A DNA stretch of 64,000 nucleotides, taken from the sequence record OL956808.1; one strand, written 5' to 3'. The notes beneath the pieces were generated by a model. It was not told the origin of the DNA. It saw nothing but the letters and a program-made list of their open reading frames with translations, and made no database searches. Shown here piece after piece: positions 1 through 64,000 of the stretch. Source of the DNA: Escherichia phage vB_EcoM-S1P5QW. A program made the position numbers and the translations under genes. Each line of letters opens with the position of its first letter. Within the stretch, counting starts at the first letter, position 1.

Positions 1-369
1 ATTGACCCAGAAATGAAAATGGATTGGGACAAAGACGTTTCCAGATCTCTTGGATTAAGGTCAATTAAAAATAGCCTTTTAGGAATTATTACAACCAGGA
101 AAGGGTCAAGGCCATTTGACCCAGAGTTTGGATGCGATTTATCTGATCAGCTTTTTGAGAATATGACTCCTCTTACTGCTGATACTGTTGAGCGTAACAT
201 TGAAAGCGCAGTAAGAAACTACGAGCCACGTATTGATAAATTAGCAGTTAATGTAATACCAGTTTATGATGATTATACTCTGATAGTAGAAATACGCTTT
301 TCAGTCATCGATAACCCTGATGATATTGAGCAGATAAAACTACAACTGGCTTCCAGTAACAGAGTATAA
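1..369 (+). CDS. 25: baseplate wedge protein gp25 (5'-truncated at window edge)
   Basis: Open frame from nt 1; translation IDPEMKMDW...SSNRV matches recalled T4 gp25 C-terminal region; lies upstream of uvsY as in T4. Confidence 0.85.
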   Translation: MDPEMKMDWDKDVSRSLGLRSIKNSLLGIITTRKGSRPFDPEFGCDLSDQLFENMTPLTADTVERNIESAVRNYEPRIDKLAVNVIPVYDDYTLIVEIRFSVIDNPDDIEQIKLQLASSNRV

Positions 370-393
370 TGCTTCACGTATAAACGTGGTATA
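367..393 (+). promoter_or_regulatory. MotA-dependent middle promoter for uvsY
   Basis: MotA box aaTGCTTca about 12 nt upstream of -10 ggtataat. Confidence 0.6.
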
Positions 394-435
394 ATGAATC
401 TAAGTCCATCCAATAACAATTGAATAGAGAACAAT

Positions 436-849
436 ATGAAATTAGAAGATCTTCAAGAAGAATTGAAGAAAGATGTGTTTATAGATTCGACTAAATTACA
501 GTATGAAGCAGCTAATAATGTGATGTTATATAGTAAATGGCTCAATAAGCATTCAAGTATTAAAAAGGAAATGCTTAGAATTGATGCACAGAAAAAAGTT
601 GCTCTTAAAGCTAAATTAGACTACTACTCGGGACGAGGAGATGGTGATGAATTTAGTATGGATCGTTACGAGAAATCAGAAATGAAAACAGTTCTATCAG
701 CTGATAAGGATGTTTTAAAAGTTGATACTTCATTGCAATATTGGGGAATTTTATTGGATTTCTGTAGCGGAGCTCTTGATGCTATTAAATCACGCGGATT
801 TGCTATTAAGCATATTCAAGACATGCGAGCATTTGAGGCTGGAAAATAA
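436..849 (+). CDS. uvsY: recombination mediator UvsY
   Basis: 137 aa, near-identical to recalled T4 UvsY; ATG with agaga RBS; MotA-type middle promoter upstream. Confidence 0.92.
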   Translation: MKLEDLQEELKKDVFIDSTKLQYEAANNVMLYSKWLNKHSSIKKEMLRIDAQKKVALKAKLDYYSGRGDGDEFSMDRYEKSEMKTVLSADKDVLKVDTSLQYWGILLDFCSGALDAIKSRGFAIKHIQDMRAFEAGK

Positions 850-1073
850 TGAGATATAGCATTGATGATGCTTTTAATTATGAAGAAGAATTCGAAACGG
901 AAATTCAATTCTTAATGAAAAAGTATAATCTCAAGCGTCAGGATATTCGTATCCTGGCCGACCACCCATGCGGTGAAGATGTACTTTATGTTAAAGGAAA
1001 ATTTGCTGGATATCTTGATGAATATTTTTATTCTAAAGATATGGGCATTGATATGCATATGAGAGTTATATAA
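849..1073 (+). CDS. hypothetical protein (uvsY.-1 position)
   Basis: 74 aa ORF; TAATG start/stop overlap with uvsY. Confidence 0.6.
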   Translation: MRYSIDDAFNYEEEFETEIQFLMKKYNLKRQDIRILADHPCGEDVLYVKGKFAGYLDEYFYSKDMGIDMHMRVI

Positions 1074-1076
1074 ATA
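1069..1076 (+). promoter_or_regulatory. late promoter (TATAAATA)
   Basis: Exact TATAAATA about 26 nt upstream of ATG 1102. Confidence 0.6.
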
Positions 1077-1101
1077 GATATATAATTTAGAGGAGACAAT
1101 C

Positions 1102-1269
1102 ATGTCAGATAAGATTTGCGTTGTCTGTAAAACTCCAATCGATTCTGCATTGGTTGTTGAAACAGACAAAGGTCCTGTACATCCTGGGCCTTGCTATAAT
1201 TACATTAAAGAACTACCAGTTTCAGAAAGTTCGGAAGAACAATTAAATGAAACACAACTTTTGCTATAG
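1102..1269 (+). CDS. hypothetical Cys-containing small protein (uvsY.-2 position)
   Basis: 55 aa ORF not in track (<60 aa); ATG at 1102 preceded by aggag RBS; TATAAATA late promoter at 1069-1076; terminator hairpin downstream. Confidence 0.55.
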   Translation: MSDKICVVCKTPIDSALVVETDKGPVHPGPCYNYIKELPVSESSEEQLNETQLLL

Positions 1270-1288
1270 TGTGACCTTTAGTCTATAG

Positions 1289-1320
1289 TTTTGGCCCTTC
1301 CTTTTTGGTTGGGCCTTTTT
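1289..1320. terminator. bidirectional intrinsic terminator between uvsY.-2 and uvsW.1
   Basis: GC stem ggccc/gggcc flanked by T-run on plus strand and A-run upstream; convergent genes. Confidence 0.5.
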
Positions 1321-1324
1321 TAAT

Positions 1325-1555
1325 TTAAAAGCTTTCTTCTACTTCATCGTCTGAATCTTCTAATTCAGCTCTTTTTCCTGCCAAAGCATCTCTCACAGAG
1401 ATGTCATCAGTATCTTTTAATTCAGTTTCTTTGACTCTTTTCTTATAATAAGCTTCAAGTTCTTCTAAACCTTCTAATGTTTGACAAGAGGCAATTTTAC
1501 CCATAAATTCATCAATAGAAGCTTCATAAAGAAATTGTTTAAATTCTAGTAACAT
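1325..1555 (-). CDS. uvsW.1: UvsW.1-like small protein
   Basis: Track ORF starts at a TTG (1567); first ATG at 1555 gives 76 aa, the length recalled for T4 UvsW.1; directly downstream of uvsW. Confidence 0.7.
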   Translation of the reverse strand: MLLEFKQFLYEASIDEFMGKIASCQTLEGLEELEAYYKKRVKETELKDTDDISVRDALAGKRAELEDSDDEVEESF

Positions 1556-1580
1556 CTTTTTCTCCAAAGGGCCGAAGCCC

Positions 1581-3092
1581 TTATAAATTAACTGTTTTCA
1601 TTACGTAATTAAATTTTTCATCTGCGTAGCGCTGAATACGATCAATGCCGTGTTTTAAAAGATAGTTCAAATGAACGTATTTCTTTTTCGTATTAGCAGA
1701 TTTTGGCTTAACACCGCAATCATCAATGAGGTCCCAGACCGTTGCGATTGTTTTAGAACCATGCTTACGTAATACGCGACCTATTGTTTGCAATACAATA
1801 ATTTTAGATTTAACACCGTGTGCTAAAACAACGTGATGCAGATTTTTAACTGAAATACCAGTAGAAAATACACCATAACTAGCTACTATAATTATTCCTT
1901 TACCGTTTTCAGCTAAAGTTTTCATTACATTGCGGGTTTCGGTATCAACTTCCCCTGATACGTAATAAACTTTATCGTATTCATTTTTAATTAAATCGAA
2001 AATAGCTTTACCGTGTGATACGTGTTTAAACATGACAAAAGCGTTTTCATCTTTTTGCGCAAGCTTAATAGCTAATTTAGCGATCCATTTATTTCTTTTA
2101 CTGAGTCCAGTAATAATTTTTATTTCTTCTTGGTAAGTTTTTCCCTTTAATTTAGTAGTGAACTCATCGGGATAGCGAAGAAAAATACTATTAATTTTTA
2201 ACTCAGTTACTTGTCCATCTTCCATTAATTTAGAAGTCGTTACTGGCTTAAATATTTCACCAAACATTCCAACATACTGCATGATATTAGCTTTGCCATC
2301 ACGCAATGAACCGGACAAACCAAATTTAAACATGCAGTTATTTAAACCTGATATGATAGATGAAATACTTTTTCCTGTAGCAAGATGACATTCATCATTC
2401 ATCATCATTCCAAACTGTGAGAACCATTCTTTTGGTTGTTTTACTACAGTTTGCCATGTACCAACAACGACTGGTGCATCATTTTTATATTTATCATCTT
2501 TTGATGCTCCACCGCCGATTTTCTTTATCATTGCATGACTGAATAAACGATAGTCAACAAAGTCATCAGCCATCTGAGTTGTTAAAGCAGTTGTTGGAAC
2601 AATGATAAGAATTTTACCTTCATAATTTTCCAAATAATACCGAGCAAGCAGAGCTTGAATTAACGATTTACCAGCGGATGTTGGAAGATTAAGAATTCTA
2701 CGACGATTAACTAATCCTTCGAACACTGCATCTTTTTGATACCAGTGTGGTTCAATTCTTTTATTTCCTGAATAGATTTCTAATTTAGAAAGCCATTCAT
2801 CAAAATCTTTTCTTGATAATTCTTCTTTTTCGTTAATCTGCGGGTCAATCCAGGCTTTATAGCCAAAGTTATCACAGAACTTTTTAATTTGCCCGACTAA
2901 GCCGAATGGAAGAAGGCGATTATAATCTAAAAGACGGATTCGTCCATCCCAGTGACCATATTTGTATTTCGGATTAAAACGATACCCTTCAGCTTCAAAG
3001 CTAAAGAAATCACGGAGTTCATGAAATGTACTTTCTTCACAATCAATTCTCACGTGACTAAAATCATAAAAATGTACTTTAATGTCAGTCAT
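1581..3092 (-). CDS. uvsW: UvsW DNA/RNA helicase (SF2)
   Basis: 503 aa; Walker A TSAGKS and DECH box; matches recalled T4 UvsW. Confidence 0.9.
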   Translation of the reverse strand: MTDIKVHFYDFSHVRIDCEESTFHELRDFFSFEAEGYRFNPKYKYGHWDGRIRLLDYNRLLPFGLVGQIKKFCDNFGYKAWIDPQINEKEELSRKDFDEWLSKLEIYSGNKRIEPHWYQKDAVFEGLVNRRRILNLPTSAGKSLIQALLARYYLENYEGKILIIVPTTALTTQMADDFVDYRLFSHAMIKKIGGGASKDDKYKNDAPVVVGTWQTVVKQPKEWFSQFGMMMNDECHLATGKSISSIISGLNNCMFKFGLSGSLRDGKANIMQYVGMFGEIFKPVTTSKLMEDGQVTELKINSIFLRYPDEFTTKLKGKTYQEEIKIITGLSKRNKWIAKLAIKLAQKDENAFVMFKHVSHGKAIFDLIKNEYDKVYYVSGEVDTETRNVMKTLAENGKGIIIVASYGVFSTGISVKNLHHVVLAHGVKSKIIVLQTIGRVLRKHGSKTIATVWDLIDDCGVKPKSANTKKKYVHLNYLLKHGIDRIQRYADEKFNYVMKTVNL

Positions 3093-3121
3093 GTCTAAAT
3101 ACCATGTAATAAATATATCTA

Positions 3122-3129
3122 TATTTATA
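3122..3129 (-). promoter_or_regulatory. late promoter for uvsW
   Basis: Plus-strand tatttata = minus-strand TATAAATA, about 30 nt upstream of uvsW ATG. Confidence 0.6.
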
Positions 3130-3142
3130 CTGAGGAAATATT

Positions 3143-3823
3143 ATGATAGATAAAGATTATATTGCAGAGCTGAAGGCTCTTGATGATAACAAAGAAGCTA
3201 AAGCTAAATTAGCTGAATATGCTGAACAGTTTGGTATAAAGGTCAAAAAGAATAAATCTTTTGATAATATCGTTGTTGATATTGAAGAAGCCCTCCAGAA
3301 GCTCGCTAGTGAACCTATGCCAGAGACTGATGGGTTATCTATTAAAGACTTAATTGATGCTGCTGATGCCGCAGACGGATTAAAATATGACGATGAAGAA
3401 GTCAATCTAGAGGCAGCACTTCTGATTGATTCTCCGGTTAAATCTGACATTAAAATTGAAGTAGTAGAAATGGATAAAATTCCTGAAAATACCGATGTTT
3501 TGATTGAAGATACTCCTTTTGTTGAAGAAAAATTCGAGCAAGCTGTAGCTGAGATTATTGAATCTGAAAAGCCGTCTGTATTTACTCTTCCGGAAAACTT
3601 TAGTCCGAATCTTCAGCTGATTGGAAAAAATCCAGGATTCTGCACTGTTCCTTGGTGGATTTACCAGTGGATTGCTGAAACTCCGGATTGGAAATCTCAC
3701 CCAACAAGTTTTGAACATGCGTCGGCACACCAAACTTTATTTAGCTTAATTTATTACATTAATCGCGACGGATCAGTTCTAATTCGTGAAACACGCAATT
3801 CTTCTTTCGTAACATTAAAATAA
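3143..3823 (+). CDS. inh: Inh, inhibitor of prohead protease gp21
   Basis: 226 aa, same length and position as T4 inh, next to hoc; gagga RBS. Confidence 0.75.
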   Translation: MIDKDYIAELKALDDNKEAKAKLAEYAEQFGIKVKKNKSFDNIVVDIEEALQKLASEPMPETDGLSIKDLIDAADAADGLKYDDEEVNLEAALLIDSPVKSDIKIEVVEMDKIPENTDVLIEDTPFVEEKFEQAVAEIIESEKPSVFTLPENFSPNLQLIGKNPGFCTVPWWIYQWIAETPDWKSHPTSFEHASAHQTLFSLIYYINRDGSVLIRETRNSSFVTLK

Positions 3824-3832
3824 GGATAACTT

Positions 3833-4963
3833 ATGGCTTTTACAGTTGATATAACTCCTAAAACACCTACTGGAGTTATAGATCAGACTCAGCAGTTTAC
3901 TGCTACACCCAGTGGTCAAACTGGAGATGGACCTATTACATATGCTTGGACTGTAGACGACGCTCCACAGGAAGAAACGTCAGCAACTTTTAGTTATGTA
4001 CTAAAAGGACCTGCCGGTCAAAAGACTATTAAAGTAGTTGCAACAAATCCAGTTCCTGATTCTGAAGCTGAAACAGCTGAAATTAGTACAACTATCACAG
4101 TTCAAAATAAGACACAGACAACTACTTTAGCTGTAACTCCTAATAGTCCTCCGGAAGGAGTAATCGGAACAGCTGTTGAATTTACCGCTACTTTAGCTTC
4201 ACAGCCACCAAGTGCATCTGCTACATATAAATGGTACGTAGATGATTCTCAAATTGGTGGAGAAACTAATTCTACATTTAGCTATACTCCAACTACAAGT
4301 GGAGTAAAAAGAATTAAATGCGTAGCCCAAGTGACGGCAACGGATTATGACGCAAAAGAAGTTACTTCGAATGAAGTATCATTAACGGTTAATAAGAAGA
4401 CAATGAATCCACAGGTTACATTGACTCCTCCTTCTATTAACGTTCAACAAGATGCTTTGGCTACATTTACTGCTAATGTCACTGATGCTCCAGAAGAAGC
4501 ACAAATCGAATACTCATGGAAGAAAGATTCTTCTCCAGTAGAAGGATCAACTAATGTATATACCGTTGATACCTCATCTATTGGAAGTCAAACTATTGAA
4601 GTTACTGCAACTGTTACTGCTGCTGATTATGATAGCAAAACTATTACAGCAGAAGGTCAAGTTCAGGTAACTGATAAAGTTGCTCCGGAACCAGAAGGTG
4701 AATTGCCTTATGTTCATCCTCTTCCACATCGTACTTCAGCTTACATCTGGTGTGGTTGGTGGGTTATGGATGAAATCCAAAAAATGACCGAAGAAGGTAA
4801 AGATTGGAAAACTGATGATCCGGATAGTAAGTACTACTTGCATCGTTACACTCTTCAGAAAATGATGAAAGACTATCCAGAAGTTGATGTTCAAGAATCA
4901 CGTAATGGATACATCATTCATAAAACTGCTTTAGAAACTGGTATCATCTATACCTATCCATAA
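3833..4963 (+). CDS. hoc: Hoc, highly immunogenic outer capsid protein (Ig-like domains)
   Basis: 376 aa; N-terminus MAFTVDITPKTPTGVID... matches recalled T4 Hoc; repeated Ig-like segments; terminator hairpin after stop. Confidence 0.9.
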   Translation: MAFTVDITPKTPTGVIDQTQQFTATPSGQTGDGPITYAWTVDDAPQEETSATFSYVLKGPAGQKTIKVVATNPVPDSEAETAEISTTITVQNKTQTTTLAVTPNSPPEGVIGTAVEFTATLASQPPSASATYKWYVDDSQIGGETNSTFSYTPTTSGVKRIKCVAQVTATDYDAKEVTSNEVSLTVNKKTMNPQVTLTPPSINVQQDALATFTANVTDAPEEAQIEYSWKKDSSPVEGSTNVYTVDTSSIGSQTIEVTATVTAADYDSKTITAEGQVQVTDKVAPEPEGELPYVHPLPHRTSAYIWCGWWVMDEIQKMTEEGKDWKTDDPDSKYYLHRYTLQKMMKDYPEVDVQESRNGYIIHKTALETGIIYTYP

Positions 4964-4968
4964 TCATA

Positions 4969-4992
4969 AGGGGCTTCGGCCCCTTTCTTCAT
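4969..4992 (+). terminator. intrinsic terminator after hoc
   Basis: Hairpin aggggc-ttcg-gcccct followed by T-rich run. Confidence 0.6.
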
Positions 4993-5052
4993 TTTGAAAG
5001 CACACAAAACACAATCAGAAAATGATGTATATAATGGCACCAACTCGATAAC

Positions 5053-5268
5053 ATGAGATTGATTATGAGAACTGAGGTTGTGGTGTTTACTCTTCATGAG
5101 TCTGGAAAGTCATTCATTGAAATTGCTCGTGAATTAAACTTACAGGCGAAAGAAGTGGCTGTATTATGGGCTCGAGCTATGACTGCTAAGAATAAATTTG
5201 AGACTCGAGAAAAAGTTGTCTATAGAAAAAGACATATTAATAAAAAGGTGAAAAATGGAACAGTATGA
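5053..5268 (+). CDS. hypothetical protein (24.3 position)
   Basis: 71 aa ORF with ATG start between hoc and rnlB. Confidence 0.5.
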   Translation: MRLIMRTEVVVFTLHESGKSFIEIARELNLQAKEVAVLWARAMTAKNKFETREKVVYRKRHINKKVKNGTV

Positions 5269-5533
5269 TCTTTATGAAAATGAATCTTTTGCTAATCAAT
5301 TACGTGAAAAAGCATTAAAAAGTAAACAGTTTAAGCTAGAGTGTTTTATTAAAGATTTTTCAGAACTTGCTAATAAAGCAGCTGAACAAGGTAAAACATA
5401 TTTTAGTTATTATTGTACTGCTCGCGATAAACTGATTACTGAAGAAATTGGTGATTGGCTGAGAAAAGAAGGATTTAATTTTAAAGTCAATAGTGATCAG
5501 CGTGATGGTGATTGGTTAGAAATTACATTTTGA
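5255..5533 (+). CDS. hypothetical protein (24.2 position)
   Basis: 92 aa ORF; aaggtg RBS; overlaps upstream ORF. Confidence 0.55.
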   Translation: MEQYDLYENESFANQLREKALKSKQFKLECFIKDFSELANKAAEQGKTYFSYYCTARDKLITEEIGDWLRKEGFNFKVNSDQRDGDWLEITF

Positions 5534-5542
5534 GGATTAATT

Positions 5543-6547
5543 ATGTTTAAAAAGTATAGCAGTCTTGAAAATCATTACAACTCTAAATTTATTGAAAAAC
5601 TTTATAGCTTGGGATTGACTGGCGGCGAATGGGTAGCTCGTGAAAAAATTCATGGAACAAACTTTTCTTTGATTATTGAGCGTGATAAAGTAACTTGCGC
5701 TAAACGTACTGGACCGATTCTTCCTGCTGAAGATTTCTTTGGGTATGAAATTATTCTAAAGAATTACGCTGATTCCATTAAAGCAGTACAAGATATTATG
5801 GAAACTTCAGCGGTTGTATCTTATCAAGTCTTTGGCGAATTCGCTGGACCTGGCATTCAGAAGAATGTTGATTATGGTGATAAAGATTTTTATGTATTTG
5901 ACATTATTGTTACTACCGAAAGTGGTGATGTAACTTATGTCGATGATTATATGATGGAATCATTTTGTAATACATTTAAATTTAAAATGGCTCCACTTTT
6001 AGGTCGCGGTAAATTTGAAGAACTTATTAAATTGCCAAATGATTTAGATTCTGTCGTCCAAGATTATAATTTTACAGTAGACCATGCTGGATTAGTTGAT
6101 GCAAATAAATGCGTTTGGAATGCTGAAGCCAAAGGCGAAGTATTTACCGCTGAAGGATATGTATTGAAACCTTGTTATCCTTCTTGGCTGCCTAATCGCA
6201 ATCGTGTAGCCATCAAATGCAAGAATTCTAAATTTAGTGAAAAGAAAAAGTCTGATAAGCCTATTAAAGCTAAAGTTGAACTGTCAGAAGCTGATAACAA
6301 ATTAGTGGGGATTTTAACTTGTTACGTTACACTGAACCGAGTAAATAACGTTATTTCTAAAATTGGCGAAATTGGTCCAAAGGATTTTGGAAAGGTGATG
6401 GGGCTAACTGTCCAAGATATTTTGGAAGAAACTTCTCGTGAAGGTATTACTTTAACTCAAGCGGATAATCCTTCCTTGATTAAGAAGGAATTAGTTAAAA
6501 TGGTACAAGATGTACTTCGTCCGGCTTGGATTGAATTGGTAAGTTAA
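5543..6547 (+). CDS. rnlB: RNA ligase 2 (Rnl2)
   Basis: 334 aa; nucleotidyltransferase motif I KIHGTN near N-terminus; matches recalled T4 Rnl2. Confidence 0.9.
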
Positions 6548-6552
6548 ATAAA

Positions 6553-6576
6553 AAGGGACCTTTCGGTCCCTTTGTT
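6553..6576. terminator. bidirectional terminator between rnlB and gene 24
   Basis: Hairpin aaagggacc-tttc-ggtcccttt with T-run; convergent genes. Confidence 0.65.
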
Positions 6577-7860
6577 TTATTCATCAACGATAATTTTTGG
6601 TAGCTTAACACCTAATAAAACAGACAAATCTGAACGACCCGCCATTTTATCCATGTCTCCACCATCAATTATTCTTGCTTCTTTTTCATCTTTTGCTACA
6701 GTATAAGGATTTGCAGATAAAGCATATCTAACCAATAAACCGATAGATGGCTGCAAACTTTCTGGATCAACTACAACTTTAAATGCACCTACATGTTCAG
6801 GGTCATCTAAGTCAAGACCTTCTGTATACGGAGCATAGAAAATTGATCCAACAATTTCTTTTTCACCGATATTTTCTACTACGCCAACGATTACATAATC
6901 TAATGGGCTGTTAGTATCGCAATAAAGCGGTAAACCATTAGCTAAGAACCCATAGGCATTTTGTGAAAGATATTTATCATCTTCTGGTTTATGTTTTAAC
7001 CAACCTGATGCAGCAAGAATCGCAGCGGCACGAGCAGAAGCTACACAGAACGTTGCTGTATAAGTTGATTCTTTTTGGATATGCGAAACCATTTCACATA
7101 CCATTCGGTATAATGAACGACCAGCTTCAGGTGCAGATGCATAACTCAAATCAATGAATCCAGTATCAGTAATTCCTGTAACTTTATAACGTTTTGATAC
7201 TGTAATCAAAGACTGCAGAATATCTTTATTGATTTCATCTGCCATTTCAGTTGCAAGCAAATCTTCCAAGAAATTAGGAGCATCGAATCCATTTGCTTCT
7301 AAATCTTGTGCTAATTCAACTGTGATACCAGTTTTAAGTTTACGAGATTTAACTGCGGTTTGCCATTTATTAATCTGGAATCTAGCATCCGCAATTTCAC
7401 TATCAGAGCTTTCAAATTTGCTTGTTACTGCAGCATCAGAAAATAGACGAACCTTTAAAAGAACAATTGCAATCTGAAGAGCTAATTCTAGATCACTTTC
7501 CTGAATATCTGCAAACGGTGTATCTTCTAACACTTTATAGACGATATTATTATATTTGAAAAAATCGCCTTTATTGAGAGTTAATTTAGACTCTTCTGTT
7601 AATTCTGTGATTTGTTCTCGGTCTACGTATCCAGCTTCGCCAGCGTAAGTAGCACCAGTTTTAAATGTAAATTCGTTATCTGGGTTAAGGTATTTGATAC
7701 CATAAAAAGCAGCAACAGGTTGATTAGTTCTTTGCGTTGCTACAATGTCAGAATATATTAATTTAGTGGTAGCGCGAGTCAAAGCAACGAGATTTGGGCG
7801 ACCGATTGAGTTGCTATTCGTTGTGGTTGATTCGCGCAGAAGTTCGTTGATTTTAGCCAT
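6577..7860 (-). CDS. 24: capsid vertex protein gp24
   Basis: 427 aa; paralog of gp23; length and position as T4 gp24; late promoter upstream. Confidence 0.9.
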   Translation of the reverse strand: MAKINELLRESTTTNSNSIGRPNLVALTRATTKLIYSDIVATQRTNQPVAAFYGIKYLNPDNEFTFKTGATYAGEAGYVDREQITELTEESKLTLNKGDFFKYNNIVYKVLEDTPFADIQESDLELALQIAIVLLKVRLFSDAAVTSKFESSDSEIADARFQINKWQTAVKSRKLKTGITVELAQDLEANGFDAPNFLEDLLATEMADEINKDILQSLITVSKRYKVTGITDTGFIDLSYASAPEAGRSLYRMVCEMVSHIQKESTYTATFCVASARAAAILAASGWLKHKPEDDKYLSQNAYGFLANGLPLYCDTNSPLDYVIVGVVENIGEKEIVGSIFYAPYTEGLDLDDPEHVGAFKVVVDPESLQPSIGLLVRYALSANPYTVAKDEKEARIIDGGDMDKMAGRSDLSVLLGVKLPKIIVDE

Positions 7861-7887
7861 TGCGCTTTCCTTTTGGTTTATATGATT

Positions 7888-7895
7888 TATTTATA
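7888..7895 (-). promoter_or_regulatory. late promoter for gene 24
   Basis: Minus-strand TATAAATA 28 nt upstream of ATG. Confidence 0.65.
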
Positions 7896-7910
7896 CCATA
7901 AAAACAACTA

Positions 7911-7932
7911 AAGGGACCCGAAGGTCCCTTAA
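7911..7932 (-). terminator. hairpin after gene 23
   Basis: Stem agggacc/ggtccct with 4-nt loop just past gene 23 stop; T-rich on minus strand. Confidence 0.5.
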
Positions 7933-7943
7933 ATCGTCAAAGA

Positions 7944-9509
7944 TTAGATACCTTTAACATATACACGGCGGAAGTAAGCGTTTTTACCAAGGCTATTCAG
8001 AATAGAAGGCATACCGCTCTGGATGCGAGAAGCCGGAGCCTGAGCAGCGGATTCTGCAAATGGGTTGATACCGATACCGTAACGAGTTTTGAATCCCATT
8101 ACTGGTTGGAAGTTCTTCGGATCGGAACCACGCAGCGGAGTCAGAGCTACATATGGAGCGTAGTAAATACCAGCATCCATTTCGTTCGGACCTTTATAAC
8201 CTACAGTGAAATAATCCTGTTTAGCATACTGGTCGATATATACACGGTATTTACCACCCAGAACACCAGCAAATACTGACTTGGTAGTATCAGTGTTAAA
8301 GCCGGTAGCCAGACCTTGTGCAGCATAAGAAATGCCAGTATCAACAGAAGCCAGTACGTTAACTACGTTACGAGAAGCGATAATGAAGTTACCTTCACCA
8401 CGACCGGTTTGACGAGCGATTTCAACTGCTTCTTTATCAATCTGGAACAACAGAGCTTTAAAGGATTCACCAGCCCAGCGAGCACCACGAATATCAATTG
8501 GATCCTGGAAGTCGAATACACCAGCTTTAGAACCCGGAGTCAAGGTCATACCAGATTTACCAACCTGAGCGGAGTAGTTAATCCAATCAACAACTTCACG
8601 GTTGATTTCCAGCATAATTTCGGTAGCCAGAATACCGGACAGTTCAGCATCAGCATCCATACCGTGAACAGCGCGGAGGTCTTGTGCTAATTCAATAGAG
8701 TAAGCAGCTTTCAGCTGACGAGATTTAGCTTCGATAACTTGTTTATCGATACGGAAGCCCATTTCATTCCATGGGTTATCGGTAGAACCGTTAAAACCTT
8801 CCTGAAGTTCAGCGATAGAAGTAGCCATACCTTCAGCGATTTCTACCAGTACACCTGCTTCCATTTGTTTCTTAATTTCAGCATCTAATTTAGCTGCATC
8901 ATTTGCACTAGAATCAATTGTCACAACAGCTGAAGCTTGCAGATATACAGTACCGGTTTCCTGGAAGAAGTGAGTATAGATATCACCTACTGTGGTTTCT
9001 GTGCTAGCAGCCAGAGCTGGGAATTTCTTAGCAGCACCCTGACCAGAGAACATTGCATCTGGACCATACATTGGGTGGAATGCTTCTTTAGCACCGGCAG
9101 CGATCGGATCTTTACCATATACCGCGCGGAGTGCGAATACCTGACCGGTTGGGCTGCTCATCGGTTGAACACCGCAAATATCGAAAGCAATCAGGTTAGG
9201 AATAGCACGACGTACCATACCCATAACAGCCGGGCCAATCTGAGTTACTGCGCCAGAAGTCTGACCTGCAGCGATGTTGGTAGCATTGTAACCGTGGTCA
9301 CCACCGATTTCAGCTTCTGTTAAGAAAGAACCGAATGCCTGAGCAATTTTTTCGTCTTTATATTCCGGAGCTGTCTGGAAATCTTTTTCCTGGTTTTCAA
9401 AGATTTTAGCGATAATCGCTTGTTTGCTATTAGCAATTTCCGGTAAACCTTCACCTTCCAGTAATGGCTTCCATTTGTTCAAAAGTTCAGCTTTAGTTTT
9501 GATAGTCAT
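7944..9509 (-). CDS. 23: major capsid protein gp23
   Basis: 521 aa; N-terminus MTIKTKAELLNKWKPLLEGEG... matches recalled T4 gp23. Confidence 0.95.
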   Translation of the reverse strand: MTIKTKAELLNKWKPLLEGEGLPEIANSKQAIIAKIFENQEKDFQTAPEYKDEKIAQAFGSFLTEAEIGGDHGYNATNIAAGQTSGAVTQIGPAVMGMVRRAIPNLIAFDICGVQPMSSPTGQVFALRAVYGKDPIAAGAKEAFHPMYGPDAMFSGQGAAKKFPALAASTETTVGDIYTHFFQETGTVYLQASAVVTIDSSANDAAKLDAEIKKQMEAGVLVEIAEGMATSIAELQEGFNGSTDNPWNEMGFRIDKQVIEAKSRQLKAAYSIELAQDLRAVHGMDADAELSGILATEIMLEINREVVDWINYSAQVGKSGMTLTPGSKAGVFDFQDPIDIRGARWAGESFKALLFQIDKEAVEIARQTGRGEGNFIIASRNVVNVLASVDTGISYAAQGLATGFNTDTTKSVFAGVLGGKYRVYIDQYAKQDYFTVGYKGPNEMDAGIYYAPYVALTPLRGSDPKNFQPVMGFKTRYGIGINPFAESAAQAPASRIQSGMPSILNSLGKNAYFRRVYVKGI

Positions 9510-9527
9510 TTGTGTTAACCTTTAAAA

Positions 9528-10337
9528 TTAGAAACGAGATGCGACTTTCGCATATACACTTACAATATCTTCTGCACCCTGTGCAGCTTTATCTTCTACA
9601 GCTTCAGTGACGAAATTCAGTCCGGCTGCTTCAGTATCAGGAGTATTTATACCCTCAGTAATAGTGCTTTCATCTTTATTAGACTTCTTCACCATTTCTA
9701 CGATGGCACTCAATTTACTTGAGAATGCATCTGAATAATCCATACCTTCGACCAGAGCAGAGACTTTTTCTTTTTGAGACTCAGTCAGATCTTTAGTACT
9801 TTCGCTCAATGCCACTTCACGCTGCACATAATTGATATATGCGTCACGCTTATTGAGTTCTTCGAACAGACGAGCTGATTCTTCTTTATGTTCTTGCAGC
9901 TCTTCTTCCATTTCAGCTACAACATCAACTGATTCTTCTGGAACAACAACGTTGTGTTCAACAAAGAGCTCTTTTAATCCACCAAGCATGGATTCAAACA
10001 GTTCGGCTTTGATGCCTTTATCAACTGCTAATTTATTTTCAGCGAGCCATTCTTTCGCAAGATGGTCAATGAATTTAGAAGCTTGCTCAGCGATTTTCTT
10101 CTCAGCTTTTTCTTCTGCTTCTTCTTTATTTTTTTCTACTTCTTCTTCTGCTTTTTCAGCAATTTTAGCGATATGAGATTCAGCTAATTTAACGGCGTGC
10201 TGCTTGACGGTAGCTTCGAATACAGTGCCGAAAGTTTCTTTTGCTTCCGGAGAAATATTAACTGATTCGAAAATACTATCAAGAGCAACGGAAGCATCAA
10301 TTTTCTGCGCTTCGGCAATCAGTTGTTCTTTAAGCAT
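9528..10337 (-). CDS. 22: prohead core scaffold protein gp22
   Basis: 269 aa, highly charged/helical; length and position as T4 gp22. Confidence 0.85.
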   Translation of the reverse strand: MLKEQLIAEAQKIDASVALDSIFESVNISPEAKETFGTVFEATVKQHAVKLAESHIAKIAEKAEEEVEKNKEEAEEKAEKKIAEQASKFIDHLAKEWLAENKLAVDKGIKAELFESMLGGLKELFVEHNVVVPEESVDVVAEMEEELQEHKEESARLFEELNKRDAYINYVQREVALSESTKDLTESQKEKVSALVEGMDYSDAFSSKLSAIVEMVKKSNKDESTITEGINTPDTEAAGLNFVTEAVEDKAAQGAEDIVSVYAKVASRF

Positions 10338-10364
10338 TTTGTAGTCCTGTTGTTTAGATAATAA

Positions 10365-10372
10365 TATTTATA
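10365..10372 (-). promoter_or_regulatory. late promoter for gene 22
   Basis: Minus-strand TATAAATA 28 nt upstream of ATG. Confidence 0.6.
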
Positions 10373-11006
10373 ACGCTTTTTTCATGGCCTCTGCGAGAGC
10401 CATATAGGCGTCATCGGCACTTGTATCGGCTTCCGCCGTCTGTGATTCGGTAATTTCCTTAGGAGTTACCCATGCATCTGGAGCACTTGGACCCCATACT
10501 GCATCAACACCTACAGTTAATTTGAATCCTTCGTTTACGATACGATAACCTTTATTTGTGTCAGTCAATGAACCTAATCCACGAGAAGAAACTCCTGGAA
10601 TCCATCCGGCACGAATATTAGCTGCTAATTTATCTCCAGGACCATGGTCACCTTCAATAACACGAGCTCGTCCGTATACGTCATTTCCTTTCCACCACAT
10701 ATCTTCTATAATGATAGCGGCTTGCATCGGGTCAACATTAGCGCGTGGAGGATGATTTAATTCTCCGAGAGCTTGTTTAGTTAAAACTTGCTCATTAATA
10801 TAGTCTTTTACCGCTTTTTCTAATATACGTTTTGGATAAAGACGTTTATTTCTATTGACAACTTCCGCTTGCATGAATATTCCTTCGATGTATAAACCCG
10901 GTTTTAAACCTAAGTCTTTTCCATCATGAGATTCAAGCATTGGCACGCCATCAATAATTTCGCCAGGTTGACCCCAAGTTTCAATTAGTAATTGGGGTTC
11001 ATTCAT
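10368..11006 (-). CDS. 21: prohead core protease gp21
   Basis: 212 aa; length and position as T4 gp21. Confidence 0.88.
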   Translation of the reverse strand: MNEPQLLIETWGQPGEIIDGVPMLESHDGKDLGLKPGLYIEGIFMQAEVVNRNKRLYPKRILEKAVKDYINEQVLTKQALGELNHPPRANVDPMQAAIIIEDMWWKGNDVYGRARVIEGDHGPGDKLAANIRAGWIPGVSSRGLGSLTDTNKGYRIVNEGFKLTVGVDAVWGPSAPDAWVTPKEITESQTAEADTSADDAYMALAEAMKKAL

Positions 11007-11431
11007 TAGCTTAATCCTAATGCTTTACGGCGTTTAAGAGCTTTTTTACGCTTACGCTGAGCACGAGATTGACCTGCTGGATTGGCAATCTTCGTTTTGG
11101 TAGCTTTACGAGCAATTTGTCTACGTTTTGCTTTAGACAGCCCAGTGGTTTGAAATGCATTACGTTCACGCGTTTTGCGGTCTTTAGTGCGAGTAATTTC
11201 ACCACGGGCGGAAACATGTTTAACGATGAATTCATTTAACGGCATATTTTCATTAATAGAAGCTAATGCAACCGCTAAATCAGTTTCATCATCAAGCATA
11301 TTCTCGACAATTGTATTTATATCGTCTTTATTTAAAGCAGAAGACAATTCGTCAAAGCGACCCTGTGCTTCAGGAATAAGTGCTTCGACATTCTCGAGAA
11401 CTAATTCATGAGTTTCAGGGATCAGAAGCAT
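11006..11431 (-). CDS. 68: prohead core protein gp68
   Basis: 141 aa; basic C-terminus; 1-nt overlap with gp21 start. Confidence 0.75.
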
Positions 11432-11684
11432 TATTCATCATCCTCGTCTTCGTCATCTTCATCAGAGTCTTTGTCTTTTTTGTCGTCTTTATCATCGCTA
11501 TCTTCGTCATCATCTTCATCTTCATCCTCGTCTTCAGGTTCTTCACCTTCGATTAAAAAATTACGAGCGATAGCGATTTTTTCTTCTTTAATTAAATCAA
11601 TCGTTCTTGCAGCCATGGCTTCAGCAAATAATTTACGAGCGGCTACGAGGTCGTTTGATTTAATAGCTTCAATTAAACCTTCCA

Positions 11685-11685
<1 letters not shown>
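11431..11685 (-). CDS. 67: prohead core protein gp67 (acidic)
   Basis: 84 aa with poly-Asp/Glu C-terminal tail; TAATG overlap with gene 20. Confidence 0.8.
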
Positions 11686-13310
<1,625 letters not shown>

Positions 13311-13342
13311 TTAAGCAGGATGGGGATTTCTCCCCATTCATT

Positions 13343-13834
13343 TTATTCCCAATAATCGAGAGCAAGAGTTACTTCAAAGGTTTGAATTTCATTGTTTGAA
13401 TCCCAATCTAATTGAAGTTCACCCACGTTAGTAGGCCACAGACCTTTAATTTCAATTTCTTTTGTTACTGTTTTAGCGTCACGAGCATATTGACGAACGA
13501 TAGCGCTCTTTTTATACTCTGCAGGTTTTCCACCAGTAATTTCGTTTCCTTGTCCTGCAGCAATGCTTTGCCAATCAACAAACTTCTGGCGAGCATCATG
13601 AGCTTCATCGTTCATTACTGTAACAGTCCAGTCATCGAATGTACGATCGCCTGCCACGTTAATTTTACGGTTCATAAATCCGACTGGAATTTTTTCTACA
13701 ATACCAGCTGGTAAAGCAGTGGCTTTACATTGGAACGTAAAATTTTGTCCAAGATAAGAAATTTCTACTTGGAATAAGTTAGGTCGAGCAAAATCACCAG
13801 ATTCAAACGCTCGTGTTACATCATCTACAAACAT
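13343..13834 (-). CDS. 19: tail tube protein gp19
   Basis: 163 aa; length and position as T4 gp19; late promoter upstream. Confidence 0.88.
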   Translation of the reverse strand: MFVDDVTRAFESGDFARPNLFQVEISYLGQNFTFQCKATALPAGIVEKIPVGFMNRKINVAGDRTFDDWTVTVMNDEAHDARQKFVDWQSIAAGQGNEITGGKPAEYKKSAIVRQYARDAKTVTKEIEIKGLWPTNVGELQLDWDSNNEIQTFEVTLALDYWE

Positions 13835-13848
13835 ATTAGCCTCTGTAG

Positions 13849-13856
13849 TATTTATA
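13849..13856 (-). promoter_or_regulatory. late promoter for gene 19
   Basis: Minus-strand TATAAATA shortly upstream of ATG 13834. Confidence 0.6.
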
Positions 13857-13914
13857 TCCCTATGTTTAACCTAGGGCATATAGAATTAAAGAATTAAGGA
13901 TATAGTGTATTTAT

Positions 13915-13937
13915 ATGGCCTGCCGAAACAGGCCTTT
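13915..13937 (-). terminator. hairpin flanking the HNH endonuclease gene
   Basis: Stem ggcctg/caggcc with loop ccgaaa just past the HNH ORF stop. Confidence 0.45.
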
Positions 13938-13941
13938 AGAA

Positions 13942-14592
13942 TCATTCTAGTAAATCCCAAAGATCTACACTATTTCTTTTTGATTTTTCTCGGTTAGATT
14001 CCCAAGTGATTATTTCTAAATTATTAATACCGCCAATTATTTTAGCAGGAATTAAATTATCAAAACCGTATTTGATAGATACCTTATGATCAAGTTGGTA
14101 AGCACCTTTTGTACCACACACTCCTATTTTATCAGCATTTGGCCATTTTGACCAAATTTTCTTATGCTTACGAGTTTCTTTATATACCAATGAAATATAT
14201 TCACGCATTTCAGATTTATTTGGGTTCCATCTTGGATGATTTACGCCATGCATACATTCTACTGTTTTTCCTTTATTCGCGGAACCATATGAATTATTGC
14301 GCATTTTATCTTTATGACGGCAATCACGACAAATATCAGTGTTTCTTCCAATGCGTTGGTTATATTCAATTCCACATTTATCGCAACGGCATTTTACATA
14401 CGCGGTACTACCTTTAATGTCTTCAACTTTAACATCAATTTCATAATACCTAAATCCATGTTTAACCGCTCCAAGAGGTGTTAATTTATAACCCTTTGAT
14501 TGATAATGTTTAAAATTTGATGGTACAATTTTCACTTTAATAAATTTAGAAATAATCACTTGATTCCTCGAGAATAGGGGCCGAAGCCCCAT
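13942..14592 (-). CDS. HNH homing endonuclease (free-standing, inserted between genes 18 and 19)
   Basis: 216 aa; CxxC pairs plus HNH-like QLDHKVSIKYGF...NLEIITWESNREKSKR; ATG lies inside a hairpin, alternative GTG start at 14559 has a GAGGAA RBS; flanked by GC-rich hairpins. Confidence 0.7.
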   Translation of the reverse strand: MGLRPLFSRNQVIISKFIKVKIVPSNFKHYQSKGYKLTPLGAVKHGFRYYEIDVKVEDIKGSTAYVKCRCDKCGIEYNQRIGRNTDICRDCRHKDKMRNNSYGSANKGKTVECMHGVNHPRWNPNKSEMREYISLVYKETRKHKKIWSKWPNADKIGVCGTKGAYQLDHKVSIKYGFDNLIPAKIIGGINNLEIITWESNREKSKRNSVDLWDLLE

Positions 14593-14597
14593 ATCAA

Positions 14598-16577
14598 TTA
14601 ACCTGCAAGACCAGTTAACTCATCGAAATCTGCACCAGTAGCAGTTGCGACGAAATTCAAAGTAATATAATTTATACTGCGCGCCGGTTGGATGTAGAAT
14701 GTTGCAACAAACTCATTTCTATCAATTACTGACGGAGTGTTATTTGTTGTATCGCAAACTACACGATATTCATAAATTCCACCGAGAGCTTTAATTCCCT
14801 GTAAGTACTGGGCAGTTTCTGTGCGGAATGATGAACGAGTAAACGCGTTGTTTAATTCGAACAAACGATATTTTGAACTACGTCCGATATTCGTTTTCAA
14901 CATATTAAACAGACGACGAACGTTAATACGATCAAATGGAGAAGGAACAGAAGTAGCTGTTTTATCACCATACAATACGTAACCATCACCACCTGTACCA
15001 GTTACTGGGTTGATAGCTTCTTGGTATAAACGGTTGCGCTGCGCCTGACGAGTTTCAATAGCAAGTTTAATAACGTTAAGAATCTGGCCACGATTATAAC
15101 CAGCTGGAGACATCCAAGTCTGAGAAACGTTATCAGTTCTTGCGCATAAACCAGCAATATCAGCTGCTAATGGAACCCAACGATTCACATCATTATATTT
15201 GTCGTACTGATACTTGTAGTTACCATCAATTGCTGCGTAGGTTGAACTGATATTAAAGTTATTATCAGTGTATGAACCTACTGCAGTTCTCCAGTTAACT
15301 AAATTATCTACTGCACGAGTTACAGGAATTCCAACTACAGTTTCACGCGGTGGTGAGCACAGTACTAAGCAATCTTGGCGAGCATCCCCAATTGAAACGA
15401 CGTGTTTTTGGACAGTAGATGCTGTTTCTAAAGATTCACCGGCACAAGAACCCGCAATAAACAACTGAACGTCAACAGATTCACGGTCAGCAAAGAAGTC
15501 CCAAGCTTCCATCAAATCTCCTGCTGTTACTTCAGCATTTGATGATAAACCACCAGACAGAGTTAAAATTCCAGAGAAGCCTTCTGGCCAGTTTTGTGCA
15601 GTTGCGAAAATATATTCTGAACCACCTTTTGCGAAAAAGTCATCAATATAGATGTTACTATCGTAAATATCTTTTTCACCACGCTTCGTTGAAAGAACAA
15701 CGCTTTGAACAATAGCATCATTGCGACGAACTATAATAGCGTATTGTGAATCAGTTTGTGGTCCATATCCAAACACTGCTTTGGCAGTAGATGCGCGTGT
15801 TCCGCCACCTGGATAAATTGGGAGTAATGCAGAAGCACCTTTTGCGTAGTCTGCTTTAGATACGATTTCAATTTCGATTTTATCGCCCAACTCGCCTGGA
15901 TAAAGAGCTACTACTCCTGGAATTCCATATTTTTCGAGATTTGCTTGAAAGTCAACAGCTGTCATAGCAGCTTCGGCATTTTCAATTTCAGCTAATAAAA
16001 TACCAGAATCAGTAATAATTTTTCCAAGAGTTATTACTGCAGCTAAACCAGAGGAAGACGAAGAAATTTCCGCAGTCCAGTTAGAACCTAATGCTGGATA
16101 TTCGCCTACTTCTTTCGCTTTAGCGATAATTTTTGCGGTAGGAATATTAATTTTCTTAATTTTTCCATCTGCGTCTACTTCAGTAATTTTACCTTCTGTT
16201 TCAACATCTTCTGAAACATACTTAACAGTGATTTTATCTCCAACCGCGTAGTTACTACCTGGGGTAGAAATAGTGTATTCAATATTACCGGCAATCGGAG
16301 ATGAGTTTTTAGCGGTATCTCTATCGACAGCACGCACAACTCGCAAATCATTTCCGTATTGTAAGAAATTCATTGCAGACATAAAATAGTCAGCAGTTTC
16401 AGCTGTAGGTTGACCAAAAGTATTAACTAAATCTACTTCATTTGTAACCTGTTTAATTTGAAAAGCAGGACCCCACTGGAATTTACCGGCCAAAGCTGCT
16501 GTACCAGTAGAGTTATTAACCACGGTGCTTTGAACCGTAGTTTCTTTGAGCTCAATGCCCGGAGATAATAAAGTCAT
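14598..16577 (-). CDS. 18: tail sheath protein gp18
   Basis: 659 aa; length and position as T4 gp18; late promoter upstream. Confidence 0.92.
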   Translation of the reverse strand: MTLLSPGIELKETTVQSTVVNNSTGTAALAGKFQWGPAFQIKQVTNEVDLVNTFGQPTAETADYFMSAMNFLQYGNDLRVVRAVDRDTAKNSSPIAGNIEYTISTPGSNYAVGDKITVKYVSEDVETEGKITEVDADGKIKKINIPTAKIIAKAKEVGEYPALGSNWTAEISSSSSGLAAVITLGKIITDSGILLAEIENAEAAMTAVDFQANLEKYGIPGVVALYPGELGDKIEIEIVSKADYAKGASALLPIYPGGGTRASTAKAVFGYGPQTDSQYAIIVRRNDAIVQSVVLSTKRGEKDIYDSNIYIDDFFAKGGSEYIFATAQNWPEGFSGILTLSGGLSSNAEVTAGDLMEAWDFFADRESVDVQLFIAGSCAGESLETASTVQKHVVSIGDARQDCLVLCSPPRETVVGIPVTRAVDNLVNWRTAVGSYTDNNFNISSTYAAIDGNYKYQYDKYNDVNRWVPLAADIAGLCARTDNVSQTWMSPAGYNRGQILNVIKLAIETRQAQRNRLYQEAINPVTGTGGDGYVLYGDKTATSVPSPFDRINVRRLFNMLKTNIGRSSKYRLFELNNAFTRSSFRTETAQYLQGIKALGGIYEYRVVCDTTNNTPSVIDRNEFVATFYIQPARSINYITLNFVATATGADFDELTGLAG

Positions 16578-16605
16578 TTTTAATCCTCTTTAATATGCTT
16601 TAATA

Positions 16606-19746
<3,141 letters not shown>

Positions 19747-19787
19747 GATTTCTCCTAATCTGGGCTTTAATTAGTTTATAATATTTA

Positions 19788-21489
<1,702 letters not shown>

Positions 21490-21520
21490 TTAAAATCCTT
21501 TGGGGCCTTGCGGCCCCATG

Positions 21521-22984
21521 TTATGCTGGTGATAAAAAGGTAGAAAGCAATACCCATTCGCCGTCTTTACGAACGTAAGCTTGGCCATCTTTTGGAGCTT
21601 CAGGAATATAACCTGCTTCTTGGAGAGCTTGAACATCGCCTTGTAAAGAAGATATATTGCCTTTAGCTGTATTCACTTCTTGTGTAACTGATGCAATGTT
21701 AGTTTCGTTAGCTTTTATTGAATTGGTTAATCCGCGTTCTTCAACAGTTGAACCGTTTGGATTAGTTCCATTTACTAAAGTATTTAACGCTACAACTTGC
21801 CCTTTAATTCCTGTGCTGTTATTACCAATCTCTACTTGTAGGTTTTGAACATCGTTATTCAAGCCTGAAACAGAAGTTTCAATTGTAGAAACTCGGTTTA
21901 AAAGAGACCCAGGAGGAGAAGGTTGTCCACCGCTAGAATCAGTTCCAACAATTTGGTTTAACCACGAAACATTCGCTCTTAAACCAGATGAAGTGTTTTC
22001 ACCGACGATTCCATTTAAAGATTCGATTGAAGTTGTATTATCTTTGATTTGGCCTTTAATACTCGAAGGAATATCATCTGAACCAATAGAAGTTTCAATA
22101 ACGGTTAAACGCTGTTTAATACCTCCACTTTGATTTAGCTCTAAATTAATAGATGCAATATTATCAGTGTTTGTATTAACACTCGTAATAATCGAATTAT
22201 TTCCTGGATATCCTATTGAGGTCTTAATAGCACTAATATCAGACTCAACTGTTGTCTGTTTAGTGTCAATTTCATTTAAACGACTATAAACAGTCTGTGA
22301 AAAAGACGGTGGTTTCGGTCCAAGCTCTTCGCGAAGATTACCAACTTCAATGGTCAAAGAACCTACATCAGATTCAATAAATTTTGTTTCTAATTCACTT
22401 AAACGTATTCCCTGTGAAGTAATGACATCAGTATTATTAATAATACGATGCTTCATTCCAGTGCTAGGATTTCCTACAACAGGAAGACCATTAATATCTT
22501 GACCTGTATATTGACCTAATTCACGTTTAATCCACAGTAAATCATTTCTGATCGTTCTATATACAGAGTTGGCCTCAGAGTTAAATGGACCAATATCAGC
22601 AAGAATGTTGTCAACCGTACTATTAGTTCCATTTAATATTTCTGTATGTTCACTGGTTAGCGTTTTGAGGTCAGAAATATCCTTTTTATTGATACTTATT
22701 TGTGCTAAAGCTTCTATATCACCAGATACATCTAAGATGCCCTGGATGGTTTTAATATCACTATTTGCGGTTTCTAAAGATGTTTTAAGTATTCCAATGT
22801 TTTTATCGAGAACTTCAACATTTCTTAGTACAGAAACTGTAGGTCTATTCATTGAACCTTCGCTTCCATACTGTGTGTCAGCTCCTAATATTTCTTCGCC
22901 GTTTTTAATCCAGGAAATGCGGCTCTGGCCCTCCTGCGGAGGGCCGTCAACGAATGGTAAGTCATTCAGTACAATATCTGTCAT
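21521..22984 (-). CDS. wac: fibritin (whisker antigen control)
   Basis: 487 aa, coiled-coil-rich with Ser/Thr/Asn repeats; length and position as T4 wac. Confidence 0.85.
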
Positions 22985-24564
22985 TCTTTTACCTTAATTA
23001 TGTAGTTTAAAGAAATGTTCCATGGACGTGTTTCATTTCCAATTAATTCAGGACGATTTAATGTATATTTGGAATTTCGTTGTGATGCCGGGTCAATTTC
23101 ATATCCGTCATTGGTGAAGTATGAACGGTTATCCCAGTCAAGTCCTTTACGTGTACCAACAAAATTTGATCTACGGGTATTACCGAATGCTCCAGAATCA
23201 TCATGCTCACCAAATCCGCCAGCATGTTTATGATAAGACATCTGTTGTTTCTGTACTTCACCAACATATCCACCAGTACAACCTACACCTAATCTAGGCT
23301 TACCAAACTGGTCATTACCATTAACATTTGGATTTGTTAAGTGAGAGCCACGACCAGAGCCGCGAACGAAAAGACCACGCATATCAGGTAATCCAGGATT
23401 TGATGAACTTCCGCCGTATCTTGTTCCAATTCTAGAAGCATATAATGGACAATCTGATGCTGAAACAGTTCCACCGTGGCAAAAACGCCAAGCATCACTA
23501 GGAAGACTATCAGCGGCCCACATCATAATAGCTCCGACAGGAATAGTTCTATCAATTTCATTTTGTGTTACGACACGCTTACCTTGAATATAACCACCGG
23601 TCATGTTAACTGTTCCGGTAATATTTGCTCCACCTGAAGCTATTGTAAGCGTGTTATTAATGCGGAGTGTTCCATTAATAGTTTGACCGCCTCTTTGATG
23701 GATAACGTCAGCATTCCAAGCTAGTGCTGATGAAGCATCACCTCCACTCTGTGAGCCGGCAGTTGTAGTTAATTTAACTACGCCTCTCATTGACGTTGTA
23801 GAACCACGACCATTAAGAGTTGCACCAGTAACAGCAACAGAAGCATTATTCGAGTTAACTTCTGACTGTGTTCCTAATTTAATTACGCCTTTATATTCTT
23901 CAGTAGCAGATGAATTCATAAACGTATAAGGAGAAATTGCATAGCCTTCTCTTAAAGTTCCCTGACGAACCTGTGCTACTGTTGCTAATTGAACAACACC
24001 TTGGTCTGATTCAGTAGCTGTGGTTTCAGAAGGAGCAATTTGCGCAATTAATTTAATAGCTAACTGCTGTGTTTTTAATGGAGTCATTGCAGTAGTATCA
24101 TCTGCACCAGCTAATGCTTGCGGTAGAGATGAAATTTTAATAACACCATTCGAGGATTCAGTTGAAACTCGTGTTTCAAACGCATTATTAAGAGCAACAG
24201 TAAATTTAGCTGGAGTTATAGAAGATTCATTATTAACTCCGGCAATGGCTTCATCATTGGTTGAATATCTTGTTAATCCGTAAACAGTTTCAGTTGCGTT
24301 TGGATAAGATAATCTTGTTGCCAACGTTGCTGGTGTAACTGCTTTGGTATTATTAGTTCCATCTATAACTTCCTGTTCAGTGGCAAGAAATAAAATTCCC
24401 TTTGTTGTTGACGATGCATCAGGAACTCCATTTACGCCAGCAGGAGAAATGGCTGCTATAGCAGCCTGAACATCAGTAATCTCTTCCGGAAAATTTGTAC
24501 CAGTTGGATCAAATTTTACATAACGAGATTCATTAGAAACGTGTTGATATGTATTATTACTCAT
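22981..24564 (-). CDS. 12: short tail fiber gp12
   Basis: 527 aa; length and position as T4 gp12; ATGA overlaps with wac and gene 11. Confidence 0.9.
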
Positions 24565-25220
24565 GCTGTTCTCTCAAAATGATAAAGTACTGTAGGAGTC
24601 TGCTGATTATCTAAAGTTACAGTTTGTGCGCCTAATAAATTCCATGTACCGTAGCCAGGTTTAGACTCAGAAATAATTTCCTGTGAAATAGTTATTCCAT
24701 ATGTAGAATATGTGCTTAATACATGTTTTTGATTATCTAAATAAGTAACTTCTAATTTACTACCATCCGTTGGGTGGTCTTTATATGAGTTGATAGCAGT
24801 AAATGACGCAATAGCTTCTTGAAGGGCAACACGAACTTTTGCAACAAACTCAATTGCCGTCATTCCAGTAGTTGCTGAAACTGGAAGACCAAATACTAAT
24901 ACAGTAACAGGAGAACCAGGAGGAAGCGAATCGTCTGTTACCGTTCCCGAAAATGCCCAATAATCAGTTTGAGAAACACCCTCAGGCGAAACACCAGTTT
25001 TATTAGTAATAATTGTACCAACGTCTTTTATAGAAAAATTATGAACGTCATTAATAGCTGATTCTACGTTTGGTTCATAAAATCCTTTCGCTAATTGAGA
25101 AATTGTCACTGACCCAACTGATTGACGATTCATTACATCTATATTACCAGCTTTAGGTCTAAAACCAAGAAAATCGGCTAAGCGGGAAATAACTCCCGCT
25201 TTATTATTAAGTAAACTCAT
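24561..25220 (-). CDS. 11: baseplate wedge / tail pin gp11
   Basis: Track ORF over-extended at 5' end; ATG at 25220 gives 219 aa ([10 protein letters not shown]...), the length recalled for T4 gp11; TAATG overlap with gene 10 stop. Confidence 0.85.
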
Positions 25221-27028
25221 TATGCAATCCTTATCCAACGATAAACTGTAATATATGGTTGAATGTTAGTTATTGATGTTGGCGGAGTGTGAGTAGAGTT
25301 AGTAGATGCTTTAGCTTCACGGTATTTAGTGTAGATTGGACCGGATTCATCTGGATCGTATTGACACCCATCAACAATGACTGATCCATTTTCATCAACT
25401 ATTAGAACTTCTTCATCTGTTTCAGTTGCAGGAAGATTAGCATTTTCCAATGTAACAGAAGTAGAACCACCTGTTCCACCTGCAGTATGCGAAGGATTTC
25501 CGCCAGAATCTAAATCGTTGTTATTTAGAGCAAAATTCGGATCCGAAATATCTTCATTCCATCCAACTAAAACTTTTCCTTGCCCAAATAATTTCCATGA
25601 GCCGAATCCCATATATGTAACAGGGTTGTTTGGATTAACAGCGTTTTCATATATAGTTCCAATAGGATAAATCGTATCAAAGATATTTGAAACAGCATTA
25701 AATTCGCGTTGATAAGATTGAACTGCTTCTACATTTGGCCAACCAATTTTATCGAAGTCTGTTAAATTTACATCACCGGAAATATCTACTCCTGGTCCTT
25801 GCGATACATAGAGATTATCAGTTTCATCAATAATCTCATCTTTTGTTAATAATGTACCCAAATCATTATTAAACCAGGTGATATTGATAATGTCACCATG
25901 CTCAAATACTCTATCGAAATGTAAAATTTCCGGTATGCCGTTTTCATCAGTTTCAACTGAATAATCGGTATGAGATTGTTCCCAAGTTCCACCTAAAACA
26001 GAGCATTCTACTTCATCGTCTGAATCGGCACCAACACAATGAAATAATGGCATTCCAACTGTGCCAGCCAATTCCTGCAAAATCCCATTAAAACGAACCT
26101 CAAGAGAGTTAGGATTAATAGGTTCTCCTGGAATTAATCCAAAAGCAGAAAATGGAATTGATTTCATTGTTGATAAATCAGTAACGTAAATACTTCCTTC
26201 TAGAGAAGTTTTTGACGTTAATTTTGAATCTAACAATCTAATTTGACGTCTTGTATATGAACTTCTCCACTGCGATACACCATCCATAAATGTTTCAATT
26301 TGAACAGTGTCACCAATATTACAAGGCTGTCTTAATCGAATATTAAATCCATCAAGAGGAACCAGTTCTCCTTCATTTTCGCCTGGAGAGCCAAAATCAC
26401 TGTTTTCGCTAAACACATCGCCGTAATATAATTCGTTACCACGATGTTTTACTCTGATGTTATTTACATTATAACTAGTTCCACGGAAAACATCTAAAAA
26501 GTCCGTTTGTCCTTGAACTTCAACTAAAAATTCTTTACGAGCTACATTACTAATGTCTGAACTGGTAATTTTGTCAATTTGTTTATTTTTGACATATTCC
26601 CAACGTCCTGGGGCACAATACACTAGTTCTAAATCGCTGAATTGAACATTAATTTCAACTGGTACTGCAGACCCTTTAATCGTATCGCCGGAAGCAGCTA
26701 CTAGTGTAACTGGGTTGACGTTCCATGTAGCAAATACGTCTCTAGCTCTAATTACCTTGTTGTAATCATTAACTGTGCCCTTTGGAAGATTTATAGTCAC
26801 TCTTCCAGAAGATGTATTAATAGCGTACGATTTTCCCCATTCTGCTGTTAATGTTTGTCCTGATGAAGCATTATAAGTTTTCCAGGCACCGGCTGAATAT
26901 GGAACATCTCCATCACCAAGCTCATAATAAAGCTCATCAAAGTTTTCATTTATTTTTATACCACCTTTACGCAGGTAGTCACCGGTACCATCATCAACAA
27001 CATTACCGATATTAATATTTTGTTTCAT
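25220..27028 (-). CDS. 10: baseplate wedge / tail pin gp10
   Basis: 602 aa; length and position as T4 gp10. Confidence 0.9.
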
Positions 27029-27894
27029 TATTGAGCCACCCCGATTTTCTGCGTAGCGATAACTTTAACTGCTGCTCTCATACCGACAGTTGGAGAACTT
27101 ATAGTCGCCGTTACATAATTTTCTTTAATACTAAATGCAATATTAGCGATTTCGTCTTCTTCGGTTTCATTCCCAACTCGCATGACAGCATATTCAGAAG
27201 AAATGACCTCTGAATTAACAGTATCCACAAGAATATTTATTTCTGCTGTTTTAATTTTTCTTCCATCTACTGATTGGCATGTAACTAGCAATTTAGCCAT
27301 ATTGTATTCAGTGCGATGAAATAGTGGAATATCAACTGATCCGGATGTAGAAATATTCCATGTACCTTCAGCTGGTGATTCCTTTTGTCCAAACATGCTT
27401 TCAATAGAATAATTCCAAACCGATGTAGAATTATCAGATGAAATACAGCGTAAAGTTACTTTACTGTATGGGCTAGTTACTACTAAATTACCCGAAACAC
27501 CTTTAATTGAATCAATGGCTTGAATTGTTAAAGGATTAGTAACTGATATAGATCCATTTGAGTTAATAAATTCAACGCAGTCGCCAAGTTCGCCTCTTTC
27601 AATGATAACTTTAACACCTACAGTAGAGGTATCAATATCATGCCTAGTGCCAACTTTTACTGGAGTTGCGTACTCTGCAATAGAGTGTTTTTGATAATAT
27701 CCAGTAGCATGGATAATTTGGCCATCTGCTCCAGTTCCATTTGCTACTGCCATTTTACGTTGATCGCCAAACGCATTATAAATTGCGTTAAAATCACTAT
27801 TAATTTTATTACCACCGTCGAATAAGATATCACCAGTAGAAGCGTTACCAATTTCGCCGGTATCAATCAATTTCTTTGGTTCTTGAATGAACAT
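27028..27894 (-). CDS. 9: baseplate wedge tail-fiber connector gp9
   Basis: 288 aa; length and position as T4 gp9; late promoter 27919-27926. Confidence 0.85.
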   Translation of the reverse strand: MFIQEPKKLIDTGEIGNASTGDILFDGGNKINSDFNAIYNAFGDQRKMAVANGTGADGQIIHATGYYQKHSIAEYATPVKVGTRHDIDTSTVGVKVIIERGELGDCVEFINSNGSISVTNPLTIQAIDSIKGVSGNLVVTSPYSKVTLRCISSDNSTSVWNYSIESMFGQKESPAEGTWNISTSGSVDIPLFHRTEYNMAKLLVTCQSVDGRKIKTAEINILVDTVNSEVISSEYAVMRVGNETEEDEIANIAFSIKENYVTATISSPTVGMRAAVKVIATQKIGVAQ

Positions 27895-27918
27895 AGCGGT
27901 TTCCTTATGAGTTTATAG

Positions 27919-27926
27919 TATTTATA
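27919..27926 (-). promoter_or_regulatory. late promoter for gene 9
   Basis: Minus-strand TATAAATA 25 nt upstream of ATG. Confidence 0.65.
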
Positions 27927-27934
27927 AAGAAAAA

Positions 27935-27957
27935 GGGAGCCCATGGGCTCCCTTAAG
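27935..27957 (-). terminator. intrinsic terminator after gene 8
   Basis: Hairpin gggagccc-atg-ggctccc followed by T-run on minus strand. Confidence 0.6.
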
Positions 27958-28962
27958 TTAAAATGTAAACAGAATATTGATTTCTTCTGTTTGATCCATT
28001 GCCATGATAATAGGTGGCCTATTTTCCATATAAATCATTTCGCCCGAATGCCTCATTAAATCTTCCGGATCATAATAATCCTTTTCAGCTTTAACGTTTG
28101 GGTCATTTGGATGAGCTTTAGCTTCAAGAGGATTCGTGATTATTGATATTTGTCTAAATCCTTTATTTCCCGGCAATGCAGCCTCAGGAAAATAAACTGA
28201 ATCTAAATATGCTTTAAAACGGATAGTATTTGCCTTAACACGGTAAATTAATCCAAAATCATCTTGCTGCCAAGTGAGATTATCTTCATATCCCCATCTA
28301 GTCGGGTCTTCTTTTAATTCCTCAGGCCAAGGAACCACGATATATTCATTCGTACATCTATTTATAGATACATCAGGCGGAATCTCAAATAGATATTCCC
28401 AAACATATCCGTCCCCAGGTTCAATTGTTCCTTCAGCATCTCCTCGACCTTCAGGAGGAGTCATTGACCTAGCAGAAGGAGTCCATTTTCCACCTAACTT
28501 AAGGCATTCATCCTTATCAGTTAAAGATGCGATTGAACACATTCCAGTATCAGGAACATCTAAACAACGATATACTAACCAGCCTGCGCCTGATTCAGTA
28601 GCGTTGTAAGGAGCTGAGTTACACACTACAATATCGTTAATTCTAAATGTGTATGGATCCGGATATCTAGTATCTCCCCAATCTCGACGAGGAATAACTG
28701 CATCAAGCATTGATGGAAGAACTTTTACTGTTCCCATCATATGTGTCCACATGTCAGTTACGCCTAATACAGAATCGGTAGGATAAGGTGGGGCAAAGCC
28801 CACCTCATTTTCATTTGATGACCACGGTTCTGATCTTCCAAATGTGATAAAGATAGTGTTTTTATCCGGACCACTTCCAATTGAATTATAAAAATTCAAC
28901 ATTTTTTCTGTTCTAAATTTTGAAGTAACTATCGCACGATAGATAACACTTGAATCATTCAT
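27958..28962 (-). CDS. 8: baseplate wedge protein gp8
   Basis: 334 aa; length and position as T4 gp8. Confidence 0.85.
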   Translation of the reverse strand: MNDSSVIYRAIVTSKFRTEKMLNFYNSIGSGPDKNTIFITFGRSEPWSSNENEVGFAPPYPTDSVLGVTDMWTHMMGTVKVLPSMLDAVIPRRDWGDTRYPDPYTFRINDIVVCNSAPYNATESGAGWLVYRCLDVPDTGMCSIASLTDKDECLKLGGKWTPSARSMTPPEGRGDAEGTIEPGDGYVWEYLFEIPPDVSINRCTNEYIVVPWPEELKEDPTRWGYEDNLTWQQDDFGLIYRVKANTIRFKAYLDSVYFPEAALPGNKGFRQISIITNPLEAKAHPNDPNVKAEKDYYDPEDLMRHSGEMIYMENRPPIIMAMDQTEEINILFTF

Positions 28963-31900
28963 CTATTTTAACCTGTGTTGGATTTTCAGGGTCTCTTGGA
29001 TTTCCTATATTATCTTTTAGACGTTTATTAACTAAATCTCTAAATTGCGCAAATGTTGTTCCAGATGCATCAAATAAAGGACTCATTAATTTACGTCGTT
29101 CAGACGGCAATTGACCTTGAAATATTGAATTATTATTTTCAGCATTATAGTCATCAGGAAGAGGATATTCTACACCAGCCATTGGGCCAGGCTCATAAAT
29201 TGCTTCACCTGTTACCGAATCATGCTCAATTTCACCAGTTGGAGTCAATTTAGCTACTCTATCAGCATATTCAGTAGGCAATCCAGAATCCCATTTATAG
29301 TTTTTGTATTTATTAATTATAGTCTCTGTGTGTTTAAGAGTTAAACCAACATTAATAAACATCGTTAAAAGGGTAATTGCTATAAATCCAAATCCCACTG
29401 GATGAACAAAACGAATAACGTCAGATTTCCAACGAGAAGAAGGTAAATTGGATTTAATTTTCATTACATAATATGATCGACTTCTATTAATATAGTCTAT
29501 ATTATTTTGAAGCAAATCCTTTCCTTTAACCCCACGAATAATTTCGCCTTCAAAACTAGGAAGTCTTTCTGCTTTAACTTCTTGACCAGCAATTAATCGT
29601 CCCAAAAGATTATGAATAGTTACGGTCCATTGCAATTTACCATTAGAATAGCTTCTTTCTATATAAGTAACATTACATCTTCCTGTAGCTGTATAAATCG
29701 TTTGTCCTACTAAGTCTTCAGTCAAAGAATCAGATTGAACGATTATATCATATTCAGTACCAGCCCCAGATTCAATTTCAATTTCAACCTCTTCATTATA
29801 AAGAACTTTAAAAAGAAATTTGTATGATGCTTCAATTCCTTTAGTAGAATAAAAATCATAGCTACGTGATTCGAAAAATCTTGCAACTGCATCGCGTTTG
29901 TCAGCATTTAAATAAATGTTTCTTTTATATATCTCTGACCACAAATATTCCCACGCATGCTCTTCTCGTGGATATTTGTTACGAATTAAATTTCGTAAAT
30001 TATTATACTGAGTTCCATATCCATCAGAAAGATATTGAATATATGCTTCGCAAAATGCTTCAAAATTCGAATCCTGTAACAAATAAGAATCAGGCATCAT
30101 TGTGCCAATCAATGGTCTTAAATCAGGGTCAGCTAATCCACGCTCTTCTTCTGGTGACCAAGGAGTCTCATGCTCTTGGTTTTGTAAAAATGCTTTTAAA
30201 AATACTTCAGTTGGCTTCCAAATAATTTCTACTGTATCTCTCACACGATAGTTAAAATCATAGTAAGAAATTATTTCACCAGAGGCTTTATAGAAAAGCA
30301 TTCCTGATGCGTATTTTTTAAATCCAGTGAATTTAACATTTGGCATTACTATAGTGCAATCACCATCATCCCAGTATTCATGAACTAATCTATCTGGTGA
30401 TGTTTCCGGAATATTTTCTATAACTTTGGTGTATTTTAAATCAGCATAAACTACTACAACCCTATCAGAGTTGTTTATCCAACAACGTGTGTTAGATTTT
30501 TTAGACCAGTTAAAGAATGGTTCTGCATAGTATTTCATCGGCTGAGGAGTAAAAGTTTCCCAATCAGACTTTTCATCTGCTATAAATGCCATCATATGAT
30601 AATGCTTATCAGCTAGCCATTCACGAGGAAATTCATATTTAACAGCACCGATTAACTGATATTTTGCTGCAGTTTCAGGGTCATTAACAACATTATCACT
30701 TAAAAATTTAAAATTACTCGATGATAGAGAAACTAATTTACCATCAGTTGACATATTCGCATACCCGGGTTGAATACGTCTTCTTTCTTCTTCGGTATTA
30801 CCAAAAACTCTTTTCCATGTTTTTTCGTCATGATTTAAAACATATATTCCTTTATCAGCAGAATCAATTATTTTTGAAGTTCTCGGATTAGCATTTAATG
30901 TTTCAACTTCACCAATAATAAGAGCAAAAACTTTATCACCAACAGAATCCATTTTATAGCATACTGCTTTAGGATTTCCGGTTATAGTCATTGTGTCAGG
31001 TTCAAAAAGTCTTTCCGAATATGTTGGGGATAATGGATCAGAATCTATGGGTGCATTACTCGTTTTTATGTATCTAACTTTATCTCTGGCAACAACATAG
31101 ATATAATCATCCGTGCAAGTAATAGCCTCAGCTATACGGTATACATTCGCTGGTAAAGTAGCATAAGTAGCGAAGATTTCAACATCGAATCCTAAATGAA
31201 GTTGGTCTCCTAATTTAGCAAATGTTATATCCTGTGAACTGAATCTGACATCATCTGCTGACCATCTAACGTCAGTCGATTTACGGCCGTAGAAAATCTT
31301 GTCGTATCCTAGAACGTATGTTGTGTTTGCAGATTGGTAATATACTGTCTTAGATAAAGGATATCCTACGCGGTCATTGAAGAGCTTCACAGCTTTCCAG
31401 GTTTGTCCTTTATCATTAGATACTTTAACTACAGGTTGATAACGCTCAAAAAGATATAGAATCCCTTCTGATTCCATCAAATAAACTCGGTTAATATCCT
31501 TACATACCTGCTGAATAGAACCTTGTATTTCATGATACTCATTTTCACCAATAATAAAATTACTGATTGATGAAACATCAACATATGATGGGCTGAATTG
31601 AAACGATTCATTCATCAATGCAGCCATTATGGTGTCATTATTAAAATTAACATAATCAGAATTATTAAGAGTGAACTTTTCCTGAATGAATTTATTAGCT
31701 AATTGCATTTCAATCATATTTTGAAATGTGTAAGCATTCGTAGCAAAAGTTTCAAACTCTTCGGTATAAATCCAGTCAGACTGCTCAAAATCTTGAGCCG
31801 CCGTAGCTACTCTAATAACATATGATGTCAGTGGATCAGCATCATCAAAAAAGAAGCTGTTATTTGCAGTATATCCTAAATTAATCCAACGATATTGATT

Positions 31901-32053
31901 ACTCGGGAGTTTTTCCCCCGAGTTTGTTTTTGTCTCAGCGATTTCTACAAAATAGTAGAAATTAGCACCAACGTCATCCCAGCGTACTTGCACCTGATTT
32001 GCGGATAACTTGGAAATTCTGAGACTAGTGACTGAAGGTGCTTTTACTGTCAT
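28955..32053 (-). CDS. 7: baseplate wedge protein gp7
   Basis: 1032 aa; length and position as T4 gp7. Confidence 0.9.
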   Translation of the reverse strand: MTVKAPSVTSLRISKLSANQVQVRWDDVGANFYYFVEIAETKTNSGEKLPSNQYRWINLGYTANNSFFFDDADPLTSYVIRVATAAQDFEQSDWIYTEEFETFATNAYTFQNMIEMQLANKFIQEKFTLNNSDYVNFNNDTIMAALMNESFQFSPSYVDVSSISNFIIGENEYHEIQGSIQQVCKDINRVYLMESEGILYLFERYQPVVKVSNDKGQTWKAVKLFNDRVGYPLSKTVYYQSANTTYVLGYDKIFYGRKSTDVRWSADDVRFSSQDITFAKLGDQLHLGFDVEIFATYATLPANVYRIAEAITCTDDYIYVVARDKVRYIKTSNAPIDSDPLSPTYSERLFEPDTMTITGNPKAVCYKMDSVGDKVFALIIGEVETLNANPRTSKIIDSADKGIYVLNHDEKTWKRVFGNTEEERRRIQPGYANMSTDGKLVSLSSSNFKFLSDNVVNDPETAAKYQLIGAVKYEFPREWLADKHYHMMAFIADEKSDWETFTPQPMKYYAEPFFNWSKKSNTRCWINNSDRVVVVYADLKYTKVIENIPETSPDRLVHEYWDDGDCTIVMPNVKFTGFKKYASGMLFYKASGEIISYYDFNYRVRDTVEIIWKPTEVFLKAFLQNQEHETPWSPEEERGLADPDLRPLIGTMMPDSYLLQDSNFEAFCEAYIQYLSDGYGTQYNNLRNLIRNKYPREEHAWEYLWSEIYKRNIYLNADKRDAVARFFESRSYDFYSTKGIEASYKFLFKVLYNEEVEIEIESGAGTEYDIIVQSDSLTEDLVGQTIYTATGRCNVTYIERSYSNGKLQWTVTIHNLLGRLIAGQEVKAERLPSFEGEIIRGVKGKDLLQNNIDYINRSRSYYVMKIKSNLPSSRWKSDVIRFVHPVGFGFIAITLLTMFINVGLTLKHTETIINKYKNYKWDSGLPTEYADRVAKLTPTGEIEHDSVTGEAIYEPGPMAGVEYPLPDDYNAENNNSIFQGQLPSERRKLMSPLFDASGTTFAQFRDLVNKRLKDNIGNPRDPENPTQVKIDE

Positions 32054-34032
32054 TGTGATATAGGCTCCAAATCGATAGTTAAGTATTGTGGACGTAAGTC
32101 ATTTTCAAATACAATCAGTGAACCATCGCGAGTAAAGATAACATCATCGGTTGGGTCAGAATATAATTCAATAGTCTGAACTTCAAATTTTTCAGATGTT
32201 AAATTAATTTTAGCGATATTCCAGTAAATTGTGTCAGCTGGATAGTTTATTTCACCGATAACATAGTATTTGTCACGTCCTGTGGAGTTTGCTAATTTGT
32301 TAAAATCGTTTCCTGTATACGGCTGAATGTTTTCATTTTCTGTAACATCGCCAGAAGCAAATGGACCAATAATAACTTTACCAATTCCTTTAGAATCTCG
32401 GTCTGTTGATACTATACGAACGTCATATAATACATCTTCTTCTAAACCAGTATCAGGATTTACAACCTTTCGTCCAGAATTAAATGAAAACGTATTAGAT
32501 TCCATAGAACGATCTTTTATTTGATTATTGTATTTAATACCTGCTTCAGGCGTTTTATAGAAGTTTTGTACTTCACGAACAATTTGAATTGTCGCTGATG
32601 AACCAATGATAGAATGATCTGCATCATCTACATATGTCAACATCTTAGACTTGGCAAAAGACGAGTTAAAAATTTCTACATCTTCGGTATAATAACGATC
32701 AATTTTATCAATTATTTGACCTTCGAGCCACTGTTCGGATTCTTGTAGCTTATTTAAAGCATATGTGACTTTTAAATTAGTCTTAATGAAAAGATAATTA
32801 GGAGAAATAATTGACGGCGTAATAGGTGCTAAATTATAATCTTTGAGATAATTTTTAATATCTTCACGCTGCACAGTAGTTAAATATAATCCTGATTTAG
32901 GTTTAGCAGCAATAAATGCATAACCAGGTTTAGTAGAATCAGTGAAAGTCTGAACGGCTTGAATAATAGAACCAAATCTTTCTGAGACAAATGTATCATA
33001 ATCTGTCGCAGTTACACATCGCTGCTGAGTTTCACGCTTAATAGTACCCAATTCGCGAATACGTTCAATATCTTCTGGATCACCACCACCATCAGCACCA
33101 ACAAAATCTGGGTCGTCGTTTGGATTTTCATTAATATTGATGACAGTTATATTTGTTAATGTATCTGCATATGAAAATCCGACTGCGCCATTCGCATCTG
33201 CACCGTTAGTACTGATGTACTCAATAACAATAGTAGAGTTCTGGGTAGGTTTAAGACCTCCGATATAATTAGCGGTCAAAGCTCCTTCAGAAGCATTAAC
33301 AGAAATTTCACCTTCACCAAAATAGAATTCAGTGTTTCCGTCAATAGTTTCACGCATATAGTAAATCGTTGATGTTGAACCAGCATGAACCATTGACTTT
33401 CTCGTCCAGTTAATCCATTCCGCTCCATCAACATATAATTTAACCTGGTTTCTATCAATATTTTTATCATAAATGATAATAGGTGTTAATTTATCATAAA
33501 TGATTTCAGTTCTTACTATACGTCCCTGGGCCAATTTTAAACGTGGAAAATATTGGTTATTTTTATCACGAATAGCAATAACGTCTTCGGTAGAAACGAA
33601 GTTATATGGATTAACAGAAGTATCTTTTGCATATGCTAAAAAGCGAGTTCCGCGAGGAATAGTAATGTAATTCCTATTCAATGCGTCGGTGCATGTTAAC
33701 ATAATTTCGGTCTGCGCAGCGGATTTTGAAGTAGGTAAATATCCGTTATCTTGTGCAGCTTGAACAACTGAACTTCGTAAGTTAGCAGTACGCATAAAGC
33801 TTTCGTACACAGCAGCATTACCAAACTGCTGAATGTACAATGTATTATAAGCCAAAAGGTCACACAGAACGTTTAATCTTGAGCCTTCAAAATCATAATC
33901 CAAAAATTCATTTTGGCCATTAAGCCATTCAATGAGGTTTTGTTTTATTTCAGCAAACGTACCCCCGACGAATATCTCGGGAATAGCATTTGCTGTTCTT
34001 GTTAATTGATAATTTACAGGGGTATTTGCCAT
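32050..34032 (-). CDS. 6: baseplate wedge protein gp6
   Basis: 660 aa; length and position as T4 gp6. Confidence 0.9.
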   Translation of the reverse strand: MANTPVNYQLTRTANAIPEIFVGGTFAEIKQNLIEWLNGQNEFLDYDFEGSRLNVLCDLLAYNTLYIQQFGNAAVYESFMRTANLRSSVVQAAQDNGYLPTSKSAAQTEIMLTCTDALNRNYITIPRGTRFLAYAKDTSVNPYNFVSTEDVIAIRDKNNQYFPRLKLAQGRIVRTEIIYDKLTPIIIYDKNIDRNQVKLYVDGAEWINWTRKSMVHAGSTSTIYYMRETIDGNTEFYFGEGEISVNASEGALTANYIGGLKPTQNSTIVIEYISTNGADANGAVGFSYADTLTNITVININENPNDDPDFVGADGGGDPEDIERIRELGTIKRETQQRCVTATDYDTFVSERFGSIIQAVQTFTDSTKPGYAFIAAKPKSGLYLTTVQREDIKNYLKDYNLAPITPSIISPNYLFIKTNLKVTYALNKLQESEQWLEGQIIDKIDRYYTEDVEIFNSSFAKSKMLTYVDDADHSIIGSSATIQIVREVQNFYKTPEAGIKYNNQIKDRSMESNTFSFNSGRKVVNPDTGLEEDVLYDVRIVSTDRDSKGIGKVIIGPFASGDVTENENIQPYTGNDFNKLANSTGRDKYYVIGEINYPADTIYWNIAKINLTSEKFEVQTIELYSDPTDDVIFTRDGSLIVFENDLRPQYLTIDLEPISQ

Positions 34033-34040
34033 TTTAAATC

Positions 34041-34334
34041 CTATTTAATGAATACTTTAGATGATGCCTGAGCCACAGTATCACCGCATGATATTGGATC
34101 AGCCATTTGAACAGCTTTCTTTCCAGTGACATATACCTTAGAAGTTCTAGGTTGTGTCACTCCGCCATGTGTTTCATATGGCTTTTTAATTTCTGTATGT
34201 TCTGTAATTGGATCACCTGCTACGAGAACAGCAATTCCTCCAGTGAATACTTTACTTTGTGTAGCATTCACAACTGTTGGAGGCCATGCTTCATGGCCGG
34301 CAGTAACACACTTATCATAACTTAATCCTGACAT
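34041..34334 (-). CDS. 5.4: PAAR-repeat spike-tip protein gp5.4
   Basis: 97 aa Gly/Cys/His-containing small protein; length and position as T4 gp5.4. Confidence 0.85.
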
Positions 34335-34829
34335 TTATGGCCTCTCATACACATAGCTTCTCAATTTATTAGCCCAACGACTCCAATTTCCAACTATAGT
34401 TTTTGTGTAATTTTTAACAAGAGTTTTTCTTATTGGAGCTGGAGGATTCGTTGGTTCAGTAGTATCAGAAGATGACCTAGAATTACTGCCAGAACCTCCA
34501 GATTCACCTTGTTCTTGGTAGTCATATATTAATGTTACTTCGTAAGTGAATGTCTTCTGGAGGTTTTGAGGAGCTTTCCATAAATATAACTGAGTATTAG
34601 AATCAGTTGGAAGGTCTTCCCATGAAGCAGCGGTTTTAAATTCATTATCTAAACGATATTTCAACGCATCATTTCCAAATCCAAATACAGATTCATACGT
34701 TCCATATAAACGATTTTCTTCTACTAAAACCCCAGGAGTTTCTTCGTAACTAGTTATATTTATAGATACTAACGTTTCACCTGTTTCTAATTGAGCGGTA
34801 AAGGTGACGTCGATAGAAGAACCTTCCAT
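34335..34829 (-). CDS. hypothetical protein (5.1 position)
   Basis: Track ORF (to 34892) starts at TTG inside gene 5; the ATG at 34829 has an AGGAGAA RBS and gives 164 aa; ATG at 34889 is an alternative. Confidence 0.55.
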
Positions 34830-34863
34830 GGATTCTCCTAAATCAGCGCTCATTGGAAGTATA

Positions 34864-36591
34864 TTAGCCAATGTCAATCCTCGATCCATCAATTGTGTAT
34901 TGACCAGATGAAATAGAACTCATAGATGCCATTTTTTCTGTCCAATCACCACCAACGTCCCAATCAACTGTCCCAGCAACTTTCCAAGAAAGATTTCCAT
35001 TTACTGTATTAGTCTGATTTCCTTCAACTAAAGTGGTAGCATCTCCTTTAACTGTAATGTCAGCATTACCTTCAACTACAATAGTAACATTACCTTTAAC
35101 TAGGATAGTTCCATTACCTTCAACCGTCTTAGTTTCATCGCCACGTACAAATATTGTATTGCTTCCATCTATTTGGTGGAGACGATTATCCATGTTGTAA
35201 TAAATTTCTGACCCACCGACGTTAGTCTTTTTATCGCCAGCTACCAAAAAATTACCATCAGCATTTGTTATATCATACAAATTATCAACAGTTTTTCTTG
35301 TTTTTCTTCCTGACGGTGATACTTCCTCATATGTTCCAGTCGGATGAACTAATCTGTATCGTTCTTGTCCCGGGGTATCGTCAAATTCCTGAATATGACC
35401 GCTTTCAGTTTCCATTGTGTGAACATACGGGTATTCACCTTTATATGAAGAAACAGGTTCTTTAAATAAAATTCTCGAATCATTCGGAATAGGAGGGTCA
35501 GCTGGATCAGAAGACTTTGCTACAGCAGCAGCCATTGCTGACAAAGACCTAGCCGGTGTTTTCACTTCAATACCGTATGATTCCAAATTACCGGTAAGAA
35601 TAATCATGGTAACACGGGATGCACGGCCTTTTGTTTGTTGATACCACAATGAATCACGACCGGCTTTATATGCTTTTTCCCAATCTCCAGCTAACATAGC
35701 AGTTAACATTGTGTTAAATTTAGCTACACCGCCAACACCCATCTGAAATGCCATATTTTCTAACGCCATTTGACGAGAACGATTAACTGCTTGCCAAACT
35801 GGGCCAACTTTAGAATGTGATTTAATGTCACGTTGCATATCAGCCAAATCACGTTCAAATAAAGCTACCGCTTCTTCCATTGTAATAGAACCTGGATTTC
35901 CGGTAATTTCACGACCAACTTGTTTTGATAAAACTTTATTAATTTGAGTCATATCACGAACTGGCTGCTTCATGATAAGATGACCAATACCAATTGTCGG
36001 ATATCCTTCAGTATCCCAATAAACCTTTAGTCTTAATCCTTCATCACGGCGAAGCATTTCAGCCATTGACATATTTGGATTATCATCAGTTGGAATTTCT
36101 GATAGCGGTCTATCATCGGGATTTATCGCAGTATCTAGATTGCTATCTTGGATAATATTAGAAGACGAATCATATCCTACTTCTCCGCCTTGGTTTAATA
36201 CGTTAGTATCATTTCCTAGACGTCTAGGATACTGTCCAGTCGGGTCAGAAAATCCTTCAAGTCTATTCGGTTTTTCGCGAACTATTCCACCATACGTACC
36301 AAGGACAATTCCGTTAGTTTTCCATTTGTCTAAAAAATGACCATAAACTCTAGTTCCTTCTACTGGACCAGTAACGGAGCCTCCAATTCCAGACATTGCT
36401 GCAGAAGTTATAGGTTGAATAACTGACATCCATGGTAATTTATCAGTTGGAATACCCATTACGTCGCCTTGCGCTCTTTGAGGTGGATGCAGACCAACTA
36501 CACGAACACGAACACGACCTAATTTTAATGGGTCCATTCTATCTTCAACAACACCAACAAACCAATTAAGGTTATTACTTATCATTTCCAT
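34864..36591 (-). CDS. 5: baseplate hub subunit and tail lysozyme gp5
   Basis: 575 aa; internal lysozyme domain LRLKVYWDTEGYPTIGIGHL paralogous to e lysozyme in this window; C-terminal beta-helix repeats. Confidence 0.95.
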   Translation of the reverse strand: MEMISNNLNWFVGVVEDRMDPLKLGRVRVRVVGLHPPQRAQGDVMGIPTDKLPWMSVIQPITSAAMSGIGGSVTGPVEGTRVYGHFLDKWKTNGIVLGTYGGIVREKPNRLEGFSDPTGQYPRRLGNDTNVLNQGGEVGYDSSSNIIQDSNLDTAINPDDRPLSEIPTDDNPNMSMAEMLRRDEGLRLKVYWDTEGYPTIGIGHLIMKQPVRDMTQINKVLSKQVGREITGNPGSITMEEAVALFERDLADMQRDIKSHSKVGPVWQAVNRSRQMALENMAFQMGVGGVAKFNTMLTAMLAGDWEKAYKAGRDSLWYQQTKGRASRVTMIILTGNLESYGIEVKTPARSLSAMAAAVAKSSDPADPPIPNDSRILFKEPVSSYKGEYPYVHTMETESGHIQEFDDTPGQERYRLVHPTGTYEEVSPSGRKTRKTVDNLYDITNADGNFLVAGDKKTNVGGSEIYYNMDNRLHQIDGSNTIFVRGDETKTVEGNGTILVKGNVTIVVEGNADITVKGDATTLVEGNQTNTVNGNLSWKVAGTVDWDVGGDWTEKMASMSSISSGQYTIDGSRIDIG

Positions 36592-37165
36592 AAGATTTCT
36601 CCATTATACGTATAAGGTCGTTCATAAATGAATTGATGTCTGATTTTGCTATTATTTTTATTTGACGAAGTTTTTCATTTTCAAGAACAGCAGCTTCATA
36701 CGTATCGACCGCGGCAAGTGCTCCTTCATATTGAGGATATTTTCTAGCTTTATCACCTTTGTCATACCAAACATATGGATTATCATCATATGATACTAAA
36801 TTATAAAATTTTTCACCATTTTCATTCACATGATATACTATTTGGTCTCCACCTACGTTTTTGTATTTTTGTATAGATGCTTGATAAGCAGCTTCTTGCG
36901 AAGTAATCCATCCATAATACGGATCATAATTATCATTACACATCAATAAAACCCAATACAACTGCGGATTTCCATATATAGCATTTGCTAATTCTTCCGG
37001 GCGTGGTGAACCTTTAATATAATAAGTACGTAAGCGGTATCCCGCAAGAGCACGTTTGAAATAGTCTTTATAGTTTCTAAAAATATCTGTCATAGGAATA
37101 GTCGGCGCGTTTTTATTCACCGTTTTGGCCGCATATTCAATCGGATCAAAAAATGTAAAGAGCAT
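36575..37165 (-). CDS. 53: baseplate wedge protein gp53
   Basis: 196 aa; length and position as T4 gp53; late promoter 37194-37201. Confidence 0.85.
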   Translation of the reverse strand: MLFTFFDPIEYAAKTVNKNAPTIPMTDIFRNYKDYFKRALAGYRLRTYYIKGSPRPEELANAIYGNPQLYWVLLMCNDNYDPYYGWITSQEAAYQASIQKYKNVGGDQIVYHVNENGEKFYNLVSYDDNPYVWYDKGDKARKYPQYEGALAAVDTYEAAVLENEKLRQIKIIAKSDINSFMNDLIRIMEKSYGNDK

Positions 37166-37178
37166 GGGCCCTCCTGTT

Positions 37179-37186
37179 TATAAATA
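37179..37186 (+). promoter_or_regulatory. late promoter for gene 4
   Basis: Exact TATAAATA 27 nt upstream of gene 4 ATG; divergent from gene 53 late promoter. Confidence 0.65.
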
Positions 37187-37193
37187 TATTATC

Positions 37194-37201
37194 TATTTAT
37201 A
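37194..37201 (-). promoter_or_regulatory. late promoter for gene 53
   Basis: Minus-strand TATAAATA 29 nt upstream of ATG. Confidence 0.65.
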
Positions 37202-37212
37202 AGGAGAATCCA

Positions 37213-37665
37213 ATGGCATATTCTGGAAAATGGGTTCCTAAAAATATATCAAAATATAGAGGTGACCCTAAAAAAATTACGTATAGATCAAATTGGGAAA
37301 AATTCTTTTTTGAATGGTTAGATAAAAATCCAGAAATTATTGCATGGGGTAGTGAAACAGCAGTAATTCCTTATTTTTGTAATGCAGAAGGGAAAAAACG
37401 TAGATACTTCATGGATATTTGGATGAAAGATTCTTCTGGACAAGAATTTTTTATTGAAATAAAACCTAAAAAAGAAACACAACCACCAGTTAAACCGGCA
37501 CATCTAACAACTGCAGCGAAGAAAAGATTTATGAATGAAATTTATACATATTCCGTTAATACTGACAAATGGAAAGCAGCGCAAGCTTTAGCTGAAAAGC
37601 GTGGAATAAAATTTAGAATTCTAACAGAAGATGGATTAAGAGCTCTTGGCTTTAAGGGGGCATAA
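37213..37665 (+). CDS. 4: head completion protein gp4
   Basis: 150 aa; aaggag RBS; late promoter TATAAATA 37179-37186; length as T4 gp4. Confidence 0.85.
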
Positions 37666-38489
37666 TGGCTATTTTTCAAATAATTAATGAAAGCACTCCC
37701 CAAGTTCCAAAGGTTAAGCAATCATTAAACGAAAAGAAATGGATTCAGATAGGTCTTGAATACAGAAAGGCCAAAGCAAAAGGAATGACAGGAAAGCAAT
37801 TTGCTGAAGAAAGAGGAATCAAATACTCTACGTTTACTTCGGCAATGTCAAAATATGCTTCAGGAATTAAAACAGCTGAAAAGATTCAAAAGCTTGAATC
37901 AAAACCAATGAATAAACTCAATAAGCAAGAAAGACAACTGCTTATGATAAATTCATTCAGGCAAACATTGCGTGATAAAATTCGTAATGAAGGTGCAGCA
38001 ATTAATAATAAAACCAGAAAGTGGTTTGCTGAAACTATTAAGCAAGTAAAAGGACATAAAGTTGTTCGCCCGCAGCCGGGACGAATATATGCTTTTGCTT
38101 ATGATGCTAAACACAAGGAAACTCTTCCTTACTGGGATAAATTTCCTTTGATAATTTACCTTGGTTTAGGTAAGCATAATTTAATGTACGGATTAAACTT
38201 GCACTATATTCCACCTAAAGCTCGTCAGCAATTTCTAGAAGAGCTTTTAAAGCAATATTCAAATACACCTACTATTACTAATAAAACGAAATTAAAAATT
38301 GATTGGAGTCAAGTGAAAGGATTTAGGGGTGCAGACCAAATGATTAAGGCATATATACCTGGTAATATTATGGGTAGCCTTGTTGAAATCGCCCCGAAAG
38401 ACTGGGCGAACGTTGTATTAATGCCACTTCAGCAGTTCGTTTCAAAAGGAAAACGTTTCTCTGCAAACAAAGTCTGGTCAAATATCTAA
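37665..38489 (+). CDS. 2: DNA end protector protein gp2
   Basis: 274 aa; TAATG overlap with gene 4; length as T4 gp2. Confidence 0.85.
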
Positions 38490-38595
38490 TTCTATTATCT
38501 TCCATTCTTTTCTATTGTTTGTTCTAATTGGAATTGAATGGAAGGGACTTAGACCCATTATACCACCAACATTTATGAAGCATTATGAGGAATAT

Positions 38596-39126
38596 ATGTC
38601 GCAAGCACTACAACAAATTTTTAACCAAGCAAATACAACTAACTTTGTAGTATCAATACCGCATAGTAATACTACATCTGCTTTTACTTTAAATGCTCAG
38701 TCAGTTCCTATTCCGGGAATTAGGATACCTGTTACTGATACCGTGACTGGGCCGTTTGGACTAGGCCGAGCACAACGTCCAGGTGTTACATTTGAGTACG
38801 ACCCACTCATCGTGAGATTTATAGTTGATGAAGAGCTTAAATCATGGATAGGAATGTATGAATGGATGCTAGGAACTAGTAACTATCTTACAGGCGAAAA
38901 TACTGCCCAAAAAACAGGTCCTGAATACATTACGCTTTACATTTTAGATAATAGTAAAACTGAAATCGTGATGTCAATAAACTTTTATAAGCCTTGGGTT
39001 TCTGACCTGTCTGAAGTAGAATTTAGCTACACAGAAGATTCAGACCCAGCCTTAGTATGCACAGCAACGATTCCTTATACGTATTTTCAAGTAGAAAAAG
39101 ATGGCAAAATTATAGCAGAAGTTTAA
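38596..39126 (+). CDS. 3: tail completion and sheath stabilizer gp3
   Basis: Track ORF (38515) over-extended; ATG at 38596 with gagg RBS gives 176 aa, the length recalled for T4 gp3. Confidence 0.78.
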   Translation: MSQALQQIFNQANTTNFVVSIPHSNTTSAFTLNAQSVPIPGIRIPVTDTVTGPFGLGRAQRPGVTFEYDPLIVRFIVDEELKSWIGMYEWMLGTSNYLTGENTAQKTGPEYITLYILDNSKTEIVMSINFYKPWVSDLSEVEFSYTEDSDPALVCTATIPYTYFQVEKDGKIIAEV

Positions 39127-39151
39127 TGCTTCAGTTTCATGTGTTATAATC
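39125..39151 (+). promoter_or_regulatory. MotA-type middle promoter upstream of gene 1
   Basis: aaTGCTTca followed by -10 tgttataat. Confidence 0.5.
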
Positions 39152-39175
39152 TTAACTAAATTTGAGGAGAAACAT

Positions 39176-39888
39176 ATGAAACTAATCTTTTTAAGTGGTG
39201 TAAAGCGTAGCGGAAAAGATACTACTGCAGATTTTATCATGAATAATTATTCTGCAGTTAAATATCAACTTGCTGGTCCTATTAAGGATGCATTGGCTTA
39301 TGCATGGGGTGTATTTGCAGCAAACACTGACTATCCTTGCTTAACTCGTAAAGAGTTTGAAGGAATTGACTATGATCGTGAGACTAATTTAAATCTGACT
39401 AAATTAGAAGTAATTACGATTATGGAACAAGCATTTTGCTATCTTAATAGTAAAAGCCCAATTAAAGGTGTGTTTGTTTTTGATGACGCAGTTAATTTCG
39501 TAGCATTTAATAAGATTGCTGACGTTATAAATAATATTGAAGATCAATGGTCAGTCCGTCGTCTGATGCAAGCCCTAGGTACGGATTTGATTGTTAATAA
39601 CTTCGACCGCATGTATTGGGTAAAATTATTTGCTTTAGATTATCTTGATAAATTTAACTCAGGTTATGATTATTATATCGTTCCTGATACTCGTCAAGAT
39701 CATGAAATGGATGCGGCTAGGGCGATGGGTGCTACAGTAATTCATGTAGTTCGTCCTGGTCAAAAATCCAATGATACTCATATTACAGAAGCTGGATTGC
39801 CAATTCGTGATGGCGATTTAGTAATTACAAACGATGGTTCTCTTGAAGAACTTTTTTCTAAAATTAAAAATACACTAAAGGTACTATA

Positions 39889-39889
<1 letters not shown>
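39176..39889 (+). CDS. 1: deoxynucleoside monophosphate kinase gp1
   Basis: 237 aa; P-loop GVKRSGKDT; position as T4 gene 1; MotA-type middle promoter upstream. Confidence 0.9.
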
Positions 39890-40586
<697 letters not shown>

Positions 40587-40598
40587 TTTCACAAAGTT

Positions 40599-40629
40599 GT
40601 TTACACAGGGTTTTAGTAGTGATACTATT
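40599..40629 (+). promoter_or_regulatory. early promoter upstream of ipI
   Basis: -35 GTTTAC, about 17-nt spacer, -10 tgaTACTAT; short inverted repeat agggt/accct around -10. Confidence 0.55.
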
Positions 40630-40662
40630 ACCCTATCAAAACAAAACCAAATGGAAATCAAA

Positions 40663-40896
40663 ATGAAAACTTTCAAAGAGTTTATCGCTGAATCTTCTGA
40701 TGTAAAAGTTGAGTTTATTTACACCGGCAAGAAAGATAAAATGGGTGAAATGCCTCATGGAGTTCTTCGTGATGCATTAGATAATTTCGGTCAACTCGCC
40801 GCAGAAGATTACGGTGATAAAATTGTTGTTACTGGTCCTGCTGCAGTTATTGAAAAATGGGCAGCAGAAAATAAATCAATTTTTCGTAAAAAATAA
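40663..40896 (+). CDS. ipI: internal protein I-like, N-terminal capsid targeting sequence
   Basis: Track ORF starts at TTG inside the promoter; ATG at 40663 gives MKTFKEFIAE-SSDV..., matching the T4 IP capsid targeting sequence and gp21 cleavage context; adjacent to 57B as T4 ipI; start could be the ATG at 40651. Confidence 0.7.
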   Translation: MKTFKEFIAESSDVKVEFIYTGKKDKMGEMPHGVLRDALDNFGQLAAEDYGDKIVVTGPAAVIEKWAAENKSIFRKK

Positions 40897-40927
40897 GTTT
40901 ACTTTTAGATAGGGTAGTGATACTATT
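40897..40927 (+). promoter_or_regulatory. early promoter with stem-loop
   Basis: GTTTAC then inverted repeat atagggta/taccctat enclosing -10 gtgaTACTAT; near-duplicate of the element at 40611-40637. Confidence 0.55.
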
Positions 40928-40954
40928 ACCCTATCAACTACCGAGGAGAATAAA

Positions 40955-41140
40955 ATGAAACGTTGTGAATTAATTCGAAATGTTGCTATTGCAATTTCTG
41001 CTTCTGCTTTTAGTTTTTCAATGTTTGTTGGATTTATATGCGGATTATTGACTACAGCAGAAAATGTTTTTTCACTTGTAGCAGCATTTTTAATTGGTTT
41101 AATTGCTATCGTTATGGATAAAATTTCTAAAGGTGAATAG
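40955..41140 (+). CDS. small membrane protein (2 predicted TM helices)
   Basis: 61 aa hydrophobic ORF; gaggag RBS; downstream of early promoter 40897. Confidence 0.55.
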   Translation: MKRCELIRNVAIAISASAFSFSMFVGFICGLLTTAENVFSLVAAFLIGLIAIVMDKISKGE

Positions 41141-41141
41141 A

Positions 41142-41525
41142 ATGTATAAAGTGTACGCGGATTATCAGGCTAATCCATCTGAAAAGCCAGGTTGTCAAAT
41201 TGGATGGGCTCATGATACTTTGCTTGAAGCAGTAGATGCTGCTCAAAAATTAGGATATAAATATGTAGAGATTGTTCAACTACCATCAGGAAAAGTTATT
41301 ACTCTTGAAGAGTTCAATAATATTAAACCAAACTTTTTACTTTTTGCAGGTGATAATTATTATCCTCGTGGTGGATATGCTGATTTAATCGCGAAAGCCG
41401 CTACCGAAGATGAACTTCGTGATATTATTAAAGAAAATGAAAATAAACCGATGTATGGTTCTAATCGTTTTGACTGGTGGCAAATTGTAAATGCCCATAC
41501 TCATACTATTGTTGATGAAGGCTGA
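41142..41525 (+). CDS. hypothetical protein
   Basis: Track ORF starts at non-ATG 41103; ATG at 41142 with aggtg RBS gives 127 aa. Confidence 0.55.
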   Translation: MYKVYADYQANPSEKPGCQIGWAHDTLLEAVDAAQKLGYKYVEIVQLPSGKVITLEEFNNIKPNFLLFAGDNYYPRGGYADLIAKAATEDELRDIIKENENKPMYGSNRFDWWQIVNAHTHTIVDEG

Positions 41526-41527
41526 TA

Positions 41528-41815
41528 ATGATTCTTTATGCGAAAGTATCATCCATTGAAAATGGATATAAATATGATCAAGACGCGACTAAAGCCTTGA
41601 TTGATGATTATGGCATTTTAACATGTTTTGAAGTTGAAAAGGTTTACATTGACCGTTCATCTTCTCAGGTTAAATTAGTGAAGGAAGACCGTAAATTTAA
41701 TACAGTAAATTTTGATTTCTTTATTGAAACAGAAAAAGGTCCTCTTGAATATGATATTTTCAAGAATCCTTTGGGTCTTGAATGCATCGTAAATATGTAT
41801 TATCATAAATGGTAA
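41528..41815 (+). CDS. hypothetical protein
   Basis: 95 aa; start overlaps upstream stop (coupled). Confidence 0.5.
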   Translation: MILYAKVSSIENGYKYDQDATKALIDDYGILTCFEVEKVYIDRSSSQVKLVKEDRKFNTVNFDFFIETEKGPLEYDIFKNPLGLECIVNMYYHKW

Positions 41816-41887
41816 ATATGCTTTAAGAATTATTTGTTATTATTAACTCATACCGCACTGATTAATACCCTCTATCATCAAGGGTTC

Positions 41888-41911
41888 TTGCTTAAGAGCC
41901 TTTGTTAATAA
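41888..41911 (+). promoter_or_regulatory. candidate middle promoter for the tRNA cluster
   Basis: MotA-box-like tTGCTTaa followed by AT-rich -10-like taataat just upstream of tRNA-Gln. Confidence 0.35.
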
Positions 41912-41912
41912 T

Positions 41913-41985
41913 TGGGAATTAGCCAAGTTGGTAAGGCACTGGATTTTGATTCCAGGATGCAAAGGTTCGAGTCCTTTATTCCCAG
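41913..41985 (+). tRNA. tRNA-Gln (anticodon UUG); CCA not encoded
   Basis: Cloverleaf folded by hand: acceptor tgggaat/attccca, anticodon loop ttTTGat, T-loop ggttcgagtcc. Confidence 0.85.
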
Positions 41986-41986
41986 C

Positions 41987-42073
41987 GCGAGAATGGTCAA
42001 ATTGGTAAAGGCACAGCACTTAAAATGCTGCGGAATGATTTCCTTGTGGGTTCGAGTCCCACTTCTCGCACCA
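41987..42073 (+). tRNA. tRNA-Leu (anticodon UAA), type II
   Basis: Acceptor gcgagaa/ttctcgc, anticodon loop ctTAAaa, long variable arm, encoded CCA; abuts tRNA-Gln (dimeric precursor as in T4). Confidence 0.85.
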
Positions 42074-42078
42074 AATTT

Positions 42079-42152
<74 letters not shown>

Positions 42153-42198
42153 ATTTATGTCTCGTCGTGAGACGCTCAGTTCTTTATTAGGGACTGAT

Positions 42199-42807
42199 AT
42201 GCATTTTTATCTTTATAAAATAACAAATAAAATTAATAATAAAATTTATATTGGTGTGCATTCTACCGAAAATTTAGATGATGGATATATGGGTTCTGGT
42301 AAATTATTAAAAAGAGCCCAAGATAAATATGGTATAGAAAATTTTTCTAAAGAAATATTAGAGTATTTTGATGATAAAGAATCTATGCTTGAAGCCGAGA
42401 AAAATATTGTCACAGAAGAGTTTTTAAATAGACCAGATGTGTATAATTTAAAACTTGGAGGTGAAGGTGGATGGGATCATATAAATAATTATCCTATGAC
42501 AGATCAGCAACGCGAATTAATTTCATTGGGTGTTAAAAAGGCACATTCTAACGGAAAATTAAAAGGATGGTCTTCAAATGGATTAATGAAAAATGGCTTT
42601 GCTGGTAAAACTCATTCTCAAGAAGCTAAACGTAAAATAGCAAAAGCAAACGAAGCAAAAGTTTCTGCGAATGAAAGAAAAAGAAGAATAGAAATTTCTA
42701 AATTATATGATTTTTCTAAGCGGGGTGAATTATCTAAATATGCTAAGCATATTGGCGTAAGTCATACTCAAGCAAAAAGAATTCTAAATCAAATTAACAA
42801 TATATAA
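42199..42807 (+). CDS. segB: GIY-YIG homing endonuclease, SegB-like
   Basis: GIY-YIG signature FYLYKITNKINNKIYIGVH...YMGSG; track ORF (42157) begins just after tRNA-Gly, ATG at 42199 has an RBS; inside the tRNA cluster as T4 segB. Confidence 0.75.
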   Translation: MHFYLYKITNKINNKIYIGVHSTENLDDGYMGSGKLLKRAQDKYGIENFSKEILEYFDDKESMLEAEKNIVTEEFLNRPDVYNLKLGGEGGWDHINNYPMTDQQRELISLGVKKAHSNGKLKGWSSNGLMKNGFAGKTHSQEAKRKIAKANEAKVSANERKRRIEISKLYDFSKRGELSKYAKHIGVSHTQAKRILNQINNI

Positions 42808-42813
42808 ATATTT

Positions 42814-42903
42814 GGAGGCGTGGCAGAGTGGTTTAATGCACCGGTCTTGAAAACCGGCAGTCGCTCCGGCGACTCATAGGTTCAAATCCTATCGCCTCCG
42901 CCA
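42814..42903 (+). tRNA. tRNA-Ser (anticodon UGA), type II
   Basis: Acceptor ggaggcg/cgcctcc, anticodon loop ctTGAaa, long variable arm, encoded CCA. Confidence 0.85.
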
Positions 42904-42908
42904 GTTTT

Positions 42909-42984
42909 GCTGATTTAGCTCAGTAGGTAGAGCAACTCACTTGTAATGAGAAGGTCGGCGGTTCGATTCCGTCAATCAGCACCA
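42909..42984 (+). tRNA. tRNA-Thr (anticodon UGU)
   Basis: Acceptor gctgatt/aatcagc, anticodon loop ctTGTaa, T-loop ggttcgattcc, encoded CCA. Confidence 0.8.
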
Positions 42985-42985
42985 A

Positions 42986-43060
42986 GGCCCTGTAGCTGGA
43001 AGGTTCAAGCAAGCGACTCATAATCGCCAGATGGTGGTTCAATTCCACCCAGGGCCACCA
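42986..43060 (+). tRNA. tRNA with CAU anticodon (Ile2-type as in T4, or Met)
   Basis: Acceptor ggccctg/cagggcc, anticodon loop ctCATaa, encoded CCA. Confidence 0.75.
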
Positions 43061-43069
43061 AATTAATTT

Positions 43070-43156
43070 GGGGAGTTATCCCGTAGAGGTAGCGGTGTGG
43101 ACTGTAAATCCATTGTCATTGCGACTCGGGTGGTTCGACTCCATCACTCCCCACCA
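43070..43156 (+). tRNA. tRNA-Tyr (anticodon GUA), type II
   Basis: Acceptor ggggagt/actcccc, anticodon stem gtgga/tccat with loop ctGTAaa, long variable arm resembling E. coli tRNA-Tyr, encoded CCA. Confidence 0.7.
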
Positions 43157-43160
43157 ATTT

Positions 43161-43235
43161 GGATGTGTAGCTCAATGGCAGAGCGATCGCCTGTTAAGCG
43201 ATTGGTTATAGGTTCGAATCCTATCACTTCCGCCA
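43161..43235 (+). tRNA. tRNA-Asn (anticodon GUU)
   Basis: Anticodon stem atcgc/gcgat with loop ctGTTaa, T-loop ggttcgaatcc, encoded CCA; one U-U mismatch in acceptor stem. Confidence 0.7.
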
Positions 43236-43349
43236 AATTTGTGACAACTGTCACATTAATATCTACTTGACGCGATTATCGGGGTTGAACTGATCACTCT
43301 TCTCTTAATTTCGTGTGAAGACATCTTGATTGTTGGAGTAGGTATTAAT

Positions 43350-43425
43350 GTGGCCGTAGTTCAGTTGGTAGAACTCGAGATTGTGATTCTCGTAGTCATG
43401 GGTTCGACTCCCATCGGTCACCCCA
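43350..43425 (+). tRNA. tRNA-His (anticodon GUG)
   Basis: D-stem gttc/gaac, anticodon stem cgaga/tctcg with loop ttGTGat, T-loop ggttcgactcc, discriminator C and CCA; no encoded G-1. Confidence 0.7.
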
Positions 43426-43429
43426 ATTA

Positions 43430-43505
43430 CGGGGCATAGCTCAGAAGGAAGAGCAAGGACCTTCTAAGTCCTGGGTCGTAGGTTCGATCCCTACTGCCTC
43501 GACCA
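43430..43505 (+). tRNA. tRNA-Arg (anticodon UCU)
   Basis: Acceptor cggggca/tgcctcg, anticodon stem aggac/gtcct with loop ctTCTaa, encoded CCA. Confidence 0.8.
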
Positions 43506-43850
43506 AACAAGAAGCCGGGTCGCTACCGGTAAGTCGTCGGACTGATGTTCCCTGGGTAAGGACTGGCATTAACAAATCTTTACGATCGGTTAATGCCCCC
43601 TTACATCACAGCAGAAACGGCGCACCGAATTATCGATTCGAGGAAATATCTTTGCCGTAAGCCGAGTAGCGTTTTTGACGGAACGTTCGGATATGGTCGA
43701 GATATGGCCTTTTAAAATATTAAGTAGCGTCAACTGCTTAATAACCGGGTTCGAATCCCGGCGTTTCGTACAAACACTTGCCTTAGCAGGTGGAACCCCG
43801 ACAAGGTTGCCGCAAGGCTTAGCCCCGACCGAAAGGTTGGGGCTTTTTAG
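43506..43850 (+). ncRNA. stable small RNA region (T4 RNA C/D-like) ending at an intrinsic terminator
   Basis: 345 nt without a credible ORF right after tRNA-Arg; tRNA-like T-arm ccgggttcgaatcccgg at 43745-43763; ends with hairpin plus T-run 43822-43850; T4 has two stable RNAs here (recalled). Confidence 0.4.
43822..43850 (+). terminator. intrinsic terminator (copy 1)
   Basis: agccccgaccgaaaggttggggc + TTTTT; near-identical copy at 44377. Confidence 0.7.
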
Positions 43851-43894
43851 TATAAATAAGTATATTAAAACCACGAATTAAAACAGGAAATAAG

Positions 43895-44368
43895 ATGAAA
43901 TCATATGCTCAATTTTTAAATGAAGCGGTGTTAAATGAAGCATCTAGCACCGAAATTCAAGCCGTTGCAAAAGCTGCCATTGCCGCGGGTAAATATTCCT
44001 ATAAAGATGCTTCTGATGAGTCACGATTCCAATTTGCTCGCGATATGAAAGCGGAAGGATTTACAGGGAATGCAGTTAGTATGGCCTGGAAAAGTCTAGT
44101 TGCTACTGGAGCTGCTTTTGCAAAGGCTTCGGGTAAACCTGCTCCTAAAGCAGATCCTAAAGTCACACAAGAGAAAAATATTGTTAAAGGAATTATCTCC
44201 AAATATGAAGCTATCCTTAAAGAGCTTTTAGTAATCAAAACTGAAGGCCAAAAACTGGCTCGTGCTTATAGTTTCAAAGATAACCCACATGCTCACTCTC
44301 TTGAGTATGTTGAAGACATCCAAAAAATTATTAAAGACCGCATTTGGTCTGCTAAACAAATCAAATAA
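43895..44368 (+). CDS. candidate packaged internal protein with CTS-like N-terminus
   Basis: 157 aa; N-terminus MKSYAQFLNE-A resembles T4 CTS MKTYQEFIAE; Ala/Lys-rich; flanked by near-identical terminators. Confidence 0.55.
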   Translation: MKSYAQFLNEAVLNEASSTEIQAVAKAAIAAGKYSYKDASDESRFQFARDMKAEGFTGNAVSMAWKSLVATGAAFAKASGKPAPKADPKVTQEKNIVKGIISKYEAILKELLVIKTEGQKLARAYSFKDNPHAHSLEYVEDIQKIIKDRIWSAKQIK

Positions 44369-44376
44369 CATTCTTA

Positions 44377-44403
44377 GCCCCGACAGAAAGGTTGGGGCTT
44401 TTT
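44377..44403 (+). terminator. intrinsic terminator (copy 2)
   Basis: agccccgacagaaaggttggggc + TTTTT after the CTS-like gene. Confidence 0.7.
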
Positions 44404-44536
44404 GGCATCTAGGCTTTTCCGGGCCTCTCTAGGCATCATTTAGTTTATATCCTTTATAATATATTATCCTATCCTTTGATTTCCCCTCCCTGCCCTAGAA
44501 TTCCCTAAAACTTTTTAAAAATTTTTTCACAAAACT

Positions 44537-44568
44537 GTTTACATCCCTGTTCTTCCATGGTACTATAT
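44537..44568 (+). promoter_or_regulatory. early promoter
   Basis: GTTTAC, -10 tggTACTATat; shares tggtactata(c/t)aactatcaact with promoters at 59485 and 60924. Confidence 0.55.
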
Positions 44569-44609
44569 AACTATCAACTACTGATACAGAAAACAACTTG
44601 GAGAACGAA

Positions 44610-44873
44610 ATGGATAATTACGGCGAACTGTTCAACTTCTTTATGAAATGTGTTTCAGAAGATTTCGGTCGTACAGTGAATGATATTAAAGTTATCGGTC
44701 CTGATCATCCGATGTTTGAAACTTATGCGGTAATGGGCAATGAAGACGGTCAGTGGTATACTGTAAAGGTTGTGATTAACATGTTCACTGCTGAAAGTTA
44801 TGTTAAACTGTCTTCTAAAGTTTACCATGATAACGACGAAATCGCAGAAGAATATTTCAATAATATGAAATAA
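44610..44873 (+). CDS. hypothetical protein (e.8-like position)
   Basis: Track ORF starts at TTG 44598; ATG at 44610 with ggag RBS gives 87 aa; downstream of early promoter. Confidence 0.5.
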   Translation: MDNYGELFNFFMKCVSEDFGRTVNDIKVIGPDHPMFETYAVMGNEDGQWYTVKVVINMFTAESYVKLSSKVYHDNDEIAEEYFNNMK

Positions 44874-44883
44874 GTTTACATAG

Positions 44884-44913
44884 GCTCATGATTGAGATAT
44901 TATGAGCCTATAA
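44884..44913 (+). promoter_or_regulatory. early promoter with stem-loop
   Basis: GTTTAC; 10-bp inverted repeat ataggctcat/atgagcctat brackets the -10 gaTATTAT. Confidence 0.55.
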
Positions 44914-44929
44914 CTTTGAGGAGAACATA

Positions 44930-45328
44930 ATGAATATTAAAGATAAAGAAATGCGAGAGTTATATAATTCATTAACACCCGAACAACAAAAATCTGTTAA
45001 AGAATTAGAGAAAGCTCTTAGTTTAAGCTTGACAAAAACTGATTGGGTCGCCGTGTATGAAGAAAAAATGAGATCGGAAAATGAAGCTGTCGAGAGAAAT
45101 GAATGGATTGTAGACACCAAGATTGGTGATGATGGATGTTCTGTTGAGGTGTCAGCTGTAGTTAAAGGTACTCATGGCGAAGAATCATGGGGTTGGCATA
45201 ATGAGGCAAACAAATATATTGTTCTCTCAACGTCAAAAACTTATGGTCAAAAGGTTCCTGTATCCAAAGCTATTATTAAGCAAGCTCAATGGGAAGCCAA
45301 TGAAATCTGCCTCGCAAAAATGAAATAA
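44930..45328 (+). CDS. hypothetical protein
   Basis: 132 aa; gaggag RBS; own early promoter. Confidence 0.55.
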   Translation: MNIKDKEMRELYNSLTPEQQKSVKELEKALSLSLTKTDWVAVYEEKMRSENEAVERNEWIVDTKIGDDGCSVEVSAVVKGTHGEESWGWHNEANKYIVLSTSKTYGQKVPVSKAIIKQAQWEANEICLAKMK

Positions 45329-45331
45329 CAT

Positions 45332-45361
45332 GTTTACAAACTCTCGGGAGTAGAGTATAAT
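45332..45361 (+). promoter_or_regulatory. early promoter with stem-loop
   Basis: GTTTAC, -10 gagTATAAT; inverted repeat gggagta/tactccc around -10. Confidence 0.6.
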
Positions 45362-45405
45362 ACTCCCACGGATTATAAAACCCTTAATTAACTAAAGGAA
45401 ATGCT

Positions 45406-45999
45406 ATGAACATGCTGAAGAAAATTGTTGAGTTTATTCGCACTAAACTTGGTTCTGCTATGGCTAAAAATCTATCTGTTGAAGAGCAGTATACTGCCGC
45501 AGCAGCAAAACTACTTGATAAAATTAAAGATCTAAAAACTGCTTCTGTTAAATCTATTAATGAAGAAAAGCGTATTCGTGAACTTATTGTCGAAAAGAAT
45601 CGACAGGCCGAATCAAAAGAGCGTGAAATTCGCAAGCTTCTTTCGGAAGGTCAAGATGTAACAATGCATGCTAAACTTGGTTTACTATATCGTCGAACAG
45701 CTGAGCAGTTGACTACTAAAGCTGATGGTTATGCTGAAATGCGAATTGAAATCGCCAAGAAAGTAGTTGAGTTAGATGATGCTCGCCAAGAACTTGCAGT
45801 TAAATTGGAATATATCCGTGAAACTCGCGCCGCGAATGCCCTCGGAATTAGTACTGCTGATGATGTAGTTGAAATTGCAGCACTGACTAAGGTTGATATT
45901 GAAGATACTCTTGCTCGAGTTGAAACCTTTAATGGCAATATTTCTGGGGTTGAAACTACCTCTGCCGATGTTCAGGAATACATTAATTCTCTGAAATAA
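45406..45999 (+). CDS. hypothetical helical/coiled-coil protein
   Basis: 197 aa; aaggaa RBS; own early promoter; terminator after stop. Confidence 0.55.
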
Positions 46000-46022
46000 T
46001 GATAAGGGGCTTCGGCCCCTAT
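45998..46022 (+). terminator. hairpin after ORF 45406-45999
   Basis: Hairpin aggggc-ttcg-gcccct; weak T-run. Confidence 0.45.
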
Positions 46023-46040
46023 TACTTGGAGTAAGTAGGA

Positions 46041-46646
46041 ATGAAAATGCAAAGTGATTTCAATTCAATGTTTGAAGAGTTCCAAAGACAGGTTGATGTT
46101 CCAGACCAATTATTAAATGCTCTTAAACGTATGGCAGAAGGACGTAATTATTATTGGGGTTCTTCATATGAAACTGATGAAAGTCTTTCTGGATTTTATA
46201 AAGGTAAAAAGTCTTTAATACGTCCTGGAATACTTATTAACAGTATTGAATCAATTCATTCATTAACATGTGATTTTGATGTTGAATTTACTGATTTCAT
46301 TTCTCCTGAATGGACAGTATGTTATTTAAACGACGATTATGATTATCTTGGCGTTTACAGTTTAAGTGACGCATGGTTTAAACGTAATTTACAAAAGTCA
46401 AATTTGTTCTATATTGATACTACGGTAAAATTTCAGGGAAAGAAATATTTCTTTACTCTTATAGTTGACTCTGAAACAAAATATGAAAATAAGCGTATTC
46501 TTAATAAAAAGAATATCTTAACTATCGTTGATGATCTTTTTGATAAATTCGTGGAAAATCCTAATTTTGAAAGCGATTTATTATTAGAAAAATTTGTTAA
46601 GGAATGTAGAGAATATGTCAAAGCCATCACTATACCTTCCAAGTAA
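46041..46646 (+). CDS. hypothetical protein, first member of C-terminal FVKECR paralog array
   Basis: 201 aa; aggaa RBS; C-terminus LLEKFVKECREYVK. Confidence 0.55.
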   Translation: MKMQSDFNSMFEEFQRQVDVPDQLLNALKRMAEGRNYYWGSSYETDESLSGFYKGKKSLIRPGILINSIESIHSLTCDFDVEFTDFISPEWTVCYLNDDYDYLGVYSLSDAWFKRNLQKSNLFYIDTTVKFQGKKYFFTLIVDSETKYENKRILNKKNILTIVDDLFDKFVENPNFESDLLLEKFVKECREYVKAITIPSK

Positions 46647-47007
46647 ACCCTTAAAGTATGAACTAAAGCGTCAGCTAATTCCTACTGATGTATTAATAGG
46701 TCCTGTGACAGCTATATCATTTGTAATTCTATTGGTTGTTGGAATGGTTATAGACTTTATGACTGATATTGAATCTGGCGTAATATTTTTGTTAGTATTA
46801 ATTCTTCCATTAGTAGTTCCATTTTTATTGGTACCTGTAAATTGGGTAGGATATTGGTATCAAGGAAGACATTATCGTAAACGTGTACGTGAATGGAAAG
46901 CTCAGTGTAAAAAGATTAAAAAGGAACACCAGCTTAAATTAGATATGCATGAATTTAACGAAATTATGAAATTTGTTAAGGAATCACGATGCAAAAGCCA
47001 AAACTAA
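46615..47007 (+). CDS. membrane protein, FVxECRK-motif paralog
   Basis: Track ORF starts at TTG 46594; ATG at 46615 gives 130 aa; 2 predicted TM helices; C-terminus MKFVKESRCK. Confidence 0.5.
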   Translation: MSKPSLYLPSKPLKYELKRQLIPTDVLIGPVTAISFVILLVVGMVIDFMTDIESGVIFLLVLILPLVVPFLLVPVNWVGYWYQGRHYRKRVREWKAQCKKIKKEHQLKLDMHEFNEIMKFVKESRCKSQN

Positions 47008-47363
47008 ATAAAGTCAAATATTCTTTTTCTGAGTCATTTTTAATTTTTGCTGTGGCGTTGGCTGCAGCTCTTGCTGGTAGTCTTATTGGATTAATGATTG
47101 ACTGTATTATTTTAAACATCCGCAGTAATGTCAGCGGTATAGTAGATATAATAGAAGTTTGGAGTGAACTTCATTATACTATAGCGATTTCATTATTTTC
47201 ATTCTTTGGTATTATTTTATATTTTCATTATGATAATTTTAAAATAAATTGGCAAAGAAAAAAGGATTACAAAATACAATTAAAAGAATATAATAACTAC
47301 ATGTCTTATATTGAAAATGAATCAATGAAAGAATTCGTGAATGATTGTAGGAAAATCAAATGA
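46989..47363 (+). CDS. membrane protein, FVxECRK-motif paralog
   Basis: 124 aa; 2 predicted TM helices; C-terminus KEFVNDCRKIK; overlaps neighbours. Confidence 0.5.
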   Translation: MQKPKLNKVKYSFSESFLIFAVALAAALAGSLIGLMIDCIILNIRSNVSGIVDIIEVWSELHYTIAISLFSFFGIILYFHYDNFKINWQRKKDYKIQLKEYNNYMSYIENESMKEFVNDCRKIK

Positions 47364-47848
47364 TTTTAAAAACTCGCTGGTATGATTTAGATGATGGGGA
47401 TGATGGCATTTCAGTTGATAGAGTTGACTGGAATGGCTGTTCCGAAGATATGAAAAATTTGCTGATTAGGGAGTTTAGAATGGGATATCAACCAGTTAAG
47501 CCATCTACTGCAACAGATGATAAATTCGTGTGTATTCATAATGGTCGCGCTAAATTAACGAACACTGATTGGTTCACAGATAAGATTATGATTCTGTGGT
47601 ATATTATTAGTTTTCCTGTGACATCATTTGTATTTTGCTTCTTTGGAGAAAGTCCAGTAGACAGAACGGGAGATTGGATTATTTTAACCATACTTGTTAA
47701 TATTTTTACAGCAGCAATATTATCTGGGATATGGTACACGTTCATTGAAATGCCATGGCGTTTACGTAGGCAGCAAAAGATTTTTGATGAAAAGAAATAT
47801 ACTCAAAATTTAAATAATTTTATCACCGAATGCAGGAAATTAAAATGA
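47360..47848 (+). CDS. membrane protein, FVxECRK-motif paralog
   Basis: 162 aa; hydrophobic segments; C-terminus NNFITECRKLK; ATGA overlap. Confidence 0.5.
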   Translation: MILKTRWYDLDDGDDGISVDRVDWNGCSEDMKNLLIREFRMGYQPVKPSTATDDKFVCIHNGRAKLTNTDWFTDKIMILWYIISFPVTSFVFCFFGESPVDRTGDWIILTILVNIFTAAILSGIWYTFIEMPWRLRRQQKIFDEKKYTQNLNNFITECRKLK

Positions 47849-48285
47849 AAACATTATCAGCTGGTATTATCTTTATGACAGAAGATAAAGATTTATTCAT
47901 GGGACGGGTTACTGGTTCTCGTAAGCCTGGAATGATGGCACATCGCTGGGATATTCCAAAAGGCCGTGTAGAAAATTCTGATTTGAGCGCACTAGATGCA
48001 GCACGAAGAGAATGCTTAGAAGAGACCGGTTTTAGCAATTATAATCCAGACCTTCTAGAAGACCTAGGTGTATTTAAATATTCTAGTAATAAAGACTTAC
48101 AGCTGTTTTATTATACGATTCCAGTAGAGCATGAGATGTTTAGAAATTGCCATTGCGAGTCTTATTTTGAAAATAAAGATGGTGTTATGATTCCAGAGAT
48201 GGATGCTTTTGCTCTTATTCCTCGTACTCAGTGGCAATATGTGATGGGTCCTTCACTTTACCGAATAATGAACAGCCTCTTTTAA
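47845..48285 (+). CDS. nudE: Nudix hydrolase NudE (e.1)
   Basis: Nudix box GRVENSDLSALDAARRECLEETGF; ATG at 47845 overlaps upstream stop (ATGA) and has aggaaa RBS; track start 47830 is an alternative. Confidence 0.8.
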   Translation: MKTLSAGIIFMTEDKDLFMGRVTGSRKPGMMAHRWDIPKGRVENSDLSALDAARRECLEETGFSNYNPDLLEDLGVFKYSSNKDLQLFYYTIPVEHEMFRNCHCESYFENKDGVMIPEMDAFALIPRTQWQYVMGPSLYRIMNSLF

Positions 48286-48816
<531 letters not shown>

Positions 48817-48820
48817 AGTT

Positions 48821-48850
48821 ATTTACTTTCTCCTAGAATTGTGATAGTAT
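48821..48850 (+). promoter_or_regulatory. candidate early promoter upstream of the IPIII-like gene
   Basis: -35-like ATTTAC and -10 gtgaTAGTAT. Confidence 0.4.
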
Positions 48851-48910
48851 ATTCACAGTTACTTGAAGAGATAAATTATTAATTAAAATATTTACATTTA
48901 AAGGATACAC

Positions 48911-49384
48911 ATGAAAACATATCAAGAATTTATTACTGAAGCAGCTATTAATTCTCAAATTATTGCTGAATCTTTTACTGATCTTTTGAAATTTAAAAAA
49001 GGACAGAAAATCACTGCTGTACTGGATGATGGTACAGAAGTTGAGATGGATGTACAGGGATATAATTATGCAGTAGATGGAAAACTGTATAATAAATCTC
49101 ATGCTAAATTTGATTCATTTGACGACTTTGTTAATACAGTTGAAGATGAAAAAACTCGTCGATCCATTGCAACAGGTGATGCTAAGGTTCTTATGGCACA
49201 TGGTCATGAACGTATTCGCGCTAAACAGAATAAAATGGGTGAAGATAATTTTGCATTAGTTGGTTATCAATCTGGTAAACAAACTTATGGCTATCAACGT
49301 ACTGCTACCATGTATAACAAAAATGGTAAAATTGCCTTTGTGAATAGTAAAGGTTCTATTCAGTACGTTAAATCGTTCAAATAA
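48911..49384 (+). CDS. internal protein (IPIII-like) with capsid targeting sequence
   Basis: 157 aa; N-terminus MKTYQEFITE-AA matches T4 CTS; adjacent to e as T4 ipIII; aagga RBS. Confidence 0.6.
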   Translation: MKTYQEFITEAAINSQIIAESFTDLLKFKKGQKITAVLDDGTEVEMDVQGYNYAVDGKLYNKSHAKFDSFDDFVNTVEDEKTRRSIATGDAKVLMAHGHERIRAKQNKMGEDNFALVGYQSGKQTYGYQRTATMYNKNGKIAFVNSKGSIQYVKSFK

Positions 49385-49537
49385 GCAAATAAGAAATATG
49401 GGAACAACCTGGACCTCATGATTCTGTGAGGGATTCCCGCCAACCTGTAATAAGGTCGAGCCCAAGTGCGGTAATGGGTAAATACAGAAATGGACAATTC
49501 ATGCGCCACGGAATGGCCCAAACCTAGAGAGAATAAA

Positions 49538-50077
49538 ATGAGAACATTTTTAACTGGTCCTTATCTATCCCTGATGAATGCTTTTACACACCATTCTGAT
49601 GCTAGAGTAGAAGAAATTTGTAAAAACGAATATATCCCGCCATTTGAAGAATTACTTAAACAGTATTGCACACTTCGACTAGATGGTGGACGTCAATCCG
49701 GTAAATCAATTGCTGTGACTAACTTTGCTGCTAATTGGTTGTATGATGGCGGAACAGTTATCGTTCTTTCTAATACTTCAGCTTACGCTAAAATTTCTGC
49801 AAATAACATTAAAAAGGAATTTTCGCGTTATTCTAATGATGATATACGTTTTCGTTTATTTACTGATTCTGTGCGCAGTTTTATTGGTAATAAAGGAAGC
49901 AAGTTCAGAGGTTTATCGCTTTCGCGAATTTTGTATATAATTGATGAGCCTGTCAAATCTCCTGATATGGATAAGATTTATAGTGTCCATATTGAGACTG
50001 TACACTACTGCTGTAATAGTAAATGTTGTATTGGTGGTATTACTCGTCCACAGTTTTTCGTAATCGGAATGCAATGA
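49538..50077 (+). CDS. small P-loop NTPase-like protein with Cys-rich C-terminus
   Basis: Track ORF (49490) over-extended; ATG at 49538 with RBS gives 179 aa; Walker A GGRQSGKS, Walker B-like ILYIIDEP, C-terminal HYCCNSKCC. Confidence 0.55.
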   Translation: MRTFLTGPYLSLMNAFTHHSDARVEEICKNEYIPPFEELLKQYCTLRLDGGRQSGKSIAVTNFAANWLYDGGTVIVLSNTSAYAKISANNIKKEFSRYSNDDIRFRLFTDSVRSFIGNKGSKFRGLSLSRILYIIDEPVKSPDMDKIYSVHIETVHYCCNSKCCIGGITRPQFFVIGMQ

Positions 50078-50403
50078 TGACAGACACTCAGCTTTTCGAA
50101 TATCTTTATTTTTCGCCAAAAACTATTAAAAATAAATTGGTGAATCATTTTGAAATTTTGGCAAATAACAACGTCTTGAGCGAATTTTATCCTAAGCAAT
50201 ACAAATTACAAAAAGGCGTATTCAAAGGATGCAGAGTTTTGTGTACTGCTCCTAATGCACGGCTAATGAATAAAATTCCATATTTTACCATGGAATTTAT
50301 TGATGGTCCTTTTAAAGGACTAATCACCCAAAGTTTAATGGCATATGATTCTGAGCCATTTTTAATTAAAGAACAATCTTGGATAAATTTATTTTCTAAT
50401 TGA
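50074..50403 (+). CDS. hypothetical protein
   Basis: Track ORF starts at non-ATG 50023; ATG at 50074 overlaps upstream stop (ATGA), 109 aa. Confidence 0.45.
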   Translation: MMTDTQLFEYLYFSPKTIKNKLVNHFEILANNNVLSEFYPKQYKLQKGVFKGCRVLCTAPNARLMNKIPYFTMEFIDGPFKGLITQSLMAYDSEPFLIKEQSWINLFSN

Positions 50404-50409
50404 GGTTAT

Positions 50410-50772
50410 ATGAAAGCATATCAAATTCTTGAAGGCACACATAAAGGTACTATTTATTTTGAAGATGGTATTCAAGCACGAATTATTGTCTCTAAAACCT
50501 TTAAAGAGGACTCTTTTGTAGACCCAGAAATTTTCTACGGTTTGCATGCCCGTGAAATTGAAATTGAGCCACAGCCTACAGTTAAAATTGAAGGTGGTCA
50601 ACACCTGAACGTTAACGTTCTGCGTCGTGAAACTCTGGAAGATGCAGTTAAGCATCCGGAAAAATATCCGCAGCTGACCATCCGTGTATCCGGTTATGCA
50701 GTTCGCTTTAACTCTCTGACTCCGGAACAGCAGCGCGACGTTATCGCTCGTACCTTTACTGAGAGTCTGTAA
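50410..50772 (+). CDS. autonomous glycyl radical cofactor, GrcA/YfiD-like
   Basis: 120 aa; C-terminal 60 aa contain glycyl-radical motif RVSGYAVRF and look identical to recalled E. coli GrcA C-terminus; 3' half has host-like GC-rich codons. Confidence 0.85.
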
Positions 50773-50993
50773 TGGCAAAGATAATTATTGAAGGTTCTAA
50801 AGATGTGCTAAATGCTTTCGCAGAATGGTTTAGTAATTCAGGCGAACAGCAATTTAATGAAGCCTGGAATATGGGTGATATTGATGGAATTTATCCTACG
50901 ACAGAAATTTCTGTTCAAGGATATGGCATTCATGAACCTATTCGTTTAGTTGAATATGATTTATGCACTGGTGAGGAAGTCAAATATGATTGA
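50772..50993 (+). CDS. hypothetical protein
   Basis: 73 aa; TAATG overlap with upstream gene. Confidence 0.45.
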   Translation: MAKIIIEGSKDVLNAFAEWFSNSGEQQFNEAWNMGDIDGIYPTTEISVQGYGIHEPIRLVEYDLCTGEEVKYD

Positions 50994-51252
50994 AGATATT
51001 AAAGGTTATAAGCCACATACCGACGAAAAAATCGGTAAAGTAAATGCTATTAAAGACGCTGAAGTTCGTTTAGGACTTATCTTTGATGCTTTATACGATG
51101 AATTTTGGGAAGCATTTGATAGCTGTGAAGATGATGAACTCGCGAAGAATTACGCCGAAAGCCTCGATCAGTTAACTATTGCTAAAACGAAACTCAAAGA
51201 AGCCAGTATGTGGGCTTGTCGTGCAGTGTTCCAACCAGAGGAAAAATATTAA
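50986..51252 (+). CDS. hypothetical protein
   Basis: Track ORF starts at TTG 50950; ATG at 50986 with gaggaag RBS gives 88 aa. Confidence 0.45.
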
Positions 51253-51530
51253 TGGCTCAATTAAGCGCAGGGTTTGGTTATGAGTATTATACTGCCCCTC
51301 GTCGTGTATCTGCCGCTCCTAAGAAAATTCAAAGTCTTGATGACTTCCAGGAAGTAGTCCGTAAAGCTTTCCAGGACTATGCACGTTATCTTAAAGAAGA
51401 TTCACAGGACTGTCTTGAAGAAGATGAAATTGCTTACTATGAGCAACGTCTTGAACAGCTTAAAAACCTACATGAGGTCCGTGCAGAAGTTTCAAAGTCT
51501 ATGAATAAATTGATTAGATTTAAAGAATAA
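51252..51530 (+). CDS. hypothetical protein
   Basis: Track ORF over-extended; ATG at 51252 overlaps upstream stop (TAATG), 92 aa. Confidence 0.45.
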
Positions 51531-51539
51531 CTGTTTACT

Positions 51540-51569
51540 TTTCCTCTTGACTGTGGTATAATTTTTCTA
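51540..51569 (+). promoter_or_regulatory. early promoter upstream of regB
   Basis: GTTTAC, 18-nt spacer, -10 tggTATAAT; imperfect inverted repeat cctcttgactg/cagttaagagg. Confidence 0.6.
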
Positions 51570-51589
51570 TCAGTTAAGAGGAGAATAAC

Positions 51590-52051
51590 ATGACTATCAA
51601 TACAGAAGTTTTTATCCGTCGAAATAAGCTTCGTCGTCACTTTGAGTCGGAGTTTCGTCAAATTAACAATGAGATTCGTGAGGCATCAAAAGCAGCAGGG
51701 GTCTCATCGTTTCATCTAAAATATTCTCAGCATCTTCTTGATCGTGCAATTCAACGGGAGATTGATGAGACATATGTTTTTGAATTATTCCATAAAATAA
51801 AAGACCATGTTTTAGAAGTTAATGAATTCCTGAGTATGCCTCCGCGTCCTGACATTGACGAGGATTTTATTGATGGGGTTGAATATCGTCCTGGACGTTT
51901 AGAAATCACAGATGGAAATCTTTGGCTTGGATTTACGGTTTGTAAGCCTAATGAGAAGTTCAAAAACCCGTCACTTCAATGCAGGATGGCAATTATCAAC
52001 AATCGTCGTTTACCAGGAAAGGCTTCTAAAGCAGTAATTAAAACTCAATGA
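51590..52051 (+). CDS. regB: RegB site-specific endoribonuclease
   Basis: 153 aa; MTINTEVFIRRNKLRRHFESEFRQ... matches recalled T4 RegB; own early promoter and gaggag RBS. Confidence 0.85.
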   Translation: MTINTEVFIRRNKLRRHFESEFRQINNEIREASKAAGVSSFHLKYSQHLLDRAIQREIDETYVFELFHKIKDHVLEVNEFLSMPPRPDIDEDFIDGVEYRPGRLEITDGNLWLGFTVCKPNEKFKNPSLQCRMAIINNRRLPGKASKAVIKTQ

Positions 52052-52058
52052 GGTAAGC

Positions 52059-52604
52059 ATGAGAAAAGCACTACTCGCTGGTCTATTGGCCATTTCAATG
52101 ATGGCACATAGCTCCGAGCATACTTTCAGTAATGTCCAACTCGATAACATGCGTTACGCGTATCAATTCGGGGAACAATTTTCTAAGGATGGAAAATATA
52201 AAACACACAAAAATATCCACAAGAGCGGATTAGGTCATATAATGGCTGCCATTTTATGGCAAGAAAGCTCTGGCGGAGTTAATTTAAAATCTAAACCAAA
52301 GCATCACGCCTACGGAATGTTCCAAAATTATTTGCCTACTATGCGAGCAAGAGTTAAGGAACTTGGTTATAATATGACCGATGCTGAAATAAAAAGAATG
52401 TTGAATAAACGGTCCAATTCAGCTTCCTGGGCGTACATTGAACTTTCTTATTGGTTAAATATACATAAGGGCGATATAAGAAAAGCAATATCCTCTTATA
52501 ATTCGGGATGGAATGTTAAAGCAGGTTCTAAATATGCTTCTGAAGTCCTAGAAAAGGCTAATTACCTTAAAAATAATAAACTTTTGGAAATAGTAAATGA
52601 CTAA
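52059..52604 (+). CDS. secreted lytic transglycosylase-like protein
   Basis: 181 aa; N-terminal signal peptide; SLT-like AILWQESSGG motif. Confidence 0.6.
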   Translation: MRKALLAGLLAISMMAHSSEHTFSNVQLDNMRYAYQFGEQFSKDGKYKTHKNIHKSGLGHIMAAILWQESSGGVNLKSKPKHHAYGMFQNYLPTMRARVKELGYNMTDAEIKRMLNKRSNSASWAYIELSYWLNIHKGDIRKAISSYNSGWNVKAGSKYASEVLEKANYLKNNKLLEIVND

Positions 52605-52938
52605 AATTTTGGTTTTATGTATAGGATTAATTTCATTTTCTGCGTTAGCAGATACATCATATACTGAAATTAGAGAGTATGTAAACCGTACTGCAGCGGA
52701 TTATTGCGGGAAAAATAAAGCATGCCAAGCTGAATTTGCGCAGAAATTAATATATGCATATAAAGACGGAGAAAGAGATAAATCAAGCAGATACAAAAAC
52801 GATACATTGTTAAAACGATATGCTAAAAAGTGGAATACCTTAGAATGTTCAGTTGCGGAGGAAAAAGATAAAGCCGCTTGTCATTCAATGGTTGACCGTT
52901 TGGTAGATTCTTATAATCGAGGATTGAGTACTAGATGA
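52597..52938 (+). CDS. secreted or lipoprotein-like small protein
   Basis: 113 aa; N-terminal signal peptide MTKILVLCIGLISFSALA; several Cys. Confidence 0.5.
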   Translation: MTKILVLCIGLISFSALADTSYTEIREYVNRTAADYCGKNKACQAEFAQKLIYAYKDGERDKSSRYKNDTLLKRYAKKWNTLECSVAEEKDKAACHSMVDRLVDSYNRGLSTR

Positions 52939-53414
52939 TTGTAAAATATATCAAGGGCGATATTGTCGCCCTCTTTCTTGAAGGTAATATTATTGCGCAT
53001 GGGTGTAACTGTTTTCATACAATGGGCAGTGGTGTAGCTGGTCAATTAGCAAGAGCCTATCCCAAAATTTTAGAAATAGATAAAACCACTACTGAGTACG
53101 GTTCTCGTGATAAATTAGGCGATATGTCTATTGTTTTTAAACATAAACCTAATGGTTTTGGCATATGTTATAACTTGTATACGCAATACGAACCAGGTCC
53201 TAATCTTGATTATGGTGCTTTAGTAAACTGCATGATAGAATTAAATCTACAGGCAGAAACCCTTTTGTTTAAACCAGTAATTTACATTCCACGCATAGGT
53301 TGTGGTATTGCTGGCGGCGATTGGGATAAGGTTTCTAAATTAATCGACATGTTTACTCCTGATATTGATTTAATAGTGGTGGATTATGAAAGTACATTAC
53401 CCACATCCGTTTGA
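52935..53414 (+). CDS. macrodomain-like protein (ADP-ribose binding/processing fold)
   Basis: 159 aa; Gly-rich motifs HGCNCFHTMGSGVAGQLA and RIGCGIAGGDW resembling macrodomain nucleotide-binding loops. Confidence 0.5.
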   Translation: MIVKYIKGDIVALFLEGNIIAHGCNCFHTMGSGVAGQLARAYPKILEIDKTTTEYGSRDKLGDMSIVFKHKPNGFGICYNLYTQYEPGPNLDYGALVNCMIELNLQAETLLFKPVIYIPRIGCGIAGGDWDKVSKLIDMFTPDIDLIVVDYESTLPTSV

Positions 53415-53598
53415 TCCTAAAAACAAAGTGGAAATTATTCGTCAATGGGAACGCATTTGCCGTACTAAATGTCCAATTAATAGTCCACATGATGTAGATA
53501 AAGACTACATTGGAACATTCGTTGAATATACCTTTATTGATAAGAAAGGTCGTAAACAACATGTAGAAGAATATTGCTTAAAGGTTACATGGTTATGA
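53386..53598 (+). CDS. hypothetical protein
   Basis: 70 aa; overlaps upstream gene 3' end. Confidence 0.4.
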   Translation: MKVHYPHPFDPKNKVEIIRQWERICRTKCPINSPHDVDKDYIGTFVEYTFIDKKGRKQHVEEYCLKVTWL

Positions 53599-53801
53599 GC
53601 CAAACTAGTATTCTTAAAAATGCCCACTGTGAAAAGTGTAAGTGGCCTGTTGTTTTTGCTTTATGTAATGATGAAATGGCTTGTGATTTCGATTATTGGT
53701 GCTATTGTTCTAATAAAGGATGCATCAATCATAAAGGTGAAGGATTTTATTCGGGATTTTATCCTTATCCTGATTTCGTTAAAGAAGGTAAACCAAAATG
53801 A
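53595..53801 (+). CDS. Cys-rich small protein (putative zinc-binding)
   Basis: Track ORF starts at TTG 53574; ATG at 53595 overlaps upstream stop; 68 aa with CxxC and further Cys pairs. Confidence 0.45.
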   Translation: MSQTSILKNAHCEKCKWPVVFALCNDEMACDFDYWCYCSNKGCINHKGEGFYSGFYPYPDFVKEGKPK

Positions 53802-53974
53802 ATGATGATTTAAAATATCAATTATTACGTGAACTTGATGTTTTGATTGAACTTTCTGCGCAAAAAGGATTTATAATTGGATCAGGTCAAAAAGACCCCA
53901 ACGGTCATTCAATCGTAGCGGTTATGAATCAGAAACGAGTCATTTTAAAACTTTTGGGGATTGACATACTGTGA
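53798..53974 (+). CDS. hypothetical small protein
   Basis: 58 aa ORF not in track; ATG overlaps upstream stop (ATGA). Confidence 0.35.
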   Translation: MNDDLKYQLLRELDVLIELSAQKGFIIGSGQKDPNGHSIVAVMNQKRVILKLLGIDIL

Positions 53975-54156
53975 GTCTAAGCAAAGAACAAAAAGATAAA
54001 TTGTTTGAGCTTATCCATGAACTTCTAGATGAGCATATAGAAGCAAACACCTTTTATGATGAATACGGCCCGCTATCTCCAGAACAGCAGGAAGAATTTG
54101 CTGATCGGTTTGATAAGAAAGAAAATGAATTAATAGCTTATGTGAATACGCTTTAA
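53971..54156 (+). CDS. hypothetical small acidic protein
   Basis: 61 aa; GTG start overlapping upstream stop (GTGA); low certainty. Confidence 0.35.
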   Translation: MSLSKEQKDKLFELIHELLDEHIEANTFYDEYGPLSPEQQEEFADRFDKKENELIAYVNTL

Positions 54157-54165
54157 GAAGGTGAT

Positions 54166-54747
54166 ATGGCGAGTTTAATTTTTACTTATGCAGCAATGAA
54201 TGCTGGAAAATCTGCTTCTCTTTTGACTGCTGCACATAATTATAAAGAACGTGGAATGAGTGTATTAGTTCTTAAGCCTGCTATTGATACTCGCGATTCT
54301 GTCTGTGAAGTTGTTTCTCGCATTGGAATTAAACAGGAAGCGAATATTATTACAGATGATATGGATATTTTCGAGTTCTATAAATGGGCTGAAGCACAAA
54401 AAGATATTCATTGCGTATTTGTAGATGAAGCTCAGTTTTTAAAAACTGAACAGGTGCATCAATTAAGTCGAATTGTTGATACATATAATGTTCCTGTTAT
54501 GGCTTATGGATTAAGGACTGATTTCGCTGGAAAATTGTTTGAAGGTTCTAAAGAACTTTTAGCGATTGCAGATAAACTTATTGAACTAAAGGCAGTTTGT
54601 CATTGTGGTAAAAAAGCGATTATGACAGCTCGATTAATGGAAGATGGAACACCAGTTAAAGAAGGTAATCAAATCTGTATTGGTGATGAAATTTATGTTT
54701 CTTTGTGCAGAAAACATTGGAATGAATTAACTAAAAAGCTCGGTTAG
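54166..54747 (+). CDS. tk: thymidine kinase
   Basis: 193 aa; P-loop AMNAGKS; C-terminal CxxC zinc ribbon; matches recalled T4 Tk. Confidence 0.92.
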   Translation: MASLIFTYAAMNAGKSASLLTAAHNYKERGMSVLVLKPAIDTRDSVCEVVSRIGIKQEANIITDDMDIFEFYKWAEAQKDIHCVFVDEAQFLKTEQVHQLSRIVDTYNVPVMAYGLRTDFAGKLFEGSKELLAIADKLIELKAVCHCGKKAIMTARLMEDGTPVKEGNQICIGDEIYVSLCRKHWNELTKKLG

Positions 54748-54789
54748 TGCAAAAGTTATAAATAGGTTTATCTAACTAAAGGGGTATAT

Positions 54790-55002
54790 ATGCTACAATT
54801 AACTGAAAAGCAACTTCGCAATCTTACTGTTCTTCAATTAGATGAAATTCGTAGGGAAGTTGGAAATATCATTTCAGCTTTGCGTCGAGAAGTATCACTC
54901 AACCAATCTCCGGCAGACTATACTAGATTGCGAAATTTTGAAAAATACCTTGATAAAGTTAAGGCCGTGCATCGGCATAAAGTAAATACAGGACAAAAAT
55001 GA
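54790..55002 (+). CDS. hypothetical protein
   Basis: 70 aa; RBS present; between tk and rI. Confidence 0.5.
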
Positions 55003-55014
55003 TAGGAGGCCTTT

Positions 55015-55308
55015 ATGGCCTTAAAAGCAACGGCACTTTTTGCCATGCTAGGATTGTCATTTGTTTTATCTCCATCGATTGAAGCGAATGTCGATCCTCA
55101 TTTTGATAAATTTATGGAATCTGGTATTAGGCACGTTTATACACTTTTTGAAAATAAAAGCGTAGAATCGTCTGAACAATTCTATAGTTTTATGAGAACG
55201 ACCTATAAAAATGACCCGTGCTCTTCTGATTTTGAATGTATAGAACGAGGCGCGGAGATGGCACAATCATACGCTAGAATTATGAACATTAAATTGGAGA
55301 CTGAATGA
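55015..55308 (+). CDS. rI: lysis inhibition regulator RI (antiholin)
   Basis: 97 aa; N-terminal signal-anchor MALKATALFAMLGLSFVLSPSIEA; matches recalled T4 RI. Confidence 0.85.
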   Translation: MALKATALFAMLGLSFVLSPSIEANVDPHFDKFMESGIRHVYTLFENKSVESSEQFYSFMRTTYKNDPCSSDFECIERGAEMAQSYARIMNIKLETE

Positions 55309-55691
55309 AATTCAGCGACTTTTCACAAAGTGGAAAACCTTCAAAGGCAGATGAATACTTAGGTTTATTAATGGCTGCACAAGCTTATTTTCATTCTGCA
55401 CATTTTGAAACTAAAAGTTATGCTAGACACAAAGCATACGATTTTATTTTCTCCGAGTTGCCAGATTTGATTGATAAATTTGGTGAGCAATATTTGGGGT
55501 ATTCTGGTAGAAAATACACGCCTTCAATTCCAGATGCCAGTAAACTTCCTACCGACACAATTAAAATGATTGATCGCATACTAGACCAATCTAACAGCAT
55601 TTATAAAGAAATGCCTCCAGCCATTCAAAGCACGATAGATGATATTACTGGAATGTTTTACCAGAGTAAGTATCTTCTTTCCCTCGAATAA
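55305..55691 (+). CDS. hypothetical protein
   Basis: 128 aa; ATGA overlap with rI; terminator hairpin after stop. Confidence 0.5.
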
Positions 55692-55696
55692 CATTA

Positions 55697-55722
55697 GTCT
55701 CCTTCGGGAGACTTTTTTCATT
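55697..55722 (+). terminator. intrinsic terminator after ORF 55305-55691
   Basis: Hairpin agtctcc-ttcg-ggagact followed by TTTTTT. Confidence 0.7.
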
Positions 55723-55728
55723 TTACCG

Positions 55729-55760
55729 GTTTACTTTCCGTTTGAGCTGTGATACTATAC
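55729..55760 (+). promoter_or_regulatory. early promoter
   Basis: GTTTAC, -10 gtgaTACTATacaactatc. Confidence 0.5.
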
Positions 55761-55786
55761 AACTATCGGATAAAGAGGAGAACATC

Positions 55787-55975
55787 ATGAAAATTGAAGC
55801 ACTCAATCAAGAAGGAAATATCTACGTCATCATTAATGGTGATTTTTTCGTCGACATGGATGAAGTTACTAGTGAAGAACTTGTAGAATTTCTTAAGAAA
55901 CGTTATAATATGTGTGATGAAGTTGCAACTCACATGGCATGTGCAATATTCTCTCTTTCATATGTGGTGGAATAA
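55787..55975 (+). CDS. hypothetical small protein
   Basis: Track ORF starts at TTG inside promoter; ATG at 55787 with agaggag RBS gives 62 aa. Confidence 0.45.
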
Positions 55976-56178
55976 TGATTAGTATCGAACAAGCGGATAA
56001 AATTAAGGAATTGGTAGCTTTAATTCGTAAAGCAGATGAGGAACTTAGTGACTTTGCTTGGTTTTCGTCAGGCATTGCAAATAAAGGTATTGATGAACTT
56101 GAAGCTAAAGTTGATAATGCTTTAGAAGCGTTAGATATGTTTCTTGATGAAATTATCGATCATAATACGAGAGTTTAA
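55975..56178 (+). CDS. hypothetical small acidic protein
   Basis: Track ORF over-extended; ATG at 55975 (TAATG overlap) gives 67 aa. Confidence 0.45.
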   Translation: MISIEQADKIKELVALIRKADEELSDFAWFSSGIANKGIDELEAKVDNALEALDMFLDEIIDHNTRV

Positions 56179-56180
56179 GT

Positions 56181-56375
56181 ATGCTAACACGCGAACAGTT
56201 TGAAAAAATCATTAAATTAGCACGTGATATTGAAATAGATTCATACCAATTAGCAGTTGAGCATTGTGAAGGATATTCATACGACGGTATAGAAGCAGCT
56301 AAAAAGGATTTGGATAAATCTAAAGCTAAGTTAGTTCAATATCTTGAAATGATTAGGTGGAATAATGAAAACTGA
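56181..56375 (+). CDS. hypothetical small protein
   Basis: 64 aa ORF. Confidence 0.45.
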   Translation: MLTREQFEKIIKLARDIEIDSYQLAVEHCEGYSYDGIEAAKKDLDKSKAKLVQYLEMIRWNNEN

Positions 56376-56538
56376 AAAGCAGATGTTTTTAATGAAACTA
56401 ATTGAAGAATATGCTAATGCAGTTTCTGACTATGAATGTTCTTCTCGGGAAAGAGGTACAGCTTTCGCCAAAGAAGAAATGAAAATCATGGTTGATGCTC
56501 ACACAAAGCTTCAGAATTTTATTGAAAACGTCATTTAA
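56365..56538 (+). CDS. hypothetical small protein
   Basis: 57 aa ORF not in track; aggtgg RBS; overlaps upstream 3' end. Confidence 0.35.
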   Translation: MKTEKQMFLMKLIEEYANAVSDYECSSRERGTAFAKEEMKIMVDAHTKLQNFIENVI

Positions 56539-56540
56539 TG

Positions 56541-56571
56541 GTTTACAAGTTGGCAAGGTTATGGTATAGTA
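56541..56571 (+). promoter_or_regulatory. early promoter
   Basis: GTTTAC, -10 tggTATAGT. Confidence 0.5.
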
Positions 56572-56702
56572 ATCTTGTCAACTTCCAAGGAGAAGAGAAT
56601 GAAAGTTTTGTTTGTTGTGTATGTGATGATTCAATATAATTACCCAATGTTTACTTATAATTTGGTAAACAACATTATTGATATGATTCAGAGGAGTATG
56701 TA

Positions 56703-56888
56703 ATGACAAGTGAGCAGGCTTTTAAATTAAGAGAATTAATTGAGACGTATAGTAAAGCTGTTCATACATCAACAATTATTGATGAATCAGCTTTCTCCGG
56801 ACATGCTAACAAGATTAAATACAAAACTCTTATGGAAGAAGCTAAAGTAAATCTTGATTCTTATATTGAAACTTTAATTGGTAAATAA
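56703..56888 (+). CDS. hypothetical small protein
   Basis: 61 aa; gaggag RBS; preceded by early promoter and a 34-codon mini-ORF. Confidence 0.45.
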   Translation: MTSEQAFKLRELIETYSKAVHTSTIIDESAFSGHANKIKYKTLMEEAKVNLDSYIETLIGK

Positions 56889-56889
56889 T

Positions 56890-57432
56890 ATGAAAGCTGT
56901 AATTGAAACAACTGATTTGTTCGGTGACCTAGTTATCGAAAAACGCGGTAATGTATACGTTCTGACGCAGGAAGACGATAGTATTACTATTCTTCCTATG
57001 GAACTGGCTGCGATTTTATCTTATGCTCCCTCAGGAGTTACCGGTGTAACTAATATTACAGGTGACCTCCAAGTTCGTTTTTATCGTGGCCTTTACGGCG
57101 GTAATATTGAAACTGAATTTATGTGTCTTTCTATCAACAATTGGGCAACATTCGTTGCCAAGGTGAAAGAATTCTTAGAATCTGAAACAGCCGAAACACC
57201 CGAAAAGGCTAAACTTCAATGGGCTAAAGATCGCGGTGCTAACATTATTAATCCAGTAGCTGCAAACTATACTACGACTTTGGATGTCAAGACTTCTTAT
57301 GAAGATGGCGATGTCGTACTTGTTCGCCAAAATGATGATTCTCGAGCACATATTGTCACATTTACCAAAGACGAAGCTATTGCGCTAAAGACTTATCTTG
57401 ATTCTGTCATTCCAACTATGATTTCAAAGTGA
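56890..57432 (+). CDS. hypothetical protein, tandem paralog A
   Basis: Track ORF starts at TTG 56878; ATG at 56890 gives 180 aa; C-terminus EAIALKTYLDSVIPTM resembles that of the next gene. Confidence 0.5.
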   Translation: MKAVIETTDLFGDLVIEKRGNVYVLTQEDDSITILPMELAAILSYAPSGVTGVTNITGDLQVRFYRGLYGGNIETEFMCLSINNWATFVAKVKEFLESETAETPEKAKLQWAKDRGANIINPVAANYTTTLDVKTSYEDGDVVLVRQNDDSRAHIVTFTKDEAIALKTYLDSVIPTMISK

Positions 57433-57438
57433 GGAAAT

Positions 57439-57960
57439 ATGTTTATTTCAAGTGGAAGTGGTTTAATTCGTGTTGAATTTAAAAATGACATCTTTCTTAT
57501 TCAAGGAGATGATATTATTAAAATGAGTTATGACGAAATCAAGAAAATTTGTCATGCTCTTGAAAGTCATGGAAAAGTGAACGCTGTTATTGATATTGGC
57601 GATTTATGGGTGACGCTTTATGAAGTATCCGAAGGATTTAACATTGAAGATGAAAATAACATTTTAGCTATTGATAAAAGAACTGATTTGCTTGATATAT
57701 TAAAAGCCTATGAGCAGTCAAATGGCGGAAGAAAAGCTGCATTGATTTATCAAAAACCGCATTCATGTGGAACTGCTTCAATCATTTCAAATATTGAAGG
57801 CGAAGTTGATACTTATATGTGTGTTTTAAAAGCTGGTGGTGACCGTCATCCGGATTTTATTTCTATTCGTCAAAGCAATGGAGAAATTTCATTATCAAAA
57901 TCAGAAGCTGAAGCTATGATTAAGTATTTAACAACCGTTACGCCTTCAATGAAAGGATAA
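57439..57960 (+). CDS. hypothetical protein, tandem paralog B
   Basis: 173 aa; gagga RBS; C-terminus EAEAMIKYLTTVTPSM. Confidence 0.5.
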   Translation: MFISSGSGLIRVEFKNDIFLIQGDDIIKMSYDEIKKICHALESHGKVNAVIDIGDLWVTLYEVSEGFNIEDENNILAIDKRTDLLDILKAYEQSNGGRKAALIYQKPHSCGTASIISNIEGEVDTYMCVLKAGGDRHPDFISIRQSNGEISLSKSEAEAMIKYLTTVTPSMKG

Positions 57961-57962
57961 TT

Positions 57963-58424
57963 ATGATTATTAATGAAAACTCTTGGCATTATAAATTATT
58001 CAAATTGTTTAACGACGAATGGCAACGACCTAAGACACTATGCGCATATTTTTGGTCTATTGCCATTCCTACATTTTTCGTTTCTATTTTTGGATGTGCT
58101 ATACTCGTAGGGCTAACAATTATTTGTGCAGAAAGCCTACAACGTTGGCTTATTTTCGGTAGTTTATGGACTCTTCTTCCATCGGCATTTATACTTGCAC
58201 TTTTGGTTGTTTTACTTATTATCGGTTCATTTGTTATTCCTGCACATTTGCGTGAAAAATATAAAGATTATAAATGGAAAAAGGATTATGCTTTACGCGT
58301 AGAAAATATTGATAGGGCGTATAAAGGTTTACCTCCTATTCAACCCAAGAAATCGATTATCGTTGAATTTTTAAAAGCTCGTAAAGCTAAAGTATGTCCT
58401 GTTATTGAATATAAGGCTGAATGA
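57963..58424 (+). CDS. polytopic membrane protein
   Basis: 153 aa with 2-3 hydrophobic helices; translationally coupled to the downstream nucleotidyltransferase. Confidence 0.5.
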   Translation: MIINENSWHYKLFKLFNDEWQRPKTLCAYFWSIAIPTFFVSIFGCAILVGLTIICAESLQRWLIFGSLWTLLPSAFILALLVVLLIIGSFVIPAHLREKYKDYKWKKDYALRVENIDRAYKGLPPIQPKKSIIVEFLKARKAKVCPVIEYKAE

Positions 58425-59434
58425 TGAAAACAGTAATGAAAAGCTATTTTGGTAGTCATCTTTATGGAACTTCTACCCCAGAATCTGATGTAGATTTTAA
58501 AGAAATCTTTGTTCCTCCTGCTCGCGATATTCTTATCGGAAATGTCAAAGAGCACATGAGTAAAAACACTAACAACACATCATCTAAAAACACTAAAGAT
58601 GATATTGACCATGAACTATACAGTCTTAAATATTTCTTTAAATTAGCAGCAGATGGTGAAACTGTAGCATTGGATATGCTTCACACTCCACCTGAATTAG
58701 TGGTTAAATCTGATTTGCCTGATGTGTGGAAGTTTATTCAAGACAACCGTTCTCGTTTTTATACGACTAACATGAAATCATATTTAGGATATGTTCGCAA
58801 GCAAGCTTCTAAATACGGTGTCAAGGGTTCTCGTTTGGCTGCATTACGTGATGTATTGAAAGTAGTTAATCAAATCCCTGAGCAATGGGTTGATTACCAA
58901 GAAGACGGTTCCATTAAGCATCGTCGAACTAAAGTTGAAGATATTAAGCATCGTCTTCCAGAGAACGAATTCTGTGAATGGGTATTCCATAATCATGAGA
59001 AAACAGGTCCACAAACGTTCTACACTGTGTTGGGTCGTAAATATCAAACAACGCTTTCTCTCATTGAGCTTAAGCAGTCTTTGAATAAACTTGATGCTGA
59101 ATACGGCGAACGTGCTCGTAAGGCTGAAGCGAATGAGGGCATTGACTGGAAAGCTCTGAGTCATGCTTGCCGTGGTGGACTCCAACTATTGGAAATTTAC
59201 AAAACTGGTGACTTAGTCTATCCACTTCAAGATGCTCCATTTATTCTTGACGTGAAGTTGGGTAAGCATCCATTTAAAACGGTTCAAGAGTTTTTAGAAG
59301 ATGTGGTCGATCAAGTAGAAGCAGCATCTACTGAAGCTTCTAAGAACGGTATGCAGCAAAAAGTAGACATGAGTTTCTGGGATGACTTCCTTGAGAAGGT
59401 GTATCTCGAAAACCATCGAAGTTATTATAAATGA
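58421..59434 (+). CDS. Pol-beta superfamily nucleotidyltransferase-like protein
   Basis: 337 aa; N-terminal signature FGSHLYGTSTPESDVDF (G[GS]x9-13DxD) plus downstream acidic ALDMLH; ATGA overlap with upstream gene; terminator after stop. Confidence 0.6.
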   Translation: MMKTVMKSYFGSHLYGTSTPESDVDFKEIFVPPARDILIGNVKEHMSKNTNNTSSKNTKDDIDHELYSLKYFFKLAADGETVALDMLHTPPELVVKSDLPDVWKFIQDNRSRFYTTNMKSYLGYVRKQASKYGVKGSRLAALRDVLKVVNQIPEQWVDYQEDGSIKHRRTKVEDIKHRLPENEFCEWVFHNHEKTGPQTFYTVLGRKYQTTLSLIELKQSLNKLDAEYGERARKAEANEGIDWKALSHACRGGLQLLEIYKTGDLVYPLQDAPFILDVKLGKHPFKTVQEFLEDVVDQVEAASTEASKNGMQQKVDMSFWDDFLEKVYLENHRSYYK

Positions 59435-59461
59435 TAGGGAGCCTTCGGGCTCCCTTTTTTA
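59433..59461 (+). terminator. intrinsic terminator after the nucleotidyltransferase gene
   Basis: Hairpin gggagcc-ttcg-ggctccc followed by TTTTTT. Confidence 0.7.
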
Positions 59462-59484
59462 TTTCAAAAATTTTTCACAAAGTT

Positions 59485-59517
59485 GTTTACAAGCATAAAG
59501 CTTTATGGTACTATACA
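59485..59517 (+). promoter_or_regulatory. early promoter with stem-loop
   Basis: GTTTAC; inverted repeat cataaag/ctttatg in spacer; -10 tggTACTATacaactatcaact. Confidence 0.55.
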
Positions 59518-59548
59518 ACTATCAACTGATACGGATTTGGAGAATAAA

Positions 59549-60517
59549 ATGAAAACTGTAACTATCAATAAGGGTATCTACTTCGGTAAAGAAATCTCTG
59601 GAACTTTTGAGCTCTTAGGCGAATGGTTCCCAGATAATGCTCCGGTGGATGCACAAGGAGATGGTAAAGTTTTTGTTGAAATTGACGGTAAGCGTCGCGG
59701 TGTTTGGGTTTACAAATCAGACATTTCATATGATGGTGTAAAAGTTGAAGAAGTTAAAGAATCATATGAAGATATGAAAACCCGCATTAATAAAAGATTT
59801 AATGTTATGGGAATGATGACGAATGGTATTATTAACGGAAACATTCGTTCATTAATTATCTCTGGTGCGGCGGGTATTGGTAAAACGTATTCTTTAGATA
59901 AAGCTTTAAATAAAGCAAATGATATTGGATACATTGAATATAAAAGCATTAACGGTAAAATCTCCGGTATCGGTCTTTATGAACAACTTTGGAATAATCG
60001 TGAAGAGAATTCTGTCCTTTTGATTGATGATGTGGATGTTTTCTCTGATATGGACATTCTTAATCTTCTAAAAGCTGCTCTGGACACTGGAGAGACCCGT
60101 AAAGTCTGCTGGAGCACTGCATCTTCTTACTTAGAAGAAAAAGGCATTGAGCGTGAGTTTGAATTTAAAGGAACGATTGTTTTTATCACAAACGTTGACA
60201 TTGACCGCGAATTAGACCGTGGTACTAAACTTGCTCCACATTTACAAGCATTAGTGTCCCGCTCAGTTTATTTGGATTTGGGTGTTCACACTAATGAAGA
60301 AATTATGGTCAGGGTTGAAGATGTTATTCTTTCAACTGACATGATGCAAAAGCGCGGTCTTTCTGATGAAGAAACTTATAAAGCATTATCATGGATGAAA
60401 GTCAATGTTAATCGTTTACGCAATGTTTCACTGCGTACTGCTCTTTATCTTGCTGACTTTATTATGACCGACAAAAACGGTTGGGAAGAAATTGCTGAGG
60501 TTACTCTTCTGAAATAA
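59549..60517 (+). CDS. P-loop ATPase (AAA-like)
   Basis: Track ORF starts at TTG inside promoter; ATG at 59549 with ggaga RBS gives 322 aa; Walker A GAAGIGKT, Walker B VLLIDDVD. Confidence 0.6.
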   Translation: MKTVTINKGIYFGKEISGTFELLGEWFPDNAPVDAQGDGKVFVEIDGKRRGVWVYKSDISYDGVKVEEVKESYEDMKTRINKRFNVMGMMTNGIINGNIRSLIISGAAGIGKTYSLDKALNKANDIGYIEYKSINGKISGIGLYEQLWNNREENSVLLIDDVDVFSDMDILNLLKAALDTGETRKVCWSTASSYLEEKGIEREFEFKGTIVFITNVDIDRELDRGTKLAPHLQALVSRSVYLDLGVHTNEEIMVRVEDVILSTDMMQKRGLSDEETYKALSWMKVNVNRLRNVSLRTALYLADFIMTDKNGWEEIAEVTLLK

Positions 60518-60618
60518 TTCATAAGAGGACTTCTATGACAAAAAGGCAGTTCAGAAATAGATTATATGGACTGCCATTAAAAAGATGACTAGAATTAAAC
60601 TGGTGAATGGAGGTAGTG

Positions 60619-60921
60619 ATGTTATACTCAAAGGCTCGTGAAATTTATGAAACTAAAATTAAAGACGCGGTTCATCAGTTCGCAACGACAATGCGTTGGA
60701 CAAATGATTGGGAGTATTCAAAAAATCATAAGAAGCCCTTGGTGACAAGAAAGGCTCATATGTTAGTGTTAATAGACCGTGAGCAGATTAAAGCCCGAGA
60801 AGCCCTCCAGAATCATAAAAAGGCTGCTTTTGAATGGTTTATGGATAACACTGCTCCTGAGACTAAGAAAGCAGTGAGCGCTTGGTTCAGTGGAAAAAAT
60901 TGTGAAAGAAGTTTCTTTTAG
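60619..60921 (+). CDS. hypothetical protein
   Basis: ATG at 60619 with ggaggtag RBS (100 aa); upstream ATG at 60607 is an alternative. Confidence 0.45.
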   Translation: MLYSKAREIYETKIKDAVHQFATTMRWTNDWEYSKNHKKPLVTRKAHMLVLIDREQIKAREALQNHKKAAFEWFMDNTAPETKKAVSAWFSGKNCERSFF

Positions 60922-60923
60922 TT

Positions 60924-60955
60924 GTTTACAAGACCGTTCCTCTGTGGTACTATAC
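60924..60955 (+). promoter_or_regulatory. early promoter with stem-loop
   Basis: GTTTAC; inverted repeat gttcctc/gaggaac brackets -10 tggTACTATacaactatcaact. Confidence 0.55.
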
Positions 60956-60981
60956 AACTATCAACTACGGAGGAACACAAA

Positions 60982-61509
60982 ATGAACGCTAAAGATATTT
61001 TCAACCTGGTAAATTACAACGATGGTAAATTTAAATCTGAAGCACAAAGCAAGTTCTTTAATGACATCTCAATCGGAGGTGAAATCACGGTTGATGGAGG
61101 ACAAATTTACAAATCCCGTTGGAATTGGATCGTTATTATCGATGAGATTGGTATTGTAGAAATTTACAAGAATACGAATAAAAATCGTACATTACACTGG
61201 TCTCGTGATACTAATGAACAGTACAAAAAGGATAAAGCATCTAAATTATCTCGTGTAACTCAAGAAGATATTGAGTTCATCAAGAAAGATATTTTGATGT
61301 ATGATAACTTAATTGCTGAAGAGCAAGCTGTTATTGATAAATTTGACGAGATTAAAGCTTCTCGTGAAATTCCTGATTTTATGAAAGAATCAGTAAATGA
61401 ACGATACACTCTCATTTCAGAGCGTATTGAAACTTACAAAAAGCAAAGAGCTGAACGCCAGAATACTCTTCGGAAGTTTGAAGAACGGTTAAAGACGGTA
61501 CTCGCATAA
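60982..61509 (+). CDS. hypothetical protein
   Basis: Track ORF starts at TTG inside promoter; ATG at 60982 with ggagga RBS gives 175 aa. Confidence 0.5.
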   Translation: MNAKDIFNLVNYNDGKFKSEAQSKFFNDISIGGEITVDGGQIYKSRWNWIVIIDEIGIVEIYKNTNKNRTLHWSRDTNEQYKKDKASKLSRVTQEDIEFIKKDILMYDNLIAEEQAVIDKFDEIKASREIPDFMKESVNERYTLISERIETYKKQRAERQNTLRKFEERLKTVLA

Positions 61510-61564
61510 CCGCTTTATACCAAGGATGGTATAATGGTTCTAAGCCCTTTTAATTGAGATTATT

Positions 61565-61966
61565 ATGAAACAGTTGATAATTAAAAGATTGAATTTATTG
61601 ATATGTTGTTTATGTATAGTAATTGCATATGGTTATTACGCAATTAATGATTATATGCATTATAAAGATTATGATGTTACTGTAGTTAATACCTTTACAG
61701 GAACTCAAGGAAAGGGGTCTAGTTTATCGTTTATTGCCGTATATGAACTAAATGACGGTTATAGATTTAGCGAATATATTTCACCGGAGATGTATTCTTC
61801 AATAGAAAAAGGTGATAATATTACTGTAAGTTTACGTCCTTTCGACGTAAAACAGACATTGTTTGATAATATTGTTTGGTTCTTTGGAATGGTATTAGTT
61901 CAATCTGTGTGTGGTGCTTATATAGTCTTTTCCATCATATTCTGCGTATTTAGTAAAATTGAGTGA
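61565..61966 (+). CDS. membrane protein (N- and C-terminal TM helices)
   Basis: 133 aa with hydrophobic helices at both ends. Confidence 0.5.
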   Translation: MKQLIIKRLNLLICCLCIVIAYGYYAINDYMHYKDYDVTVVNTFTGTQGKGSSLSFIAVYELNDGYRFSEYISPEMYSSIEKGDNITVSLRPFDVKQTLFDNIVWFFGMVLVQSVCGAYIVFSIIFCVFSKIE

Positions 61967-61973
61967 GGAAAAT

Positions 61974-62861
61974 ATGTCAGTAGTAATTAATAATGTCAAT
62001 GCAGTAATTAAATCTTTAGTTAATAAAAAATTGAATGAATGGACTGTACTTCGTCGTGGAGAGCCAGATAAATTTTTTCATAGATTTAACCCAACTTTGG
62101 ATTTGAATGTTATTGACAGAGATGTTCATGCTGAAATTTTAGATAAATTTAAAGTTGATATTGGGTTTGGATTAGATAAACATTTACAACGAACAAACGG
62201 GTCTGGAATGGGTTTATCTAATCGCATCATGAAAGCCCTTAATAAAATTGGAGCGTTGTCTCGTATTAACGCGAGTGAAATTCTTCGCAATTATAATAAA
62301 GGATATGACCTTTATGGTAGACTAATGCCGAAATTGTCATTCGATCAAATGATTGCGGATTTGTGGGAAAATCAACGACGATTATTAGCATTAGGCGCTC
62401 GATTAGCTAAAGGTCTAGATAAACAAATGATTTTTAAGACCAATAATACAGAAGACCTTAAATGCTTTAAATTTAGTATTCGCGGCGATGATTATTATAT
62501 CAGAGCTCGCTCTACAGATTATGTTAATATGGGGCATCATCTCTGTTTAGCTTTTGAAGTTTTAAAAGAAGCTGGAACGTTAGAATATTCATCTGGTGCT
62601 AAATGCCCGATTGGTTCAAATTGCATTTTAATTTATCGCCCGGATGAATCCAGTTTAACTAAATTTCCTACAAAACCTGTACCAGTTCGTAGTAACGAAA
62701 AACATTCTGAACAAATTGATTATTTTAATAAGCAAATTGAAGAGCTAAATATTTCTATTCAACAATATGACGATGAAATTTTCAGACTATCTGGACTGAG
62801 TAGTAAAGCTAAATCTGAACGTGAAAAATTAATTAAAATTGTTGATTTACTTAAATCTTAA
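61974..62861 (+). CDS. hypothetical protein
   Basis: Track ORF starts at TTG 61959; ATG at 61974 with gaggaa RBS gives 295 aa; coiled-coil-like C-terminus. Confidence 0.5.
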   Translation: MSVVINNVNAVIKSLVNKKLNEWTVLRRGEPDKFFHRFNPTLDLNVIDRDVHAEILDKFKVDIGFGLDKHLQRTNGSGMGLSNRIMKALNKIGALSRINASEILRNYNKGYDLYGRLMPKLSFDQMIADLWENQRRLLALGARLAKGLDKQMIFKTNNTEDLKCFKFSIRGDDYYIRARSTDYVNMGHHLCLAFEVLKEAGTLEYSSGAKCPIGSNCILIYRPDESSLTKFPTKPVPVRSNEKHSEQIDYFNKQIEELNISIQQYDDEIFRLSGLSSKAKSEREKLIKIVDLLKS

Positions 62862-62869
62862 GGAACACC

Positions 62870-63889
62870 ATGAAAACTCGTTCTCAAATTGAAGATATGG
62901 TTCGTAATGCCAGCTATACTCGTGATGTTATGACATTTTTGTGCCAAAATAATTTAGACCCTGATAAAGTTAATCGTGATATTCACTTTAAATATATGAA
63001 TAGCAGTGAATGGTTACGTCATTTTAGTAAAGCGGGGTATATTACACAAATGACTGCTCGTGAGCAGCTCACCGATTTCTGTAAAACTATTGATTATAAA
63101 AATCCTCTATTTGTTCAAGGTGTTGGTCAGAGTAAGGTCGATTTATCATCTGGATTTTTCAATCCAAATCATTATCGTATTGAATGGAGATTTATTGCTC
63201 TATTCCGTAAACAATTAAAGCAAATTTTGTCGACGGCTAGTCGATTAAAAGGTTCTGATATTAACTTAAAGAACCTGAAATTTGATGGTTATACTCTTCA
63301 GATGGAAGTAAGACCATTAAAAGAAAATAATAGAACTGCACGAATTAGCTTTAAACCTAATACAAAAAATTCTCTTTCAATTTGTGAATGTCTTAAATCA
63401 CAGCTGACAGAAGCATTTAAGTATATGGATGTTGTTGCTGCTGTTCAATCTAAGATTTCGCAGCATTTCGAACGATTTAAATTAGATACGACAACATATG
63501 AACTTGATATGATCGTTTCATTTAAATACGATTTTTTGAGAAAGGACGAAGTCCCGCAAGAGAAAAAGCAGGAAGTGCAAGATAACTTAAATTTATCTAA
63601 TTACTCATCAAACGATCCTAAATTTTGGATGTATAGTTCAGGTAATAAAGATGCATGGAAATTCAATAAAGTGAATTTTCTTCCTATTGAAAATCCGAGT
63701 CTTAAACCTGTTGAAAAATGGCACGCGGATGCGATTGAGAAGTCCCTTAAGGCAGTAGATGATGAACTCGTTAAAGCGACCAATGAAGTGTTAGAAGCTG
63801 AAAAGATGCTAGAAAAAGCACAAGAAAAAGTCAAAAATCTCACGAAGCAACGTTCTAAACTGAACAATGCACTAAATGCACTGAACTAG
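62870..63889 (+). CDS. hypothetical protein with coiled-coil C-terminus
   Basis: 339 aa; aggaa RBS. Confidence 0.5.
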   Translation: MKTRSQIEDMVRNASYTRDVMTFLCQNNLDPDKVNRDIHFKYMNSSEWLRHFSKAGYITQMTAREQLTDFCKTIDYKNPLFVQGVGQSKVDLSSGFFNPNHYRIEWRFIALFRKQLKQILSTASRLKGSDINLKNLKFDGYTLQMEVRPLKENNRTARISFKPNTKNSLSICECLKSQLTEAFKYMDVVAAVQSKISQHFERFKLDTTTYELDMIVSFKYDFLRKDEVPQEKKQEVQDNLNLSNYSSNDPKFWMYSSGNKDAWKFNKVNFLPIENPSLKPVEKWHADAIEKSLKAVDDELVKATNEVLEAEKMLEKAQEKVKNLTKQRSKLNNALNALN

Positions 63890-63918
63890 TTTACTTTGCC
63901 ACAAGGATGTGGTATAAT
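63889..63918 (+). promoter_or_regulatory. early promoter
   Basis: GTTTAC, palindrome ccacaaggatgtgg in spacer, -10 tggTATAAT. Confidence 0.6.
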
Positions 63919-63946
63919 GTTCTTACTTTCTACTGAGGAGATTAAT

Positions 63947-64000
63947 ATGACTCGTAACGAATATATCAAATCATTCAATAGCGTTATTGATGATAAAGCT
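63947..64000 (+). CDS. hypothetical protein (3'-truncated at window edge)
   Basis: ATG at 63947 with gaggag RBS and early promoter upstream; frame open to window end. Confidence 0.4.
   Translation, partial: MTRNEYIKSFNSVIDDKA

Follow-up and report, generated by a model that had tools for sequence, protein, structure and literature searches.

The two adjacent ORFs at positions 52059 to 52938 of the window (the whole 64,000-nucleotide stretch of Escherichia phage vB_EcoM-S1P5QW analyzed here, sequence record OL956808.1) were T4 genes vs.1 and vs. On balance, these genes probably form a coupled early pair whose products are both exported and act as a joint periplasmic envelope-remodeling module, with Vs as the partner, regulator, or targeting subunit. 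Gene identity, family membership, conserved export signals, conserved cysteines, and gene coupling were derived from the sequence and its comparison with relatives, and the fitness phenotypes of vs and vs.1 were taken from the literature.

The window belongs to a Tequatrovirus (DNA identity to Tequatrovirus phages, 99.8%), and both ORFs lie on the plus strand. The vs.1 coding sequence (52059 to 52604) specifies a 181-amino-acid precursor that is 100% identical (181/181) to T4 Vs.1 (NP_049725/P13311). The vs coding sequence (52597 to 52938) specifies a 113-amino-acid homologue of T4 Vs (NP_049724/P13310; phrog_1256, 5e-40), annotated as a valyl-tRNA synthetase (ValRS) modifier. Vs was identical to its T4 counterpart at 112 of 115 aligned positions (97%), and all differences fell in the leader, where SASASA was changed to SALA by a two-residue deletion and one substitution in the signal peptide c-region. 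This was the only change between two pairs with the same genes in the same order. The T4 deposit X04567 (1986) lists ORF 60.9 without a gene name. The original prediction did not recognize vs.1 and vs as named T4 genes and did not mention the valyl-tRNA synthetase modifier label.

The gene order regB-vs.1-vs-tk.4 was common to the window and T4. The endoribonuclease gene regB (51590 to 52051, plus strand; Pfam REGB_T4, 3.6e-69; T4 annotation) lies directly upstream, preceded at 51534 to 51562 (plus strand) by a sigma-70-type promoter-like site, TTTACT-17-TATAAT with an upstream TG (10/12 consensus matches), which is a candidate early promoter of a regB-vs.1-vs-tk.4 transcription unit. A Shine-Dalgarno sequence, GAGG (52049 to 52052, plus strand), stands 6 nucleotides 5' of the vs.1 ATG and is marked as a potential ribosome-binding site in X04567. 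The vs start codon lies inside the end of vs.1, in an 8-nucleotide overlap (AAATGACTAA; 52597 to 52604, plus strand) that suggests translational coupling. The downstream neighbor is the macrodomain gene tk.4 (adfM; 52935 to 53414, plus strand; Pfam Macro, 6e-8), whose ATG overlaps the vs stop codon (ATGA); its product has been named AdfM, an anti-DarTG2 factor (HIDEN-SEQ preprint).

Both N termini had the layout of a Sec signal peptide, in agreement with the original prediction of two adjacent secreted proteins. The predicted signal peptide of Vs.1 (residues 1 to 18; 52059 to 52112, plus strand), with cleavage between MRKALLAGLLAISMMAHS and SE, has two basic residues, a 13-residue uncharged core, and A-H-S at positions -3 to -1. 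That of Vs (residues 1 to 18; 52597 to 52650, plus strand), with cleavage between MTKILVLCIGLISFSALA and DT, has one basic residue, a 15-residue core, and A-L-A at -3 to -1. The predicted mature N-terminal peptides are SEHTFSNVQLDNMR for Vs.1 and DTSYTEIR for Vs. These calls came from a simple heuristic filter of n-, h-, and c-regions (basic n-region, hydrophobic h-region of 10 to 20 residues, small residues at -3 and -1) rather than from SignalP. Among 89 plus-strand gene proxies of the window, only Vs.1, Vs, and RI passed the filter; RI, whose signal peptide is known from experiment to be cleaved (PMC8385771), served as a positive control. An N-terminal export signal was kept in 44/44 full-length Vs homologues examined, with a CC31-like subgroup carrying a lipobox (L-S-G-C) in place of the AXA-type leader. 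The Vs of this phage lacks the lipobox pattern [LVI][ASTVI][GAS]C at its leader's end, having instead L-V-L-C8, with Leu at -1 and a nonconserved C8, and a lipoprotein was rejected here. Nearly all of the Vs.1 homologues examined had an equivalent leader, among them homologues from Felixounavirus, Kuttervirus, an Aeromonas phage, and Pseudotevenvirus. Every full-length homologue kept it, and the exceptions were a few truncated or misstarted ORF calls. Export signals are thus conserved in both families.

The signal peptide of Vs is noteworthy because the gene is annotated as a valyl-tRNA synthetase modifier, a name that is carried in all databases, for T4 and about 800 phage records. The classical explanation identifies Vs with the tau factor, which binds host ValRS in the cytoplasm and modifies it; the hydrophobic N terminus would be unused for export or give partial export, and the adjacency of vs.1 would reflect tight early-gene packing next to an unrelated periplasmic enzyme. 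Besides that annotation, literature statements of binding to valyl-tRNA ligase speak for this explanation, and T4 early genes do generally overlap. A cytoplasmic protein, however, would have no reason to keep an AXA leader in 44/44 full-length homologues, a lipobox in a subgroup, and two Cys pairs. Nor can a leaderless cytoplasmic isoform arise by internal initiation, since vs has no in-frame ATG, GTG, or TTG between codons 6 and 70. Vs therefore looks like an exported periplasmic protein, as judged from its sequence. Because of the conserved leader, the lipobox variant, and the two conserved Cys pairs, its predicted compartment is incompatible with binding of a cytoplasmic ValRS, although this is a prediction only.

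The size of the factor bears on the same question in two ways. Muller and Marchin reportedly described a factor of roughly 10 kDa in 1977, and the genetics and biochemistry of McClain, Marchin, and Neidhardt in the 1970s are said to have concerned a T4 factor of roughly 10 kDa bound to the cytoplasmic enzyme. Predicted mature Vs (52651 to 52935, plus strand; 95 amino acids, 11.0 kDa, pI 8.9, basic) matches that size, in favor of the classical explanation. If the 10-kDa species was the processed form, however, it had already passed leader peptidase on the periplasmic side. Overall, the cytoplasmic role appears rather unlikely.

Vs.1 is a member of the SLT/GH23 family 1 lytic transglycosylases and a predicted enzyme, although a transglycosylase and a goose-type hydrolase look alike by sequence alone. 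The original description of the first protein as SLT-like was upheld by the Pfam score, by all of the family 1 motifs, and by the predicted fold. Vs.1 scored 25.1 bits with Pfam SLT (PF01464; gathering score, 21.3) over residues 61 to 154 (Pfam envelope; putative catalytic domain at 52239 to 52520, plus strand), and 31/33 Vs.1 relatives matched the same model (E values up to 0.01). It also fell in phrog_600 (2e-68). The motif AILWQESSGG occupies residues 64 to 73 (52248 to 52277), with the Glu69 codon of WQES at 52263 to 52265. Motif II of the family 1 lytic transglycosylases, G-L-M-Q, is G86-M-F88-Q89 in Vs.1 (GMFQ, residues 86 to 89), and motif III, A-Y-N-x-G, is S146-Y147-N148-S-G150 (YNSG, residues 147 to 150). 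Across 33 Vs.1-family sequences with identities down to 40%, E69, G86, F88, Q89, Y147, N148, G150, and Y159 were invariant and S70 was nearly so.

In the AF2 model of Vs.1 (pLDDT, 88.8; about 56 for residues 1 to 20), E69 and S70 lie at the end of a predicted helix (residues 59 to 70). The top Foldseek matches were MltD, Slt70, LtgA, goose lysozyme, phi6 P5, and T7 gp16, and the best 20 PDB fold matches were all GH23 proteins or lytic transglycosylases, including goose lysozyme and a GH23 chitinase (probability, 0.85 to 1.0; modest E values, 9e-3 to 0.3; TM score, 0.4 to 0.54). A profile search with the Vs.1 family against PDB sequences gave no match, a tblastn search for plasmid (T4SS-type) relatives of Vs.1 likewise gave none, and NCBIfam held no model for Vs.1 or Vs. 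Vs.1 shares ES, GxxQ, YNxG, a predicted lysozyme-like fold, and a predicted periplasmic location with the GH23 family 1 enzymes (Escherichia coli Slt70 catalytic domain, Pseudomonas aeruginosa MltD/Slt, and Neisseria LtgA). It differs from Slt70, MltD, and LtgA in several respects: it is much smaller, a single 162-amino-acid domain whose N-terminal extension (residues 20 to 58) is conserved; it shares only about 14 to 18% identity with them; and, as an early product of virulent phages, it is neither an endolysin nor a virion protein. The T7 gp16 N-terminal domain, phi6 P5, and lambda R have a GH23-type fold as well, but they act from the virion or after release through a holin, whereas Vs.1 is an early protein with a predicted Sec signal peptide of its own, and the tasks of entry and lysis are already covered in T4 by the gp5 and gpe lysozymes. 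Relatives of Vs.1 were present in more than 2,000 phage records from Straboviridae, Felixounavirus, and Kuttervirus. As both vs.1 and vs are textbook genes of T4, and a resemblance of Vs.1 to SLT was already in print in 2006, a secreted transglycosylase is in itself an ordinary finding.

The second protein proved to be small and to contain cysteine, as originally described. Of its five Cys residues in 113 amino acids, one (C8) belongs to the leader and is nonconserved; the other four, C37, C43, C84, and C95, belong to the mature part and are conserved, with their spacing kept across homologues. The AF2 model contains four helices (residues 20 to 37, 41 to 60, 69 to 84, and 89 to 111; pLDDT about 88 to 93 over the mature part and 46 to 48 in the leader), and the pairs C37/C43 and C84/C95 sit at two helix-turn-helix junctions. 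Precomputed hits placed Vs homologues in PF26829. Exhaustive HMMER searching of 1.8 billion representatives for distant cellular relatives recovered only eight small phage-type clusters. The insolubility of full-length, His-tagged Vs in the cytoplasm was counted as support for export. In predicted design, Vs resembles the small exported early T4 proteins Spackle (gp61.3) and RI (PMC7677548, PMC8385771), which are helical and contain disulfides, and which have a cleavable leader, a mature protein of roughly 10 kDa, two Cys residues near each other in the chain at a helix junction, and periplasmic action. The partner of Spackle is the gp5 lysozyme and that of RI is holin T.

The pairing of a gene for a predicted exported lytic enzyme with a tightly coupled gene for a small, predicted exported disulfide protein could also be read as that of an enzyme and its inhibitor. 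Vs would then be a periplasmic proteinaceous inhibitor, or immunity protein, that holds Vs.1 or some other muramidase in check so as to prevent premature wall damage, comparable to Spackle with gp5 lysozyme or to Ivy and PliG with lysozymes. The faster evolution of Vs than of Vs.1 (mean identities to the window proteins, 47.5% and 69.8%, respectively) fits this proposal. T4 e mutants do not lyse, which implies that Vs.1 activity must be limited in vivo and fits as well. Structural comparison points the other way: the Vs model had no PDB fold match with an E value of <1, Spackle, Ivy, MliC, and Pli entries were not among the PDB fold matches listed, Vs had no match to PDB sequences below an E value of 0.1, and in BFVD the model matched its own family only. 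The idea that Vs belongs with inhibitors of the Spackle, Ivy, or Pli kind was rejected on these results.

In IMG/VR, vs lay directly 3' of vs.1 in 49/49 related loci, 48 of which had an intergenic distance between -8 and +3 nucleotides, and each of the 22 loci recovered from Vs was on a contig that Vs.1 recovered as well. In at least 18 of the 49 loci, the vs stop codon was overlapped by a third gene with a signal peptide (phrog_4957); no homologue of it was present in this window. Secreted-protein genes flank vs on both sides in many genera, which speaks against the classical explanation. The Vs.1 homologues of Felixounavirus and Kuttervirus have no adjoining vs, and the enzyme therefore does not need Vs. 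The existence of such relatives in other phage families also argues against Vs as an inhibitor.

In T4 omics data both vs and vs.1 were classed as "early RNA, middle protein," which bears out the early expression proposed for the pair. In published T4 transposon data, insertions in vs and vs.1 share a fitness cost, both being about 10-fold underrepresented. Mean insertion counts in the HIDEN-SEQ LB control were 26.6 for vs and 22.6 for vs.1, compared with 178.6 for regB, 289.6 for tk.4, and 652 for vs.3. In M9, the log2 fold change was -2.19 for vs (adjusted P = 0) and -0.87 for vs.1 (P = 0.0055; adjusted P = 0.155); in strain CFE299, it was -1.20 for vs.1 (adjusted P = 0.015) and -1.04 for vs. 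In a 2025 screen, vs stood out as the T4 gene with the strongest requirement on minimal medium, and the vs knockout was specifically impaired on minimal glucose medium (HIDEN-SEQ preprint).

These phenotypes divide the explanations in different ways. That the vs knockout is specifically weak on minimal glucose medium, where amino acid supply is limiting, favors the classical role, and the phenotype that vs has in M9 would be just as expected of a protein whose target is an aminoacyl-tRNA synthetase. The mimicry of vs insertions by vs.1 insertions speaks against that role, although the shared phenotype could also arise if insertions in vs.1 had polar effects on vs, the gene coupled to it. The greater harm from loss of vs than of vs.1 in M9 is consistent with an inhibitor, but under that proposal vs.1 insertions should be neutral, and yet they were as underrepresented as vs insertions in LB and were significantly depleted in CFE299 (with the same polarity caveat). 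An inhibitory function for Vs accordingly seems improbable. Because of the conserved export signals, the constant position of vs after vs.1, the third secreted gene, and the shared fitness cost, the pair looks like a coconserved periplasmic module, at odds with the cytoplasmic role given to Vs.

A link to rI, lysis inhibition, or superinfection exclusion had also been proposed, according to which the pair would sense or block superinfecting phage or tune lysis timing with RI. The gene rI is indeed nearby (55015 to 55308, about 2.1 kb downstream), the predicted periplasmic location and early expression would suit such a role, and a wall-cutting enzyme could affect lysis efficiency. No evidence for the link was found, however. 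Seven genes, among them tk.4, tk.3 to tk.1, tk, and rI.1, lie between the pair and rI, and the conserved neighbors of the pair are regB and tk.4 rather than rI. Vs had no detectable sequence similarity to RI; BLASTP returned only a five-residue chance match (E = 0.54), and an RI paralogue or RI-type antiholin was discarded as an identity for Vs. Insertions in rI, sp, and imm behaved as neutral in the same libraries in which vs and vs.1 insertions were depleted, and the papers found described no r-type phenotype of vs or vs.1. A role of the pair in lysis inhibition or exclusion is thus very improbable.

From the features described above we infer actual export and processing, disulfides, enzymatic activity, a physical or functional partnership of Vs with Vs.1, and the physiological role that a joint periplasmic module would have. 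In the proposed mechanism, vs.1 and vs would be transcribed with regB and tk.4 and translationally coupled to one another. Vs.1 would be released into the periplasm by cleavage of its Sec signal peptide and would act there as a small soluble GH23 (SLT family 1) enzyme that cuts the glycan strands of peptidoglycan, with Glu69 as the putative catalytic acid. Vs would likewise be exported, with its leader cleaved between Ala18 and Asp19, and the mature 11-kDa four-helix protein would be stapled by disulfides C37-C43 and C84-C95 in the oxidizing periplasm. The two proteins would most likely constitute one envelope-remodeling module at work in the early and middle stages of infection. Within it, Vs would not be a simple antidote to Vs.1 but its partner, regulator, or targeting subunit. 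Such a module would gain a third secreted protein in several related genera and may favor growth, with a greater benefit in minimal medium.

The aspect of the locus that merits attention is that Vs, strictly coupled to Vs.1, has every predicted hallmark of a periplasmic protein and yet is annotated as a modifier of a cytoplasmic ValRS; the biological purpose of that modification has been in question since the 1960s. We tentatively raise the possibility that the protein long filed as a ValRS modifier is really an exported, disulfide-stapled periplasmic protein that belongs with Vs.1 to a conserved secreted module of two to three proteins. In that case, one of two things would follow: the assignment of ORF 60.9 to the genetic vs locus was mistaken, or ValRS is "modified" only when periplasmic Vs comes into contact with it once cells are broken. 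The minimal-medium defect of vs mutants would then be an envelope phenotype and not a translation phenotype. Knowing where Vs resides would either explain the minimal-medium phenotype or overturn a long-standing annotation. The family of early, predicted Sec-exported lytic transglycosylases to which Vs.1 belongs, spanning Straboviridae, Felixounavirus, and Kuttervirus, is likewise worth attention.

The window was found to represent a T4-like (Tequatrovirus) genome, given as the complement of the strand that is conventionally shown for T4. The two adjacent ORFs of the original prediction were present as proposed on the plus strand, at 52059 to 52604 (181 aa) and 52597 to 52938 (113 aa), and were identified as T4 vs.1 and vs by comparison with the annotated T4 record. 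Vs.1 was identical to its T4 counterpart at 181 of 181 residues, and Vs differed from T4 Vs only in a change from SASASA to SALA immediately ahead of the predicted cleavage site. The 2-kb stretch around the pair shared 99.8% identity with Shigella phage Sf22 and 95 to 99% identity with hundreds of T4-type phages. The pair was flanked upstream by regB (51590 to 52051), with a promoter-like extended −10 site (51534 to 51562) ahead of it, and downstream by tk.4 (52935 to 53414). The vs start preceded the vs.1 stop by 8 nt, and the tk.4 start preceded the vs stop by 4 nt. In the 1986 deposit (X04567), the pair was named only as ORF 61.4 and ORF 60.9.

Other features were observed around the pair. 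The product of tk.4 was a macrodomain protein (Pfam Macro, 6e-8), and its T4 orthologue was named AdfM, an anti-DarTG2 factor, in a 2025 preprint on HIDEN-SEQ, a T4 transposon-insertion screen (10.1101/2025.11.20.689424). The vs.6 homologue (50410 to 50772), annotated in T4 as a GrcA-like autonomous glycyl radical cofactor, ended in the C-terminal glycyl-radical motif RVSGYAVRF. A hairpin with a perfect 8-bp GC-rich stem (AGGGCGATATTGTCGCCCT, 52954 to 52972; ΔG, −12.6 kcal/mol; z, −2.5) was located 16 nt past the vs stop, within tk.4 codons 7 to 13. Its exact 19-mer was found in 26 fetched loci, some with Vs only 45 to 68% identical, which suggests constraint at the nucleic acid level, for example, as a putative terminator, RNA-stability, or processing element.

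Both proteins had been proposed to carry classical signal peptides, and this was examined with a heuristic filter of explicit n-, h-, and c-region rules: a basic residue, then an uncharged core of ≥10 residues beginning in the first 8 residues with a mean hydropathy of ≥2, and positions −3 and −1 occupied by small residues. Only Vs.1, Vs, and RI (the rI product) passed among the 89 plus-strand gene proxies of the window. Experiments have shown that the RI leader acts as a cleavable signal peptide (PMC8385771), and RI is therefore a useful positive control; that these 3 proteins alone passed thus confirms the predicted leaders as more than a chance observation. Cleavage was predicted at AHS|SE in Vs.1 and ALA|DT in Vs, giving predicted mature proteins of ~18.7 kDa (pI 9.7) and 11.0 kDa (pI 8.9), respectively.

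The SLT-like character claimed for the first protein was also upheld, and Vs.1 is a predicted member of the family by Pfam score, invariant motifs, and modeled fold. Residues 61 to 154 matched Pfam SLT at 25.1 bits (gathering score, 21.3), as did 31 of 33 diverse relatives. Across 33 aligned homologues, with identities as low as 40%, the invariant residues included E69 (WQES), G86, F88, and Q89 (GMFQ), Y147, N148, and G150 (YNSG), and Y159; the WQES, GMFQ, and YNSG motifs define family 1 lytic transglycosylases. The AlphaFold2 model built from this alignment was confident (pLDDT, 88.8), and its best PDB fold matches were all GH23 enzymes (Pseudomonas aeruginosa MltD, a GH23 chitinase, goose-type lysozyme, Neisseria LtgA, Slt70, phi6 P5, and T7 gp16), with probabilities of ~1, modest E values (9e-3 to 0.3), and TM scores of 0.4 to 0.54. 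A profile search of PDB sequences returned no match, NCBIfam contained no model for Vs.1, and no plasmid homologue was found. The family was detected by tblastn in 2,045 phage records, which included Felixounavirus and Kuttervirus in addition to Straboviridae, and the full-length members examined carried the leader. The SLT resemblance of vs.1 was previously reported by Nolan et al. in 2006, citing an earlier PSI-BLAST match (PMC1524935). The two genes and their names had likewise been described before.

Vs was assigned to phrog_1256 ("valyl tRNA synthetase modifier") in PHROGs, in agreement with the T4 annotation. Its family was narrow, with 6 clusters recovered by word-indexed search and 8 when 1.8 billion representatives were searched exhaustively with an HMMER profile; by tblastn, 795 phage records carried it, and a CC31-type query added a further set. 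AlphaFold2 predicted four helices (residues 20 to 37, 41 to 60, 69 to 84, and 89 to 111), with high confidence over the mature part and low confidence for residues 1 to 18. The model matched no solved structure at an E value of <1 and only its own family among predicted viral structures. Of 46 unique Vs sequences from related loci, 44 were full length. Each of these began with a predicted export signal and kept four cysteines in its mature part, spaced as C-x5/6-C and C-x8/10-C; the Cys pairs sat at both helix-hairpin junctions. CC31/Karamvirus-type Vs proteins contained the lipobox L-S-G-C in place of the AXA site and are therefore predicted lipoproteins (leader MKKLFVLLVVFALSGC...; Enterobacter phage CC31 group loci L038:3049-3375, L039, L042, and L053). 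A lipobox has meaning only on an exported protein. No in-frame start codon was present in vs codons 6 to 70, so a leaderless isoform cannot arise by internal initiation. His-tagged full-length Vs expressed in the cytoplasm was insoluble (PMC8076793), which agrees with export and lends it weak support. Shortened variants of 80 to 85 aa (locus L023:3041-3298 and entries P0006 and P0087), with the first Cys pair missing or an unrelated N terminus, indicate that the gene is decaying or remodeled in certain lineages.

Scanning IMG/VR with the Vs.1 family recovered 49 loci (43 to 100% identity), all with a Vs HMM match directly 3′ of vs.1; the gap was −8 to +3 nt in 48, and the remaining locus had a split ORF. 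All 22 loci from the reverse scan with Vs were on contigs also recovered by Vs.1. One ORF separated the genes in the pseudotevenvirus Lw1, and vs was not present at the Felixounavirus and Kuttervirus vs.1 loci. Vs was more divergent than Vs.1 (mean identities to the window proteins, 47.5% versus 69.8%). In Aeromonas phage SW69-9 (locus L004:2356-2796), the space between vs.1 and tk.4 was occupied by two ORFs, one of 75 aa and one for a predicted lipoprotein of 146 aa (MKKSIATLIAIGMYGC...). Neither matched the Vs HMM, and a nonhomologous exported protein may have taken the place of vs. In at least 18 of the 49 loci (L017 to L019, L035, L036, L038 to L042, L044, L048, and L051 to L056; e.g., L038:3372-3791 and L054:3312-3731), a third gene, phrog_4957 (130 to 148 aa, unknown function), started 4 nt ahead of the vs stop. 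Its product had two conserved cysteines and a predicted signal peptide (...NA|WEKLPGYP...), so that all three products of the cluster are predicted to be exported there and vs is flanked on both sides by putative secreted-protein genes in many genera. No phrog_4957 homologue was found in the window.

In a dual-omics study of T4, the transcripts of both vs.1 and vs were classed as early and their proteins as middle (PMC9697503 supplement). The HIDEN-SEQ preprint reported vs as the T4 gene most strongly depleted in M9-glucose versus LB, confirmed by knockout (10.1101/2025.11.20.689424). In its supplement, mean LB control insertion counts were 26.6 for vs and 22.6 for vs.1, compared with 178.6 for regB, 289.6 for tk.4, 652 for vs.3, and 767 for tk.3. 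Reads for the pair were thus ~10-fold below those for all neighboring nonessential genes even in LB (Extended Data Table 6, S8/S9), indicating a fitness phenotype common to both genes and missing from their neighbors. In M9, counts fell to 5.0 for vs (log2 fold change, −2.19; adjusted P = 0) and 11.9 for vs.1 (−0.87; P = 0.0055; adjusted P = 0.155). In clinical strain CFE299, the significant depletion was that of vs.1 (−1.20; adjusted P = 0.015) and not vs, which changed similarly (−1.04). The term vs.1 was absent from the main text of the preprint, and the low vs.1 counts were not discussed in the text found. If insertions in vs.1 are polar on the coupled vs, this could account for some of the shared phenotype. 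A simple enzyme-antidote pair, with Vs counteracting Vs.1, is disfavored because vs.1 loss was not neutral. The suggested link to rI, lysis inhibition, or exclusion was not supported: Vs had no similarity to RI, proximity to rI was not conserved, and insertions in rI, sp, and imm were not depleted (10.1101/2025.11.20.689424 supplement), so that mutants behaved differently.

The best-supported interpretation is that vs.1 and vs form a coconserved, coexpressed periplasmic module that aids phage fitness, with a larger contribution in minimal medium. Such a module would consist of an exported GH23 lytic transglycosylase (Vs.1) and an exported, disulfide-stapled helical partner (Vs). What this interpretation chiefly contradicts is the textbook role of Vs as the ~10-kDa factor that binds valyl-tRNA synthetase in the cytoplasm. 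The reported size fits the predicted mature Vs (11.0 kDa) better than the precursor (12.9 kDa), which would imply passage through leader peptidase if the ORF identification is right. The assignment of vs to ORF 60.9 may be wrong, the association with the synthetase may be secondary or arise after cell breakage, or Vs may partition to the cytoplasm despite its leader. The reading in which Vs serves Vs.1 as a partner in the periplasm instead of modifying the synthetase is proposed tentatively, at somewhat below even chances. No discussion of this compartment paradox was found in the accessible literature. Of interest are the role of a very widespread, early, predicted exported transglycosylase and the compartment paradox of Vs, which is directly testable.

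Follow-up and report, generated by a model that had tools for sequence, protein, structure and literature searches.

What does a small protein with two glycine-rich loops do among the early genes of a T4-like phage, and does it act against a host defence? This question is raised by an open reading frame at 52935-53414 of the window, the 64,000-nucleotide stretch of Escherichia phage vB_EcoM-S1P5QW (OL956808.1) analysed here. An initial annotation, made from the letters alone, had compared the two loops with the ADP-ribose-binding loops of macrodomains and suggested that the product might counter ADP-ribosylating toxins, such as DarT, or NAD-derived signalling. The reading frame is present exactly as given there, with an ATG start, 159 amino acids and both of the quoted loops, and its placement among early genes holds, with regB, vs.1, vs, tk.3 and tk as neighbours, all on the same strand. 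The window belongs to a Tequatrovirus, and the 3 kb around the macrodomain gene are 99.9% identical to Shigella phage Sf22 and find matches in 756 phage records, mainly T4-like phages of Escherichia and Shigella. With these neighbours named from the RefSeq annotation of Sf22 and T4, the gene therefore fills the T4 tk.4 slot, in the order vs, macrodomain gene, tk.3, upstream of tk. The features of the locus are as follows:

51534..51562, + strand: promoter-like site of sigma-70 type ahead of regB, TTTACT-17-TATAAT with TG
51590-52051, + strand: regB
52059-52604, + strand: vs.1
52597-52938, + strand: vs (valyl-tRNA synthetase modifier)
52935..52938, + strand: ATGA overlap of the vs stop and the macrodomain start, sequence ACTAGATGATTG; the vs reading frame ends at 52938
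52935..53414, + strand: macrodomain gene, allele of T4 tk.4 (adfM); ATG start, 159 amino acids plus stop codon
52954..52972, + strand: stem-loop AGGGCGATATTGTCGCCCT in codons 7-13 of the macrodomain gene; 7-8 bp, GC-rich
52998..53051, + strand: residues 22-39 HGCNCFHTMGSGVAGQLA, comprising loop 1 and helix alpha1; the loop is the substrate-binding/catalytic one and includes His22, Asn25 and Gly31-x-Gly33
53007-53009, + strand: Asn25 codon, within loop 1
53184..53186, + strand: Gln84 codon CAA, at the position of TARG1 K84, DarG K80 and SCO6735 Gln85
53292..53324, + strand: loop 2, residues 120-130 RIGCGIAGGDW; phosphate-binding loop with Gly122-x-Gly124
53386..53414, + strand: 29-nt overlap of the macrodomain 3' end and the tk.3 start, from the reading-frame coordinates
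53386-53598, + strand: tk.3
54166-54747, + strand: tk

The ATGA arrangement of vs and the macrodomain gene is also present in T4, and the overlap makes translational coupling of the two genes probable. According to a preprint describing a HIDEN-SEQ study of T4, which also covers tk.4, vs was the most strongly depleted gene in minimal medium (bioRxiv 10.1101/2025.11.20.689424). Further upstream, vs.1, vs and the macrodomain gene follow one another with zero intergenic gap, and the site at 51534-51562, the best promoter-like match within 50000-55200, is a possible start for a regB-vs.1-vs-macrodomain transcript. At the other end, a 13-nt gap relative to T4 lies just ahead of the tk.3 ATG, and the macrodomain gene therefore overlaps tk.3; residues 156-159 of its C-terminal tail are encoded by tk.3 sequence in another frame and are disordered in the AlphaFold2 model (pLDDT <50). 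The stem-loop at 52954-52972, flagged as terminator-like on both strands, is conserved in T4 and sits within a short 5' segment that is nearly identical to T4, near the onset of divergence between the two genes. That this hairpin works as a terminator or RNA element is unsupported (fold z-score -1.6 for the surrounding 81 nt, with an equal or better fold in 14 of 200 shuffles), and the minus-strand reading frames at 52911-53045 and 53353-53562, opposite the conserved coding frame, were treated as chance ORFs.

The gene product is a genuine macrodomain of the TARG1/ALC1-like clade. It matches Pfam Macro PF01661 at 33.1 bits (gathering cut-off 22; E 6.2e-8) over profile positions 2-117 of 118, as well as PHROG 335 (E 1.6e-71). 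A phmmer search against the PDB returned BT1257 (E 1.9e-10), Poa1p (1.8e-9), SCO6735 (8.6e-8), Mtb DarG (1.4e-5) and also TARG1, while hhalign gave probabilities of 98.4% against TARG1 and 98.9% against BT1257. The structure prediction that the initial annotation had put forward as a check likewise came out as a macrodomain: the AlphaFold2 model, built from an 85-sequence alignment, has a mean pLDDT of 93.8 and a pTM of 0.89, its predicted fold is the three-layer alpha/beta/alpha arrangement of a macrodomain with a central mixed beta-sheet, and each of the top 50 PDB structures that Foldseek matched to it is a macrodomain or a design derived from one, with TARG1, BT1257, Poa1p and DarG in the lead. 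As judged by these scores, the likeness lies far above chance level. The Sf22 record labels the gene 'phosphatase; macro domain-containing protein, pfam01661', and an A1pp/macro match of tk.4 orthologues has been on record since 2006 (PMC1524935). Both the fold and the function of this family were reported earlier, and the present allele would represent a new, divergent member of it.

The two glycine-rich loops singled out by the initial annotation correspond to the substrate-binding and phosphate-binding loops of macrodomains. Specifically, homologues conserve an Asn plus GxG (N25, G31-S-G33) and G122-C-G124-I-A-G-G128, the putative ADP-ribose-binding loops, and H22, G23, N25, C26, G33 and A35 are invariant among 85 aligned sequences. 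In a wider survey (258 homologues retrieved, 256 of them full-length), Gln84 occurs in all 256 full-length proteins, Asn25 in 255 of 258 and His22 in 249; at position 126, 196 sequences carry Ala and 59 carry Gly. Asn25 has its counterparts in SCO6735 Asn27, DarG Asn22 and PhiKZ AdfM Asn23, the mutation of which lowers activity, while Gly124 equals SCO6735 Gly128 and loop 2 aligns with the PRIGCGLAGG[KT]W of BT1257/SCO6735. In hhalign profile alignments, Gln84 stands opposite TARG1 Lys84, BT1257 Gln82 and Lys80 of the Thermus and Mycobacterium DarG proteins, and Ala126 stands opposite TARG1 Asp125. The DarG sequences in these alignments were fragments obtained with PhiKZ gp104 as query; in them, NLYTQ of the phage protein pairs with NFPTK, such that Gln84 faces Lys80. 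The alignment to PhiKZ gp104 itself is offset by two residues near the catalytic strand and is of low confidence, whereas those to TARG1, BT1257, Taq DarG and Mtb DarG agree. A DarG-type mechanism was rejected, with these four alignments setting Gln84 at the Lys position.

A Gln/Ala pair at these positions is known from SCO6735 (Gln85/Ala130) and BT1257 (Gln82/Ala128), which a crystal-structure comparison by Lalic et al. placed in a subclass of their own whose mechanism is distinct (PMC5087735). Since Gln84 and Ala126 replace the Lys of TARG1 and DarG and the Asp125 of TARG1, the protein is predicted by its residues to belong to this SCO6735/BT1257 (Gln/Ala) subclass of TARG1/ALC1-like macrodomains, and not to the DarG type; BT1257 and SCO6735 are also its closest solved relatives. 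The family at large, as sampled by an exhaustive search that yielded 1,611 cluster representatives at E <=1e-10, consists mainly of stand-alone proteins of about 150-170 amino acids. Next to the chromosomal homologue of Pelagimonas, no Pfam-recognisable DarT was found.

What such a protein would do during infection can be approached from T4. There, phages lacking adfA and adfN (gene 30.3) are still resistant to DarTG2, and AdfA and AdfB work by binding the toxin (PMC11825919). In the preprint, a T4 transposon screen pointed to just one gene, tk.4, that was required when DarTG2 was present, and the clean knockout was sensitive, from which the name adfM (anti-DarT factor Macrodomain) derives; the evidence published there for T4 AdfM is genetic alone, enzymatic removal of ADP-ribose being proposed as something that 'seems likely' (bioRxiv 10.1101/2025.11.20.689424). 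Among the systems that the section on this screen lists (RexAB, RnlAB, CBASS, DarTG1 and DarTG2), tk.4 is reported as a hit under DarTG2 only (bioRxiv 10.1101/2025.11.20.689424), and the suggestion that the protein interferes with NAD-derived signalling finds no support. From the side of biochemistry, SCO6735 strips thymidine-linked ADP-ribose from DarT-modified single-stranded DNA with high turnover and shields Streptomyces from DarT; Q85A and Q85E abolish all activity, N27S almost all of it, and in the lysine-independent mechanism proposed, the reaction is started by water while Gln85 keeps the distal ribose in position (PMC9411070).

We therefore favour, with a probability of about 0.72, the reading that the window protein is a stand-alone macrodomain ADP-ribosylglycohydrolase of the SCO6735/BT1257 subclass that removes DarT2-attached ADP-ribose from phage DNA and thereby counters DarTG2. 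The fold, the subclass residues and the tk.4 synteny were computed here, the T4 tk.4 phenotype and SCO6735 hydrolysis come from the literature, and that an allele of 58% identity plays the same role is the step we infer. Several features weigh against this reading: the sequence departs from T4 Tk.4 at 42% of positions, some of them in the phosphate loop; the lysine essential for catalysis in DarG is missing; Ser32 stands in for the DNA-contacting Lys34 of SCO6735; and the N-terminal half resembles the yeast Appr-1''-p phosphatase Poa1p as well. The DarT-countering idea of the initial annotation thus gains support from the T4 slot and phenotype and from the SCO6735-type signature, with the function of this particular allele presumed by analogy. 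In the model we propose, regB, vs.1, vs and the macrodomain gene would be expressed jointly, ahead of replication. Host DarT2 would ADP-ribosylate thymidines in single-stranded phage DNA and so block replication; the enzyme would use its two Gly-rich loops to bind the ADP-ribose and would hydrolyse the N-glycosidic ribose-thymine bond, yielding intact DNA and free ADP-ribose. Catalysis would be lysine-independent, as proposed for SCO6735: Asn25 would hold Gln84, which in turn would position the distal ribose, and the reaction would start from a water bound to the backbone. More speculatively, NudE could then degrade the released ADP-ribose.

The window gene and T4 tk.4 (NP_049723) are full-length homologues (58% protein identity over 155 amino acids, E 4e-70) that share the slot between vs and tk.3, His22, Asn25, Gln84, the ATGA link to vs and a similar length (155 amino acids in T4 and 159 here). 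They differ in 42% of residues and in the phosphate loop, which reads CGIAGGD in the window allele and AGIGKGN in T4, and the published phenotype belongs to the T4 allele only. At the DNA level, the flanks are near-identical to T4, but the gene body is not. By Nei-Gojobori estimates relative to T4, dS is 0.009 in vs.1, 0.086 in regB, 0.087 in tk, 0.124 in vs and 0.44 in tk.3, whereas in tk.4 it is about 1.6, which is saturated, with a dN of 0.39. The divergence climbs from about codon 11-20 and stops at the stop codon; residues 46-75 and 121-159 are the most variable stretches (pN 0.4-0.65), and the active-site segments are conserved. No claim of positive selection on the allele is possible, given the saturated dS, an overall pN/pS of about 0.46 and a dN/dS of about 0.24. 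A dS of about 1.6, set against 0.009-0.12 in the flanks, therefore points to an anciently diverged allele in a T4-like backbone.

Both alleles are common. At least 318 GenBank phage records carry a protein with >=90% identity to the window allele, whose next relatives (74%) are found in Dhakavirus, in the same slot; the T4 allele is present in 224 records at >=90% identity, with 159 more at 80-90% identity to it, and has its next relatives (84.5%) in Mosigvirus, again in the same slot. The simplest reading of these patterns is that diverged alleles have been swapped by recombination inside a conserved slot. One may go further and picture the tk.4 slot as a hot spot at which genera trade Gln-type macrodomain alleles of ancient divergence, alleles that may be non-equivalent, each adapted to different DarT2-like ADP-ribosyltransferases by way of toxin binding or of its preference for a nucleic-acid substrate, with the lysine-independent T-even AdfM derived from SCO6735/BT1257-type housekeeping hydrolases separately from the DarG-derived AdfM of PhiKZ. 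We offer this extension tentatively, and consider it more doubtful than not.

Four other explanations were weighed, each of which has less support than the removal of ADP-ribose from phage DNA. First, the protein could act on a soluble metabolite, as an Appr-1''-p phosphatase, an OAADPr deacetylase or an enzyme breaking down NAD-derived signals (Thoeris or sirtuin products), and have no part in DNA repair. The database label 'phosphatase' would imply this, but the label is a transfer of a domain name only (SMART A1pp), and the Gln/Ala signature fits SCO6735, which is active on DNA. Further, no source of Appr-1''-p is known in T4 infection, where Pnkp/Rnl repair is not known to use Tpt1/KptA. 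The T4 gene showed a specific phenotype under DarTG2, a DNA modifier, and we regard a metabolite substrate as unlikely.

Second, DarT2 might be neutralised chiefly by stoichiometric binding of the toxin, with hydrolysis secondary, in which case the divergence of the alleles would reflect matching to DarT2 variants. The catalytically dead SCO6735 Q85A does inhibit DarT in vitro, more so than DarG K80A or TARG1 K84A (PMC9411070), AdfA and AdfB set a precedent for toxin binding (PMC11825919), and the two phage alleles diverge strongly everywhere but in the active-site loops. However, about 250 homologues, chromosomal bacterial ones without a DarT neighbour included, show strict conservation of all catalytic-site residues, which argues for selection on enzymatic activity, and the phage protein has no counterpart of the C-terminal DarT-binding domain of DarG. 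A predominantly binding mode is thus quite improbable.

Equally hard to credit is a shifted substrate, whereby the window allele would act on uracil-linked ADP-ribose in RNA, or on the marks of another host ADP-ribosyltransferase, instead of on DarT2-modified DNA. SCO6735, TARG1 and DarG do also hydrolyse uracil-linked ADP-ribose on single-stranded RNA (PMC13036486), and the ancient split from the T4 allele (dS about 1.6) and the altered phosphate loop would be in keeping with a change of target. Nevertheless, a bacterial defence that ADP-ribosylates uracil in RNA is undocumented in the literature surveyed, the two alleles have identical active-site residues, and both allele lineages keep one slot across Tevenvirinae genera, which suggests a single conserved role. 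Finally, that the protein erases the ADP-ribose that Alt, ModA and ModB of the phage itself place on host proteins, and so completes a writer/eraser pair with the three ADP-ribosyltransferases of T4-type phages (PMC8120803), is extremely unlikely, given that Alt and Mod modify arginine (PMC8120803), that Arg-ADPr is cleared by DraG/ARH-type enzymes and not by TARG1-like macrodomains (PMC8120803, table), that SCO6735 acts on Glu-linked ADPr and did not undo the modification made by the ART tested (PMC5087735), and that tk.4 is dispensable without DarTG2 (bioRxiv 10.1101/2025.11.20.689424).

Elsewhere in the window, several further departures from T4 were recorded. Just downstream of the macrodomain gene lies a second variable cassette (53574-54156), in which three small ORFs stand where T4 has tk.2 and tk.1:

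53574-53801: small ORF, Cys-rich, 75 amino acids
53798-53974: small ORF
53971-54156: small ORF, the sole one of the three to resemble T4 Tk.2 (52%)

The window holds no match to T4 Tk.1 or to mobD, and tblastn found none to T4 denV (endonuclease V) anywhere in it. Upstream, at about 48900-50080, the vs.8 homologue is broken near 49530 into two frames, 49426-49530 encoding residues 1-35 and 49535-50074 encoding residues 40-219 (the Sf22 note reads 'lacks the N-terminus'), IpII is only 33% identical to that of T4, and segB, a homing endonuclease, is represented at 42199-42549 by only the first 117 of 221 residues, at 83% identity. Two genes that are close to T4 are nudE, a Nudix hydrolase active on ADP-ribose (47830-48282, 98% identical), and 57B/acb1, an anti-CBASS nuclease (40128-40583, 99% identical). 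A second lysozyme-like match, to T4 gene e, at 35575-36072 on the - strand (43% identity over 161 residues) is presumably the lysozyme domain of the baseplate protein gp5, going by the T4 map, from which we also expect adfN to lie outside the covered stretch.

The window gene opens no new kind of biology, and its family is ordinary in kind. Its value is rather that a large group of T4-like phages holds a second, strongly diverged version of a recently described anti-DarTG2 factor, and that the T-even factor is of the lysine-less SCO6735 subclass, in contrast with DarG and the AdfM of PhiKZ; a second point of value is the cassette-like allelic replacement at the tk.4 locus. These observations may be of use in forecasting which therapeutic or model phages escape DarTG2, in choosing Gln84 and Asn25, and not a lysine, for catalytic mutants, and in keeping apart two AdfM proteins of different subfamilies.

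Set beside the systems already characterised, the protein differs from each in a definable way. Human TARG1/OARD1 relies on a Lys84/Asp125 catalytic dyad where the phage protein has Gln/Ala, and yeast Poa1p, an Appr-1''-p phosphatase, aligns well with it in sequence over the N-terminal half only. DarG (DarG2; 5M31/5M3E/5M3I) has a catalytic Lys80 in a PTK motif, where the phage protein has Gln, and a C-terminal DarT-binding domain. The phage protein scores 27.8 bits against the DarG equivalog NF048014 (cut-off 250), matching model positions 2-142 of 338 only, and of the 329 positions of the PADLOC DarG model it covers 3-144 only; further, no darT lies next to the gene, its neighbours being vs and tk.3. 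SCO6735 of Streptomyces coelicolor (5E3B) and Bacteroides BT1257 (2FG1/2AFC) are cellular and DNA-damage-inducible proteins, about 27-29% identical to the phage protein. The DNA-binding Lys34 and Lys89 of SCO6735 are not conserved in it, Ser32 taking the place of Lys34 and a different mobile loop following Gln84, and DNA binding may therefore differ from that of SCO6735.

The nearest functional parallel carries the same name. PhiKZ gp104, the 'AdfM' of a chimallivirus, is a stand-alone phage macrodomain that counters DarTG2 and that biochemical work showed to remove T-ADPr from an oligonucleotide (PMC13309987). It has Asn23 and Lys78, whereas the window protein has Gln at the Lys position. Its best solved relatives are the DarG macrodomains (E 9e-25, compared with 1.4e-5 for the window protein), its phmmer search gave no significant match to BT1257, SCO6735 or TARG1, and its relation to the T-even family is at profile level only (95.9% probability, 22% identity). 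Two 2025-2026 papers thus use the name AdfM, one for the Gln-type, SCO6735-like Tk.4 of T4 and the other for the Lys-type, DarG-like gp104 of PhiKZ. Going by their sequences, these proteins belong to different subfamilies under one name and look like independent recruitments.

Follow-up and report, generated by a model that had tools for sequence, protein, structure and literature searches.

Introduction

PC4-like domains occur in two forms, a ββββα-ββββα arrangement classified as 'type I' and a single ββββα repeat classified as 'type II', in which the fold is completed through helix-swapped dimerisation (Janowski and Niessing 2020, PMC7549692). Pur-alpha is the sole protein reported to contain both types, its repeat III being the one that dimerises (PMC7549692). 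The type II PC4-like proteins PC4/Sub1, YdbC, Borrelia Pur-alpha, the T5 protein 4bg7 and AcrIIA22 bind or nick nucleic acids, and for none of these five is fusion with a type I domain known.

The MobD.1 family of T4-like phages is already catalogued (Pfam T4_y05I, PHROG 1502; T4 MobD.1 is Y05I_BPT4), and hundreds of deposited genomes contain near-identical copies annotated as hypothetical proteins. Its Pfam name, 'putative transcription factor', suggests that a fold-based guess has already been made. In the literature we found mobD.1 mentioned in a single paper, and there only as a flank of the mobD insertion site, and no link between PC4-like folds and T4 genes.

Here we analyse two neighbouring genes, gene 1 and gene 2, in a stretch of 64,000 nucleotides (the window) of Escherichia phage vB_EcoM-S1P5QW (OL956808.1). 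Like T4 MobD.1, both products carry both Pfam domains of the family and belong to PHROG 1502, gene 1 lies in the mobD.1 position and the C-terminal ...ALKTYLDSVIPTMISK is identical to that of the T4 protein. Unlike in T4, the gene 1 product is only 48% identical to MobD.1 (39% in the N-domain), and gene 2 has no T4 counterpart. We read the two genes as ancient tandem paralogues whose products are predicted to adopt a PC4/PUR-like fold, would dimerise through their C-domains and may have a protein as ligand, an explanation to which we assign, taken as a whole, a probability of about 0.6. The tandem paralogy itself adds little, since the family is already grouped in Pfam and PHROGs and occurs almost unchanged in hundreds of sequenced T-even phages, and a pair of this kind is nothing unusual in the hyperplastic early part of a T-even genome; what is added here is a structural reading of the shared C-terminal motif, a reason why T4 is without gene 2 and a description of modular, allele-rich evolution.

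Gene 1 and gene 2 are paralogues in the mobD.1 region

The window comes from the genome of a T-even phage, genus Tequatrovirus. Searching with a 3-kb query around the gene pair matched 649 phage records, the best match being RB18 with 98.1% identity. According to open reading frames and annotation, the order on the + strand is tk, rI.1, rI and rI.-1, then the small genes mobD.5 to mobD.2 and a 61-aa DUF7438 gene, followed by gene 1, gene 2, a gene for a 153-aa membrane protein, nrdC.11 (RlaP-type nucleotidyltransferase) and nrdC.10 (AAA-type ATPase); the coordinates are listed in Table 1. The gene pair thus sits between rI.-1 and nrdC.11, the position of the family in T-even phages. Gene 1 is the positional orthologue of T4 mobD.1 (Y05I family) and belongs to an RB18-type minority allele class, and gene 2 is a paralogue specific to Tequatrovirus that is missing in T4.

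The genes are tightly packed. The ATG of gene 1 lies one base past the stop of the preceding gene, the spacer between gene 1 and gene 2 is 6 nt with both genes in the same reading frame, and the Shine-Dalgarno sequence of gene 2, GAGG, overlaps the TGA of gene 1. The membrane gene starts two bases past the stop of gene 2, and its own stop overlaps the start of nrdC.11 in the sequence ATGA. Promoter-like sites are no more numerous in this region than expected from shuffles, and Rfam gave no RNA elements in the gene-pair region. A 58-aa minus-strand open reading frame within gene 1 (57175-57351) was rejected as unsupported.

Table 1. Features of the gene pair and its surroundings, in window coordinates; structural assignments are predictions
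Feature	Position	Strand	Basis and remarks
Terminator-like hairpin, similar to the one after nrdC.11, after rI.-1	55696-55713		Sequence
Best sigma-70-like promoter match, TTTACA-17-TATAGT with TG	56542..56570	+	Consensus match only; upstream of gene block
Gene 1, MobD.1, 180 aa	56890..57432 (ATG 56890 to TGA 57432)	+	RB18 annotation, PF24449 and PF24448, phrog_1502
Gene 1 N-domain (T4_y05I_N), residues 4-100	56899..57189	+	Pfam E=1.6e-31; putative ββββα-ββββα (type I PC4/PUR-like) by homology to gene 2 model
Gene 1 C-domain (T4_y05I_C), residues 108-177, one putative β-sheet and helix repeat	57211..57420	+	Pfam, aligned with stand-alone C-domain proteins
Gene 1 motif EAIALKTYLDSVIPTMISK, putative terminal helix of repeat 3	57373..57429	+	Helix position inferred from gene 2 models
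Gene 2, 'RB32ORF097c', 173 aa	57439..57960 (ATG to TAA)	+	RB18 annotation, PF24449 and PF24448
Gene 2 N-domain, residues 2-95, ββββα-ββββα, PUR repeat I-II / Whirly-like	57442..57723	+	Predicted
Gene 2 repeat 1, residues 9-43, internal repeat of the C-terminal strand-strand-helix	57463..57567	+	hhalign
Gene 2 C-domain, residues 102-171, five strands and helix, type II (dimerising) PC4-like half-domain	57742..57951	+	Predicted
Gene 2 motif EAEAMIKYLTTVTPSMKG, putative terminal helix, H154-167 and H169-172	57904..57957	+	Model
Small membrane protein gene, 153 aa	57963..58424	+	phrog_944, synteny
nrdC.11, RlaP-type nucleotidyltransferase	58421..59434	+	Pfam RlaP E=1.9e-11, phrog_388, T4/RB18 annotation
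Intrinsic-terminator-like hairpin and T-run, block end after nrdC.11	59436..59455	+	Sequence

The first-pass annotation of this DNA had described the pair as genes of similar size with related C-terminal ends and had proposed a duplication followed by divergence. Sizes, coordinates and ends agree with that description, the products having 180 aa ending in ...EAIALKTYLDSVIPTMISK and 173 aa ending in ...EAEAMIKYLTTVTPSMKG, and tandem duplication with divergence was borne out: the genes are adjacent, on the same strand and homologous over their full length. In the pairwise comparison that had been suggested as a check, BLASTP aligned residues 12-177 of the gene 1 product with residues 8-171 of the gene 2 product at 28% identity (E=6e-9), a significant full-length similarity, and the local alignment score was 96 as compared with 29.8 ± 4.9 in 2000 shuffles (z=13.5). 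As z was still 8.5 with the last 25 residues cut from both proteins, the similarity extends beyond the C-terminus. Both proteins matched PF24449 (T4_y05I_N; E 1.6e-31 and 109.3 bits for gene 1, E 1.8e-33 and 115.6 bits for gene 2) and PF24448 (T4_y05I_C; E 2.8e-17 and 63.3 bits, E 2.3e-22 and 79.6 bits) well above the gathering scores of 24.9 and 27 bits, respectively, and both were matched end to end by phrog_1502 (E ~1e-66). Judged by sequence comparison, gene 1 and gene 2 are almost certainly paralogous members of the MobD.1 family. No further family members were found within the 64-kb window.

Gene 1 falls together with mobD.1 genes that other genera carry in single copy (33-39% identity), and gene 2 forms a separate deep branch with 24-30% identity to single-copy and gene-1-type genes. 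At the DNA level, blastn gave no match between gene 1 and gene 2 better than E=0.12. The clustering of gene 1 with mobD.1 of other genera, the deep outlying position of gene 2 and the loss of DNA similarity indicate that the duplication is old, and neither sign of a recent duplication was seen, residual DNA similarity being absent and the paralogues not being each other's closest relatives.

A homing endonuclease fills the slot of gene 2 in T4

T4 has kept mobD.1 (locus L001, 13284-13829) and has lost both gene 2 and the membrane gene. The T4 HNH homing endonuclease gene mobD (L001, 12430-13209) lies exactly at the slot of these two genes, which explains why T4 is without gene 2. Genes of the T4 mobD type (at least 95% identity) were present in only 47 records. 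In another locus (L012, 6930-7733) the membrane gene and nrdC.11 are separated by an inserted mobD-like gene and no neighbour is missing; set against this, the T4 arrangement suggests an insertion that was accompanied by a deletion. T4 tolerates the loss of an nrdC.11-mobD.3 fragment (PMC9825161); the genes are dispensable in the laboratory. We regard the two genes as non-essential and variable in copy number within a tightly packed block.

The naming of these genes in public records is uneven. In several RefSeq records mobD.1, and also T4 mobD.4, is named 'molybdopterin-guanine dinucleotide biosynthesis protein MobD', which is an error arising from a name collision with bacterial mob genes. 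In the ime09 record gene 2 is labelled mobD.1.

Predicted fold and domain architecture

The gene 2 product was modelled at full length with AlphaFold2 using a 23-sequence alignment (pLDDT 85.4), and secondary structure was assigned with DSSP. In the model, residues 1-95 are predicted to form four strands and a helix followed by another four strands and a helix, and residues 100-173 are predicted to form five strands and a helix, one strand beyond the canonical repeat. The predicted architecture is thus one of three β-sheet and helix repeats per protein, with repeats 1 and 2 forming one N-terminal domain and repeat 3 being a lone half-domain. Profile-profile comparison with hhalign related repeat 1 to repeat 3 (probability 92.7%, E=4.2e-7) and detected no sequence similarity of repeat 2 to either of them. 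At the level of single sequences the internal repeat is weak, with p about 0.01 in gene 1 and no significance in gene 2.

The shared C-terminal ends had been taken for a conserved motif. The ends are indeed shared, but they do not constitute a free-standing motif, as they correspond to the predicted last strand and helix of a whole conserved domain, T4_y05I_C, which also occurs as stand-alone proteins of ~75 aa.

The best structural matches of the model were Pur-alpha, MRP1/MRP2, Whirly, PC4/Sub1, YdbC and the T5 PC4-like protein, with those of the PC4 type ranking lower; an SsgA-like protein, type VII secretion chaperones and COMM domains, which are not named nucleic-acid binders, were also among the matches. 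The predicted model has the topology that defines the PC4-like superfamily and resembles recognised members structurally, and on this basis the family probably has a PC4/PUR-like fold. When the PDB was searched with the full-length model in Foldseek, no hit reached E<=0.001, and the sliding clamps in the top rows, with TM values of about 0.2, are meaningless. Searching PDB sequences with the family profile returned Utp7 and Pho80 as chance-level matches only and otherwise nothing.

Among described proteins the predicted architecture resembles that of Pur-alpha, in which repeats I and II assemble intramolecularly into one domain and the third repeat forms an intermolecular dimer. Unlike Pur-alpha, the phage proteins are acidic and their third repeat has five predicted strands, and identities in structural alignments amount to 5-16%. 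No match to the Pfam families PurA, PC4 or Whirly was obtained for either protein at E<=1. By sequence, the MobD.1 family therefore does not belong to the Pur-alpha family, and it has the predicted architecture alone in common with it. The type II PC4-like proteins named above bind or nick nucleic acids; the MobD.1 family is acidic and is not related to them in sequence. The SsgA-like proteins (3cm1) and the Whirly and MRP1/MRP2 proteins form other oligomeric assemblies and have no sequence similarity to the family. SsgA-like proteins are cell-division factors for which no nucleic-acid binding is known. Should the Pur-alpha-like architecture be confirmed, the layout, so far reported for Pur-alpha alone, would have a second example in the MobD.1 family, which would be of interest for the structural biology of PC4-like domains, although it resolves no long-standing question.

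The MobD.1 family is modular

When 1.84 billion representative proteins were searched exhaustively by profile, only 25 reached E<=1e-3, and all genomic contexts inspected were those of Tevenvirinae-like phages. The MobD.1 family thus appears to be an accessory family, here found only in T4-like phages of the Tevenvirinae. Neither gene 1 nor gene 2 was matched by PADLOC or NCBIfam.

Family members occur in two forms, one of about 173-196 aa with both domains and one of about 70-87 aa that consists of the C-domain alone, the latter with the strongly conserved end ...TKxEAxALVxYLNSVIPTMK. In both EcS1 and Moon the gene for the stand-alone C-domain sits in the same genomic slot; it is tandemly duplicated in Moon, and in EcS1 it follows a tudor gene. 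Among metagenomic phages, one group (P0011) has a single hybrid gene with a mobD.1-type N-half and a gene-2-type C-half, and another (P0010) has a gene-2-type gene only. In these loci (region 4001-4540 of L020, L021 and L022; 1533-2057 of L024) a Phage_tudor (PF24144) gene precedes the family gene and the membrane gene follows it.

The two domains differ in their conservation. Between the gene 1 product and T4 MobD.1 the N-domains are 39% and the C-domains 59% identical, and between the gene 2 product and its T2-type variant the respective values are 40% and 77%, so that in these comparisons divergence is much greater in the N-domains. The family is modular, with variable N-domains and constant C-domains, and this modular evolution is documented by the stand-alone C-domains, the natural hybrid and the deeply diverged N-domain alleles.

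Proposed dimerisation and ligand, and the downstream membrane protein

By analogy with type II proteins, repeat 3 would be unable to complete the fold alone and would pair with a second repeat via helix swapping. As a lone PC4-like repeat needs a partner (PMC7549692), the C-domain is most likely a dimerisation module, and we consider dimerisation through it a little more probable than not. The products would form homodimers, and possibly heterodimers where gene 1 and gene 2 coexist. The pattern of variation suggests that the N-domain may be the variable, ligand-recognising part and the C-domain the constant part.

All computed family sequences but one have a pI of 4.2-5.8, with net charges down to -22, and the pI of the N-domains is 4.3-4.4. 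Invariant across the family are T, Q, E, L, Y, V and P residues, rather than basic or aromatic ones. A protein ligand is favoured because the family is acidic, its conserved residues are not basic or aromatic and the same fold is found in proteins that are not named as nucleic-acid binders; that the ligand is a protein rather than a nucleic acid nevertheless stands at roughly even odds in our estimate. Candidate ligands would be a host or a phage protein, e.g. the basic cytoplasmic tail of the downstream membrane protein.

The products might instead be classical ssDNA or RNA binders of the PC4/Pur-alpha type, in keeping with the name 'putative transcription factor', with phage or host nucleic acid as their target, for instance in early or middle gene regulation, in recombination or in RNA repair together with the RlaP-type nucleotidyltransferase. 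Nucleic-acid binders head the list of structural matches, DNA-acting PC4-like proteins are known from phages, namely the T5 SSB-like factor (PMC7549692) and AcrIIA22 (PMC8545432), and the genes share their tightly packed block with the nucleotidyltransferase gene of the RlaP family. The acidic character of the proteins and the composition of their conserved residues argue against this explanation, which we regard as possible but unlikely, and from the sequences nucleic-acid binding by the gene 1 and gene 2 products is doubtful.

The pair had also been placed immediately upstream of a membrane-protein and nucleotidyltransferase module. The genes do lie directly upstream of the membrane-protein gene and nrdC.11, and the arrangement recurs in other genera of the Tevenvirinae, where in most of the loci that were examined the membrane gene comes directly after the family gene; the link between them, however, is separable. 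The membrane protein has two hydrophobic regions and a mostly basic C-terminal tail, with a net charge of +8, and conserved motifs at its N-terminus (SWH...LCxYFW) and C-terminus (KARKxKxCPxI), which in their longer forms read NSWHxxL...RPxSLCxYFW and FLKARKxKxCPxIEF. Its match to the phrog_944 profile spans only positions 85-229 of 235, and it matched no Pfam family above threshold.

This neighbourhood raises the alternative that the products are soluble partners or regulatory subunits of the membrane protein, with the C-domain docking onto its basic tail and the gene pair as the functional unit. Three observations speak against it. T4 and about 47 close relatives have an intact mobD.1 although mobD replaces the membrane gene, and the loci are phylogenetically related, so that the adjacency may be plain synteny. 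In addition, a distant T4-like metagenomic phage (L025) has two tandem membrane-protein paralogues directly after rI (3507-4004 and 4001-4390), with the motifs SWH...LCPYFW ... KxKxCPxL, and no detectable gene of the Y05I family, which indicates that the membrane-protein family can stand without the MobD.1 family. We therefore consider a dedicated membrane partnership improbable. The 165-aa gene upstream of the distant membrane-protein homologue was considered as a cryptic family member and rejected, as the hhalign probability was 0.03% and the gene is a second membrane-protein paralogue.

A protein-binding dimer, as we prefer it, may be extended to a phage Pur-alpha-like, acidic scaffold that does not bind nucleic acids, in which a hypervariable N-domain would recognise a host protein (e.g. 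in defence or counter-defence) and the C-domain would dimerise, possibly mixing the paralogues, and dock the membrane protein. We regard this extended version as speculative and quite improbable. Taken together, the structural reading, the reason for the absence of gene 2 from T4 and the modular evolution make it reasonable to consider the family, in the T4 model system, a candidate host-interaction factor that can be put to the test.

Alleles and selection

The allele class of gene 1 (at least 90% identity) was found in 73 of 732 phage records; the mobD.1 slot was occupied by this window/RB18 type in these 73 records, by a class of 60-80% identity in 152 and by the T4 type (<60%) in 507. Between mobD.1 allele classes dS is about 0.9-1.3 (saturated) as compared with 0.05-0.2 for the adjacent gene 2. 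The genes flanking the mobD.1 slot are >90% identical, yet alleles in the slot go down to 48% protein identity. Copies of gene 2 with at least 80% identity were present in 433 phage records.

Purifying selection acts on both genes. For gene 2, dN/dS was 0.09-0.30 in 9 of 10 pairs, the value of 0.75 in the tenth coming from a pair with only 4 substitutions, and the match covered at least 80% of the gene in 480 of 481 records. Gene 1 is identical in nucleotide sequence to the RB18 gene, and T4-type mobD.1 alleles have a dN/dS of 0.20. That one copy is a redundant, decaying duplicate, or that the likeness is a short C-terminal motif without common descent, is very improbable: some phages do have one copy and both genes are frameshifted in two T2 records, but these selection and coverage values speak against decay, the full-length similarity outlasts removal of the C-terminus and both domains of both proteins pass the Pfam thresholds.

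In one of these records, phage T2 PV648364 (L003, 2440-2990 and 3001-3522), paired frame-restoring frameshifts are present in both genes, those in gene 2 being -1 nt and -2 nt, and in the sister T2 record PV648363 the match is fragmented into 3 pieces. Since PV648363 is also fragmented, the lesions are not specific to the T2 'escape mutant'. The T2 frameshifts may be real pseudogenes in that stock or strain- or sequencing-related errors.

Other paralogues and genes in the window

The region contains a second, larger paralogue array, a set of at least five DUF7438 paralogues of 57-67 aa (53971-54156, 55975-56178, 56181-56375, 56365-56538 and 56703-56888) located around tk and rI, whose members are T4 tk.1, mobD.4, mobD.3 and mobD.2a and an RB18-specific ORF. 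Searching the window for DUF7438 paralogues with jackhmmer returned the query only, and the others were detected by Pfam. The DUF7438 gene at 56703-56888 is labelled 'helicase loader' (RefSeq, phrog_4859), which is doubtful for a 61-aa protein. Further upstream, ten tRNA genes on the + strand (41913-43502) scored above the Rfam gathering threshold, and one was marginal with 30.2 bits; this cluster is the T-even tRNA region.

Follow-up and report, generated by a model that had tools for sequence, protein, structure and literature searches.

The stretch of DNA analysed here, referred to below as the window, comprises 64,000 nucleotides of Escherichia phage vB_EcoM-S1P5QW (OL956808.1), a T4-like phage (Tequatrovirus) whose DNA in the region of interest is 97.8% identical to that of Tequatrovirus ECO4. 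Two open reading frames (ORFs) are present in this region at the positions given by a first examination of the letters without database searches, hereafter called the sequence-only reading. The features of the locus are the following:

56542..56570, plus strand: best upstream promoter match, sigma-70/T4-early-like, TTTACA-17-TATAGT with TG (10/12 matches, consensus only)
57963..58424, plus strand: 153-aa small membrane protein, PHROG 944 (from the ORF, hydropathy, PHROG 944 and a family alignment)
58421..58424, plus strand: ATGA start/stop overlap of the two ORFs
58421..59434, plus strand: 337-aa RlaP-family (PF10127) Pol-beta nucleotidyltransferase (NTase), ortholog of NrdC.11 as judged from the ORF, T4 identity, Pfam, PHROG 388 and AF2
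58421..58774, plus strand: N-terminal catalytic NTase domain, residues about 1-118 (from conservation in 119-146 relatives, hhalign and DSSP)
58451-58456, plus strand: G11-S12, in the N-terminal NTase domain
58487-58495, plus strand: D23-x-D25, in the same domain
58601-58609, plus strand: D61-x-D63, in the same domain
58673-58675, plus strand: D85, in the same domain
58775..59128, plus strand: long helix (residues 119-150), small beta-rich subdomain (about 155-209) and helix (214-236), from AF2 secondary structure
59129..59431, plus strand: C-terminal helical domain with invariant K244, H248 and R251 (59150-59173), P268 and K279
59436..59463, plus strand: intrinsic terminator with an 8-bp GC-rich stem, UUCG loop and T-tract (-17.7 kcal/mol, z = -3.56)

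The larger ORF starts with MMKTVMKSYFGSHLYGTSTPESDVDF. A second in-frame ATG at 58424, which the stop of the 153-aa ORF overlaps by 1 base, serves as start in the GenBank records of the 336-aa T4 and ECO4 orthologs. Over its full length the 337-aa protein shares 98.2% amino acid identity with the product of T4 nrdC.11 (NP_049709, 'uncharacterized 38.9 kDa protein in nrdC-mobD region'), which RefSeq labels as a nucleotidyltransferase, and by this measure the ORF is the ortholog of phage T4 NrdC.11. The sequence-only reading, which could not assign the protein to a characterised T4 function, had missed both this counterpart and its membership of PF10127. The protein also matches PHROG 388 'nucleotidyltransferase' (E = 7e-137) and 3440 representatives of 50%-identity clusters, and a homolog occurs in 1517 phage records. 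The gene nrdC.10 is the downstream neighbour in T4 and here, whereas upstream T4 has the HNH homing endonuclease mobD and the window a second y05I paralog with the 153-aa membrane protein. Within the RlaP nucleotidyltransferases (PF10127, RNA-ligase-associated Pol-beta), the NrdC.11 ortholog falls into a subfamily of long forms. Since databases and a 2025 preprint already contain the gene, its family and the general hypothesis, the finding itself is not new.

The Pfam RlaP profile is matched (E = 1.9e-11; 44.6 bits, gathering threshold 23) over residues 7-135 only, equivalent to positions 23-142 of the 249 in the profile. The hhalign comparison with canonical short RlaPs (probability 94.3%) covers residues 2-131, where the whole-protein alignment stops; it pairs D23/D25 with D22/D24, D63 with the invariant D55 and D85 with the invariant E77. 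Among 119 relatives of 34-54% identity, G11 and S12 never vary and conservation is at least 90% at D23, D25, D61, D63 and D85, the same five residues reaching 95-99% in an overlapping set of 146 sequences. The GS-x10-DxD motif lies where the sequence-only reading had located it and, on this pattern of conservation, is no chance match. The further acidic element that it had proposed, ALDMLH, does contain the conserved D85, but DSSP places this residue in a helix (81-87) of the AF2 model, and the residue that the profile alignment equates with the third aspartate of canonical RlaPs is D63, in strand 62-68. The broader proposal of a Pol-beta-fold nucleotidyltransferase with an intact catalytic signature was borne out: the AF2 model (pLDDT 94.4) has nucleotidyltransferases as its best fold matches, and the profile search suggested together with the structural one as a check returned PF10127 above threshold.

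The top Foldseek matches in the PDB are the kanamycin nucleotidyltransferase ANT(4') and the structural-genomics nucleotidyltransferase 3c18, with TM-scores of 0.24-0.40 at 7-8% identity (1kny, 3c18 and ANT-4' rows). Both resemble NrdC.11 in combining an N-terminal Pol-beta NTase domain with a C-terminal helical (HEPN-like) domain; they differ from it in acting on small-molecule substrates and in their identity of 7-8% only. A Foldseek search of BFVD showed the fold to be shared by many phage and giant-virus 'nucleotidyltransferases', and PDB sequence searches with the 337-aa protein and with the 119-sequence profile found no relatives. Assignment to several other families was considered and rejected. 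Aminoglycoside NTases gave no Pfam match and only the TM-scores just quoted. MNT antitoxins are about 100-140 aa long and paired with a HEPN toxin; the protein, of 337 aa, scores 13.3 bits against the MntA cutoff of 60 and 13.6 bits against 21 for NTP_transf_2. CCA-adding enzymes and poly(A) polymerases gave no Pfam match at E <= 0.1 and are absent from the listed fold matches, from which CD-NTases and cGAS-DncV enzymes are missing as well, both of these having neither a Pfam or PADLOC match nor an effector-like neighbour at the locus. A HalB-type NTase with a HalA-type channel was set aside on the basis of the PDB sequence search, of PADLOC and of the absence of the membrane gene from T4. PADLOC returned no meaningful-score match for the NTase, the membrane protein or NrdC.10.

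The promoter match is likely to mark the start of a unit composed of small ORFs, two successive y05I genes (whose domains were identified by Pfam), the membrane gene and NrdC.11. At its other end, the strong terminator announced by the sequence-only reading holds up: the stem-loop at 59436-59455 has 6 GC pairs in its stem and is followed by TTTTTTATTT, its predicted free energy giving the above z-score relative to shuffles. The ATGA overlap is likewise as described, the ATG at 58421-58423 lying over the upstream TGA at 58422-58424. The 153-aa product is indeed a membrane protein, and the epithet 'polytopic' was generous for its two hydrophobic stretches, at about residues 27-57 and 62-93. Its AF2 model consists of two long helices at low confidence (pLDDT 63), and the protein is most likely, as far as such a model indicates, a two-TM hairpin with a basic cytoplasmic tail. 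In the family alignment, the motif SWHY..P-x2-LC-x-YFW is conserved at the N-terminus, and the basic tail terminates in (F/Y)LKA(R/K)K-x-K(V/I)CP. The protein diverges fast among T4-like phages, matches only 23 clusters among 5.8 billion proteins, all of them from phages or metagenomes, and has no Pfam family above threshold and no NCBIfam or PDB assignment.

Whether the two genes form a coupled module, as had been proposed, is a matter of genomic distribution and of comparison with Hailong, an anti-phage system made of the HalA membrane channel and the HalB nucleotidyltransferase (Tan et al. 2025). The likeness lies in the two-gene layout, with the membrane protein preceding the NTase. A functional pair could be a Hailong-like channel system, a phage decoy feeding a host channel or a membrane tether for the NTase. 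In its favour stand the stop/start overlap and the single terminator closing the pair, the strongly basic cytoplasmic tail with its conserved motifs, and, in several T4-like genera, the presence of a membrane homolog 0-3 genes upstream of RlaP, even where its identity is as low as 26-31%. However, several of these loci also preserve rI and NrdC.10, so that the conserved order is not specific to the membrane-NTase pair. T4 keeps NrdC.11 (98% identity) but lacks any homolog of the membrane protein across its whole genome, and has mobD at that position; the pairing is thus dispensable in T4, whereas that of HalA and HalB is obligate. The two genes are not adjacent in JD18 (Jiaodavirus) and DLP3 (Lazarusvirus), where the membrane gene lies 3 and 2 genes upstream of the NTase, respectively, and it is not among the up to three upstream genes examined in RB43, AS-gz, Va3 and KPN8. 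The membrane protein is found in 915 phage records compared with the 1517 of the NTase. Membrane proteins are not enriched beside the relatives (7/76 at position -1 versus a background of 11.9%), no membrane family recurs beside the bacterial ones, and an overlap with the upstream gene or a gap of at most 5 bases occurs at 31 of 71 viral loci, whatever the upstream partner. HalB, for its part, is a host defence protein of about 217 aa that makes oligo-dA; the match to it covers 128 residues of the common NTase core at 15% identity, and neither HalA nor HalB was matched at the sequence level in the PDB or through PADLOC. RlaPs, moreover, are RNA-specific and do not extend DNA (bioRxiv 10.64898/2025.12.29.696909). 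The claim of a coupled module is not sustained by these data. The start overlap is probably ordinary phage gene packing, and the gene of the 153-aa protein is probably an unrelated accessory one in what appears to be the same early transcription unit, a neighbour maintained through gene order. A functional two-gene system is highly improbable. One version of it is extremely unlikely and disfavoured by the evidence; in it, the fast-evolving two-TM protein and RlaP of T-even-type phages would act together as a nucleic-acid-gated device analogous to Hailong, or as a decoy supplying the oligonucleotide that keeps a host Hailong-type channel closed, T4 having lost the membrane half when mobD invaded.

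T4 NrdC.11 has been placed in cluster 5 of a PF10127 SSN and termed an 'RlaP of unknown function' (bioRxiv 10.64898/2025.12.29.696909). The enzymes characterised in the same study, PfRlaP and PaRlaP from Pseudomonas fluorescens and P. aeruginosa, add 1-2 NMPs onto RNA 3'-OH ends, prefer Mn2+, show little NTP specificity, and neither extend DNA nor label E. coli proteins (bioRxiv 10.64898/2025.12.29.696909). In total RNA they label rRNA- and tRNA-sized species, including full-length tRNAs; they prefer damaged-tRNA mimics and, rather than the acceptor end, favour the 5' half of a cleaved anticodon loop, and their product suits 5'-phosphate RNA ligases (bioRxiv 10.64898/2025.12.29.696909). NrdC.11 shares with this family a homologous N-terminal Pol-beta domain carrying the GS...DxD...D signature, the succession of an NTase domain and a helical C-terminal domain, seen in its AF2 model as well, and a genomic neighbourhood, the genes of its relatives adjoining RtcB, Pnkp, Hen1 and Rnl1.

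This neighbourhood was surveyed in 80 bacterial loci (within 8 kb) and 80 IMG/VR uncultivated viral loci (within 6 kb) harbouring full-length relatives with 33-62% identity to the respective query. RtcB, Pnkp, Hen1 or Ro60 is present at 15 of the bacterial loci. Among the viral ones, 41 carry an HD phosphohydrolase, an ATP-dependent ligase, RtcB, an HD-kinase fusion or Rnl1, and a subset of 22 carries RtcB, Rnl1 or HD-kinase; a Pfam scan of the viral neighbour clusters identified a Pnkp-type phosphatase domain, an AAA_33 kinase and an HD_4 domain. About a dozen viral loci encode homologs of T4 PseT (36-38% identity) and RnlA (31-37%) at positions -1 to +2, one contig (L013) displaying the order NTase, PseT-like, RnlA-like. 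A repair gene is absent from the examined flanks in half of the viral and four fifths of the bacterial loci, and a search of the window detected no second RlaP or RNA-repair gene. NrdC.11 relatives are genomically associated with RNA-repair genes. T4 itself encodes pseT, rnlA and rnlB, and in T4-like phages some 80 kb separate nrdC.11 from pseT and rnlA.

RNA repair was discovered in T4, where Pnk (PseT) and Rnl1 (RnlA) counter the anticodon nuclease PrrC by reversing its cleavage of tRNA-Lys. In the host response to this repair, RloC-type nucleases excise a nucleotide, so that simple resealing gives a dead tRNA. NrdC.11 would most likely replace nucleotides lost from nuclease-damaged tRNA before sealing by Pnk and Rnl1, a role that we consider reasonably probable. 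We infer that it would share the activity of the Pseudomonas short-form RlaPs, act on tRNA in vivo and operate together with Pnk and Rnl1. G11-S12, D23, D25 and D63 of the Pol-beta domain, helped by D61 and D85, would bind two divalent metals and an NTP, and one or a few NMPs would be transferred without template to an RNA 3'-OH, the C-terminal helical domain (K244, H248, R251, K279) serving as the side of the cleft against which the RNA end is held. In the infected cell, the substrate would be a tRNA cut and trimmed by host anticodon nucleases: T4 Pnk would first turn the 2',3'-cyclic phosphate into a 3'-OH end, NrdC.11 would then put back the missing nucleotides, and Rnl1, which needs 3'-OH and 5'-P ends, would finally seal the break. 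The benefit would be greatest against nucleotide-removing nucleases such as RloC. In the absence of strong NTP specificity, the nucleotide added would be the correct one in only a fraction of repair events. The likeness to the established T4 pathway is that in other viruses PseT and RnlA homologs directly adjoin NrdC.11-like genes and that the 3'-OH product of RlaP is the substrate required by Rnl1; the difference is that NrdC.11 is no recognised component of this pathway and is encoded far from pseT and rnlA. In the laboratory, T4 tolerates deletion of its nrdC.11-mobD.3 region (PMC9825161), which fits an accessory role of NrdC.11 but does not provide a phenotype. If NrdC.11 does re-add the nucleotide, it would be a third enzyme of the phage repair pathway and represent another round of the arms race, an idea rendered directly testable by the uncultivated viruses that carry such genes beside PseT and RnlA homologs.

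Among the roles offered by the sequence-only reading, tRNA end repair thus came nearest, while the CCA-adding and second-messenger proposals are unsupported by the Pfam, PADLOC and fold searches. A phage enzyme adding CCA to, or repairing the 3' end of, tRNAs that lack an encoded CCA or have nibbled acceptor ends was suggested by the tRNA-Gln at 41913-41986 of the window, which does lack an encoded CCA, and would be in line with the extension of RNA 3'-OH ends and the labelling of full-length tRNAs by RlaPs (bioRxiv 10.64898/2025.12.29.696909). [quoted passage not shown] Maturation of 3' ends, moreover, has no need of the ligases, kinases and phosphatases to which the relatives are linked. Deutscher, Foulds and McClain are also said to have reported in 1974 that T4 tRNAs without CCA depend on the host cca enzyme, which weighs against this role.

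The generic nature of the RNA 3'-OH extension performed by the family, with rRNA- and tRNA-sized species all labelled (bioRxiv 10.64898/2025.12.29.696909), would also suit an enzyme tailing RNA for another purpose, such as marking the 3' ends of host or phage mRNAs or sRNAs for decay or stabilisation. In T4-like phages the gene shows no linkage to pseT and rnlA, and it appears to belong to an early-type transcription unit, as judged from a promoter-consensus match only. Such tailing is nonetheless unlikely, given the repeated occurrence of the relatives beside end-healing and sealing enzymes, the preference of the characterised enzymes for damaged-tRNA mimics (bioRxiv 10.64898/2025.12.29.696909) and a tail of 1-2 nucleotides that is short for a decay signal. 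A nucleotidylated protein or small molecule, whether through AMPylation of a host factor, an activity like that of aminoglycoside NTases or a cyclic or linear nucleotide signal of the CD-NTase type, could be accommodated by the divergent C-terminal half of the long form and has a very small probability: KNTase, CD-NTase/SMODS and MNT families gave no threshold match in Pfam, NCBIfam or PADLOC, no cGAS, DncV or CD-NTase figures in the listed fold matches, RlaPs labelled neither E. coli proteins nor DNA (bioRxiv 10.64898/2025.12.29.696909), and the genomic context is one of RNA repair and not of defence-signalling effectors.

The replacement of lost tRNA nucleotides by NrdC.11 has to be viewed in the light of its long form, in which alignment with RlaPs of the characterised type is limited to about 130 N-terminal residues. 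NrdC.11-like proteins of about 320-340 aa contrast with canonical ones of about 250-290 aa, and NrdC.11 possesses in addition a long helix and a beta-rich subdomain; the part of canonical short RlaPs that aligns contains nothing equivalent to the corresponding region (58775..59128), where more than half (over 50%) of the relatives show a gap at residues 156-167. When the C-terminal halves of long and short RlaPs are compared by hhalign, the register is as expected, K244-x3-H248-x2-R251 facing K-x3-Y-x2-R of the short form, but the probability of 1.1% is too low to establish homology of this half. [quoted passage not shown] In bacteria, the long form often stands in tandem with a canonical short RlaP, which lies immediately downstream in 14-17 of the 80 loci, and the two forms are therefore probably not redundant.

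The 337-aa nucleotidyltransferase (NTase) of the window is the ortholog of a catalogued T4 protein, annotated as NrdC.11 on the T4 reference, with which it shares 98.2% identity and for which the RefSeq label is 'nucleotidyltransferase'; the sequence-only reading had been unable to assign it to a characterised T4 function. The AAA-like gene downstream is NrdC.10 on the same reference, and the DNA of the region is 97-98% identical to many Tequatrovirus genomes. A match to PF10127 ('RlaP, RNA repair pathway DNA polymerase beta family'; E 1.9e-11, 44.6 bits, gathering score 23) is limited to residues 7-135. The PHROGs label is nucleotidyltransferase and a PADLOC search returned no match. The NTase has homologs in 1517 phage records; at E <= 1e-3 it matches 3440 representatives of 50%-identity clusters. 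Membership of the RlaP family (RNA-ligase-associated Pol-beta nucleotidyltransferases) is very probable.

This family owes its name to the linkage to RNA ligase genes observed by Burroughs and Aravind (as related in bioRxiv 10.64898/2025.12.29.696909). Carruthers, Fatma and Huang reported that two Pseudomonas RlaPs add 1-2 NMPs to RNA 3'-OH ends, are inactive on DNA and protein, favour Mn2+ and cleaved-tRNA mimics, and that an RlaP crystal structure comprises an NTase domain and a helical domain (bioRxiv 10.64898/2025.12.29.696909). The same work proposes that RlaP replaces nucleotides excised by 'smart' ribotoxins such as RloC, and places T4 NrdC.11, flagged as a member whose function is unknown, in SSN cluster 5 (bioRxiv 10.64898/2025.12.29.696909). 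With the T4 ortholog catalogued, the family assigned in Pfam and RefSeq and NrdC.11 flagged alongside a repair hypothesis in this 2025 preprint, the gene is already known.

Both ORFs, their ATGA overlap and the terminator described in the sequence-only reading were confirmed in the sequence:

Features of the NTase locus in the window
56542: best upstream promoter match (consensus match)
57963-58424, + strand: membrane protein ORF, 153 aa (ORF call)
58421-59434, + strand: NTase ORF, 337 aa, N-terminus MMKTVMKSYFGSHLYGTSTPESDVDF (ORF call)
59436-59463, + strand: terminator directly 3' of the NTase, a GC-rich hairpin with UUCG loop and T-tract
59486: T4-early-like promoter match after the terminator, preceding the next gene (nrdC.10)

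The NTase ATG at 58421 shares bases with the TGA of the membrane gene, and a second ATG at 58424 is the annotated start of the 336-aa orthologs in T4 and ECO4. The terminator hairpin has a predicted free energy of -17.7 kcal/mol (z = -3.56). Judging from the promoter match at 56542, the transcription unit probably extends from small ORFs through two y05I paralogs and the membrane gene to the NTase.

The Pol-beta motif is genuine. Among 119 relatives (34-54% identity), G11 and S12 are invariant, as are Y132, K244, H248, R251, P268 and K279, while D23, D25, N57, D61, D63 and D85 show conservation of 90% or more; in an overlapping set of 146 sequences, D23, D25, D61, D63 and D85 reach 95-99%. The confident AF2 model built on the 119-relative alignment (pLDDT 94.4) starts with an NTase domain of alpha/beta type, continues with a long helix (119-150) and a small beta-rich subdomain (~155-209), and ends in a C-terminal domain made of helices. 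Against 15 canonical short RlaPs (~250-290 aa), profile-profile alignment reaches a probability of 94.3% over residues 2-131; D23/D25 fall on the DxD, D63 on the third Asp, which is invariant in these proteins, and D85 on a Glu that is likewise invariant. The 'ALDMLH' element around D85, noted earlier as a further acidic element, is conserved but probably does not supply the canonical third carboxylate, since D63 aligns at that position and lies in a strand (62-68), D85 in a helix (81-87). For the C-terminal halves the alignment register is sensible, but the probability is just 1.1%. NrdC.11 is thus a long-form RlaP variant (~320-340 aa) whose presumed substrate-binding half has probably diverged, and the present analysis adds that this long form, as seen in T4, has an RlaP architecture of its own. 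Foldseek against the PDB gave weak matches (E about 4e-3) to kanamycin NTase, 3c18 and Hailong HalB; sequence and profile searches of a PDB copy without PfRlaP, the Pseudomonas fluorescens member, found no match. In BFVD the fold is shared with many phage and giant-virus 'nucleotidyltransferases'.

Genomic context was compared in 80 IMG/VR viral contigs, in which the NTase shares 35-52% identity with that of the window. At least one of HD phosphohydrolase, ATP-dependent ligase, RtcB, HD-kinase fusion or Rnl1 is present in 41 of them, and RtcB, Rnl1 or the kinase fusion in 22. HD phosphohydrolase occurs in 18 loci (16 at +1 of the NTase), ATP-dependent ligase and RtcB in 13 each, the HD-kinase fusion in nine and Rnl1 in seven; further neighbour clusters include a Pnkp-type HAD phosphatase domain, an AAA_33 kinase and an HD_4 domain. 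Homologs of T4 PseT (Pnk; 36-38% identity) and RnlA (Rnl1; 31-37%) lie at -1 to +2 in about 12 contigs, and a 4-kb contig (L013, 80-3803) reads NTase, PseT-like, RnlA-like. The long form is repeatedly found beside T4 Pnk/Rnl1 homologs, RtcB and HD phosphohydrolases in other viruses, which is added here. A search for RNA-repair genes in the window found none; T4 pseT and rnlA lie ~80 kb from nrdC.11, and T4 also encodes rnlB.

Compact viral or MAG cassettes combine the NTase with PseT (whole protein or phosphatase domain) and RnlA homologs (L013, L151-L155, L159, L163, L097, L098, L108, L109 and L160). Two more cassettes recur, NTase-HD phosphohydrolase in 16 loci and NTase-ATP-ligase...RtcB in 10.

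For 80 loci from bacteria and archaea that encode full-length relatives (32-54% identity), neighbours were likewise clustered and Pfam-scanned. RtcB, Pnkp, Hen1 or a Ro60/TROVE protein lies within 8 kb in 15 of them. Among the 143 genes at -1/+1, the commonest families are RlaP (17) and PNKP_ligase (5), and RtcA, RtcB and T4-type RNA ligase also occur. As a further addition, the bacterial long form is often in tandem with a canonical short RlaP, located directly downstream in 14-17 of the 80 loci; this arrangement suggests that the two forms do different jobs or work together. Tandem loci are L014, L017, L029, L030, L033, L041, L044, L063, L064, L066, L068, L078, L080 and L085, where stop and start often overlap and the short RlaP matches PF10127 with E down to 1e-81.

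The best-supported role for NrdC.11 is that of an RlaP-type RNA 3'-end nucleotidyltransferase in phage RNA (tRNA) repair. On a cleaved tRNA, Pnk would turn the 2',3'-cyclic phosphate end into a 3'-OH, NrdC.11 would restore the 1-2 nucleotides removed by trimming nucleases, and Rnl1 would join the 3'-OH and 5'-P ends. Extension of an RNA 3'-OH by NrdC.11 is likely; a specific role in anti-RloC-type repair is a more tentative suggestion, with the balance somewhat against it. Under laboratory conditions T4 tolerates deletion of the nrdC.11-mobD.3 region (PMC9825161), as expected of a conditional accessory gene. NrdC.11 as a third T4 RNA-repair enzyme is a testable hypothesis and not a new kind of system.

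Other activities have been considered for this fold. A CCA-adding enzyme, one form of the tRNA 3' end repair suggested in the sequence-only reading, finds no support in profile or fold searches and sits poorly with the little NTP specificity of RlaP activity; T4 tRNA maturation, moreover, depends on host cca. The suggestions of second-messenger synthesis or nucleotidylation of a host factor in that reading fare no better: for an enzyme modifying a protein or small molecule, or for a CD-NTase, neither profiles nor PADLOC nor fold searches gave a match, and protein and DNA are not labelled by RlaPs. Tailing of RNA for decay is possible, but fits the ligase/kinase/phosphatase context less well.

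In Tequatrovirus, and in P0278-type contigs whose membrane protein shares 57% identity with that of the window, the membrane gene lies directly upstream of the NTase; it is one gene upstream in a contig with a 29%-identical homolog, two in Acinetobacter phage DLP3 and three in Klebsiella phage JD18; it was not found within the 1-3 upstream genes examined in RB43, AS-gz, Va3 and KPN8. Proteus phage Pm5461 carries an unrelated 59-aa TM protein upstream and a weak N-terminal membrane-protein match about 2 kb upstream. T4 is the decisive case: there mobD occupies the position while NrdC.11 is still 98% identical, and the 168.9-kb genome holds no homolog (only tblastn noise at E <= 10; no family HMM match). 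Retention of the NTase does not need the membrane gene, a point also added here. Since rI upstream or NrdC.10 downstream is likewise kept in several of these loci, conserved order is not specific to the pair. TM proteins stand at -1 in 7 of 76 viral loci against a background of 11.9%, no recurring membrane family accompanies the NTase in the 80 bacterial and archaeal loci, and start overlaps or gaps of <=5 bases with upstream genes of all kinds occur in 31 of 71 viral loci. Given the T4 arrangement, the varied position, the lack of TM excess and the commonness of overlaps, the overlap and shared terminator therefore represent ordinary phage gene packing; a functional pairing is unlikely, with nothing specific in its favour, and the 'coupled module' proposed earlier is not supported.

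The 153-aa protein has hydrophobic stretches at ~27-57 and 62-93 and a strongly basic tail. It falls in PHROG 944, has no Pfam assignment, and its family, which matches no known family, is small, fast-diverging and confined to T4-like phages (23 clusters among 5.8 billion proteins). Family motifs are an N-terminal SWHY..P-x2-LC-x-YFW and a C-terminal (F/Y)LKA(R/K)K-x-K(V/I)CP, within conserved residues 7-31 and 133-149. Invariant C27 (start of the first hydrophobic segment), C145 (in KVCP) and S-W-H hint at a possible metal site, disulfide or lipidation on the predicted cytoplasmic side.

Upstream, at window 56890-57960, two y05I-family paralogs in tandem (PF24449, PF24448) precede the membrane gene. 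T4 56429-57828 (locus L004) holds one y05I gene, mobD.1, and after it mobD, which encodes an HNH homing endonuclease; in T4 the insertion of mobD appears to have taken the place of the membrane gene and of the second y05I copy.

The window also carries 11 tRNA genes (41913-43771): Gln, Leu, Gly, Ser, Thr, Met(cat), Tyr, Asn, His, Arg and Lys(ttt), the last called unusually long at 94 nt. T4 encodes eight (Arg, Ile, Thr, Ser, Pro, Gly, Leu, Gln). PrrC and anticodon nucleases of the RloC type attack tRNA-Lys(UUU), and the tRNAs for Tyr, Asn and His are colicin E5-type targets; extra tRNA copies could provide a second route around tRNA-cleaving defences.

NrdC.10 (59549-60517) is an AAA/STAND-like P-loop protein with weak Pfam matches and its own early-type promoter match at 59486. 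It was not found beside bacterial or IMG/VR NTase relatives; conserved 0.6-0.9 kb 3' of the NTase, at 75% identity in Jiaodavirus JD18 and at 66% in Acinetobacter phage DLP3, it is a more constant neighbour than the membrane protein. A promoter-like element (TTTACA-17-TACTAT with TG) and leader occur twice, at 59486-59540 and 60925-60980, preceding nrdC.10 and the gene at about 60980; in a mechanical ORF list this repeat yields spurious TTG-started N-terminal extensions with a common 'GTIQLST'.

Follow-up and report, generated by a model that had tools for sequence, protein, structure and literature searches.

Two early promoter repeats in a T4-like phage, first described as near-identical, bracket a small pair of genes, which raises the question whether this pair is a cassette that is exchanged between genomes, or whether the repeats are promoters in the first place and the genes between them residents. 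The window analysed here, the whole stretch of 64,000 nucleotides from Escherichia phage vB_EcoM-S1P5QW (record OL956808.1), comes from a Tequatrovirus, a T4-like phage, and Tequatroviruses match it at 98% identity. The gene order of the locus is that of T4, nrdC.11 – nrdC.10 – nrdC.9 – nrdC.8, and all features given below lie on the + strand. The first gene, nrdC.11 (58421..59434; 337 aa), aligns to T4 nrdC.11 and matches PF10127, RlaP. The first-pass annotation had described the bracketed pair correctly: nrdC.10 (59549..60517) encodes a 322-aa AAA+ ATPase with the motifs GAAGIGKT and VLLIDDVD, and nrdC.9 (60619..60921) a 100-aa DUF7203 protein (Pfam PF23833, E 1.7e-15; PHROG 1931). Downstream, nrdC.8 (60982..61509; 175 aa; PHROG 2274), named after the T4 annotation, heads the early transcription unit that follows. 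The nrdC/mobD region differs between T4, the window and RB69 and is a hyperplastic region, as is typical of promoter-early stem-loops (PeSLs), which are associated with modular exchange in T4-type phages (Arbiol 2010, PMC2839356; Comeau 2014, PMC4122927).

The proposal that the repeats are early promoters holds up well. Promoters of this kind in T4 (Pe) reportedly form an 'über' class with UP, -35, TGn and -10 elements (Liebig & Rüger 1989; Miller 2003; reviewed in Hinton 2010, PMC2988021), and all four elements are found in the window. The left promoter, that of nrdC.10 (59485..59514), has its -35 element TTTACA at 59486-59491 and its -10 element TACTAT at 59509-59514, and the right promoter, that of nrdC.8 (60924..60953), has the same hexamers at 60925-60930 and 60948-60953; a 17-nt spacer and TGG are present in both. 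The left UP region (-40 to -60) at 59456-59484, TTTTTATTTCAAAAATTTTTCACAAAGTT, is A/T-rich, and its UP-like block TTTCAAAAATTTTTCACAAAGTT (59462..59484) upstream of the -35 element is common to sites at 40577 and 44515. The right promoter also follows A/T-rich sequence before 60924, but this is the coding end of nrdC.9 and is less like that of the other family members. In T4, identical promoter sequences are found in front of nrdC.10 and nrdC.8. Judging from consensus and T4 identity, both repeats are probably active as σ70-type T4 immediate-early promoters, which would fire at once after infection and need no phage protein, and from its distance to the -10 element the nrdC.10 transcript would start near A59521.

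The repeats are indeed alike, though not to the full extent claimed. The sequence GTTTACAAG is located at 59485-59493 and again at 60924-60932, and the block TGGTACTATACAACTATCAACT, which spans the -10 element and the beginning of the transcribed sequence, is matched exactly at 59506..59527 and 60945..60966; it measures 22 nt rather than 24, and runs past the promoter ends that had been given. Identical stretches of 11 and 22 nt flank an unrelated 12-nt spacer, with about 80% identity over some 45-49 nt, and the two direct repeats lie 1439 bp apart. A third copy had been reported at 44537, and is found there in front of the orthologue of T4 e.8, whose early promoter it is (44537..44579), with one mismatch in the block (44558-44579; 0.00 matches expected from shuffles). 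In a repeat search of the window these three sites make up one 78-nt family with 68-71% identity, to which a promoter scan adds a fourth, partial member at 55729..55773, with the sequence TACTATACAACTATC, which is the early promoter in front of the mobD.5 orthologue. Scanning the window for GTTTAC-N-TAnnAT gives 12 matches against 1.19 expected; ten are well formed, and all ten lie on the early strand, from 40.6 to 63.9 kb. One complete genome of 169.6 kb has six copies of a 21-mer, preceding e.8, nrdC.10, nrdC.8, a 78-aa ORF, a 211-aa MotA-like ORF and a 37-aa ORF, and related complete genomes have at least six. The repeats belong to a sub-family of early promoters with at least six modules per Tequatrovirus genome and a common -10/start block of 21-24 nt, which would drive e.8, mobD.5, nrdC.10, nrdC.8, motA and other early genes.

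Both sites combine an early promoter with a stable stem-loop, placed within the promoter or beside it, but the stem-loops, which had been taken as part of the repeats, are not homologous. At the left, a terminator scan finds an intrinsic terminator at the end of the nrdC.11 unit (59436..59461), a hairpin at 59436-59455 with 8 bp, of which 6 are G-C pairs, and a tetraloop, followed by a T-run; this hairpin is also present in T4, T6, ACG-C40 and 232Ecol030PP, and the sequence of the left promoter itself has no significant structure (z +1.0). Two Rfam matches in 58-62 kb, one of them resembling an L20 leader and overlapping this terminator, are far below their gathering scores and were judged to be due to chance. 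At the right, a 13-bp hairpin spans the promoter (60936..60976; dG -19.4 kcal/mol, z -4.6 vs shuffles), with its 5' arm in the promoter spacer and its 3' arm over the Shine-Dalgarno sequence GGAGGA of nrdC.8. Given the position of its arms, it could form only in read-through RNA and may thereby gate translation of nrdC.8. In JS98-type orthologues the arms of the nrdC.8 hairpin differ yet still pair with the Shine-Dalgarno sequence, and RB69-type orthologues have a different hairpin before nrdC.8.

Where genes do come and go is the left promoter. I surveyed the locus span in 37 Tequatrovirus records, with one representative read per class, as a sample rather than a census, and six size classes were found: no insert (18), +482 nt (10), +698 nt (3), and +262, +623 and +1102 nt (2 each). 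Relatives show at least five alternative contents of the nrdC.11|nrdC.10 gap: no gene at all, a modB-like cassette, an orf49+DUF4031 cassette, both of these, or orf66. In ACG-C40 the UP/-35 block (31 nt, 97% identity) is duplicated on either side of the modB-like cassette, and a crossover in these duplicates gives the sequence of T4 and the window; the orf49+DUF4031 cassette is flanked by duplicates of the -10/start block (26 nt, 81% identity). These comparative data support gene exchange at the left promoter, which coincides with a breakpoint as described for PeSLs, and at the right promoter no insertion or deletion breakpoint was seen in the relatives compared. The 5'UTR of T4 and the window, CTGATACGGATT, is unlike what a simple deletion between the 232Ecol030PP promoters would leave, which points to mosaic histories, and the direction of change may have been gain or loss. 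DUF4031 is possibly ancestral in Klebsiella and Enterobacter phages, because it occupies the same site there. A tblastn search with the alternative cassettes found none elsewhere in the window, its sole match being a seg-like paralogue at 42.2 kb. The deletion endpoint inside nrdC.11 in T4_583L results from CRISPR-based genome reduction and not from natural recombination at the promoter.

The ATPase beside this variable site is itself well conserved. Its Walker A motif GAAGIGKT (aa 106-113) and Walker B motif VLLIDDVD (aa 156-163) include residues G106-T113 and D160/D161, which are invariant in 24 NrdC.10 homologues. A beta-rich N-terminal domain (aa 1-61) precedes the ATPase core (approximately aa 100-245) and a helical lid (aa 249-320), and an αβα nucleotide-binding core of this sort, with the helical lid behind it, is the architecture of AAA+ proteins. 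Invariant N215, R184, R238, R291 and R296 are candidates for sensor 1, arginine finger and sensor 2. All Pfam AAA models score below cut-off for NrdC.10 (the best, AAA_14, 23.5 bits vs 27), searches of NCBIfam and PADLOC gave no match, and a PDB sequence search gave one unusable match only, to a designed protein (E 0.11). NrdC.9 obtained in NCBIfam and PADLOC only a meaningless 13-bit match to a methyltransferase. NrdC.10 comes nearest to MoxR-type proteins (NorQ, CbbQ), MCM and σ54 activators, at just 10-18% identity, and no AAA+ clade is assigned because the scores of several clades differ from one another by no more than about 2 Z units. Unlike known AAA+ ATPases, it has an N-terminal β-domain that is peculiar to this phage family. 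Checking the ATPase subfamily with Pfam and structural matches left AAA+ standing among the types that had been suggested; ABC ATPases and SF1/SF2 helicases have no Pfam match and are absent from the top 50-60 structural matches listed. NrdC.10 is a generic AAA+ ATPase. It is present in 1311 phage records, in 482 of them with at least 99% identity, and the neighbours of distant homologues include no recurrent gene family outside the T-even and Acinetobacter-type group.

That nrdC.10 and nrdC.9 are themselves a cassette, excised, inserted or replaced by recombination between the flanking promoter repeats, is highly improbable. Their position between direct repeats speaks for it, as do the tandem PeSLs of RB49 and phi1, which loop out an intervening ORF as mini-circles (Arbiol 2010, PMC2839356), and the finding of nrdC.10 in just three of six T4-like genomes (Nolan 2006). 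Recombination between the two promoter copies is predicted to leave the hybrid junction GTTTACAAGCATAAAGCTTTATGGTACTATACAACTATCAACTACGGAGGAACAC. I searched 50,697 phage records with a deletion junction that runs from the 3' end of nrdC.11 straight into the promoter and the start of nrdC.8, and in none of 665 related records does the 3' end of nrdC.11 come within about 1 kb of the 5' end of nrdC.8; as no record joined both halves, a reading of the pair as present or absent is rejected. Moreover, the gene order is unchanged in RB69, and NrdC.10 is 55-100% identical across the phages of five host genera (Escherichia, Klebsiella, Acinetobacter, Aeromonas, Vibrio). Since nrdC.9, like nrdC.8, is lost independently of nrdC.10, the bracketed ORFs do not move together. 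Between the repeats, the sole variation observed is an inserted ORF for a seg-like endonuclease, which separates nrdC.10 from nrdC.9; its start overlaps the nrdC.10 stop, and it has no promoter of its own. The pair is a conserved resident pair, not a mobile cassette. Modular exchange, as the first-pass annotation had it, is borne out for the gap at the left, with its duplicated promoter parts, but not for the ATPase and the 100-aa ORF, and the comparison across genomes that it called for shows the former variable and, in the 665 related records, no deletion of the latter. A functional module of NrdC.10 with its upstream neighbour, such as might serve RNA repair or counter-defence, is also unlikely. 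NrdC.11 matches Pfam PF10127 RlaP well above the gathering cut-off (E 1.9e-11, 44.6 bits vs 23), the T4 protein has been named RlaP, cluster 5 (PMC12776372), and it is an RlaP-family (Pol-beta superfamily) RNA nucleotidyltransferase; enzymes of this family extend damaged 3' ends of RNA by nucleotide addition, which would suit RNA repair. It is found 0.1-1.4 kb upstream in all nine loci with NrdC.10 at least 66% identical, including Acinetobacter-type phages, an adjacency that survives variable ORFs in between; both genes are early, and the region holds nrdC.5, a known counter-defence against Dsr1. However, a strong terminator and a separate promoter stand between the two genes, in a gap that is a hot spot where unrelated cassettes are found. 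In Aeromonas phage 44RR2.8t they are some 110 kb apart (contig range 154-163 kb vs NrdC.11 at 46.5 kb), and 34 more distant NrdC.10 loci have no NrdC.11 within 4 kb. Counts of nrdC.10 and nrdC.11 per host genus disagree (Klebsiella 149 vs 285, Vibrio 121 vs 55), and a genome-reduced T4 that lacks nrdC.11 and retains nrdC.10 has a near-normal burst size. The linkage is weak, and so is the partnership once suggested for the two proteins.

Alternatively, the identity of the repeats could reflect nothing but the requirements of strong T4 early promoters, with no role for recombination. In many T4-like genera the -35 element of early promoters is followed by the pattern TAnnAT-N5-CTATC(A/G), and reviews report that T4 early promoters, which have the UP/-35/TGn/-10 layout, contain further regions of consensus (Hinton 2010, PMC2988021). 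In one phage (L012) the nrdC.10 promoter is kept as an orthologue, including its spacer, though NrdC.10 is just 78% identical. I nevertheless consider consensus alone improbable, as cassettes in relatives are bracketed by duplicates of promoter parts in which a crossover gives the T4 arrangement, and as the identity reaches parts with no known role in the promoter: L080 has a complete second copy of the promoter, hairpin and Shine-Dalgarno module of nrdC.8, spacer included, before an unrelated 37-aa ORF, and the nrdC.10 5'UTR is reused before other ORFs. In L058, a Tequatrovirus, the nrdC.8 promoter has just its loop block swapped to that of another promoter variant, a clustered patch of five differences in an otherwise near-identical promoter. 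A further step would be that T4-type early promoters evolve as mobile, self-homogenising modules, with concerted lineage-specific replacement of blocks, exchange of patches, copying of whole units and a hairpin as translation gate. This seems possible, though I would put it forward only tentatively; the -10/start block, identical in at least six promoters of one genome, is TACTATACAACTATCA in the T4 type vs TATTATAGACCTATCA in the RB69 type, which is another genus, and such lineage-specific blocks could be due to selection rather than gene conversion. If true, only RNA from its own promoter would be translated, and each cassette would be insulated translationally as well as transcriptionally.

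The reading I prefer, with a probability of roughly 0.85, is that the repeats are early promoters kept alike by function and by module copying, that their PeSL-like homology is a by-product, and that the ATPase pair is resident. Each repeat would work through an A/T-rich UP element, -35 GTTTAC, a 17-nt spacer, TGn, -10 TACTAT and a conserved start-site block, and would open an early transcription unit of its own. At the left, the intrinsic terminator would insulate this unit from nrdC.11, and at the right the hairpin is predicted to hide the ribosome-binding site of nrdC.8 in read-through RNA and not in RNA from its own promoter. Promoter function would keep the repeats identical, and copying and patch exchange, presumably through the very active homologous recombination of the phage, may add to this identity. 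As a by-product, the promoter modules would offer portable homology for the gain and loss of small early-gene cassettes, in line with the mechanism already published for PeSLs.

The literature already covers the promoters, the model of shuffling by PeSLs, the AAA motif in NrdC.10 and the assignment of NrdC.11 to the RlaPs. The modest addition is a worked example from T-even phages of one promoter site with combinatorial alternative early-gene cassettes, in which flanking promoter duplications mark the places of crossover and a conserved AAA+ gene remains untouched beside the site. It is also a caution that a gene flanked by direct repeats need not be the mobile part. Compared with known systems, the repeats resemble T4 Pe promoters in their -35 sequence GTTTAC(A/T), 17-nt spacer, TGn, -10 TAnnAT, A/T-rich upstream sequence and extra conserved positions; there is no difference in kind, but the 21-24 nt of -10/start identity in the sub-family exceeds the general consensus. 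The right hairpin resembles those of T4 e, soc, 49 and I-TevI, which sequester the ribosome-binding site in read-through transcripts (Uzan & Miller 2010, PMC3014915), in that the promoter is located within the 5' arm or downstream of it and the helix that hides the Shine-Dalgarno sequence forms only in RNA started upstream. Those documented cases concern late promoters and delayed translation, whereas that of nrdC.8 involves an early promoter and a predicted effect. Compared with PeSLs, the bracketed gene pair here is invariable and the two stem-loops are of different kinds. However, the promoters fit the published PeSL consensus of the T4/PST pair, TTTACW-N17-TAYWAT (PMC2839356, PMC4122927), and as in PeSLs an early promoter with an adjacent stem-loop stands before ORFs of unknown function and is tied to insertion, deletion and replacement between close relatives.

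The window is from a Tequatrovirus, and its region 58400-61600 is matched by 758 phage records, with Shigella phage Phaginator on top at 98.1%. The early-transcription strand of T4 corresponds to the + strand of the window, and comparison with the T4 reference identifies nrdC.11 (58421-59434), nrdC.10 (59549-60517), nrdC.9 (60619-60921) and nrdC.8 (60982-61509), all on this strand. The T4 homing endonuclease gene mobD, upstream of nrdC.11 in T4, is absent from 56878-58424, where 184-, 173- and 153-aa open reading frames stand in its place. Of the nine T-even and Acinetobacter-type loci examined, four have the gene for the 153-aa product, a membrane protein, immediately upstream of nrdC.11, and five have it within one to four open reading frames on the same side.

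The sequence GTTTACAAG is observed at 59485 and at 60924, and T4 carries both promoter sequences as well, upstream of nrdC.10 and nrdC.8, respectively. Both repeats consist of -35 TTTACA, a 17-nt spacer, TGG and -10 TACTAT, in line with Hinton 2010 (PMC2988021), where the early promoters of T4 are characterised as UP/-35/TGn/-10 with additional consensus regions; the repeats are recognisable as known T4 early promoters, as the first-pass annotation had proposed, and the open reading frames and Walker motifs between them are as it described. The block TGGTACTATACAACTATCAACT is identical at 59506-59527 and 60945-60966, its length being 22 nt and not the 24 nt first given, and the further copy reported near 44537 is present with one mismatch in this block (44558-44579); by chance none would be expected. 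The repeats are real, far beyond chance, and a repeat search of the window assigns all three sites to a single 78-nt family of 68-71% identity. In each promoter a 12-nt spacer separates the 11-nt identical block from the 22-nt one, and these spacers are unrelated; over 45-49 nt the identity of the promoters is therefore about 80%, which falls short of near-identical.

With 1.19 matches expected, GTTTAC-N-TAnnAT is found at 12 places, 10 of which are well-formed + strand sites between 40.6 and 63.9 kb, all ten preceding genes that have a Shine-Dalgarno sequence. These ten divide into sub-families: TACTAT followed by ACAACTATC is common to 44537 (T4 e.8), 55729 (mobD.5), 59485 (nrdC.10) and 60924 (nrdC.8), and the variant TACTATTACCCTATCAA is found at 40599 and 40897. 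In an exact search of viral contigs for the 21-mer of the -10/start block, six copies were found in one complete 169.6-kb genome, preceding e.8, nrdC.10, nrdC.8 and open reading frames of 78, 211 and 37 aa, and the two repeats plus a third are thus members of a larger promoter family, with six or more copies per genome. The start of the 211-aa product I take to be that of MotA. The sequence that follows the 40599 early promoter (40599-40700) is without a match in 42-78 kb of T4, which has ipI at the corresponding position; the difference agrees with the polymorphism known for the internal-protein locus (Repoila 1994, cited in Arbiol 2010).

Comparison of the locus across T-even genomes, a check proposed at the outset, shows that it varies, with inserts mostly in the gap between nrdC.11 and nrdC.10. 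Among 37 evenly spaced full-length Tequatrovirus matches, of which one representative was read per class, the locus span falls into six size classes: no insert (18 records), +482 nt with orf49 and DUF4031 (10; 232Ecol030PP), +698 nt with a seg-like endonuclease (3; T6), and, with two records each, +1102 nt with a modB-like gene, orf49 and DUF4031 (ACG-C40), +623 nt with a modB-like 161-aa gene (UFV-AREG1) and +262 nt with a 66-aa open reading frame (Kelasse). In these representatives four of the five insert types sit in the nrdC.11-nrdC.10 gap, at the left promoter (59485), and RB69 has yet another open reading frame there. The T6 insert lies between nrdC.10 and nrdC.9, with a start that overlaps the stop of nrdC.10, and lacks its own promoter; it therefore bears no relation to the repeats. 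This seg-like open reading frame (239 aa, 2616-3335 of the T6 locus) is also present in RB9 and FL12; the window has a paralogue of it at 42241-42471, 37% identical across 81 aa.

The junctions of the inserts are informative. In ACG-C40, the modB-like cassette has a terminator, UP element and GTTTAC on either side (31 nt at 97% and 54 nt at 85% identity), and a crossover in these flanking blocks gives exactly the T4/window sequence. The orf49-DUF4031 cassette is flanked by TG(G/A)TACTAT....CTATCAAAACAAA (26 nt, 81% identity); in the phages carrying it, the nrdC.10 promoter of T4 drives orf49, and nrdC.10 is served by a different variant. The 161-aa gene (1663-2148 of the ACG-C40 locus; also in UFV-AREG1 and T2) is annotated as a putative second ModB-like RNA polymerase ADP-ribosylase, and comes with a promoter (TATAAT -10) and a terminator of its own.

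The idea of cassette exchange equals the published model of promoter-early stem-loops (PeSLs). Their definition comes from RB49/phi1, together with evidence for mini-circles (Arbiol 2010, PMC2839356); Comeau 2014 (PMC4122927) then added the T4/PST pair, with TTTACW-N17-TAYWAT as consensus. For deletion of nrdC.10 and nrdC.9, I used a synthetic junction fusing the 3' end of nrdC.11 to the nrdC.8 promoter and gene start; its halves are joined in 0 of 665 matching records, and therefore the pair is never cleanly missing in sequenced relatives. The sequence comparisons thus support PeSL-type shuffling at the left promoter, the site of the relatives' inserts, without involvement of the pair between the repeats; nrdC.10 and nrdC.9 as a mobile cassette, the other part of the original proposal, are not supported.

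NrdC.10 matches several Pfam AAA and STAND models, all with scores below threshold, and belongs to PHROG 1250, of unknown function. In a 24-sequence alignment G106-T113 (Walker A) and D160 and D161 (Walker B) are invariant, as are N215, R184, R238, R291 and R296. On the basis of these residues and the sub-threshold AAA scores it is an AAA+ ATPase without an assignable clade, which bears out the AAA-like label; the further options once considered, an ABC protein and an SF1/SF2 helicase, do not apply. Its AAA motif was already noted in 2006 (Nolan 2006). The family is widespread and conserved, with NrdC.10 in 1311 phage records, at least 99% identical in 482, and still about 55% identical in Aeromonas phages. 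The T4 reference protein is annotated with 325 aa and a different C-terminal tail, owing to an indel near the end (…GCTACGGGTTACTC…; 12344-12400 of the T4 locus, the nrdC.10 3' end, versus window 60490-60517), where the window and the family consensus read …AEVTxLK; this may be a strain frameshift or a reference sequencing error.

NrdC.11 matches Pfam RlaP above threshold and was named T4 RlaP in a 2025 preprint (PMC12776372), according to which bacterial RlaPs put one or two nucleotides on damaged RNA 3' ends. That NrdC.10 works together with this nucleotidyltransferase, as had been suggested, seems improbable. The gene for NrdC.11 precedes that for NrdC.10 by 0.1-1.4 kb in each of the nine loci with an NrdC.10 at least 66% identical, but is within 4 kb of it in none of 34 more distant loci, and about 110 kb separate the two genes in 44RR2.8t. 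Moreover, the gap between them holds a terminator and a separate promoter and is an insertion hot spot, counts per host genus differ (NrdC.10 versus NrdC.11: Klebsiella 149 versus 285, Vibrio 121 versus 55), and a genome-reduced T4 without nrdC.11 and with nrdC.10 shows almost normal growth.

Promoter modules also recur elsewhere. In one Tequatrovirus contig (IMGVR_UViG_2974742932_000001, 1373-1393) the whole nrdC.8 module, in the order -35, spacer/hairpin arm, -10, start block and Shine-Dalgarno arm, is duplicated before an unrelated, hydrophobic 37-aa open reading frame, this second copy of promoter, hairpin and Shine-Dalgarno sequence reading GTTTACAAGACTGTTCCTCTGTGGTACTATACAACTATCAACTACGGAGGAACAGAAATG; the nrdC.10 5'UTR (TGATACGGATTTGGAGAATAAAATG) likewise recurs upstream of other open reading frames. 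In another Tequatrovirus contig (IMGVR_UViG_2974787500_000001, ~300-400) NrdC.8 is 100% identical and only the loop block is swapped, to TATTATTACCCTATCAAC, the -10/start block being TGGTATTATTACCCTATCAAC versus TGGTACTATACAACTATCAAC with the flanking stem unchanged, as if a short patch had been copied over from a different variant of the promoter. RB69 and its relatives share a different block, TATTATAGACCTATC, at the orthologous promoters of the locus (in RB69 at 2555-2600, 2833-2880 and 4168-4215), and RB69-type and JS98-type promoters have a lineage-specific -10/start block, TATTATAGACCTATC or TACTATAGACCTATC; paralogous promoters within a genome are closer to each other than to their own orthologues. 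The pattern is concerted, which could reflect gene conversion or lineage-specific selection; gene conversion may homogenise early-promoter modules and spread them.

The stem-loops ascribed to the repeats are real, but they are not copies of each other. The left promoter has an upstream terminator (59436-59455; 8 bp, 6 G-C pairs, then a T-run), the only classical one, and no significant structure in its own sequence (dG -3.7, z +1.0). The right promoter lies inside a 13-bp hairpin, 60936-60976 (dG -19.4, z -4.6), whose 5' arm is the promoter spacer and whose 3' arm covers the nrdC.8 Shine-Dalgarno sequence; the 5' arm would be missing from RNA started at the gene's own promoter, which leaves read-through RNA as the only kind that could form the hairpin. 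The promoter upstream of the regB orthologue is likewise embedded in a strong hairpin (51533-51595, z -4.9), with the -35/-10 spacer as 5' arm and the 3' arm over the Shine-Dalgarno sequence, again for read-through RNA only. Among orthologues of the nrdC.8 promoter, those of JS98 type keep the Shine-Dalgarno pairing through arms that are very different (TCTCCAGTAG / CTACTGGAGG), and those of RB69 type have a different hairpin, spanning the -10 element only. The embedded hairpin may gate translation to RNA from the gene's own promoter. The same hairpin design is documented for the T4 genes e, soc, 49 and I-TevI (PMC3014915); however, the promoters there are late, whereas the embedded promoter of nrdC.8 is early.
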